Position numbers and translations under genes: made by a program. Below the pieces are notes generated by a model that worked only from the letters and a program-made list of their open reading frames with translations, ran no database searches and was not told the DNA's origin. Source: Guillardia theta CCMP2712 (Eukaryota > Protista > Cryptophyta). From it: a DNA stretch of 64,000 nucleotides. Below, one piece after another: positions 1 through 64,000 of this stretch. The stretch lies in assembly GCF_000315625.1 (NCBI RefSeq), contig NW_005434545.1, positions 3,669 to 67,668 of the forward strand, in the 5' to 3' direction. Position 1 is the stretch's first letter; every line of letters begins with the position of its first letter.

Positions 1-3000
1 CGCGAAGCCGCGCAGACCGTACCGACCAGCAGGCTTATGGTCAAGCAATCAAGCAACAAGCAGCAGGAGCATGCAGGAGGAATAAAATCCCTTAGACGCG
101 ATACCCGGAGGCAGCCGACTGACCACTGTCAGTCGAGACGTCCGCTGCCGCCACAAAGCGGGCGGCCGCGGACGGAGAAAGGGCAGCCGCCGACAAGGAG
201 CCGGCGTTGCCCGGGGGTCCGCCTGGGGCAGCGGACGGAGGGAGGCTGGACACAGGAACACGGTACCGCTCGAGGTAGTCCTCCTCGCTAGCCTCCGAGT
301 CAGCGGTAGCCGAGTCAGTGGTAGCCGCCCGTGACGGCGGCGACGCCGCGGCAATGCCCAAGGACCGGCGTGACCCGACCGATGCCGGGGAGGAAGCAGG
401 CGAGCTCGGACCAGCAGCAAGCACCCCAGTGGTGTCGAGCTCTCCGGAGGCACCCGACGTCACAGTGAGGGACGGAGACGCCTCGCCAGCTCCGCGCCGA
501 TCGTCGGGGCCACTCGAAGGGTGTCCCCCATCGGAGTCGGAGACCTCCGGCGAAGACTCCTCGGGCGACTCGACAAAGTCCGAGGAGGAGCTGTCCTCTG
601 GCTCGAGAAGTGCTTGCGCCCGCAAGGGCGTCATGCGCCTCGCACCAGACAAGAGCGCTTCCAGCGTCAGCTGCATGGTGAGGCGCTGATAGGTGGCGGC
701 GCGTTTGCGAGCCAAGACCTCAGCAGCAGGTCCGTCATCAGGCACGAAGTGCCGACCAAACGCCGCATCCTCAAGAGGCATTGAGCGCTGAGCAATGGCA
801 GAAGGTAAAAAGTGCCTCATGCAAACGTGACAAAGCAGGATCAAGCTGAACCGGCAGGCACACAGTCCACAGCGAGAAGCGGCACAATCACACACAAAAC
901 ACAAGCCCGAAAAGAACCAGCACTGCTGGCACCCAGACGCGGCAGCGCCAGCCCAAGCGCGAAGCCGCGCAGACAAGCAGCCTAAGCGCTGAGCAACGAT
1001 GTCCGCCAGATACCAGATGAAGCGGAGGGTGTCAGGATGCAGGGTACCGTCGAGATGGCAAGAGGGATGAACGCTCGAGGAGGAGTAGTCATGGCATATG
1101 CAGCGCGATGTTTGCGAATCTTCTCAGACGCTGCAACATAGGCTAGGTCACATAGGATTTACTGGCAGAAGGTAAAAAGTGCCTCAAGCAAAACAAAGCA
1201 GGAACAAGCTGAACCGGCAGGCACACAGTCCACAGCGAGAAGCTGCACAATCACACACAAAACACAAGCCCGAAAAGAACCAGCACTGCTGGCACCCAGA
1301 CGCGGCAGCGCCAGCCCAAGCGCGAAGCCGCGCAGACAAGCAGCCTAAGGGTCAAGCAATCAAGCAACAAGCAGCAGGAGCAAGCAGGAGGAAGAAAATC
1401 CCTTAGACGCGATACCCGGAGGCAGCCGACTGACCACTGTCAGTCGAGACGTCCGCTGCCGCCACAAAGCGGGCGGCCGCGGACGGAGAAAGGGCAGCCG
1501 CCGACAAGGAGCCGGCGTTGCCCGGGGGTCCGCCTGGGGCAGCGGACGGAGGGAGGCTGGACACAGGAACACGGTACCGCTCGAGGTAGTCCTCCTCGCT
1601 AGGTAGTGGATTTACTGGCAGAAGGTAAAAAGTGCCTCAAGCAAAACAAAGCAGGAACAAGCTAAACCTCCAGGGCACACAGCGCACAGCGAGAAGCTGC
1701 ACAATCACACACAAAACACAAGCCCGAAAAGAACCAGCACTGCTGGCACCCAGACGCGGCAGCGCCAGCCCAAGCGCGAAGCCGCGCAGACAAGCAGCCG
1801 AAGGGTCAGGCAAACAAGCAACGGTTGAAGCAGCATGGAGGGCGTCGAGGTTGACCTCCCAACTTGGTCAGGTCGGCAGAGCTACCAATGTAAGGGTGGA
1901 CCAACGTCACAAAAAGGAAGCGGGGATAGCTCTTGTGGTCTCACCACTCGGAAGTTTAGCTTGTTCCTGCTTTGTTCTGCTTGCATAGGATTTACTGGCA
2001 GAAGGTAAAAAGTGCCTCATGCTTGAGGCACTTTTTACCTTCTGCCAGTAAATCCATTGACTGTCAGTCGAGACGTCCGCTGCCGCCACAAAGCGGGCGG
2101 CCGCGGACGGAGAAAGGTAATGGAAAGGGCAGCCGCCGACAAGGAGCCGGCGTTGCCCGGGGGTCCGCCTGGGGCAGCGGACGGAGGGAGGCTGGACACG
2201 GGAACACGGTACCGCTCGAGGTAGTCCTCCTCGTTCCTGCTTTGTTTTGCTTGAGGCACTTTTTCCCTTCTGCCAGTAAATCCATTTCCTCGCTAGCCTC
2301 CGAGTCAGCGGGGCAGTCAGCGGTAGCCGAGTCAGCGGTAGCCGCCCGTGACGGCGGCGACGCCGCGGCAATGCCCAAGGACCGGCGTGACCCGACCGAT
2401 GCCGGGGAGGAAGCAGGCGAGCTCGGACCAGCAGCTGAATATCCCCCTTCTTTTTGCGGCCATGAGGATGGGAGGGTACCTGCCGTCGAGACCGAGGATC
2501 CCCGACTGTATCGATGACGCTCTGAAGACCAGCTTCGTTCAGCATTGACCAGCTTGGAGGATCGGCGTTTGTAGGTCTGGAGATGATGTGCAGCAACGGA
2601 GGGGTCGAGCTCGCGCTGACATCCATCACATTCCGTCGGACACTGGCAGATCGGCATGCCATGGAGATAGCAGTCGAGCATCTGAGCATAGCGGTGCGGG
2701 AAGGCCTTGAGGGGTAGTAGCTCGAGACTCGCATCGGAGAGTGGCTCAGGTCCCGCTCAGGAAAATGAGCGAAGATGGTAGACTGCAAGACCCTATCCTG
2801 CGACTTGACGATGGACCTGCTGCAGAGAGACAATGGATTTACTGGCAGAAGGGAAAAAGTGCCTCAAGCAAAACAAGCAGGAACAAGCTAAACCTCCAGG
2901 CACACAGCACACAGCGAGAAGCTGCACAATGCAGAGGTCGTGAACTCGTCCCCTCCTCGTCCCTTCCCCCCCGGTCCTCCTCACTGGGGGGACTGGATGC

Positions 3001-3060
3001 GTCACCAGGAACAAGCAAGAATTTACACGCACAGAACACACAGCGAAATAAAAGCTGACA
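1..3060 (-). mobile_element. Nested cluster of 5'-truncated RLE-type (CRE-like) non-LTR retrotransposon fragments; may extend left of the window
   Basis: Minus-strand fragments encode a CCHC-like knuckle (ECDGCQRELDPSVAAHHLQT, ~2575-2635) and restriction-like endonuclease pieces: RKKKGDI (~2438), VTLVHPYIGSS and LDALHAAS (1820-1910), AASEKIRKHRAAY..FIPLAIS..GTLHPDTLRFIWYLADIVAQR (985-1140). The ORF tail ends at 92. The 3'UTR ending ...TTCTGCCAGTAAATCC recurs about 7 times, and several copies are flanked by 6-12 bp direct repeats. Confidence 0.72.
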
Positions 3061-3119
3061 GGCCGCAATAACCAAAGTCAGGGACACGACTGATCTCGTG
3101 ACGCTCGAGGTTTTTATGC

Positions 3120-6100
3120 TCATTTCTTCATCACGTGTCGATTTACAACTGATGGTAACGCCCTTGATGGAGCTATGGAGAACAGAGGATGAGAACAGCT
3201 AAGGAGAGCAGCTACGTCTTCTTCTTCCGTGCTTCGCGTTCTCTCTTTCGAAGTACCTGGGAGCTTGTCACTCTCCTCCTTCGCTCCTCTTCTCCTTGCC
3301 TTGTTCTTCATCGTATCGCCAGCATGGCCTCCTCGGCGCATCTTCTGCTCGCTTCCACTTTGAAATCTGCGGCCAGTCAGAACGATACCAGGAATCAGTA
3401 GCAGGTGACGGGTTGTCGGCTCCTTGAGTGGGCTTGAAGATCTTCTTTTCCCGAACTTTCTTGACCTAAAAGGGGCAAGGTGAGTCCTCCATCTGCCCCT
3501 CTTCTCTCCTCCTACTCTTCTTCCGTTCCGCCTCCCCCCTGCTCCTCTTTCTTTCACACACCTTGCCCTCATCGTAGGCTTCATCCCATGAGTCCCTCCA
3601 TCGCTTCGATCCTCGCAGCTCTTTCGTCCGTAGCAGCTGCTGCTGTTCGTCTGCGAGCTCTTTTACTTCCTGCACGCGAGCAGTGAGCGCGGCAAGAGAC
3701 GCGGACGAGTCGACTCACTCCTCCCCAGTTGTCCACATGCACCTGATACTGCCCACCTCTCACTCCCATGACTTCCTTTAGACCCTCCGTACTCCACGTT
3801 GCCCCTCGCTGCGCGACGGAGCCATTGAGGGTCAGCAGAAGAGGAGGCCGGGAGCTTGACGAGCTCTCTCTCGCGTCCTCACTTAGAGAGTCGTCAGGCT
3901 CGTCGCTCTGTGAGCTCGTAGCTTCTCGATCGCTGCTGCTGCTGCGCCAGCCCCTCCCCTCGGCTGCCTCTTTCTGGCCCGATAACGTAACAGACACTGC
4001 AGCCAGGATCTCCGGTTCCTCGAGATGAGCGACCGAAGGCTTACTCGAGGTCCCAGCATCCTCGCCATGCTGCTTGCAAGCAAGCTCGTCAAGGTCTGCC
4101 GGGAGGAGTCTCTACTGTCGTCAGATGAAGTTTCTTCACCCGCATCTTCGGAGCCTTCGGAATCAGAAGGCGCGAAAGATGCATCCTCCTCCGAGTCTTC
4201 ATCCTCCGAGTCCTCATCGTCCTTCTCTTCGCGCGTCTTAGCAGAAGAGCTTTCCTCGTCATCCGAGGACTCTATGTCGCTCATGCCATTTGAGTTCATC
4301 ACCTGCTGGACTTGATCTTGAGCTCGAGAGCTCTCCTGCACGCCATTCTTCATCTCGTCATTTTTCAGTCCGGGGGACAGCCGCATCTTCTCGAGAAAGC
4401 TCGGAGAGATGCTGATGGGAGGCAGCTGAGCCTTCAGCAGGGGACTCGCGCCAGCCTTGGGGGTGAGCGCGGGGCTTGTGATGCTTGCTGCATTCAACTT
4501 GAGAATGGGTTGATGACACGCCACCTTACCGTCAGGTTGCTGCACGTAGAAGAGCATGTACGCCTGCTGCCGCGCGACTGCGCTGTAGGAGACCTGAATG
4601 GGCGATGAGAAGCCGCGGAGAGAGTGAAACTGACCTGACGGACGCTATCGTCGTCCATCTCGTACCATACTCCGTTGGAGTTCTTCACAAAGGCATAGTA
4701 GTGGCCACTCTTCATCGAGTGTCCGCTATGCACGACCACGCCGTAAAGGCTTGAGATGACAAGTCAAAGTCATGGCAACAGGAGGAGCGAGGGACTCACT
4801 TGTAACGACTGCCAGCCTTCTCTCCTTCACTCATGTAAGGATCGAGCTGCAGCGTCTGCTCGAACTGAACGACAAGTCACCAAACAGACTCAGACGCTTC
4901 CCTTCTACCATGACGTGCTTGCTCAACTTACAGCTGTTGCCGCTCCAAGATGTTTCAAACCTCTTGAGATGAAGTTGAAGGACGAGTGGAGCTCTGTTGA
5001 ATGTGAGGGAGATATCATCGCGACCGCTCACACCTACCTGTGAACTGAAAACCTCTTTGTTGCTCGTGTCTTGCAGCCACAGTGAGAGCACTTGTACCTG
5101 GTCAAGACTCTTAGCGACCGCTGCTCCAACCGCCATTCCTCACTTGTTGTTTCCGTCTAGAATTTCTGGTTTTGTGAAAAGTCGGAGAGCATCTGTGATA
5201 TTGTCTGCCTTCTTGATTTCAAGAGAAAGATCTGCAGTGAGCATCCGATCATATCAGAGAAAGCAAGTCTCTTGGCTTCAAGCTCCTCACCAAGAAAGGC
5301 ATCATAAGTGTTGGAATTGTACCGACAGGTCTCGCAGCGGACTTGACTCCTCAGATGGCCCCCGAAGATTCCATGCACCAGCCCTTCAAGCCCATCACCG
5401 TCTCGCAAGCAGCGCCTCATCTCTCACCCACCTGTCTGTGCCGCACGAGAATACGGAGACTCGGTGAATCGGCAGGCTGCGAGGTCGGCGAGGTGCATGG
5501 CTTCCATCAAGAGCCTCGTGAACTCATGAGCATCTTCCTGCCGCCCCAACCGCAAACGAGCTCCAATCTTGCGAAAGGAGTTGACGATGTTGCTTGGCTT
5601 CAGCACTCCCTGCGTGCAGCGAGAGGAGGTGATGATGTGTCTCTCAACCTCTTTCAGCGCGTCGAACTTCCCCTGACCGTCTCTGGTGATCTGAGAGGAA
5701 AAGGTCAAGAGGCGAGGCACTGGCAGTTAGCTTTTCACCCTCTTAGAGTGCTCTTGTGCTTTGCAGAGGTTTGCAAGGGGAGGAGTGTATGTCAGACACT
5801 GCAGCACCGCGTTGCAGAAGCAAGTGTTGCCCACATTCAACAAGCCAGGCCCGATCTTATTCACATGCTTCCAGTTCAGGACGCGAAGCAGTCGGATCTT
5901 GGGGTACAGGTGATGTTCGGGCTCTTCGAACTGATCGCCTTCAAGCTTCCGAGGCATTTTAATCGCCTTACTGTGGTTGGCCACTGAGGGCTGATTCAAC
6001 GACGAGTCCAACACGATCGAATTTTCTTGCCGTTTGGCTGGAATGAAATTTATCTTGCGGTGCAAGTATTGTCTTTTTCCTCGCAAATCATCATCAATGT

Positions 6101-6167
6101 CTTTAGAGCCTTTCTCGTGCTTCTTTTTGTGCAAGTTTTTTTTGACAAATACTGTAGGAATTCCCAT
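3120..6167 (-). CDS. Ubiquitin-specific protease (peptidase C19), USP36/USP42/UBP23-like; multi-exon
   Basis: Cys box [25 protein letters not shown], His box [22 protein letters not shown], and C-terminal [13 protein letters not shown] after splicing. Confidence 0.92.
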
Positions 6168-6499
6168 TCTGTTTCCCAGTTAGCGATCGTAACAGAAGTA
6201 ACGAACACCTCCTACATTCGTTCAGAGAATCTAGTCCCGATCACGTGTGCACATACATCGTCACTGCGGAAAAACAAGTCAGTGCTGCGTCACAAATTTC
6301 TTCGATGATTCAGAGTAGCACATAGAGGAAAGTACCTTGACAGACACTACTGCACGTCGACATGTCAAAGAGCTGGGGGTCAAAAGTACTGCTGCAACAA
6401 GGTTCATCTTTAAAGACTTGGAGGAGATCAGAAAATTCGGTCAGGCGCTTCCTATCATCTCTCCTCACTTTCCCCCTCACAACCGTCAGGGAGTCGTTT

Positions 6500-6790
6500 G
6501 ATCCTCCTTCCCTTCCTTTCTGTATTCTTCCCTTCTATTCTTTTCTGTTCTGTCCTTTATATCCTCTCCTCTCCTCTCCTCTCCTCTCCTCTCTTGAGCT
6601 CCTCTGGTTTCTTCGTCTGGTCCCATCACTTCTTTCTCATCTTCTAACCTGCTGTTATCTCTTCTTGCCTTCTCTCCCATTCCCTTGTCCCTGACCTCTC
6701 CTGCCCTCTGCGGTCTTCTCTTCGCCTCCCCTCTCCTCTGTTCTCCCTTCCTCTCCTCCCCTCCATCTCTACTTTCTCTTTCGCAGGGAA
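6500..6790. repeat. CT-rich low-complexity tract
   Basis: Polypyrimidine (CTCTC/CCT) runs. Confidence 0.7.
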
Positions 6791-7581
6791 TCCGCACATG
6801 CATCTTCTGCGGTCTATCACCCCTACCCTGTTTCCACACTCTTCACCCCCTCAATCATTTCCATAACCCCACCCTCGTTGAATCATACTGCATGAAATCA
6901 TGTTAAATTGACCCCTTCTTTTGTCACCCCACCACCATTATTCGAACATTTACCACCCCCTACCCATTCCGAGATGTACGACCAAAAGAGTCTGATGGAA
7001 CAAAGACTCGCCCGGCCCCGGCGGCCCCTCAGTCAAGTTACTCCGAGTCAGTGATTGAGTCGCTTGCCAGACCAATCCGTCACCCGGGCCCGCGGCCCGG
7101 TCCGAGGCCGCTAGTGTCGGAGCCTTCAAGGCCCTGGCTTAAGTCAGTACTATATCCCGCCGCTTGTGAGCGTTTGCAAGTCCGATCGGAGAACGAGGCC
7201 GAGAGACCATCAGGCTGGCCCCAGCGTCGGAGGCTGCCGTTTCGCCCGGCCCGTGCCAAGAAGTTCGCCGAGCGATCCGCCAGCCACCGTGGCACCCGGC
7301 AGAGAGAGAAGCCGTCAGGCTCCGGGCTCGTAACTTTAGTAAACTCGGAAAGCGCAACGCCCGGGTCACCGGTGACGCCCGGCCGCGGCACTCCAAATAT
7401 TGAATCTCGGCTGAGAGAACCGCCAGTACCGGTGCATGCGAGTGAAAAAGTACCGGTGATTTCGAGCACTGAGTACCGGTGATTTAGAGCTCAGAGGGAC
7501 CGGTGAACTACAAAGACATGCAGTGGAGGTGGTGAACATGAGGCTTGATGGTAGAGCTTGTTCGGCTGAATCTTGCTCGTG

Positions 7582-9769
7582 ATGATCGCTCAAAAGTTCC
7601 TCCTCCTCTTGTACCTCCTCCTCCTCCTCCTTCCTCGCGTTCACTCCTCTCTTGGTCTCTCCGGCGGTCAATCGTCAGTTTCTTTCTGCGTCACAGACAA
7701 GTCAACCTCCCAGGTCAGCCGAATCTTGCTTGATGCGTTTGATGCGCTTGCAGTTGTTTTACCTCACAGACCTCACGTCTCCCCTCCTCGGCCAGACTCT
7801 ATCAGAGGAACAATTCTCGCAGGGAAAGCTCATTCTAGGAGGAGGAGTCCTTCCCGACTTCAAGCTTCAGTTACTCAGTGCCGACAACAAATATGTCGTG
7901 GAAGACAACATCAATTGGAGTTTCGTCGCCCATAGACGGCAGATTGAGTACTTCAACACCATAGATCGCATGACAAGGGATGCAGCGCTTGCATCTTCTT
8001 CCTACTTGTCTGTTGTACCCATCGGGCTGGCAGGGGCGTCGAACCAAGATCCGAGGCAGCAAACCTCGTTGCCTGACGCGCAGAGGAGCATGAAGCCAAC
8101 ACGAGACAACGAGCCCCAGGCCTTCGCTCCTCGCGTGCCACGATTGTGGCCAACCATCGCCGACGCTATCCGCAAGTCTTCCAAGATGAGAGATGAGGGA
8201 GGTGGTGGAGAGGAGCGAGTGACAATCAGCAGCATCTCACGCTTTGTGGTTTCTCTGCTCCGGTATAAAGTGCGAGTGATGGAAGAAGAGACGCACTACA
8301 TGAGCAGTGTCAACTTGCAGGAGATGCGGCGCAAGTCACAGGATGCTCATCCTGACTTGAGGGAAGGACAACTGCGAGCGGACCTTCCGCATTCCTACGT
8401 CAGTGAGATTCACTACGGTCACCGCCTTCTGGTTTCAGCCAACGTGTCGCTTGCTATCAACCCGAGCGATCCTCCTCTAGAGTCAAGTCACATCGCTCAC
8501 AACCTCATGCGCGTCGTTGCCAAGGAGCTCAGCGCCTCCACCTTCGATCTCCTCTACCCGCAGGCGAAGATCTTCGCGCGATTCCGATGGGATCCTGACC
8601 TTCCTCCTCCGAGAGAAGCCATCAACAAGATGCTTGCCATGAAGGCTCGTGAAATTCCTCCCTCCCTCCCTCCTCCCCTCCCCTCCCCTCCCCTCCCCTC
8701 CCCTCCCCTCCCTCCCTCTCCCTCCCTCTCCCTCGCTTCCACTCCTTGTCTCGCCCTGCATGCTTTGTTTGTGATCTTCTCCTCTTTTCAGCTTCATCGA
8801 TACGGTGATACCCCAGTAGGGTTCACGGGCTTTAACCATTCGGCTATGGTCTGTCCTCACGGCAGCTTCCGTCGGTGGGTCCTGTCGCACGATGTTTGCT
8901 TCATGTGTGAGTTGAGGGGCAGGTCTAGGCATCTTCTTACCTCGAGGCTCGAGTCATGCCCACTCTCCGACGAGTGGCCCTCCTCCTCTAATGCACACTT
9001 GTCTTGGGTGATGCGAGGAGGAGGAGCCTCGATGCTCCTAGAGAGGATCGACGACTGGCGGATGGCGATGACAGAATCTCCTTCTACCGTCAGGCAGAGT
9101 GTGCCATTGGCGCTTAAGGTTAGAGGAGGAAGGACTCTTGATATTGATGATCCTTGAGGAAGGAGAGAGAGGAAGGAAATTGGCAGCAGACAGCTGAAGT
9201 CAGATGATACCAGGCAAGAAGATCGCTGACGAGCAAAGACGTGAATTTCATGAATGATCAGCTCAAGCGGATCAATGTCTCCAGCCTCTATGAGAAAACA
9301 GAGGACGTGAAGATCAAGTAAGAGGATGGCATTGGAGGAGGCGGGTACTCATGTGCTCCAGGACGGTTCTTCGTAATCTTCAGGATCGACTGCGAGAGAG
9401 AACTTCACTCAGCTACTCTGCCACTACTTGCATGCAATCTTCTCTCCTTCCCCTTCCGATGCTGCTGGTGATCGGCGATCTCCTCGTCTTTCTGTGAGCT
9501 TTTCTCCTTTTCTTTCACGAATCCTTATGACTCTTCACCAGCTCCCTCTCCGTGCTTATTATCTTTTGCGCATGGATCTATTTTCTCACAGGATACTTCT
9601 TGGTACATCTCTTACTTCATTCATCCCTTTCAAGGGTCCACGTGCTTTCCTTCTCGTACTGATCTTCTCATCATTGAGTCTTGATCTTCTGCCTCTTCCC
9701 TCACTTGTCTGCGACAGGCTCGTCTATCCGACTACATTCGGCTTCCTCAGTTCATTTCGGCAAGTCTGA
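7582..9769 (+). CDS. Secreted hypothetical protein with possible MACPF/CDC-like domain; multi-exon
   Basis: Signal peptide MIAQKFLLLLYLLLLLLPRVHS. A GT-AG intron at ~7714-7753 joins it to the long ORF 7652-9157. Motifs PHSYVSEIHYGHRLLV and SVPLALKV are present. The 3' exons are approximate. Confidence 0.65.
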
Positions 9770-9976
9770 TGTCTCGGCCGGCCTTTCTGACACGATATCA
9801 GGTTCGGCCAGTGAGCCTGCGCCTCTACCTTGTCTCTCTCTCCCCCTCCGACCCACACACCCTCTAGTATTCGCTCCTCTTCTCCATGTCCCTCGTTTGT
9901 TTACAATGAACGTAAGGAGGAGCCCAAGTCTGAAAGCGACCCACTCAAATCTTTCTCGCCATTGTCCTCCCATCGT

Positions 9977-10948
9977 CTAGAGGAAAAGCTGCCCCTCCAG
10001 CACCACTGTGGCATGGCCCCTGATCCGGACCTTTTTGCTTGCCCACTCGACCACCAAGTCCAGGTCTCCTCCTCTCGGCGAGCACTGCCGCGCTCTCAGT
10101 TGCGTCCGCTGGAGCTTCTCGGCGAAGTAAGGAGCGAGAACTGAATGAGCAGCCCCTGTCACCGCGTCCTCTGCGATGCCATTCCATGGCGCGAAGTAGC
10201 GAGAGACGAAGTCATAGGGATCACCAGTGCCGAGCAAGCAGATCATGACGCCACGGACCTCGAGGTCAGGCAAAAGAGCTTCTTGATTGACGGCAAGCAA
10301 AGAGGAGGAGGAGGGTACCAAAAGATTCTCCAGGTCATCCCTTGAGAATCTCGCGGAGTCCATCTCGATCAGAAGCTTCTTCGCCCTTGCTGAAATCGAT
10401 ACATCTCTCACTTTGCTCAAACTTTCGGTGGATCCGAGACAGACAGCTGCGATCTCCTCGACGCATACCTGCGCTCCTGCTCCTTGCGGTACCTTCGAGG
10501 GCTCGTTGCAAGGAAGCACAAGCTCAATCTGACCATCATCACAAATTTCGGCTGTCAACTCGCCACTCAACGTGTTGAAGGAGAAGCTCTTGCTCGCATT
10601 CCCTGCCCGTGTCAATGCGGCTACTGCAGCCATCGTTGCATGACCGCAGAGATCGACTTCTCGGGTAGGGGTGAACCATCGCAAGCAGAAGCGATCAGCT
10701 GATTCGAATGATTCGTCGAGGTTTGCGGGAGAGAGGAAGGCGGTTTCCGATAGTGCCATCTCCCCTGCTATGGCCTTCATAACTCCTGCGCTGATGCTCC
10801 ACGTTCGCCCATCCTCCTGCTCCTTGTGGATGGGAGGAGGGAGGAAGCATACGGCAGCAGGGTTTCCACCGAAGGCGCTGCGAGTGAAGGCATCGACTTG
10901 GAAGAGTCTGAGACCAGAGGGACGAGGATGACCGGAGGCTGAAGCCAT
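9977..10948 (-). CDS. PhzF/PBLD-family isomerase (DAP-epimerase-like fold), intronless
   Basis: QVDAF...GGNPAAV, EMALSETAF, LRWFTPTREVDLCGHAT, EDAVTGAAH. Confidence 0.95.
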   Translation of the reverse strand: MASASGHPRPSGLRLFQVDAFTRSAFGGNPAAVCFLPPPIHKEQEDGRTWSISAGVMKAIAGEMALSETAFLSPANLDESFESADRFCLRWFTPTREVDLCGHATMAAVAALTRAGNASKSFSFNTLSGELTAEICDDGQIELVLPCNEPSKVPQGAGAQVCVEEIAAVCLGSTESLSKVRDVSISARAKKLLIEMDSARFSRDDLENLLVPSSSSLLAVNQEALLPDLEVRGVMICLLGTGDPYDFVSRYFAPWNGIAEDAVTGAAHSVLAPYFAEKLQRTQLRARQCSPRGGDLDLVVEWASKKVRIRGHATVVLEGQLFL

Positions 10949-11087
10949 GGAGCTGCAAGCCCTCCGCTCACAAGCCGCCAGCGCCAGGGCAGCCCCGCGA
11001 CCCCAACCTTGCCATCGAGGAGACGCTGGCGCCTTGTTTTTCCAGCCATCTCCCTCCTCTCCGTGTCATCGCACATGAGAGCAGATA

Positions 11088-11240
11088 CTCCCCTCATACC
11101 GCACAGACCCAGCGCCCTCATACAGCCCTCATTCTAGCCCTCATACCGCACAGACCCGGCGCTACCACTGCCCTCATACAGCCTCCTTCTAGCCCTCATA
11201 CCGCACAGACATATGATTCGCCGGGCCCTCATACAGCCCA
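11088..11240. repeat. Short degenerate tandem repeats of GCCCTCATAC(CGC)ACAG
   Basis: About 6 copies of CCCTCATAC upstream of the PhzF gene. Confidence 0.7.
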
Positions 11241-12166
11241 CAGCTGACTCGCTGACTTGACCCAGGACTTGACCGTTATATGCGAGTCCACCCCCACCCC
11301 CTACTATCCCACACTAACCCACCCCCAGGTAACTCCGGCGTACAACTCCCTGACTCTGTGTGCAGTGCCACCCTACAGTGCCAACCCCACCCCACTAGGC
11401 TATGCTCGCACTGCCCCTCTAGGGGTCTAGTCAGGCACTCAGCTCGTCCCGGCGGCCTCACTACCCCACCCCACCCTCTCTAGGGTGCACAGGCGCTTTT
11501 ACACACCCCCTTTACTAGTAAAGGGCAGACAGCACCCCTACTAGACCCTAAGACCAGTTCCTATGACCGTGCTTAGCACCTCTCTATAAATTTCCTAGGA
11601 ACGGGGGATCAATGCTGACCGTTACCTGTAGGGGAATATGTTGTCGCAAAGGACCGGTACCTTGGGATGCAGGTTTGATACTACGGTAATGGGGAGACAG
11701 GGGTGGGGTCCGACCATAGTGGGGGAACTTCTCGCACGGGAGTGGGTGGGGTGGGGTGAGATAAAAAGTTGATTGGAACTAGCAGGGTACGTATGGAGGG
11801 AGGGGTAGTGGAGAGGGGTGGGGACCACTGCTCGTACTGCTCGGGATATTAGGGGGTGGGGGTAAAGGGGAAGGATGGACGGGGGTAGGGGTGGGTAAAG
11901 CCCAAACGTGATGGGGGCGGAATGTGGTCGAATTCTCCGAAACATGCAAGAAGGAAGAACGAGAGGGAAAGAGAGGAAGAAGACGGAGATGAAGAAGACT
12001 TGAGGCCCAATGAGAATAGCCTCTGATGAGTAGTCCTTCAGAGGTAGATCAAAAGATTTGAGCATCTGTTTTCAAAATCAAGTATTGAGAATAAGAGATG
12101 ACAGTTTGAAGGCTGTCGAACAATAGATTGACTTCATTACCGAAGGAATCAGGATGGTCGAAGTGA

Positions 12167-13953
12167 TGAATTACAACTTGTACAACTCCTTCGATGGACG
12201 CATGAGCTATGGCCTGTACAACTCGATGGATGGCCAGATGCTTCCCCAGGATTACGCTGCTTCGGAGCAAAGTATCTATGAGGTTAGCATGATACCTTTG
12301 GTTGACGAGCTCTGACTTTTTGAACTCAGACGAGGAACATGCGAACGGTAGGAATCAGAAGGTATGCGATGAATGCTGCAAGCGATCAGAGGTGTGGGAT
12401 CGGCATCAAGTTTACCAAGACGGACTACGGTCCTTACATGATCACAGCTCTGGTCCCGTCTGTAAGTGAACCAGCCGAAAAGACATAGCCGAGGGTCTGA
12501 CCTGTGCATGTCAGGGAGCGGCGGAACAGAGCATGGTTCTCCGCGTCGGGGATTTGATTCATGAGGTTGACGGTCAGAGCGTTTACAACATCTCACCCGA
12601 GGATGTCTCGTGGTTCATCACGGGGATTCCCGGGAGCGTCGTGAATCTTACCATATCCGATAGCCCTTTCGCGCACATGCCATCGCCATCCAAAGTCTGT
12701 CGTCTTGTTACCTTTTCGCCGTGTCGGTTCTGACTTCTGTTGGCAGAACTATGGCTTCCCTGTCAAAGTATTGGCTTTTCTGCGAAACAACGGGACTGGC
12801 AACACTGGCATTGGTCTCACTTTTGCCAAGGCAAGCTCATTCGGCCCCTGCGTTGTCGCGTCGCTTTCTCCTGGGGTAGTTTTGACTATAGCAGATCTGT
12901 TCCAATGACTTGTATCCTCTAGGGAAACGCCGCGTTGAGCGGGATGATTCAAGTTGGGGACCTGATCCATGAGGTCGGATACGTCAACGTCTACTCCATG
13001 TCGCCAATGGAAGTCATCAGAGCCTTGATGGGCAAGCCTGGATCGCCTGTCTTTCTGCTCACCTCCCAGGGATCCATGAGTTACCTTCCTCAACACACGG
13101 TGAGCAGCTCTTGTACACCTGCTCGCATATGCGTTGATATCAGTCATACAGGGCCCAGTGCTGTTCTCTTTGAACCGCGACGCGAATGGGAGGCTTGGAT
13201 TTCAGTTTATGAAGACAGCAACTGGAGCCTTCGAAGTTGTGAGAGTAATCCCCAATGTGAGCTCAGTTTCTCTTGCAGCAGAATCCTAACAATAATCAGA
13301 GCCCTGCAGCCAATGCTGGATTCATTGAAGGCGACCTCATCCACGCTATCAACCATCTCAGGCAAGTGACGAACGACCCATGTGGTTGACTGACCACTTT
13401 ATTCTTTACAGCATCTATGATAAAGACGCTGAAGCTCTTTCGAGAATGCTACTTGGAGAGCCTTTCTCTACTATTTGCATCTCTAAGGAGACTCCAGCGT
13501 TGTTGACTCGGGTATCTGTTTTTAATCTCAAATCCCATGGCTGATTGTCTTTGAAGAAATACAACTTCCCAGTGCGTATGGCGATCATCAAGCGAGGCCC
13601 CAATGTTGGGCCGCGAGTCGGGCTGGGTCTGCAATTCCTCAAGACGACAGGAGTTGGCCCTATCGTTGTTCACTCTCTGCTCCCCGAGGTGCCGTAGCTG
13701 CTGCTGCTGCGCTTGTCAACGGCTGACGTGTGATGTTCAGGGAAGTGCGGCAAGCAGCGGGCAGTTGCAGGTCGGGGATATCATTCACGAGATTGACAAG
13801 CACAACGTCTACCGGATGAGCATCGAGCAAGTTGCCAACCTCATCCTGGGCACCCCTGGCACATACGTGCGGCTCATTGTGTCTCAAAACTTGCAGCAGA
13901 ACGGAACCTCCGTGACCTCCCGTGTGTCCTCCCCCGTCGTTGACAGAATTTGA
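12167..13953 (+). CDS. Multi-PDZ-domain protein (about 4 PDZ); start uncertain
   Basis: Repeated GIGIKF/GIGLTF/LGFQF/GLGLQF loops followed by GxA..G...VGDxIHEVD and LxGxPGSxV; short GT-AG introns. Confidence 0.85.
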
Positions 13954-14324
13954 TCTTTGAAAAATGACATAATTCGACAGAGACAATTCTTCAATAAAAC
14001 ATTCTAAGGCGACAACATGGACATGAAATATTCTCACTCTCACCTCTGAGTGGTTGTGTTTGTTATAACCGTCGTGTTCCTAGTAGCACTTTCTCTATTT
14101 GACCATAGGTTGCTGTATGGTTGCCAATGATGCTGCTGTCCTAGGTTGCCGTGGTCGTATCGCATCAAGTTCATTCCTTTTTTTCTGCATCCATGTACCA
14201 ACGCTCATGGCTTATTACTTATCTTGACTTCTTCCTGTTCAGATCTGCTCTGCTTTTTCCTTCCTTTTTTGAAAGATACTGTTTCCAGTAGCGAGCCTTC
14301 TGTTTGCCTTAAGATGATGTTATA

Positions 14325-15036
14325 TGTATGATGTTATATGTCCTGCCTTGTGTTCTTGAAGATGATGTTACATGTCCTGCCTTGTGTTCTTGAAGATGAT
14401 GTTATATGTCCTGCCTTGTGTTCTTGAAGATGATGTTATATGTCCTGCCTTGTGTTCTTGAAGATGATGTTATATGTCCTGCCTTGTGCTCTTGAAGATG
14501 ATGTTATATGTCCTGCCTTGTGTTCTTGAAGATGATGTTATATGTCCTGCCTTGTGTTCTTGAAGATGATGTTACATGTCCTGCCTTGTGTTCTTGAAGA
14601 TGATGTTATATGTCCTGCCTTGTGTTCTTGAAGATGATGTTATATGTCCTGCCTTGTGTTCTTGAAGATGATGTTATATGTCCTGCCTTGTGCTCTTGAA
14701 GATGATGTTACATGTCCTGCCTTGTGTTCTTGAAGATGATGTTACATGTCCTGCCTTGTGTTCTTGAAGATGATGTTATATGTCCTGCCTTGTGTTCTTG
14801 AAGATGATGTTATATGTCCTGCCTTGTGTTCTTGAAGATGATGTTATATGTCCTGCCTTGTGTTCTTGAAGATGATGTTATATGTCCTGCCTTGTGTTCT
14901 TGAAGATGATGTTATATGTCCTGCCTTGTGTTCTTGAAGATGATGTTATATGTCCTGCCTTGTGCTCTTGAAGATGATGTTATATGTCCTGCCTTGTGCT
15001 CTTGAAGATGATGTTATATGTCCTGCCTTGTGTTCT
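14325..15036. repeat. 34-bp minisatellite (GAAGATGATGTTATATGTCCTGCCTTGTGTTCTT) x ~21
   Basis: Head-to-tail units with only two variable positions and no spacers. Confidence 0.97.
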
Positions 15037-15289
15037 TTTCTTGTTTTCTCCTGCTCTCGGCGCTGGTCACCTGCACCGAGTTTTGATACAGTGGAAAATG
15101 GAAGTTGACAGAAAAGCAATAAAATGTCAATAAAAGCAGGGGATATGACCATAAAAAACGGATACGACCCTTTCAGCAATAGCGTACGCGACATAAAACT
15201 TCTTCTGACACATGTGAATTCAATAACTCTTACGTTGACAAGAGGGTGGGGGGCGACGCCGGTAAAGCCAACGAGAAAGAGAGAAAGAG

Positions 15290-15738
<449 letters not shown>

Positions 15739-15769
15739 AAGGGCACTCATTCTTCTTGTGCCTTCTAGG

Positions 15770-16384
15770 ATGGGTGCGACTTCGTCCAAGCATGGATCAC
15801 TTGAGTACGTCGGATCGGAATGTCTCAGCTGTTACTCCTTACGAGACCAGCAAGAGGACGAGGACATGGCGAAGATGCCATCTTTCGACGGCAGCACGGA
15901 TCCAGCATTTGCGATGCCTCGGAGAGCTCAAGGAGGAGCCCGAGGAGGCAATCGATCCGTCAGGCATAGCGATCCTCGGCGAAACAAGCTTTGCATGGAT
16001 GTAGTGTCTGCCTTTGACTGTCAGACAGTGGAGGAGGAAAAGCGCTCCTTTCGATCCCGCGCTGCTTCTCTTCCCCAGGGCGACCCTTCAATCCTGAGGA
16101 GTCCGAGATCGCGCACAGCGTCGGTTTACACGTCGAGCATGAAGGTGAGGGACCTGCAGGAGTACAACGCGGCGCTACAAGAGCTAGAGAACTGGCAGGA
16201 GGGGAGGCAGCGGGAGGGAAACTTCAACCCCGTGGAGGGTTTTATCCGCAGGCGTGAGCTCGAGGACAAGTTCTCGCACCTCCTTCGCTTCAGTGGCGAC
16301 GGGACGCTCAAGGAACATCCGGGGTTCGTTCGCTTCGAGAAGCAGCGGGAGAAGAGAATGTTTTCTCTATCGGCGAGGACTTAA
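15770..16384 (+). CDS. Hypothetical 204-aa protein, possibly N-myristoylated
   Basis: Open frame from MGATSSK to TAA 16382-16384 with coding-like composition; no recognisable domain. Confidence 0.6.
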   Translation: MGATSSKHGSLEYVGSECLSCYSLRDQQEDEDMAKMPSFDGSTDPAFAMPRRAQGGARGGNRSVRHSDPRRNKLCMDVVSAFDCQTVEEEKRSFRSRAASLPQGDPSILRSPRSRTASVYTSSMKVRDLQEYNAALQELENWQEGRQREGNFNPVEGFIRRRELEDKFSHLLRFSGDGTLKEHPGFVRFEKQREKRMFSLSART

Positions 16385-16426
16385 GACCTTCTGCTTTGAT
16401 TCGAATCAACTCAACCATCCTCGTCA

Positions 16427-19260
16427 TCAGCCTGTCGCAGCTTCTAGCTCCTTGACTGTCTCCTCTTCTTCCAGCAGCTCTTTGAACGGATCATCGGCAA
16501 TCCAGACTTGCTTCCCGCACATCTGAGCCGCCGGGTTACTTCCCTCCTCTCTCCGCCTCTCCTCCTCCCTCCTTCCTCCTCACCTTCTCCGGCAGCTTCA
16601 TCGTCAACCTCCACGCGTGCAGCATCATCCTCGGTGCCTGCCGCAAGACGTCAGTCCCCCTGCCATTCGCTTTCTGTGCCCGTCGACTCCCTGCTGGGCC
16701 TCCTCCTGTCTTGCTCCTGCTCTCTGCACGTCTACCATCGTCACTTCTCGCTTCAAGTTCGTCTCGTCTCATCGTAGGGATCCATCACCTTCCCTCCTAC
16801 GTTGCCTTCCTCGCTCTTCACCTCCCTCTCCTCCTACTCACTTCTCCATCTCCACAGTAAGTGTAATCGCCAACGATTGGATGTCCAGCATCTGCAAGGT
16901 GAACGCGCAGCTGTTGGAATATGAGAAAGGAGACAACGACGAGGAGGTAGCGGAACAGGGTGAGAGAGGGAAAGAGGGAGGGTCACCTGATGCCGACGGC
17001 CAGTCTTAGGTAGCAGAAGCACTTTTGTAACTTCCTTGCCCATGTACTTCCCCCAAGAAAGTACCACAACCTCCTACATGAATAGTCGTGAATACTTCCT
17101 CTCTCCTCTCTCGCTCTCTCTGCAAGCCCCTCTCCCCTTGTTCCTTTCCCCTTCTTTCTCTCCACGTCTTCTTCCTTCGTCGCTCTACTTTCTCTTTCCT
17201 CTCTCCTCACCGTAAACGCATCTCGTCCGGCATTGTTTACATCACCAATGCACATCCGAAAATCCTGTCGGCTAATATCAGGAGGGTGAGGAAAATGGAT
17301 GACATGGGAGGGGGAGGAAGGAGGAAGTAGTAGTCGATTCTTTCACTTTGGTTCCATCTGAGCCCGTTGGGTTCACAAAATCTTCTCCTTCCTTGACAAG
17401 GCGATTAGCAATGGGCTTGTCTATCTTCATGCCCTGCTGGCAGTCAGCTGGAGGAGACGAGGAGGGGAAATCGACCTCTCGAGCGACACGGCCGTAGCAG
17501 ATGGCAAGATATTCCTTGCACGCAGACCTGAAGGAAGCGAAGAGGTGAGATGAAAGAGCAGGCAGAAATGGAGGAGGAGGAGGAGGAGAAGGAGGACCAC
17601 GAGGGCAGAACACGAGAAGGAGAGAATGGCGATAAGAGGAAGGGAAGGGACTCGTGCGGTCTTCTTCAACCTGCTCTCAAAAAGCTTTCCTGCTGCTCCT
17701 GTCGCTCGCCTGCTTAATCCTATGCACAGCACCTGAGCAGTTTTGAGCTTGAGGGGAATGGAAAGGCAGCCAGTTACGGGAGGTGCAGGAGCAATGAGAG
17801 AGGAAGGGAGGAGGAAAAGAGGGACACAGAGATACAAGTCGACCAAGGAAGTTTTACCCCACTCGTGGCAAAGTCAAGTCGATGAGGAAATCGGATGGTC
17901 TTTGCCGCCTCTTCTCCTTGCCCTCCTTCTCTGTCGTTCGCTTTGTCCTCGAGCAGAATCTGTGCAGCCAACTTCTCCACTGTGACCTGATGGATATCCT
18001 TGAGAGCTCAAGATAACACTTGAGAACAAACAACGACCAAAAGAAAGAGAAGACAAGAGCAAGGTAGGAATGAAACGTCAACACGTAAGGGTTTAGGAGT
18101 AGGGTCAGGGTTAGATTGTTACACATCCAGGCATCTCATTAGGCATCAAGAAGCGCACAAGGGGAATCACCTCATGCTCACCATCCATCCTCACGTCGTA
18201 TGGTTTGTTGATCACCAAGAAGTTTTGATCACGAAAGATGATCTGAGACAGGCACAGACTTCAGTCCTCTCTCACTGAACTTGTCATCATTGCTTTCTCA
18301 TTCGTTACCTTCATCGTCGGGACTTGCTCTGTCAAGAACTTGCGATGTGCTTCAGATATTCTCTGATCTTGACCTTCCTCCTCCTTCCACTTCATCTGCC
18401 ACCTTGCAACGGGTTGCCCTGGAGCCCAAGGCAACTGTGTTCCAAATGGTGAGGAGGGTCAGAGAAGAAAGGAGGGAAGAGGAGCAGAAAGGGGAGGGAA
18501 AGGAGCAGAGAAGGGAGCCTAGAGGAGTCAATGAAGGAAGGTGGGGCGAGAGAAGACAGTAGGAGACAAGACAGTAGGAGCGAAGACAGTAGGAGACAAG
18601 ACAGTAGGAGACAAGACAGTAGGAGACAAGACAGTAGGAGACAAGACAGTAGGAGACAAGACAGTAGGAGACAAGACAGTAGGAGACAAGACAGTAGGAG
18701 ACAAGACAGTAGGAGACAAGACAGTAGGAGACAAGACAGTAGGAGACAAGACAGTAGGAGACAAGACAGTAGGAGACAAGACAGTAGGAGACAAGACAGT
18801 AGGAGACAAGACAGTAGGAGACAAGACAGTAGGAGACAAGACAGTAGGAGACAAGACAGTAGGAGACAAGACAGTAGGAGACAAGACAGTAGGAGACAAG
18901 ACAGTAGGAGACAAGACAGTAGGAGACAAGACAGTAGGAGACAAGACAGTAGGAGACAAGACAGTAGGAGACAAGACAGTAGGAGACAAGACAGTAGGAG
19001 ACAAGACAGTAGGAGACAAGACAGTAGGAGACAAGACAGTAGGAGACAAGACAGTAGGAGACAAGACAGTAAGAGAGATATTGGTAGGATGGCTTTGTCC
19101 CTCCATCACAGATACCGCAGAAGCAAGGGAGAAGAAGAGAGACAATGTCACATAGACGGTCCTCGAATTTCCTTTCATCTCATACTATTACGTGGGTCCC
19201 TTCTTCCTCCACGCGCTGACGCTTGCTCGCTGATTCTTCGGCTCGTTCCGCCACACTCAT
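16427..19260 (-). CDS. RluA-family RNA pseudouridine synthase, RPUSD1-like; multi-exon
   Basis: Spliced motifs FLVINKPYDVRMDG, HRLDFATSG (catalytic Asp), TGRRHQ/LRVHLADAGHPIVGDYTY, RMMLHAWRL. The start at MSVAERAEE is inferred. Confidence 0.88.
18553..19072. repeat. 15-bp minisatellite (AAGACAGTAGGAGAC) x ~34, intronic
   Basis: Near-perfect array between inferred exons 1 and 2 of the pseudouridine synthase. Confidence 0.97.
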
Positions 19261-19365
19261 CGCACAATCTGCAAGGGAATGTTGAAGTCAGCAGCGAGAT
19301 GACATCATCGATATCATAGTAAAAGACTTAATCGCCTGTGATGCAGATGCATGGCCAAACAAACT

Positions 19366-20000
19366 AATCTATGATGACAAACGCGATGGTGATTGCAATA
19401 AACAGTACGGCCATGAAAAAGACGAAGACGATGTCGAGGTTTAGGACATCCAGGTAGACATTCATCCGTCTCACCCTCCTCCTCCTCCTTCCAGTCCCCA
19501 TGGTCAACCTCCTCTTCGCTCTCCTCTCGCCCATGCAGAAAGTTTTGTCCTGCTTCCTCTGCTTTTTCTATCCCTTCCTTGCCCCTGCCCCTGCCCCTTC
19601 CCCTGCTCTTGATCCTCATACCGCTCGTGCTCGTGCTCCCCCTCCCACTTCTACTTCATGCTCCTACCTCAGATGTTTCTCCTCCTAGCAGTCCTCGTCC
19701 TCTACCTCAGATGTTTCTCCTCCTAGCAGTCCTCGTCCTCTACCTCAGATGTTTCTCCTCCTAGCAGTCCTCGTCCTCTACCTCAGATGTTTCTCCTCCT
19801 AGCAGTCCTCGTCCTCTACTCCTCATGATAGGCGGCTGAGTTCGCTGTCCTTCAAATTTTTCTACTATCTCTCTGAGGCGAACTCGTTTGATTTGATTGG
19901 CTCACCCACTGACAGATTTCTGCCATTGTTCAATCTTCTTCTGATTCAATGCAACATGCGACTCATGGCAAAGATGCGTTATCGAGTGAATCGATATCTC
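19366..20000 (-). CDS. Possible small protein with a C-terminal transmembrane helix (partial model)
   Basis: Minus frame reads RRRRRVRRMNVYLDVLNLDIVFVFFMAVLFIAITIAFVIID-stop; upstream exons are unresolved. Confidence 0.3.
19664..19815. repeat. 38-bp tandem repeat (CTACCTCAGATGTTTCTCCTCCTAGCAGTCCTCGTCCT) x4
   Basis: Units start at 19664, 19702, 19740 and 19778. Confidence 0.95.
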
Positions 20001-20609
20001 TTTTGACTTGAAGAAACTATTCTTCTTTCATTGCTTTGAACACGTTCCATGATGAATCTTGAATTATACACACATCGCGCTGTCAATTGTGATGAATAAA
20101 GAAAAGGGTAAATCAACAAGTCCGCCTCAACAGAGAAGTAGGACAAGAAAGAGGCAGCGAAAATCTCTACTCCAACCACGTGAGCGGCGGCATGCGGCAG
20201 CAGGGAACAAGGATCAGGACAACTTGGAGTAGTGGACGGGCAAGAGCGCCGCAGACGATCCGAGTCCCCTACTTGACGTTGATAGACCTGCCGCAGCGGC
20301 GGCCTCCCCCCGGTGCCCAGACCCTAGCTCTCGCCACTGCCTCATCGGGCCGCCTCAACTTCAAGCCAAGTTCCCTCTAGCCTGAGCGTACTATTCTGCC
20401 ACATCATCCACCCACTGTTCCATATCGCAGAGCTTTTCCCCGCCCAAGAAGAAGTGGGCCCCGGCCTGCCAGTGGACCCGTTTGCGCGAGCTGGGGAGGG
20501 GACGAGTCCAATGTACTGCATTAAATAAATCTTTGAGCCTCCGAGTTATAGAAGTTGTCCGGGGAAGGATCATGGGCCGCCTGTATCGTTGCCTCGCCCT
20601 CCTGAGCGA

Positions 20610-22355
20610 TCATCCTGCATAACCAACTGTCAGCAGGAGACCAGCCGATGTACTTCTGGCTTCATACTCTGCAGGAAGTTGTTCTGACGCTTGCATACTG
20701 GCTTTGAAAGTCTGCTTCCACACTGAAACAACGGAGTGTGGCATCCCATTCAGCAGAGCATTCACTTCGTTGACATCCTTGTCATAGAGGCTGCACATCC
20801 GTCTCAGTCAATTTCTTGACAAACATCTGCAATGGATGATAACACCTGAATTGATTGATGGCATGGATATAGTCTCCAACTTGAAGGTTCACTCTGGATG
20901 CCGGTCCCTGAATTTCATGATCAGATAGAACTTTTGGCACGAGCTGAGATGATATCTCCCACATTGGGTTGGACAGCAACGACTTCAAACGCGTTGTTTG
21001 TGCTCTTCCAAACATCCATACCGACCTTTCCCGATTCATCTCTCATCAAGACAAATTGCTCCAGTCCCTGTTTCCAGTTTTCACATCAGAATTGATTGCG
21101 TTGAGCTTAATTATGATATGAGCTTATGCACAAACCTGGTTGGGAGGCAACTCAGGGGCGACCAGCTCACTTGGGCTAGAGATCACCAACTTCACCATCG
21201 TTCCTGGTGTGCCGAGGATCAGCGCTGTGACTTGCTCTGGTGCTAACGGGTAAACGTCTTGTGCATCTACTGCGTGCAACAAATCTCCTGCCTTCACCAG
21301 CCCGCTAGAAGCAGCGGTTCCCTGCAAAACATTCAGGCTCTCCGCAAGACGAGAACGAGAACGCACGTCAGGAGTTACACCAGAAATGGTATACGGCCCA
21401 GGGTGCACACTCTTCCAGAACATGAGACCAATGCCCGATCTGCTGTTTGCAGCTGCTGATGGCGGAAGAGCATTTCGTTGGATCATCACTTCTTTCCTCG
21501 GAATTTCCTTCGATCCAGTCTGCTGCATGACAGGCGCGGGCTGCTGCTGCATGACAGGCGCGGGCTGCTGCTGCATGACAGGCGCGGGCTGCTGCTGCAT
21601 GACAGGCGCGGGCTGCTGCTGCATGACAGGTGTGGGCTGCTGCTGCATGACAGGTGCGGGCTGCTGCTGCATGACAGGTGCGGGCTGCTGCTGCATGACA
21701 GGAACGGGCTGCTGCTGCATGACAGGCGCGGGCACTGCCTGGAATGGCACTGATTGATCCTGCAAGGTTTCAGATAAGTGCTTTCGTGTTGCAAAATGAG
21801 ACCTGCGGCAACGTCGAGATAGAAAGAATCACGGGAGTGCCAGGTTGTCCGATGATCATGGAGGTCAAGTCGTTTGCCCACAGACTGTACACATTCTGCC
21901 CATTGATTTCATGAATCAGGTGTCCAGGTTGGATCATTCCACACTTCTCGGCGTTGCTCTAAGCAATAAAATCAGACAACAAACTTTTGAACACAAAATC
22001 GCAGTACCCCGGGCACGACGCCAGTAACATAGAACGGCCCGCTTTGCAACTTGGAGAATTGAATACCAATTCCACTACTCCCTTGCGGGTTTGGGTTCCT
22101 TAGAATCTGAATTTGCTGGAATTGCTGGCTGTTCTGTAGTTCATACATTCAGTCGCTTTCATACGTGCCCACATTTCAAGTTTTGCATACCTCCTGCAGT
22201 TCATCCACTGCCAGCCCAGGGATGGGATCATTGGTGATGACATCGTTGGGCTGGTAGGTCTCGATCATCTCGGAGGTCTGCAAGTTGAGCTTCTGCTCGT
22301 ACCCCACGTTCATCCCCTGCATGCCGTCAACAGGAACGTAGTAGTTCTCAGCCAT
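20610..22355 (-). CDS. Multi-PDZ-domain protein with a (PAPVMQQQ)n linker; paralog of the 12.2-14.0 kb gene
   Basis: GIGIQF/GIGLMF loops, GTAASSGLVKAGDLLHAVD..LILGTPGTMV, QVGDYIHAIN; start MAENYYVP. Confidence 0.85.
21521..21735 (-). repeat. Coding 24-bp repeat encoding PAPVMQQQ x ~9
   Basis: TGCTGCATGACAGGCGCGGGCTGC units in frame with the PDZ ORF. Confidence 0.92.
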
Positions 22356-23054
22356 TGCGCGCGACAAATGGATGCGAAGCTTGGGGGTGCAGAAACTGGT
22401 GAGTAGGGGGTGGGGTTCTGGGGGTGGGGTGGATAACCCCCCTTTTCCCACTTGAGGATTCCTGACACTTCTCAGGCTAGCACCCCCCACCTACCCTTTT
22501 CCAGTTCATTTCCACCACCCGTGTGGTACCAGTCGACGCCCCTACGGATGCTTATTGGACTGGGTTATCATTTCCGCTTCCCACCACCGGTACTGCTAGT
22601 GAAATTATAGCTCCCGTCGCATTTGTCATTTTCTAGGACCTTGGCATACTAGATTTCATATTGAGTCTAGGACCAGTGGGCTCTCTCACCCCTCCTACAC
22701 CCTAGCGTGGTTTAGGTGACCTAGGACTTTACTAGGAGAGTCTGTAACGGCTCTTTGTGAGTGACCTCTTGTACCTTATTGAGTCGTAGACTTCCTAAGA
22801 CCCGGCTAGTACCCGATTTTTCCGGTGGCCTGACACTACCCGTGGGTAGGAGCTGATAAGTACCCCACCCCGAGACTTCTCGGTGACCGGCGGCCCGGCC
22901 CTGGCAACCGTTTTTTAAAAGCCGCGGAGGCAGACTCAAGTTAAGTGAAATTTTGAGTTAACTGTCATCGGCCTGAGTTTCGGGTGGCCCGGGGCCCGGA
23001 CTGAGTCATCAGGTCCGGCGCCAAGACCAGGAGCAGCGTCGATGGAGATCCAGG

Positions 23055-26000
23055 ATGCCGCTAACAGTAGCGCCAAGGTGGGAGAGGAGGAGGGAGGGAG
23101 GACAAGAGAAGAAGCGCCACAGCCTCGAACATGATGAGGCTTCCCATCGCCATGAGACGCTTGCCTGTGATCCAGAAGGTCTCGTACAAGTCTTGGTTCC
23201 AGACTGCGATGCTGCTGACTGGCGAGGAAAGAGAGGAGAAGAAAAGGCAGCCATGAGCTTGCCTGCCACAGCCTTGAGTGAAGTCGAGGAGCATGAACGC
23301 CTGTCTTTATCCTTGAACTGCTATCCTCTCCGAGGGAGGCCCTTCGGTATCGCCTTCGTTTGGTCGTTTTCTTACCTGGACAAAAGTGGCGAATTTGTAT
23401 TGAACATCGCGAACGACAGCGCGTCTCTGGTAGCAGAGGAACTGCAGCTGTTCGGATTCGAAGTCAGACCGCGACAGAATGTCAAGAAGAAGTACATTAT
23501 GGATGAGATCTCCATGGAGAACATCGAAACTCTTTCCCACACGTATGACTGTGTGTTGGTGTACATCGCTGCGGTGAAGGCACTGTGGGTACAGCAGCAT
23601 GATGACGTTGACCGCCAGGTTGGAGATGGAGAGTGCTTTCTAGCTATAGACAACGAGAAGATCTACATTAAGGACATTTGGAAGCGATTTGAAGAGATCG
23701 GCATGGAAGGGTGAAAGTCGCTTTCAACGCTACAGGCTCTCACATATTAAGGAAAGGAAGCCGAAGATGTTATTCATGGATCTCTTTGAATCGCGATCAT
23801 CTTACGTTGACGACATAGTCAAAGAATTCAATCTTGCCAAAAAGTAGCTTACACTCCATTGCTTCAGAGCAGCACATGACATGAGCAACAGGCTGTACGA
23901 GGAGAGCCTTGAAGACATCGCCTTGATCCAATCCCAGGACACCAATGTTCCTGCGACGCTTCTCAAGGCTTCTTGCTGGCTGTTCTGCTATACGTGTCTG
24001 ATTTTCTGTCGCCAGAGGAAGTTGGACTTGCACGCAGACCTCAAGGTCGGTCGAACATGAGAGTTTCATGAGTGTATTGGCTGCGCTGTGTCTCGACATG
24101 GCCACTGGCGTCAACTTGGCTTTTTTCAGGCAAAAGAAGAGCTGAAGCGAGATCTTCCTCAACCCCCTTCAGGTACCAGCAGTGATGCCTTCTCCAGCTC
24201 GATGAATGCTCCTTCAGCCGGAACCATGGCACGCGTCGCCGTGATGCAAATCCCTCTTCGTCGAGGACATGCTACCTGGTCTTGCCTAGTAAGGCAGGAA
24301 GTCAGGAGGAGAACAACGAGCTTTAACGATCCCATGCAGGTGAAGAACCTTGGTTACAGCATTTCATTTGGAATCTGTGACGTCGACATGCTGTCTAAGG
24401 AAGGCTTGAATCGTTGACTGAAAATCATGATGGAACTTTGACCCACAGACTTACGGAGACGGGATGAACGCCTTCTGCAGTCTGAATGACGTTTTAGGAT
24501 CCACAGCAGGCGGATGGGCGTTCAATCAGGTTATGAGCTAGAGATGTCTGAGTGAAGCTGGCTGGTGACTCGCTTCTAGGTGGGTCAGTTCCTTCACAAC
24601 TCGCGAGCTGTGGAGGCGAAGGCCTTGTGGGGCAAAGCAGATCACATAGAAGCCGGTGACGTTGTAACCATCACGCTCGACATGGTCCAGGTGAACTCAT
24701 TCGAATAGAATCTCTTGCCGACCTCTGGCAGGGATCAATCAAGCTCGAGGTGGAGGGGAAGTTCAAGAGGCATCAGAACCGGCACTTCAACCAGCGGTTC
24801 GTCCGACCGGCTGACCACTCAGGCGTTCTCTTCCCGGCCGTCTCTCTCTGCGACATCGATGACGAGATTGAACTCCTGCACTTTCGGTACAGCGAGAAGG
24901 AGACGGCGGACGAGCAGAGCTTCGCCGAATTCCAGGGCTCTGTGTGGGACACGCGGAGTTCTGCGCGAGGCCTCCGCTTCGAAGGCAGAGGAGTTGTGCG
25001 AGTGGAAGGAGAGCATCTGCCGCAAGCACACGATGCCATGTTCCTCATCCACCGGCAGCCCATCACTCGAGCCCCGAAAGCATTCACAGAGCGAGGAGAT
25101 CCAGTAGGAGAATGTTTCCTTGGAGTCTTCGGTGTTCAGGACCAGGATTGCGCTGACATCTCCCCCTTCGCCTTCTCACTGAAGAAGCATCTGAGGGCAG
25201 CCCTCACTTCCAGTGACCGGCAAGATGAAGGGCCTCATGGTGATGAGGACGAGAACAAGGCTCGCTGCCTCTCGGACGTTCTTGTCCATGGAATACGACG
25301 AGATCTGGATGCGACCAGCTTGAAGTCTTTCCTCAGAGGCTGTTGTGAAATAAGTGAGGAAGAGCTGAGCGAGGCAAGTGACTTGTTTAGGGCAAAGAAT
25401 CTGAGTATCAATGAGGTCAAGAAGATCGATGACAAGTCTGTCTTGGAGGACTTGGGATTCACATCGCGACAGCAGATTGAGTCAATTCACCGAGGGATTG
25501 TCAAGGCTCGCAACAATGCCTCCGCCGAAGTTCATTTCTTGAACCTTTACTCGAAATCTTCCTTCTCCCGTCTTTTCCTTTCCAGCCTCCCTCCCCTCGC
25601 CTGGTCGCGTCAAGTCTCCTGCGACTTCCTCCGCTTCTCTCCTGATGCTTGCACGGTCAACAAAGTCGGCCAGTCCATCGCCTCTGTTACAGCCATCGCT
25701 GCTCTCAGCTCCACACTCCGGGCCGGCAAGAAGTTTGGAGCGGTTCTGACAGGGAGTGGAAAGCATTCGTGGGAGTTTGTGATCGCACGACTCAGATCGT
25801 CACAGGGAGGTGATGAAGTGAACGCTGGTTCCATCAAGCTTGGCATAGTGCAGTCGGACGCCGTCGCTCGGGGAGTCTATCACCTTGCTGCTGGGAAGTG
25901 TCAAGAAGTTTCGGCCTCTGCAGTTGTTCTTGAGTCCTCTGCAAGCTCGCAAGATGGAGCATATGAAGGCATGCATCTGCACATCACCGAGGGCATGGGA

Positions 26001-26843
26001 GCAGGTCAGGTTTCACGCATCTTTGCCTACGTCGGAGAAACTCGAACGGCTTACATTCAGTTCGAAGCTCCCGTGAGCGCGGAGTCTAGCTTCTACGCCG
26101 TGACCAAGTTGTACGGCTTTGAGGTGGGCGATGACGTGTTCTCCTGGGCAGTAGCGTCGAGCTCCATGGGCAGAAGCGCGATCATGCACGGCAACGTCTT
26201 CGAGTCTTCCTTCAAGCAGCTCCGCTTCCAGGGTGATCCTCTTGCTGTCAACCGAGTCACTGCTGCTGGCTTCGAGCTGGACAACACGTACCCCCGCATC
26301 CTCGGGCCAGCGCTCAAGGAGGGAGACACGCTGACTGTGTGGCTTGACCTCGACACCGGAGTGCTCGCGTTCTCGCTCAATGGCGAGCGGCTGGGAGAGA
26401 GCGTGGAAGGAGTGCGAGGGCCCGTCCTCCCCGCCTTCTCTTGTCCCTCCTCCACTGACTGTAGCATCCAACTTAGAAACTACCGCCGCTGGGCCCCTGA
26501 GAGTGGATGGATGAGCAGCGAAGAAGCAGAGAACATGGGTTTCAGTGAGGAGGAGGTGGAAGCGTTGAAGCAGATATTCAGGTTTGACCCTCCTGATCTT
26601 GTTGCAATCTCACTGGTAGGGAGCAGGAAGAACGAGTCCAACGCAGAGCTGAAGATAGCGGACATCCGCAAAGTGTTCGCCGAACTCGGACTGAACCTGA
26701 CGGATGCCGACATGCAAGGTCACGTGCAGGCAGTGGACGTGGATGGGTCAGGTCGCCTGGATCAGATCGAGTTCTTACATCTCATCTCCAACCTCAAGCT
26801 GGCTGACCTATGGAGCCTCGACAAGCTCACAGCGCACAAGTGA
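23055..26843 (+). CDS. Multidomain protein: inactive caspase-like (C14) domain, SPRY, SAM-like, SPRY (with insert), EF-hand pair
   Basis: Caspase-like YPLRGRPFGIAFV..LQLFGFEV..YDCVLVYIAAVG..GKPKMLFMDLF after removing introns 23574-23618 and 23711-23756. SPRY GDVVTITLDM..LFPAVSL and GKHSWEF..GDTLTVWLDLDTGVLAFSLNG..VLPAFS. SAM-like IDDKSVLEDLGFT. EF loop DVDGSGRLDQIE. Confidence 0.75.
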
Positions 26844-27163
26844 AGGGCGTGTATCATTCTCTCTATATCATGTTGTATCATAATTGCCTTGACTCCTTTT
26901 TTTTGGATAACCCCCTACCCCATAAACACCACTCCAACACCCCACCCCTTTGTGATTGGGGAAGCGCCATGACGTGGGGAGACATATGAGACGAAGGAGA
27001 GAAGGAGGGGAGGAGAGGAGAGGAGAGAAGGAGGGGATAGGAGAAGAGAAGGAGAGGAGAAGAGAAGGAGAGGAGGGGAGAGAAGGAGGGGAGGCTTGTC
27101 GACGTTTATCTCTAGTTGAGGTTATGGTGTCTTGTACGCCAAGGTGAAGCATCAAGTTGAAGG

Positions 27164-29838
27164 ATGGAGGACTCCGACCTGAGGGACTACGAGGTTCTGA
27201 ACCAGCTCGCCAAAGGAGGTCAGGGGGTCACAAGCAGGGTCCGCAGGATCTACGACAATCGTGTGCTGGTTCTGAAGCAAAGTTTCTGCGATGACTGCCG
27301 AAGTGCAAACTCAGCTTTGCTCGAGGCCAAGCTGCTGAAACAGATTCGACACCCGTACGTCAACAGGTAGTCTAGCAGAGCCTCTCAGTCTCGTGGGTGA
27401 GCCGTGCTTGCCCAGGTACGAGGATGTGTTTCTGAGTGAGCAAGGCAAGCAGCTTGTTGTCTGCACAGTCATGGAGTACTGCGAGGGCGGCGACCTGGCG
27501 AGATATCTCATCACGTACAAGAAGCACAGGACGCTGGTGGACCCCATGAGGGCCGTGAGGTAGGAAAGTCGCTGCTCCAAGAGAAGCTGACGGCATGTCG
27601 GTCAGATGGATGCAGCAACTAACATCTGCCATCGCGCACCTGCATCAGCAGAAAGTGAGCTCAGCTTGTGCCTCGCTCTCTGCTACTGACGGCCCGTCTA
27701 GATCGTTCACCGAGACATGAAGCCGCAGAACGTGTTCTTGTTCTCAGAAGACAGCCTCAGGATAGGAGACTTTGGACTCGCACAGACCATTGAACGAGGG
27801 AAACGAACGTCGCAGGTGCTGCTGCAATGCCTCTCCTCTCCTCCCTTCTTTCCGTTCTGTCCTCATCTTGTAACTTGTCTTCTTGTCGCAGGTTGGAACC
27901 CCCTGCTACATGGCACCTGAGGTTCTCTACCGCGACGAGTATGCGGAGACGGTCGACGTGTGGGGCATCGGCTGCATCGGCTACGAGTGTCTGTCACTTC
28001 AGTTTCTCTGGCAGAGGAAGGGCATGCTCGCTGCGCAGGTCGAGGTCGACCCCATCCTCCCCCAGCACCTCCCCGACCTCTATCCCTTCTTCCTCCGCGA
28101 CGCCGTCGCCAGCTGCCTTGCCTGCTCGCCCCATCGGCGGCCGCCCGCATCGTCCTTGCAGACTTCCCTGCAGCAGGAGAGCGGGCAGGCTCCGAGTGAG
28201 AACCTCGGGCTGGTGGAGGCGCTCGAGAACTTTGGGAAGGCGTTTGGGTCCTGGTTGCCGCTCGGAGGGAAGGAGGAGAAGGAGAAGGGGAAGGAGGAGG
28301 AGGTGCACGTAGAGAAGGCTCTCCTCTCAGAGCGAATGGAGCCCAGCCAGGCAGGGCTGTCGATGGGCGTTGAAAGGAAGCAGGAGAGGAGCAGGACTCT
28401 GGCCCCTCAGACTCGCAGGACGAGCTTGAAGGGCGTGGACATCAAGTCGCAGCCTCTGAGGGGTGACGTCACGCAGCCAGCAGTCGAACGAGTCAGCGAG
28501 AGGACGGCGAGCGTTTCAACTGCCAGTCAGTCGCACAAGGCGCGGGAGGAGGCAGAGCAGAGGGCCGATGACGTCAGGCGAGAGCAGCTGCGAGCCACGT
28601 CGGGCAGAAAGCTTCCTGCCATGGTGGAGGAAGCAAACGAGACCGTGCGAGAGATTCTCTCAAAGATCAACTCGACTAGCCGAGGGGAAGGCAGCAACTC
28701 GAGCTCGAGCTCAGAGGACATTGTCGCTCCCGCAAGAACCCCAGCAGGACTCCCTCGACTCCCTCGACTCCTGCACGCCTGAGCGCCCTGAGCTCGTCGA
28801 GCGTCAAGGAGCGGGACGGCAGCGGAGGGGAGGAAGCTGAAATCCCTCCGCACGTGCTCGAGGAATACCGGGAGAAAGGCTTGTTCGGCGTTGACCCTCG
28901 ATGGCGAAGTCCGCTGCAGGTCTAAAGGAGGCGAGGGGAAAGGGGGACAGGAGGGAGGGGGAGGAGAGAATGGAAGGAGGGAGGGTGGGAGGGTGGGAGG
29001 GAGGGAGGGAGGGTGGGTTGGGGGGGGGGGGGGGGGGGGGGGAAAGAAAAAACCGCTCCNNNNNNNNNNNNNNNNNNNNNNNNNNNNNNNNNNNNNNNNN
29101 NNNNNNNNNNNNNNNNNNNNNNNNNNNNNNNNNNNNNNNNNNNNNNNNNNNNNNNNNNNAAGGGCTACTTCAGGCGTCTCATTCAAGCAGAGCAGCAGCT
29201 CGATCATTCGCGCGAGGTTGGAGAACGAGCTCGAGCCCGTCCTCCCTCATCCCCAGCGAGCACAGGCGAGCAGCCTCCCTCCTCCTCCAGCGTGAAGAGG
29301 GACAAGGACAAGAGCGGGTCCTGGCTGTCGCGGACGCTGAGCGGGAGAGGATTCGCCAAGACAAAGAAGATGGAGATGGGGGGCGAGCTGGACTTCGAGC
29401 TGGGGGGCGACAAGAAGATTCTGATCGAGAAGTTCTCGAAGCAATTCGAGCTTGTGTTCCCTCGCCAGCAATGGCTGCTTGCGAAAGAAGCGACGCGGCG
29501 AGAAGGAGAGGTGAGAGAGGTGGAGTGAGGAGGGAGGGAGTCAGCAGGGGAAGGCAGAAAGGAGAGACGGAAGGGCAAAGGAGGAGGAGAAGGTTTGTGT
29601 TAACCTTTGAATCTCCTGCAGACATATGGGACAGACGAAGAGATTCAAAGAGAATTCACTCGACTGTCAGTAGCTCTTCTCGCACCTTCCTCCTCTCCTC
29701 TCCCTCTTGTTCCTCGCATCAGTTCCTCCCACTCCTCTTCGTCCTCCTCGTGTTCGTTCTCTTACACACGTGTTCCACAGATTCGGTCAGCCCAAGTCAA
29801 GATTCATCGGAAGTTCGGACCGGCTGATGGCTGTGTGA
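27164..29838 (+). CDS. Ser/Thr protein kinase, NEK/NIMA-like; spans an assembly gap
   Basis: LAKGGQG, VLK, MEYCEGGDL, HRDMKPQNVF, DFGLA, GTPCYMAPE, DVWGIG. Joining of the 3' part across the gap is inferred. Confidence 0.88.
29060..29159. other. Scaffold gap (100 N)
   Basis: Run of n after poly-G. Confidence 1.
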
Positions 29839-29850
29839 GGAGGAGACGAC

Positions 29851-30591
29851 CTACCCACTGAAGTTCTTGAACAAACATTGAGAGTCAAGAAGTTGAGCAG
29901 GTTTGCGGGTCAAGTAAATAAAATAATGATTTGGACGAGGGATCTTGACTAGCTGCTGGGGAGGAGCAGGGGGAGTGGAGGGGAGGAGGTGATGATGCTG
30001 ATGAAGATGTTTGAAATGTTTGTTGATGGAGGAGCTCAAGGAAAGAAGATCTTCAAAGTCCCTCGAATCTCCTGCTTGCAGAAGGGACAAGCGAGGAGGC
30101 GAGGAGAGCATTCCGGACAAACTTGAGTGTGCAGACAAGGAAGGAAGACAACCGACAAGTTGTTGACGAAACAAATCTGAAGAGATCATGTCATACCTCC
30201 AACCTCTTCCCTCCCACGTTCTCCTCTCTCTCACCTTGCATGCAAACATCTCTCTCAGCAGCTCCAGTGCTTCTTCTCGTTCTTCTGTCAGTTCCTCGTT
30301 CCTTCTCCGCAGTTTCGCCATTTTCTCTTCTTCCTTCCGCCTCTCTGCCCTGTTTTCCCTCCGCCTTGTCCTTCCCAGCTCTCCTCTGAGCTGCAACTTA
30401 GATAGCAGTAGAGCTCTAGACACCTGTATAATCGCCGTGTCCAGCAGAGACATAAGCTCCGGATCAGACGCTTTGAGCACAGAACAAGCGGCAACTGAAG
30501 AGAGAGAGGACACGAGGAGGAGGAGGAGGAGGAGGAGGAGGAGGAGGAGAGGAAGAGTGCGCGTGGGAAACTGGAGGAGGAGGGCGAGCAT
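29851..30591 (-). CDS. Hypothetical coiled-coil protein (structure uncertain)
   Basis: Open frame with charged heptad segment RRENRAERRKEEEKMAKLRRRNEELTEEREEALELL; probable introns. Confidence 0.4.
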   Translation of the reverse strand: MLALLLQFPTRTLPLLLLLLLLLLLLVSSLSSVAACSVLKASDPELMSLLDTAIIQVSRALLLSKLQLRGELGRTRRRENRAERRKEEEKMAKLRRRNEELTEEREEALELLREMFACKVRERRTWEGRGWRYDMISSDLFRQQLVGCLPSLSAHSSLSGMLSSPPRLSLLQAGDSRDFEDLLSLSSSINKHFKHLHQHHHLLPSTPPAPPQQLVKIPRPNHYFIYLTRKPAQLLDSQCLFKNFSG

Positions 30592-30738
30592 GGAGTCGCT
30601 GTTGACAAGGTTTATGAGTTCGAGTTTGACCGCCAGGACTCACTGACAGCCACAGGACCCAAGAGTACTCCCACCCCCACCCCCCCACCCCCTCTCCACC
30701 CCTATTTCTGCTTCCTCTTCATTCCCCACGCGTTGCCC

Positions 30739-33460
30739 TTAGTCCTCGTCCTCGTCCTCGTCCTCGTCCTCTTTCAGGTAGTCCAGCAGCGCCTTGCATT
30801 CCTCTACCAGACCCTTGCTCTCCTCTGACCTTCCCTGGGCGTCCTCAGACCACAAGAAGATCGCGTCCTCCTCGAAGACATCCTCGTCGTAGCAGCACTT
30901 GAGGATGGGCATCATCAGCTTGTGCCCCTTCCAGTCGGGTTGAGACACAAAGCTCTCGAGCGCGACCATGGTCTCCTTCTGATCGTTGACGGACCTCGCG
31001 AACTTTGACAGCAGCGGCTTCCAAGTCTTGATCAGCTTGACGGCGTTGGCGAAGGCCTCCTTCCTCGATGACGTCACGGTCATGGTGTTGAGGATCGTGA
31101 CGAAGATGATGCAGCTGCAGTCAGCGAAGGTCTTGTCGTGCGCGAACTTCCTTCCGTTCACCTCCATGGAGATGTTCTCCGGCAACACTCCCTCCTCGAC
31201 CCCTCGACGAACGATGTCCTCCACCTCTCGCTCGAAGGAGGCAGCAGACTGACAGGCTCCTCCTCCCTCATCCTCAGAGTCACTCTCATCCTCCTCCTCG
31301 TCGGAGTTGTCGGAGTCGAACAGCTTCTCCATCACAAGAGGAGCGATCAGCGCTTCCTGCTCGTCCTCTCCTGCTTCCCACTTCCTTCCTCGCCCGTCAG
31401 CTCCCACCAGTTCCAAGTCTGTGGTCTTCTTGCTCTCCACCTTGTCCTGCACTGTCTCATCGTCATCACCGAAGTCGTCGTCATCATCGCCAGCATCGCA
31501 GGGTCGCTCAGCCACAGTGACGCGGGTCCCTTCGCGCACGGTGACGTTGCTGCTGATCTTGACGTTCCCCCCGAGGATGCAGTTCTTCTCTATCACTGCC
31601 TTCTCTCCGACCTCCACGTCATCTGCCAGCAAGCAGTCGCGGAGAATCGCTCCGGCGCCGATCTTGACGTTTGCGAACAGGAAGCAGCCTTCCAGCACCG
31701 CCCCGTCTCCGATGACACACGACCGACCGATGACCGACCGGTCGATCTTCGCTCCCTCCCCCACGACAGTCTTTGACCCGATGACTGTGTCCATCCCGAT
31801 GATGCAGCTTTGAGCGAGCGAGACATTCGCCTCCTTGTACACTCCGGGGTGAAGATACTCGTACGTAGTGTCGCAGAAGAGATTGACGTCCGGCACGAGC
31901 GGGTAGCTCCACCGCCGGATCACGTCCATGCTCACCGTCGCGTACTGATGCAAGCTAGTCAACCGCCCGGAGTACCCTTCGGTGACGATGTAGGCAAAGA
32001 GCTGGTAGCTCAAGATCTCCGAGTACAAGACGCCGGGGATGTAGTCCGTGTGCAGATCCTAAGAGCGAGCGAGGGAGGTCCAGGGAGACGTAGGGAGGGA
32101 GGACGAGAGAGAAAGCATCAGCTCGAGCACGCGCAAGTAAAAACCAGTCAACCTGCCAGTCGAATTCGTCGGTAAAGAGGCAGAGAACTTCAGGCGAGCA
32201 GATCGCGGCATGAGCATACTCGAGGTCATAGCGAACCTGCCAAAATCAACTGCTCAGCACCCGACGACCCGGCAAAGTCGTTAAGTTACGCTGACGGTCG
32301 GATGGGCTTCGAATCGAGTCGAATCGATTTGAAAACCTTTCTTGGTCTGCCGATGGCGTTAGCTAAAGCACAAGGCGACGCTCTCACGCGCACCATCGGC
32401 TGATAGTGAACCAGCTGGTTGGTCTCAGGATTGATTGCAACACAGATGTCGTCCTGCGACGAGGTCAGCGCCTTCAATGCCCGCGGCAAGGAGACAGACC
32501 TCCGGGAAAGTAGCCATTCTCTGTTGAGGGAGGGACGTCTTCGAGGAGACTGTGAGACCAGGCAAGAAGGAGGCAGGAACGTATCAGACCTTGAATACGA
32601 GGGTCATGATCGCATCCTTGTTCTTTTCTTCTTCCCTCCTCTGACATATCGTGTTCACACAAGTTGTCATCGTCATTATTCCTTTGCACCTTCTTATGCG
32701 CTTGTAGCACAGGTTCGAGCTTGATGTTCGACAACGTGTCGCCTGTGCCATGTTAGCGAGTCCACGAACAAGAACGATAGGCCAACCATTGACAAGGATG
32801 AAGTCACTGCGGATCTTGCCTCTAGAGTCGACCTGTCATCGATTATTCCATCTCCTTTCCAACGCATGGGCTCACCTCCCGCAGGGCTCCTCCCAGGCTC
32901 TTGACGGCAGGAGCTACGATCACCTCCACCTCAAACTGCTTGCATGACTGGTTGAAGCATGAACAAGTCAAGACATTTAGCGCTGCAGATTCAGCAGAAG
33001 CCACCTTCGAATTCAACACGTATTCTTGAATCTTCTCTGCATGTGAGCTGCGTGGAGTTGAGCTTGACACCACAAGTAGGAGTAGGACCTGGCAACGATG
33101 AATAGCTCCTTGACTCCTGCTTGTACAAGAAGCTCGAGCGTGTATTCGATGATGGGAACTTCAGCATGGTCACAATTGTGGCATGGCATTACGATGAACG
33201 TACTGTTCACTAAAGGCAACAAAATCTTCGGGGTGGTGTAGGTGGTGGGAGCCATTCGCTAAGAACTGAATGAGCAAAGTCTTGGCTTGGCTAGTTTTTG
33301 CTGTCTCACCTTACGAAAGGAGTCGGCAAGGAGGATCGCCTGATGTAGGCAAATGCATGAAAACCCGGACCTTCAGCTCATTATTAAGGTACCTGAAGCG
33401 CTTCATCCCCATCGTCGATGTCTGACTTCTTTGTTCCGGGCTTTTTCTTGTCTTGATGGA
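30739..33460 (-). CDS. EIF2B5: Translation initiation factor eIF2B epsilon subunit; start approximate
   Basis: LQAILLADSF, PKILLPLVN..IEYTLE, DVIRRWSYPLVPD, LbH hexapeptide repeats, and C-terminal W2 domain (YDEDVFEEDAIFLW). Confidence 0.93.
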
Positions 33461-34085
33461 TAGTCAGTCAGAGGGATTGGATTATCAACGTCGATTCTCA
33501 TCCCTCAATGCCCTTATTCTTCCTTTCTTTCTGGTCAGTACTCGCTCATTCGCGCCATCGTTCTCCCACGTTCCATTGGGGGGCTTCTCTTTCCCCTCCT
33601 CTTCTCTCTCCTCCTCCCTCTCTTCTACTTCTTCTCTCTCCTCTTCTCTCTCTTTCTCTCCTTCTTCTTTTCTCCCCTTCTCCCTTCTCCGCGCCCTGCT
33701 CACCTTTTCCGCTCATTGCGCCGCGTCAGCCCCACGTGATGGTTACAACGGTTATGACCGTTGTAAGTTTCCAACCGAAAGGCACTACTCTATTTCAGTC
33801 AATCTTGAAAACTGATCAAAACTACTTGAGTAGGCTAGTCATGCCACTGAAGTTCCGTGGACCCGGTGACTCGACCGCCCGCGCGCGGCGGACTGAGTAA
33901 CGGCAGTCAAGTGACTGGCCGTGACTCTCCTGATTGTCCTCGTCCTGATCTTTAACTTAGCGGCCGTGAACTCGCCGTCCGACAGCGGCTGATCGGACTC
34001 CGGACCGGCCACGGGTCCGAGTCAGAACTAAGTTCCGAGTTTGGAAGTCATTCAATCATTCAAACATAAGTCGCCTTAAGCTTAA

Positions 34086-35866
<1,781 letters not shown>

Positions 35867-36176
35867 ATTAGCGCCGACTGATGAGACGCTCCTATTACGC
35901 ATTCAACTTACTGGTACTGATTTTTGGTACTATAAATTATATAAATGAATATATTTATCTATATGGTGCTTGAGATGAACTACAAATTTTACAATCAAAA
36001 TTTTCATTACAATAATTTGTACGAGAATATTTTGTTTGGCAGTACCAGACCTCGAATGTTCTTTATTATCCAGGTGAATCCTGGGGACATGACCGATGGG
36101 AATGAGGGTGATGATGGTTATGAGGGGGATGATGAGGATAACCTGAGTACGAGGGGGATGAGTGCGGGCACAGGCC

Positions 36177-37579
36177 ATGCTGGGCTTGGAGGGCTTCTTC
36201 GCGGGCCTGGCGGGCCTGGCGGGTCTTGCTGGACTTGTGCTGGGTAGAGCAGTCGCCTCCATACTGACCTGCCCTCCCTTCATCGCCTGCTGCCCTCCTC
36301 GTGAAGGCCTCTCGCTCGATCCTCGCAAGCTTGCTCCATACTGGCCCGAAGCCACTGCTATCGGGCCCAAGGCGTACGAACTAGAAGCTGAGGACATCGA
36401 GGTGAAGGTTGGTGGTGAGGGAGGCGAAGGAGGGTGCCTCAGAGGATGGCTGTTTAAGCCGGACAATGCGCCCAAGGCTGTGATCTTGATGGCTCATGGA
36501 GCCGGCAGAGATCGTCGCTCGTGGCTTCGAATGATTCCCTTCCTCAAGCAAGCAGGGTATATCTGCATAGCGTTTGACTTCAGGAATCATGGCATCTCGG
36601 ACCCTCTCGACAAGCCTGGTTGCACCCTTGGTCTGGTTGAGAGCAAAGATTTCGGGTAAGTTAGCGTGATATGGCACTAGTGCTGAAGTTTCAACCTCAG
36701 AGCGATGTGCAAGTATGTCAAGGCGCGCTTTGCGGGAATGAGGATAGTGCTGATGGGAACCAGGTATCTCTGGTATTAGCTTGTCTTGATAGTTGAGAGT
36801 TTGAAGCACCGGGGCGGTTTCTTGCGTCATCTCCATGGCTACTGACCCTCAAGGTTAGTTATGTCCTGCTACAGTCTGTCCTGATCAGTATGGCTAAAGT
36901 TGCGGATATCGCAAGCTGTGCGATTCTAGAGAATCCATTCATGAGTATAGAGGAGCTGAGCAGGGACATGGTGTCGAACCTGATCTTTCAGAAGCTCATC
37001 TGTAGAGATTTGTACGTGCCATCAAACTGTCGCTGGAATGACCCTGGTCCTTCTTAGCGTGCTCGCCTACTGGTTTCTCTATCCTTTGATGGTGGTGGTG
37101 CGATTCTTCACGGTCTTTCAAGTGAGAGAAGGAGGAAGAGCGATCGATGGATTGAATCTGACTGCCTGGCGAGCAGGTGAAGAGCAGTCTGCGACCGTAC
37201 GGCCTAGCAGAAATTCCTTCATGTGTCGATGCGATCAAGCTGGTTGCTGCAGCTCATTCCCCGCGCCACCCTGACACTCAACCTCTGCAGGTGAAGAAGG
37301 TGCCTTTGATGCTCATGCATGGCGAGGAGGACCGCATCGTTCCTCTCCGGCATGGAGTGGAAGTTGCGAGGGTAAGCAGGAGGGGGCTGGGGTGGAGGAG
37401 GCCTGACAGTGGTGCAGGTTGGAAGACTGCAAGACGTGTGGTTCTGTGCTCGATCGGATCACTGCCAGGTCATCACACTACACGTCAGTGGGAGCTGACG
37501 AGGGTGACAGCTGTGGGACACGGACGCGAAAGAATATGAGACAAGAGTTTTGACCTTCATTGCGAAACATATCAGATGA
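36177..37579 (+). CDS. Alpha/beta-fold hydrolase with an N-terminal hydrophobic anchor
   Basis: LRGWLF..VILMAHG, AFDFRNHGISD, IVLMGTS, PLMLMHGEEDRIVP. Confidence 0.88.
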
Positions 37580-37661
37580 ACCTCTTCGAACTATCCCGGC
37601 GAAGCTTGTATCTTTCTCGGTCACAAGGAAAGGCTTTTACCACTTTCGTGCCTCCTGGGCT

Positions 37662-38462
37662 TCACTTGGGCAGGTCAAGTCCCAGCCCCTAGAAACAAAA
37701 TCAGTATGTCACAATCAAAAAGTGAGAACAGAAACACAACGTACACAACAGCAAGACAGTCATGCTCTGCTTTCACCTTGCAGATCTCTGCGAGAGGTTC
37801 GAGCTCCTTTCGTTCGACCAATGAAAACTCCAGCACGAAGTACATGAAGTGCTTGAAGCAGGTGTTGAGGTGAGGCTCAGCGCCTAGAGCTATGATCTTC
37901 TCGATGTGCGAGTGGTACATATGGGCATAGACCCGAAAGAGCCTCTTGAAGATGTTCTTCACTTTGCCCTCAAACTCCTTGGGGAAAGGTCGACCTGCAT
38001 CGGGTCAGGAGTCAAGGACAAGGGAGCAAAAGGTTCTTCACCGATATCGGAGGGGAAGATATCCTGGTCATCCAGTTGCTGCTGCACCCATGTCATCAGG
38101 TAGTCGACGTACTCGGGAGCAGAGCACTGGATGGGCTTCTTGATGTTCACCCCATCCGCCCAGTGATACTCGTACTGCGGGCCTGCCGACATGCACGGGC
38201 AGGAGTCGCGCGTGCAGAATTCTGTGATGCTGCCGTAGAGCAAGTTGATCTGGTTGAAGAAGTCGACTGTGTTGACAGCCAGCCACTCGTTCCTGTCCTC
38301 CCCTTCCGGCAGCACAACTGCCTCATGCAGGTTTCCTGTTCCCAGCGTTGCCTTGATCGTCGCTTTTGCATACTTGTGGAGTTGGTAAAGCTTGGTGCCC
38401 TTTTGGAAGTTCTTCTTGGGACGGAAAGTCTTGTTCTTGTTCCCGAAGACTGCTTTCAACAT
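37662..38462 (-). CDS. MOB1: MOB kinase activator 1 (Mob1/phocein family)
   Basis: KTFRPKK, AVVLPEGEDRNEWLAVNTVDFFNQINLLYG, CPCMSAGP, FKRLFRVYAHMYHSH, HLNTCFKHF. Confidence 0.97.
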
Positions 38463-39239
38463 GTCGATTTGCCGATGAGACTTCGAGGGTCACTAAATAT
38501 TCTACGCGTGCGCAAAGTACTTGTGAATGTTCTACGCGAGCGGAAAGTTCACCTGAGCTTGATCGAACACTGCGTCGTTGAGAGTGATCAACCAAGGGTT
38601 CTCATAGCGCCAATGCGCTTGACAGGTCGAGCAGCGGAAGTTGTAGAGCCTTTGTGACAATCATTAGAAAGGCAAGGAACACACAGTTGGCCCGTATGGA
38701 ATGAGTTGCACTGAATCCTGCTGGTCTAAATATTCTCAAGTCGCATGTAGCTGTTCCTGCTCTCTTTTCTTCTTCTCATATCTTAAATCTCCAACACTGA
38801 TCATAGCACACGTCTAGGACTGTCTTGTTGTGATAGATTCTCCTACATTCCCTTGCACCCTAACTGCCTCCCACAACTTTCTATTCATCGACTACTACTC
38901 AGTAAACTTATACCGATACTTCTTGTCCTGGTTCCTCTCCGTCTGACTTGCTCGCGATCATCATTAACACACCACACCTCCTTCCAGCTCAGCTTCTTCT
39001 GTTAAACTGACTTGTCCATCACGACATCGTGCTTGGCCAATCTGCCGACATTAGCAGCAGCGTTACATTCCTCGATTTGTTTCTACTGCACTTCCTCCTC
39101 CTCCTGTTCCCGCAGCAGCTCAAGTTTTGGAGCAGCTTGGGCACTACTCTTCCATCCTTCCTCCCCTTCCCCTCCTCATACTGCTCTTGCAGCTCTGCCC
39201 TCACTGTTTCCTCAGACAAGTATTCCCTCGCTCTCACCC

Positions 39240-39720
39240 CACCTGACCCTCCTCCTCCTCCTCCTCCTCTCTGGTCATGCCCTTCCTCCTCCACCTCCAC
39301 CTCCTCCTGCTCTTCCTCCTCCTCCTCCTCCTCCTCCTCCTCCTCCTGCTCTTCCTGCTGCTCCTGCTGCTGCACCTGCACCTGCTCCTGCTCCTTCTCC
39401 TGCTCCAGGAACCAAAGGCATGATACACAAGCGAGGTGGCCAGAGGGTAGCAGGTGGGGTAGTCAAACGAAATTCTGACTATCGAAAGGTGGGGTGGTTG
39501 GTCAAGTCTTTCTGTTTCATAACCGGGTACTTTCTCTGTAAGACCCCGGAGGTTGTGGGGAAACAGGGGTGGGTTATAGTTTTCCAGGTATAGAGGGGGG
39601 TGGGTAATGGCTGAAGTGACTGATACGACGACCGAGAGGGGAGGAGGAGGTGGAGGAGGAGGAGGAGGAGGAGGAGGAGGAGGAGGGGAGGAGGAGGAGG
39701 GGAGGAGGAGGAGGAGCAGA
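39240..39720. repeat. (CCT)n and (GGA)n low-complexity tracts
   Basis: Trinucleotide runs on opposite strands. Confidence 0.75.
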
Positions 39721-40381
39721 AGATGTAGAAGAGAAGAAACAAAATGGAACGATGGCAACGATGATGGAAGAATATTGCCGGAGGGGAGACATGGCAAAGG
39801 GAGGGCTGATTCATGAGGGGCAGTTGCAGAAAAGTAAAATTTCAAGAAGTGGGAAGGAGAAGGAGCAAGTGTATAGTTGAGACTAGTTCTTGAGAGGAGA
39901 GGAATGCTGAGGAGAGGTTCTAGGGGGAGAGGTTCTAGGGCTAAGGACAAGAGAGGTGGATTGATATACGTCTGCCAGTCAAGGGAGGGAGGAAGAGATT
40001 GCGCTGGGAGAGGTGGGCGAGGAACAGAGGAAGGTGGGAGGTATCCGTCACTCGATATCCGCGTGGTCATGCTGTAGCCGAATTACTCCATAGGTCACCT
40101 TCGACTGTGAGGCTAGGCGGGAAAAGATGGGTGGGAGGGAGCAGGGAAGCGAGAAGGTTGAGGAAATGTTGTCGATCCACTCATGCGCTCCCTCCATCTA
40201 CATGGTCCACCTTCAACTTCCAATGTTCCCTATCATAGCGCGAGGGTCATCTCATCTCACTTGCTTCGCTCCTGCCCTTCTGCTCAGCGTCTCACGTTGT
40301 TCCAGCAGTGGGACGCGCATCGAGGAGGGGGTCATTCATTGAGAGCGAGACCCTGAGCAGCACGGGCAAGTACGGGCAAGC

Positions 40382-41309
40382 ATGTCCTCCTGCAGCTCGA
40401 GATGGATGCTTGTCCTCTTCTTCGTCCTCCATGCAGCTGTCAACCACGCGCTCCTTGTCTTGGGCGTGTCGCCGGTCCGACTGATGGCCAGCAGATCGCC
40501 CTTGACGTTTGTAAGGAGGAGACTTTCCATGTGCGAAACAGGAGGAGGCGAGGCAGACGCAGACGGTCGAGTTGGGCTCAGCCTGGAGCAGCGAAAGGTG
40601 AAGGCGGTGGAGCTGCGCAACCAGGCGGTGGAGCTCGAGTCGTCAGCGGCGACGCTACGGAAGGATGCGGTAGCGAAGGAGCAGCAGGCAGCGAAGCTGC
40701 GGATCGAAGCATGGCAGCTGGAGGGGACGGTGTCAGCGGTGACCAAAGAAGTGACGCTGACGGACAAGTACGAGAAGCAGCTCGCAGAGCTGGACCTCAT
40801 GGCGGAAGACTGGATCGACACGGACGAGGCGAGTGGAGGGAGGAGGGAGGGAGAGGACGAGGCTGAGACACGGCGCAGGAGAAGTGGGAGTGGTACCAGA
40901 AGCAGCGGCAGATGATCAAAGACATGATCGATGCCCAGAAGGAGTACGACCAGCGAGCCAACGAGCAGCTCCAAGACCTCAAGGAGATCCTCCTCGACCT
41001 TCAGGTCTCCTCAGCACGATCGTCCTCCTCCTCAGCCTCCGCCTCACCCGCCCCTGCAGGACATGTTCAACATCGTGACCGTACAGGAGGACGGGAACAT
41101 AACAGCTGCAGGTGTTTTATTCCTCCTCCCCCTCCTCCCTGTCCTTCTCTCTTACCTCAAACCCAGGCTGGACTTTCGTCATCTTGTCTGTTCTGATCCC
41201 AGTGTGGATTGGCTACGAGCTCTTCCTGCTGCTGTCTTCCTCCTCCAGCGCCTTCTTCGAACTCCTCGGTCAGGGCACCAGCAAGGATCCTTTCGACGGC
41301 GTGCAGTGA
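40382..41309 (+). CDS. Hypothetical protein with signal/transit-like N-terminus, coiled coil and C-terminal TM
   Basis: Hydrophobic leader MLVLFFVLHAAVNHA, basic transit-like stretch, heptads, TM WTFVILSVLIPVWIGY; GT-AG introns. Confidence 0.6.
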
Positions 41310-41363
41310 TCTAGCCCAGCTCAAAGTCAAAGACGATCGTAAAGCATGACGAGCAAGCTGACC

Positions 41364-44209
41364 TCACGGTTGGAGGCTCTCACGACCTTTCATGGCAAGT
41401 CTCTTGTCCTCCTCCTCCATCATCTTCTCGCAAACATCTCCTCCCCCAGCCTCGGCATGTTCTTCTTCTGCTCGCTCATCCACGTGCTCTGCATTTTTCT
41501 GCTTTCTCGTCACTTCCCTTCCATCTCCCGCCCCTTCCTTACCTCCCCCCCCTTCCCTCATCCCACTCATCCCCCCCCCCCAACCTCCTCCCCGCTCTTC
41601 CTTCTCTTCCCCCGCCTCCTCCTCTCCTCTTCCTCCTCCTTACCTCAGCTCTCTCTCTACCAACTTGTTCCCTGGCGACTTGGCGAGCGCTGCCCGAAGG
41701 TCTGCTTCTGCCGCCTACTGTCCCTCAGCGAGCTCAATCTTATCGCAACCCCTCTCCTCTTCCTCCTCCTCCTCCTCCTCTTCCTCTTCCTCTCCTCTTC
41801 CTCTTCCTCCTCCTCTTCCTCTTCCTCCTCCTCTTCCTCCTCCATACCGAATAATCCTTCAGCATTTGATGCGCTCTTGCACGGCGGAAGAAAAGCTTCA
41901 CGCTCTTCTGGATGACTTCTGCGCGATCGCACAGCGCGATGACCTGACAGGGACGGCAGGGTGAGGAAGAAGCGGAGGGTGCGGGGCAGCAGCGAGCAAG
42001 ACCTGTTGCCACTGCTGCTCCTTGAGCATGCACTGAGCTGCGTTCAGCAGGAGGTCGAAGTGAAACTTCTTGACTTCCCGCTTCAGCTCGTCGCTCAGTC
42101 GATTCTCTTCGACCGCATCCTCCTCCTCTGCCGGCCTGCACTCGGGGCGTCCCAGGTTGAAGATGCTCGGGCAGTCTTCCTCTAGGCGCTCCATCACGCT
42201 CGTCATGTCCACCCTGTTCCTCTCCTCCATATTGTGGTGCAGCATGTACTGCGTCAGCTTCAGTGCCGACGAGAACTTGACAAGTGCTGCCGCCGTCAGG
42301 TTGTGCAAGTAGAGCTGGACCCCCTGCTGGTGCCTGCGACGAGCATGCTCCAGCACGCCTTCCAGCTCGTCGGTCCACTCCCTTGGGGAGACGTGGAGTA
42401 CTCGAGCTTCGAGAAGGAGCGCTTGTCCGCTGCTCGCCTGCTCCTGGAAGTTGCCTCCCTCCCCTGCCCCGACGCTGTCGAGCCCCAGGCCCCCGGGAAC
42501 GAGCAGCTGGAGGTGCCTGATGCCCTGCAGCTCCAGCAAAGCAGCTTCCAGCGCCAGCGGCAGCTCGCCGTCACCTACGCGCGTTTGATACTCGCGGAAG
42601 GTCAGGGGCGAGAGGTCAAGCGAGCTGAGCTGAGCTGGGGGAGAGAGGAGGTGCGAAGAGACGAGAGTCTGCTGGAGGAGGAGGTGGACTTGGTCAGTCT
42701 CGAGCATGTAGTGCTTCGTGATGTCCGACTGGTTGAAGACTCGCATGAGTGCTTGACCTGCGCTCACTCAGCAGGTCAAACTCATTCAACAGCTCATCAC
42801 CAGCTGGAAGCGAGCTGATGAGTCGCGGGACTCGGAGGACCCTGTTCCAGCAGTGCAGGGTGATGTCGAGAGTGCAGACCTGAGCTGCAGCCAAGTGCGG
42901 GGGGAGCAGCAGGTACTTGACGTCTCCTGCTGGCCAACCATCCAACGGCACTGGAGGCATCGGGAAGACGAGCGGAGAGCAGGCCTGCTTGTTCCTCAGA
43001 CTCTCTCCCTCCCAAGAAGCAGCGTCAGCGTCAAGGTGACAGACATGGACGAGGCCGCGAGTGCCGCGGTGGAAGCGAGAGGTGATGACGTCCTCAACCC
43101 CTTGAGGCCACTTACCGGAGCCCAGCCTGACCCAACCTCTCTTACTCTCTCCTCCTTGCTCGCCATCGCTCAGGGGCCTTGTGAGCCTGTCCATGCTCGT
43201 CACACCCCCTGGGCTGGACCAGGACAGCGTCAGGTAGACTTCGTCATTGACCTCTGGGGGTTCATCCCCTCCCCCCCAATGCAGACACTCAAACAAGATC
43301 CTGCCATCACCAAACATGTCGTTGCGTCCAAACTCAAAGAGATGGATGGTGATCCTAGAATTCACATCAACATCAGACAAGCGCACGACGCAACGAGGAC
43401 GACCTGAGCTCCAAATCGCTTCCTGCTTGTTCTCCCAGGAACGACGTGTTGACAAACAGGTCTTCAAGGTTATAACCATGCAGTGCGAAGAGGCTTTTCT
43501 CTCCTCGTCTCATACTTGAAAGAGCTGAGTGCCAGAACTTCACTGGGTTCAGCGCCAGCGAGAGCCTGCAGGTCGGATCTGTCACTGGGGAGAGGCTCAC
43601 TGGGGTGACGTCTATTGGGACTGAAAGCCTTTCTTCTTCCATGTGCATGCGGATAGCTGTCATGGGTGTGTAGTTTTGACGAGCCGAATCAAAAGTGACA
43701 GAGTTATTGAACAAGACCTGGAAATGAAAGAAGACATCGTCGCCCTCCTTGGGCAAGCCGGGGTATTCCTTGTCTTCAAGAAGCATATGCTTCTCAAAGC
43801 CTGGCCCCGGGTGCTCGTCTAATGCTTGTTGAAATTCAGCGCTTGAGTTTGACTTCAAGACCTGTTGCAGCATCCGTTGCAGGTGATCTACTTCGGAGGC
43901 CTCGTCACCGTCCCTCGCATCGTCCGAGCCATCGACCTCTCCCTCATCGCCTTCATCGTACGAGTCCGGAAGCGCGTCGACGTCTTCTACTCCTTCCTCG
44001 CTTCCATCTCCCGAAGATGCTTTAGGATATTCAGGGCAGCACTCAAGGAGGCCTCCCCTCAAACCGAGAGTTCTTGGATGAATCGGAGGAGCCCACAGGG
44101 TGTGTAGCTGGAGCGAACAAGGTCTCTGTCTTGCATGACTGCCGGCGATGTTGTCACTCGGCAGTAAAGACAGAACGATCAGCAACACTGCAGTGATCAT
44201 GTATCGCAT
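41364..44209 (-). CDS. Multi-FKBP peptidyl-prolyl isomerase with TPRs (ROF1/PAS1-like) and a signal peptide
   Basis: PKEGDDVFFHF..TFDSAR..ALSSMRRGEKSLF, a second unit DMFGDGRILF..PEVNDEV, TPR-like LLLNAAQCMLKEQQW, and an N-terminal signal peptide. Confidence 0.78.
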
Positions 44210-44329
44210 AGATCTGGCGACAGGATTATGAGGATCCGTGAATCAGGGTAAGAGAGGCGAAATTGATGATGAAGATTCAGCTGCTGTGAAAATAACTAGG
44301 ATGAAACAAGGATGTGGACGAGGACGAGA

Positions 44330-44525
44330 ACAACAGACAGAAGACAGAGAAAGAGAGGAAGAGAGGAAGAGAGGAAGAGAGGAAGAGAGAGGGAGAGGAA
44401 GAGAGAAAGAGAGAGGGAGAGAGGAAGAGAGGGAGAGAGGGAGAGAGGGAGAGAGGGAGAGAGAAAGAGTGGGGGGGGAGGGAGAGAGATGAGGGCGAGG
44501 AGGAGGACAAGGAGGAGGAGGACGA
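44330..44525. repeat. GA-rich low-complexity tract
   Basis: GAGAGGAA/GAGAGG runs. Confidence 0.8.
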
Positions 44526-45624
44526 GGATCGTAGTGTAGGGGAGTCGTCGGGAGACTCAACGTGATAACGTTCACATAACGGAAATTTCGTTGCGGGGAT
44601 GTGGGTACATACAACCCCTACCCCCTGCTTTACCCAAAATCACTATGAAAGACCCCTGACACTAGTCGTATACCACTACCCCCCATTTCCTGGTGAATGA
44701 GATTGATTTTAATGGGGTCCTTTAGCCCCATTGATCACCTACCCTCGATTCATCATGGATTCAGGGGTGGGGGTAGTAAACGAGGAGCGCAGAGAGGCAT
44801 GGCGATCATAATCACGCCGCCACCTTACCCGGTGAGATGACCTGAGGCATGGGAGGGAGCAGCAGGAGCAGCAGAGGCTATGACAACAAGGAGCATATGA
44901 TAGATGAGGAGGAGGAAAGAGAAGAACTCGGGGGTTGATATTGAAGGACCTTCAGATACACAAAAAGTTGGCCACATGCGCCTGTTTTGAGTCTATATCA
45001 TGCACATGCCTTCAATTCTTCCTTTTTGCCAAGAATTTGGATTGTCTGACCATGCGTCTGTCTGGTAGGTCATCAATTCGAACCCAGACTTCAAGGCAGT
45101 TGTTAGGAACTTTAAGCGCAATGAGTATGAGAGAATGGGATTTTTTACGTTGATTTCTATCCCCCTCGGATATTTTGCAGGTGAAAAGCTTTGAATCTCT
45201 AGCTTGCATGGTTATTTCTTACAATTGCAACAGGCACTTCCAACCTTCCTCAAATGAGGGTTCCATCGGCAGTTTTGGCTACTGTCATTGGAGCTACGGG
45301 AAGCTTCTGCTTGGCGTATCAGGCGTCAACCCTTAGGCTGATTGGTCTTAGGCCAAATGACGAAGATGTTAATGCGGCCAAGAGGTCCTAATTGCAAGTT
45401 TTAAACTTCGTATTCGAACGAATCGGCGCTTTAACAAGTGTTGATCACTTTTGTCTTGTCTCGTTTGTTTTGCAAGCCAGGCATGACTACTGTGCCGCAC
45501 ATGTACTTTCAGTACCACTCATTGTGCTTGTTGATTGCAATGCAGCGTACTAGCGTGCCCGCGAATATAAACAGGAGAAACTGGCTGTATGCAAACTAGA
45601 AAACACGCTAATCGAACATTTATT

Positions 45625-46437
45625 TCACTTTTTGGGGTCATTGTGAAAAATGGGTCCAGTACAGCTCCATAGATGCTTTCCACCGCCTTTTTCTACCTTA
45701 GGTGCAGATCCCAAATATCCCACATTAACGTCGAGATTGATATCAGAACTGCTGAGCAAATTCCTTGATTGAGGAGATTCCACAGAATTCTCCTCGATTT
45801 CCTTGGTTTCAGTGAGGGACGCGTAATGATTCAGATGAGATTTTGACGCAAACTCAAGATCATAGTACCCACGGAACCCCACGCAATATCCACGAAAAGC
45901 CTTTCCAGACTCCCAAATCACATTTGCAGTACAACCTGACATGCGGGTCAATCCAAAAGAAATTTACAGAAGCCAACTACCTTCTGGTGTGTTGTTTACT
46001 CCTGTGATAATTCCTACACGTCCCTGTGATGAATCATATTTGTTGTCTCCAAGCCTTTTCAGATACAACTTGGTGGTTTGAACACGTAACTTCGACTTCA
46101 TTGCCACAGCTACGACGTCTTCTGTGACCAGCAATCCAGGACATACGGAAATATCCAATTTCTTGTTAGTTGGTGAAGGTTCCAATATCTGTGCATACAA
46201 AAGTGATTGGTCCGAATACGACGAGAAATCTTTAGAGTCAGTGGAATCATTGTTCTCATCGCTGTCTGTTGGTGGCTGCCATTGGGCTACGGAAGAAATG
46301 CTAGCTGCTTGCTGCACGCATCCATCGCCACCGGAACCCATAGCTCCGATAAGGATTGGCGTTGCTGATACTTGCAAGTAAAACGAGTGCAATTTTAGAT
46401 AGGAAAAGAAGGTCTGGTGTTGCCTTTGAGGAGCCAA
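45625..46437 (-). pseudogene. Possible decayed ORF of unknown origin
   Basis: Two same-frame ORFs separated by a single TAA (45964-45966), in AT-richer DNA without obvious introns. Confidence 0.3.
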
Positions 46438-49263
46438 GAATAAGAGGAGTGTGAACTTGAAACAATATAGCGTGGGACTTCACCCAGGTAAAATGAGGCT
46501 TGGAATGTGTGGTTAGTTGGCAATAAAAATAGAGCAAGTTAGGTCGAGGCCGAAGCTGTGTAACAGCCTAACAAAAAAATTTGGTCAGTCGAAATCAAAA
46601 CATGCCATGCCTTGAATGTCAGAAAGCTCCCATATGAGAACAAGTGTTTGTGGAAAGCAGCAGAAAACAGCAGGGGGATAAGAGCATTTAGGACAAAGCA
46701 AGGTTTAGACAGAATTTAGAAGTAGACGCGTGACACTGAAGATGAGGATCATGTGGCGACATCAGATACTAGAAATGAGGATTCACAGGGAGTGAAGGTG
46801 TCAGGCGAAGCGATGAAAGTGAATGTAGCGCATGTATCATGACTCACATAGATGACAAACTTGAGGGAAAGCTGAATGCAGTTCAAAATGATAGGGAAAA
46901 GGAAATGCACAGGAACAAGAATAGTTGCAGACTGGCATTGTTGAGGTTGTAGACGTGTAAGGTTGATATGGGACAAGAAGGACGTCACAAGAGTTGAGAT
47001 CATGGAACATCGAGCCTCGTGCGCTTTCCAAGACCAGAAGTTGCAAGAGGAGAGGAGTAAGACTCAAGCAAGCAGGGCAAGAGAAAAGTTGCAGCATGGA
47101 GTTGCATGCGAGTGCACGTGAGGAAGGAGGCGAGCCAACCAGCCGCCATGAGGAGTAGGGACATGGCGCAGTAGAAACAAGATGTGGCCTACGAGGGGTG
47201 GGGTGGGGTTCAACAAGCGCTAGTGCCTGTGGGTACTAGGAAAGGTCAGGCACTTGCGACTGGTGGGTCCAATGCTACTGTCTAGATTCCTCCACAGGTG
47301 GGGTAGGGTCATCTGAGAGTCCGAGGTTGGGTGACCGCCATGTAGGGGTGGGGGTAGTCGGCGTGTGGCAGTGACTCACGAGGTAGTCCGTAGCGATGGG
47401 GTGAGTCTGAGCATCAGGGGTCAGGGTGGCTGGTAGGGCAGGGGTCAGGAGCAAATCTAGATGGCCCGTCACTAGGCTATGAGACTGTGCCTGCCGGGGA
47501 GGGTTAAAGATAGCACGGGTGGTGGGTTGGCCGGGAGAGGGGCAGGGGTAGCGAGGGGGTAGCCTTGTTGGATAGGGGAATGAAGGACGATGCTGGTAGT
47601 CACGAGCCACAGGAACTGAAGGTGGGGGGTAGTGACCGGTCATGAATGTTCTTTGATGGGGGTGGTTTGTCTCGGAGGGCCGGGGTGGGGGGAACTTTGG
47701 ATAATAAGCTTCATTTTAGTAGCCGTTACAATAATAGAAGCCTGAGAACTACGACATGGCGGAGCCTGTGAGAAGGGGTAGGGGTCCAACAGATACCCAC
47801 ACTGAACCGGGGCTGAGAGTAAACAAAACATTGAGAGTCTGGGGTCACCGGTGGTAGTACCCGATGGGGTCAGTGGGGTAGCCTAGACTCTTTGATTTTA
47901 TCCTACCGGGTCATGACTCAGTGATAAGTGTGTAGTACCCTACCCCTAGCTCACGCCGTACCTTCTTCGTACTTTCGCCCCTATTGACAGTGCGCTGACT
48001 TGAATTTTGTTGGATCACCCCACCACATCTCAATAGGGGCATCTGCAGTCAGGTACCCCGGGTGATTGACCAGCCCGCACTTATCAATCGTAAAATGATT
48101 TCCGCCTTGCTACAGGATAAACTTAAAATTGGGGAGATCCTCGCTAACCGACTACCCCACCCACCCCAACCGCACCAGAACGAGTAGCGCCTCGTGAATG
48201 ACCTACTGGTACCACCCCTGGATATTGTTTCCGAGCATGGACTTGACAGCTGGTCCAGGCCTCACTACCCTACCCTACCTTGACTACCCCTGTTCCGATC
48301 CTCACCTATTAACACACCGGGCTGCCGGTCCGCCCGGCATGGACCCCACCCCCCCCCCCTCCGAGGCTCACCACCGTCTGCCACGGTTAATTTCATCAGG
48401 CCTCGGAGGCTTTCGCTCGGAAGGCCGTTCGAGTACCCCTTTCTTCCAGCTACTGTTGGTACGGTAGCCCCCCAGGCTCCATCAGCCGCTGAGGTACGTG
48501 GCCGGACTTGCCAGGGGTGGGGTAGGGTGGTGCAGTTGCTTTCATTTGACATTTCTAGCAGCCGGATACTCTATTATTGGTACAATAAGATTGACTTACA
48601 TTATTGACTGAAGTTTGAAGCCAAAAACTCGACCAGGTGAATCTTTGAGTAATAGAAATAGTCAACCAGACACAGTTTTGTAGCCCCCGGCGCCAGGCCG
48701 CGGGCCCGACTGGCCGGGCCGGCGGGCCGGTCACCACTGGTAACCCGGTGTGGTTGAGAGGAGTGGTAACCTTGGCGGCAAGTCGGTTGTTGTTTCCAGT
48801 AGCAACAGATGGAGCGGGGGAGCCAAGAGAGCTGGGGAGAGAAGAGAAAGAAGCGAGCAGTTCCGTCAGATTATCCTACGATAGTCAGAACGAGAACCTG
48901 TTGTGTTGTGTGCCCTCAAGGTGTTTTGAGCATGATAGAGCAGAGTAATCATGTGTAAGAGTCATGAAAAACAGTGTAGAATGGCCGAAGCCATGAATCG
49001 TTCGAGTTGAACATGAAAAAGAAGATGGAAAGACTGGAAGAAGAAGAATATCAGTGGCTTGATTAGCTCACGGTCTTGTGCTTGTATATGCCTAAAACAG
49101 AGAACAAAACCTCGTGATACCCTGTTCAGCACTAATCACCTTGCAGATCTCATCGATACAGCCTTTGATCCAAGAGCAGTGATGTGATGCAAGTTACAAT
49201 GTGCGTTGGATGCAGATCGAACCATGATCTAAGATAGATCTTAAACTCAAGCAGCTCAAGACC

Positions 49264-64000: not shown

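What the first reader, a model, noticed from the sequence alone, without database searches (positions are those of the whole stretch)
23055..26843. Pseudo-caspase-SPRY-SAM-SPRY-EF-hand fusion: a cFLIP-like signalling scaffold in an alga
Seen: after removing two 45-46 nt introns the N-terminus follows the caspase p20 pattern (YPLRGRPFGIAFV; LQLFGFEV; DCVLVYIA-AVG; GKPKMLFM-DLF), followed by a p10-like segment (GSW..ESFMSVLAAL). Established: animal caspases read Y-x-M-xxx-PRG-x-ALI, LGFEV, DC-xxxx-LSHG and GKPKLFFIQAC, and the KPK motif is typical of caspases rather than metacaspases. Here both dyad residues are replaced (His to Val, Cys to Phe). SPRY/B30.2 and SAM are common in immune adaptors, and EF-hands sense Ca2+. 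Inference: an undescribed Ca2+-responsive, oligomerising pseudoprotease adaptor, possibly part of a cryptophyte cell-death or antiviral pathway with active caspase partners elsewhere in the genome.
Basis: partly seen in the sequence, partly recalled or inferred. Interest (0 to 1): 0.8.

Follow-up and report, generated by a model that had tools for sequence, protein, structure and literature searches.

The report
Dead animal-type caspase scaffold in cryptophytes
The alga Guillardia theta and related cryptophytes keep a conserved gene whose front end resembles the large subunit of animal caspases, the cell-death proteases generally thought absent from algae, but it has lost its cutting residues and is fused to protein-binding and calcium-sensing modules, so it most likely works as a signalling scaffold rather than a protease.

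Summary
The gene is G. theta GUITHDRAFT_166016. Its N-terminal domain is a caspase p20. Sequence profile, fold and language-model searches rank animal caspases first, ahead of metacaspases and MALT1. The dyad is lost (His to Val174, Cys to Phe214), and no homologue that covers those columns has either residue. Homologues come from Rhodomonas salina and aquatic metagenomes. An uninterrupted 566-aa orthologue joins p20 to SPRY1, and another orthologue is collinear into SPRY2, so the fusion is real. SAM is supported by fold; one EF loop is canonical.

Two corrections. No active animal-type caspase was found in the genome; the one paralogue found also lacks the His, so a cFLIP-like mechanism is unsupported.

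Best reading: a conserved, catalytically dead, Ca2+-tuned scaffold. I found no paper on it. The scan noted other G. theta pseudo-caspases, but none of the notes I saw describe this one. No RNA check was possible.

The parts
23055..26843 (+). Whole gene (GUITHDRAFT_166016). Revised exons: 23055-23573, 23619-23710, 23757-23843, 23892-23967, 24016-24045, 24130-24172, 24218-24288, 24340-24381 (or -24399), 24449-24529, 24580-24690, 24732-26843 (possible in-frame intron 26582-26626). Start codon uncertain.
23316..23787 (+). Caspase p20-like domain (aa 88-214), animal-caspase type, split by two introns
23619..23621 (+). Val174 in the catalytic His column (V, F, W, R, S or C in homologues)
23785..23787 (+). 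Phe214 in the catalytic Cys column (Phe in every homologue that covers it; motif D-x-F)
23794..24150 (+). Long two-helix segment (coiled-coil-like) where the caspase intersubunit linker would be; conserved in orthologues
23968..24015 (+). Probable 48-nt GC-AG intron retained by the public model; orthologues have a 16-aa gap exactly here
24014..24100 (+).
24220..24884 (+). SPRY domain 1 (aa about 300-437), including exon 24340-24381/24399 that the public model skips
   Evidence: Pfam E=1.5e-4
25017..25316 (+). Candidate displaced p10 (aa 482-581): LPxxxD plus hydrophobic strand, a P-x3-[ST]-x-R-x4-G loop and two helices; helix register unresolved
   Evidence: profile tests P=0.02 and 0.006; orthologue chain z=3.9; model alignments to full caspases run to residue 501-507; PDB and hhalign tests not significant
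25305..25529 (+). SAM domain (aa 578-652)
   Evidence: pLDDT about 90, VIA Z 8.8 to Hyphen SAM and many other SAMs; conserved in orthologues
25530..25580 (+). Candidate last caspase strand after the SAM; orthologues read SQKPQ or SQQPQ here
   Evidence: profile test not significant; inference
25581..26480 (+). SPRY domain 2 (aa 670-969), interrupted by an about 85-aa module at 25857-26123 that recurs in many large G. theta proteins
   Evidence: collinear in L034/L035
26541..26798 (+). Calmodulin/centrin-like EF-hand pair: first loop degenerate, second loop (26736-26771) canonical D-x-D-G-S-G-x-L-D-x-x-E
   Evidence: Pfam EF-hand_7 E=2.3e-5, below cut-off

Best explanation
A conserved cryptophyte pseudoenzyme scaffold. 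Shown: one protein carries a caspase p20 closest to animal caspases and lacking both dyad residues, then a helical segment, SPRY1, a SAM, SPRY2 and an EF-hand pair. Probable: the caspase fold is completed by a p10 behind SPRY1, so the helices plus SPRY1 are inserted in the intersubunit linker and the SAM near the end of p10. Inferred mechanism: the dead caspase fold is a rigid, possibly dimerising hub with its active site plugged by the invariant Phe. The two SPRY domains recruit client proteins, the SAM drives oligomer or polymer assembly, and Ca2+ binding to the one canonical EF loop tunes assembly. It signals by clustering partners, not by cleavage and not by pairing with an active animal-type caspase. 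Single copy and 48-62% identity among distant orthologues fit a stable cellular signalling role better than a fast-evolving immune receptor.
For: Dyad loss across the family. Animal caspases are the nearest non-family hits among 1.84 billion proteins, in PDB by profile and by fold. In a tree, family + C9 paralogue + insect caspases stand apart from 12 other G. theta C14 domains at 98/97. Fusion in one uninterrupted orthologue ORF, 41% identity over 551 aa; collinear orthologue into SPRY2; R. salina homologue. SAM by fold. No active animal-type caspase found in the genome.
Against: EF-hand conservation is untested because orthologue contigs end before it. p10 evidence is mixed: the G. theta sequence alone is not above shuffles (z=1.2) and model pTM is 0.34. 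The tree has few references and long branches (family stem 1.64). Local active-site motifs (A/C-G-x-G, D-x-F) look more paracaspase-like than animal-like.
Confidence: 0.6

Rival explanations
1. cFLIP-like regulator: the dead caspase fold heterodimerises with an active C14 protease (for example the paracaspase-like L002-L006 proteins) and switches it in cell death or defence.
For: G. theta has many C14 proteins with an intact His-Cys dyad and forms apoptotic bodies with raised metacaspase expression (PMC12462507). The fold matches c-FLIPL at Z 9.0. The C9 paralogue keeps Cys.
Against: No active animal-type caspase found. No DED or CARD. The dimer-interface strand is not securely identified and lies next to a SAM insert. 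The active C14s fall on the other side of a long branch.
Confidence: 0.15
2. Immune sensor or decoy: the pseudo-caspase is a bait for viral or bacterial caspase inhibitors or substrates, and the SPRY domains are pattern sensors that nucleate a SAM polymer.
For: SPRY/B30.2 and SAM occur in immune adaptors (general knowledge). The candidate p10 keeps an invariant Arg at the place of the caspase S1-pocket Arg (register inferred). Unchecked scan notes list many caspase-fold immune-like fusions in this genome.
Against: Single copy and high conservation, with no expansion. The p20 S1 residues (Arg179 and Gln283 equivalents) are lost. No viral relative found.
Confidence: 0.15
3. The animal affinity is misleading: the domain is a very divergent p20 of paracaspase/orthocaspase origin, without p10, acting as a passive structural domain in a SPRY-EF-hand Ca2+ scaffold.
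For: D-x-F and x-G-x-G motifs mirror DxC and AGHG of para- and orthocaspases. p10 is not detected by HMM or hhalign. aa 457-478 resemble SPRY N-terminal strands. Branches are long.
Against: Sequence, profile, fold and language-model searches all put animal caspases first, with MALT1 and metacaspases lower (Z 9.6 and 11.5 vs 14). The C9 paralogue has RGLAII and PSLKGRPKIF motifs.
Confidence: 0.1

Closest known systems
Animal caspases (C14A; caspase-2, -3, -6, insect effector caspases)
   Same: p20 fold and sequence pattern (Y-x-L-xx-RP-G, G-F/Y-E-V, GKPK); best hits by sequence, profile and fold
   Different: No His, no Cys, no QAC, Arg179 equivalent lost; no CARD or DED; about 270 aa (helices + SPRY) between p20 and the candidate p10; SAM, SPRY and EF-hand fused
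c-FLIPL and other pseudo-caspases
   Same: Caspase fold with a disabled dyad, likely acting as a scaffold; fold Z 9.0
   Different: No tandem DEDs; no active animal-type partner found in the genome; different accessory domains
Reticulomyxa filosa caspase-like proteins (Klim et al. 2018, PMC5982838)
   Same: Precedent for caspases grouping with animal ones in a non-animal eukaryote
G. theta metacaspases and metacaspase-like proteases (PMC3734836) and cyanobacterial pseudo-orthocaspases (PMC6426788, PMC5756287)
   Same: C14 p20 fold; pseudo-variants are known in this superfamily
   Different: No significant similarity of this p20 to the 28 G. theta C14 hits; separate side of the tree; different dyad substitutions

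Membership tests
Peptidase family C14 (caspase-hemoglobinase fold) | p20 caspase fold | tested here: met
   Foldseek E 1e-7, VIA Z 14, rmsd 2.5 over 117 aa; Pfam above cut-off in orthologues
Active C14 protease | His-Cys dyad | tested here: not met
   Val174 and Phe214; absent in all homologues covering the columns
Animal caspases C14A | p20 closer to caspases than to meta- or paracaspases | tested here: met
   (limited taxon sampling, long branches)
Animal caspases C14A | QACxG motif and Asp-specific S1 pocket (Arg179, Gln283, Arg341) | tested here: not met
   D-x-F instead of QAC; Arg179 column not Arg; only a candidate Arg341 equivalent
Animal caspases C14A | p10 subunit completing the six-stranded sheet | tested here: inconclusive
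   for; against:
cFLIP | Tandem death effector domains | tested here: not met
   No DED or CARD in Pfam scan of P0001
cFLIP | Heterodimer with an active caspase-8-like paralogue | tested here: inconclusive
   No active animal-type paralogue found (exon-by-exon search can miss genes); binding not testable
Metacaspases (types I-III) | Sequence grouping with metacaspases; DxCH motif | tested here: not met
SAM domain | Five-helix SAM fold | tested here: met
   VIA Z 7-8.8 to many SAMs, rmsd about 2; no Pfam or PDB sequence hit
SAM domain | Head-to-tail polymerisation | not testable with these tools
   needs an assay
SPRY/B30.2 | Pfam SPRY profile | tested here: met
   40.5 bits for the whole protein over two stretches; 26.3 bits for SPRY2 alone
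Canonical EF-hand | 12-residue loop with ligands at 1, 3, 5, 9, 12 and Gly at 6 | tested here: met
   second loop only; first loop degenerate; Ca2+ binding not measured

The most novel reading that the evidence does not exclude
Cryptophytes carry a genuine branch of the animal-type caspase lineage, surviving only as pseudoenzymes (this gene and the C9 PA-caspase-SPRY paralogue). Its full p20/p10 fold has been opened by SPRY and SAM insertions to build a Ca2+-gated polymerising death or defence scaffold, in the alga recently reported to make apoptotic bodies.
Probability: 0.25. Interest if true: 0.85.

Novelty: new variant of a known kind. Interest (0 to 1): 0.62.

Why it matters
Reviews and the 2025 paper on G. 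theta apoptotic bodies state that caspases are not found outside animals and that this alga relies on metacaspases (PMC5756287, PMC12462507). The one protist exception I found is Reticulomyxa (PMC5982838). A conserved cryptophyte family whose p20 is closest to animal caspases adds a further eukaryotic lineage to the question of when true caspases arose, and makes it testable with a taxon-rich tree. It is also an unusual case of a dead caspase fold kept as a chassis for inserted SPRY and SAM domains. The interest is tempered because the enzyme is dead, no pathway is shown, and pseudo-caspase fusions of other types appear common in this genome.

Tried and rejected
Protein translations of the stretch were accepted by other tools afterwards. 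My revised spliced model was built and scored only in local scripts and was not sent to any search; searches used single exons or the public model P0001 by reference. Two Pfam calls failed on my own frame slips. Word searches found only the gene itself. The unspliced first ORF finds nothing in PDB or Pfam. The single-sequence fold was poor (pLDDT 48). A GKPK DNA pattern occurred at chance level. Viral scans found no family or animal-type caspase. The prokaryote scan gave one animal-like fragment in a MAG. p10 tests by PDB HMM and hhalign were negative or weak. In one search the fourth block was distorted by a one-row Trp column and was redone. Alignments A10 and A11 were discarded as misaligned; A9, used for folding, has about 60 and 25 misplaced residues in two rows. 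Paper searches for this architecture gave 0 hits.

Full report
Identity and gene structure. The long 3' ORF is identical to part of Guillardia theta GUITHDRAFT_166016 (P0001, 1089 aa, labelled hypothetical and partial), which maps as nine exons over 23055-26843. Homologues also correct the public model: 23968-24015 is probably a GC-AG intron, and an exon starting at 24340 is skipped. The local alignment score to orthologue P0036 rises from 1033 to 1096, or to 1114 with a GA donor at 24400. The revised joined model was used only in local scripts and was not sent to any search.

One gene. P0036, from marine assemblies, is an uninterrupted 566-aa ORF running p20, helical segment, SPRY1 and the next region, at 41% identity over 551 aa. 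P0004 also runs from p20 into SPRY1 in one ORF. Contigs L034/L035 carry a collinear orthologue into SPRY2. In G. theta everything from the end of SPRY1 to the EF-hands is one open frame. One homologue fragment is from Rhodomonas salina. The others are environmental and presumed cryptophyte by inference.

The caspase domain. Pfam C14 scores 20.0 bits in G. theta (cut-off 21.4) and 22-28 bits in orthologues. Among 1.84 billion representatives, the p20 region finds 20 proteins: 17 family members and three insect caspases (best E 1e-6). A family profile against PDB returns animal caspases in all 60 rows shown, best caspase-2 at 2.6e-5. An AlphaFold2 model built from family sequences only matches caspase-2 at Foldseek 1e-7. 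It matches animal large subunits at Z 13-14, versus Yca1 11.5, MALT1 9.6 and c-FLIPL 9.0; large-subunit-only chains are favoured by length, so this gap is not decisive alone. The language-model search also gives caspase clusters at 0.93. A tree of 23 p20 domains separates family + C9 paralogue + insect caspases from twelve other G. theta C14 domains at 98/97. It lacks MALT1, Dictyostelium, Reticulomyxa and bacterial rows and has long branches, so it shows affinity, not origin.

The dyad. The His column is Val174, and V, F, W, R, S or C in homologues. The Cys column is Phe214, and Phe in every homologue that covers it. A free His column with an invariant Phe suggests ancient loss of catalysis with the site plugged (inference). 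The Arg179 and Gln283 equivalents are also gone. The local motifs (A/C-G-x-G, D-x-F) echo paracaspase-type AGHG and DxC, a caution against calling this a caspase outright.

The p10. What follows p20 is a conserved two-helix segment and SPRY1. A better candidate lies at aa 482-670. It has an invariant LPxxxD plus a hydrophobic strand, like insect LPSNADFLIAY, and an invariant P-x3-[ST]-x-R-x4-G loop of the same spacing as caspase PGYxSWRxxxxG (the latter from memory). Two helices and the SAM follow, and orthologues read SQKPQ or SQQPQ directly after. Against p10 profiles from sequences fetched here, the strand scores P=0.02 and one helix P=0.006. The orthologue gives an ordered chain at z=3.9, but G. 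theta alone gives z=1.2. In the model, full-length caspases align over 144-167 residues ending at model 498-507, against about 120 for p20 alone, which suggests those helices dock on the p20. The post-p20 helix could account for part of that gain, and I could not inspect coordinates. PDB HMM and hhalign tests are negative or weak, pTM is 0.34, and the helix register is ambiguous. I put a displaced p10 at about 55%.

Other domains. SPRY twice. SAM at aa 578-652 is invisible to Pfam but supported by fold (Z up to 8.8, many SAM rows, pLDDT about 90). The EF pair is calmodulin/centrin-like with one canonical loop; its conservation in orthologues is untested. SPRY2 holds an about 85-aa module found in at least 19 other G. 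theta matches, many in ORFs of thousands of residues, with no Pfam or PHROG name.

Partners. The genome has at least 28 C14 matches, most with an intact dyad and of metacaspase, paracaspase-like or metacaspase-like type. An animal-type p20 profile finds only this gene and one paralogue, G000:C9 (L033:2611-5718): PA domain, pseudo-caspase with an insert and a clear p10, then SPRY. It reads C-G-R at the His site, like several family members, and keeps the Cys. The profile included that paralogue, so its own hit is circular; the weak independent link is (E=0.02). An insect caspase query finds nothing significant. The search is exon by exon and could miss intron-rich genes, but there is no support for an active animal-type partner.

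Mechanism. Shown: architecture, dyad loss, conservation. Inferred: a dead caspase chassis displaying two SPRY binding modules and a SAM assembly module under EF-hand control, signalling by clustering (0.6). Rivals: cFLIP-like control of a non-animal-type C14 (0.15), immune sensor or decoy (0.15), misleading animal affinity (0.1).

Comparison with what is known. It works like other pseudoprotease scaffolds, but fails membership of active caspases (dyad, QAC) and of cFLIP (no DED). Caspases are described as animal-only (PMC5756287, PMC12462507), with Reticulomyxa as a reported exception (PMC5982838). The survey of G. theta C14s lists types I, III and metacaspase-like only (PMC3734836). Searches for this architecture gave no paper. 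Earlier scan notes report other pseudo-caspases in this genome (unchecked), so a dead caspase fusion is not rare here; the animal-type p20 and the insertions are what stand out. Verdict: new variant of a known kind, interest 0.62.

Noticed in passing
L033:2611-5718 (G000:C9:219610-222717): Intronless 1035-aa paralogue: PA domain, animal-type pseudo-caspase (His to Arg, Cys kept, PSLKGRPKIF motif) with a long insert before a recognisable p10, then SPRY. Its p20 motifs look more animal-like than those of the gene in hand; a C2-domain ORF lies upstream.
   Followed up: partly
window 24400-24448: Homologues align without gaps if the intron starts with GA at 24400 (49 nt, GA-AG) rather than GT at 24382 (67 nt): a possible non-canonical donor or a sequence error.
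   Followed up: partly
window 25857-26123; L058-L064: An about 85-aa module (S-S-x-D-x-x-Y-x-G ... G-x-G-x-G-Q-x-R-x-I) inserted in SPRY2 and repeated in at least 19 other G. theta places, many in 2,000-10,500-aa ORFs; no Pfam or PHROG match.
   Followed up: partly
window 26582-26626 and 23968-24015: In-frame 45- and 48-nt introns probably retained by the public gene model.
   Followed up: partly
G000:C97:154810-233840 (L013, L015-L017, L020, L021, L025, L028): Cluster of at least eight metacaspase-like genes within about 80 kb, most near-identical with about 625-aa ORFs; one has the catalytic Cys replaced by Gly (L028).
   Followed up: no
L007 (G000:C13:304739-305647): Paracaspase-like gene with His kept and Cys replaced by Phe (D-V-F), an independent-looking parallel to the D-x-F seen here.
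   Followed up: no
L055:1420-1737: Animal-type caspase fragment (LSYG, NKPKLFFIQAC) on a 9.6-kb contig of an Ekhidna MAG; probably eukaryotic contamination.
   Followed up: no
window 21124-22360 (-) and 27164-28782 (+): Neighbours: an upstream gene with about nine Q/P-rich 8-aa repeats before a PDZ-like segment, and a downstream intron-rich protein kinase; no link to this gene was tested.
   Followed up: no
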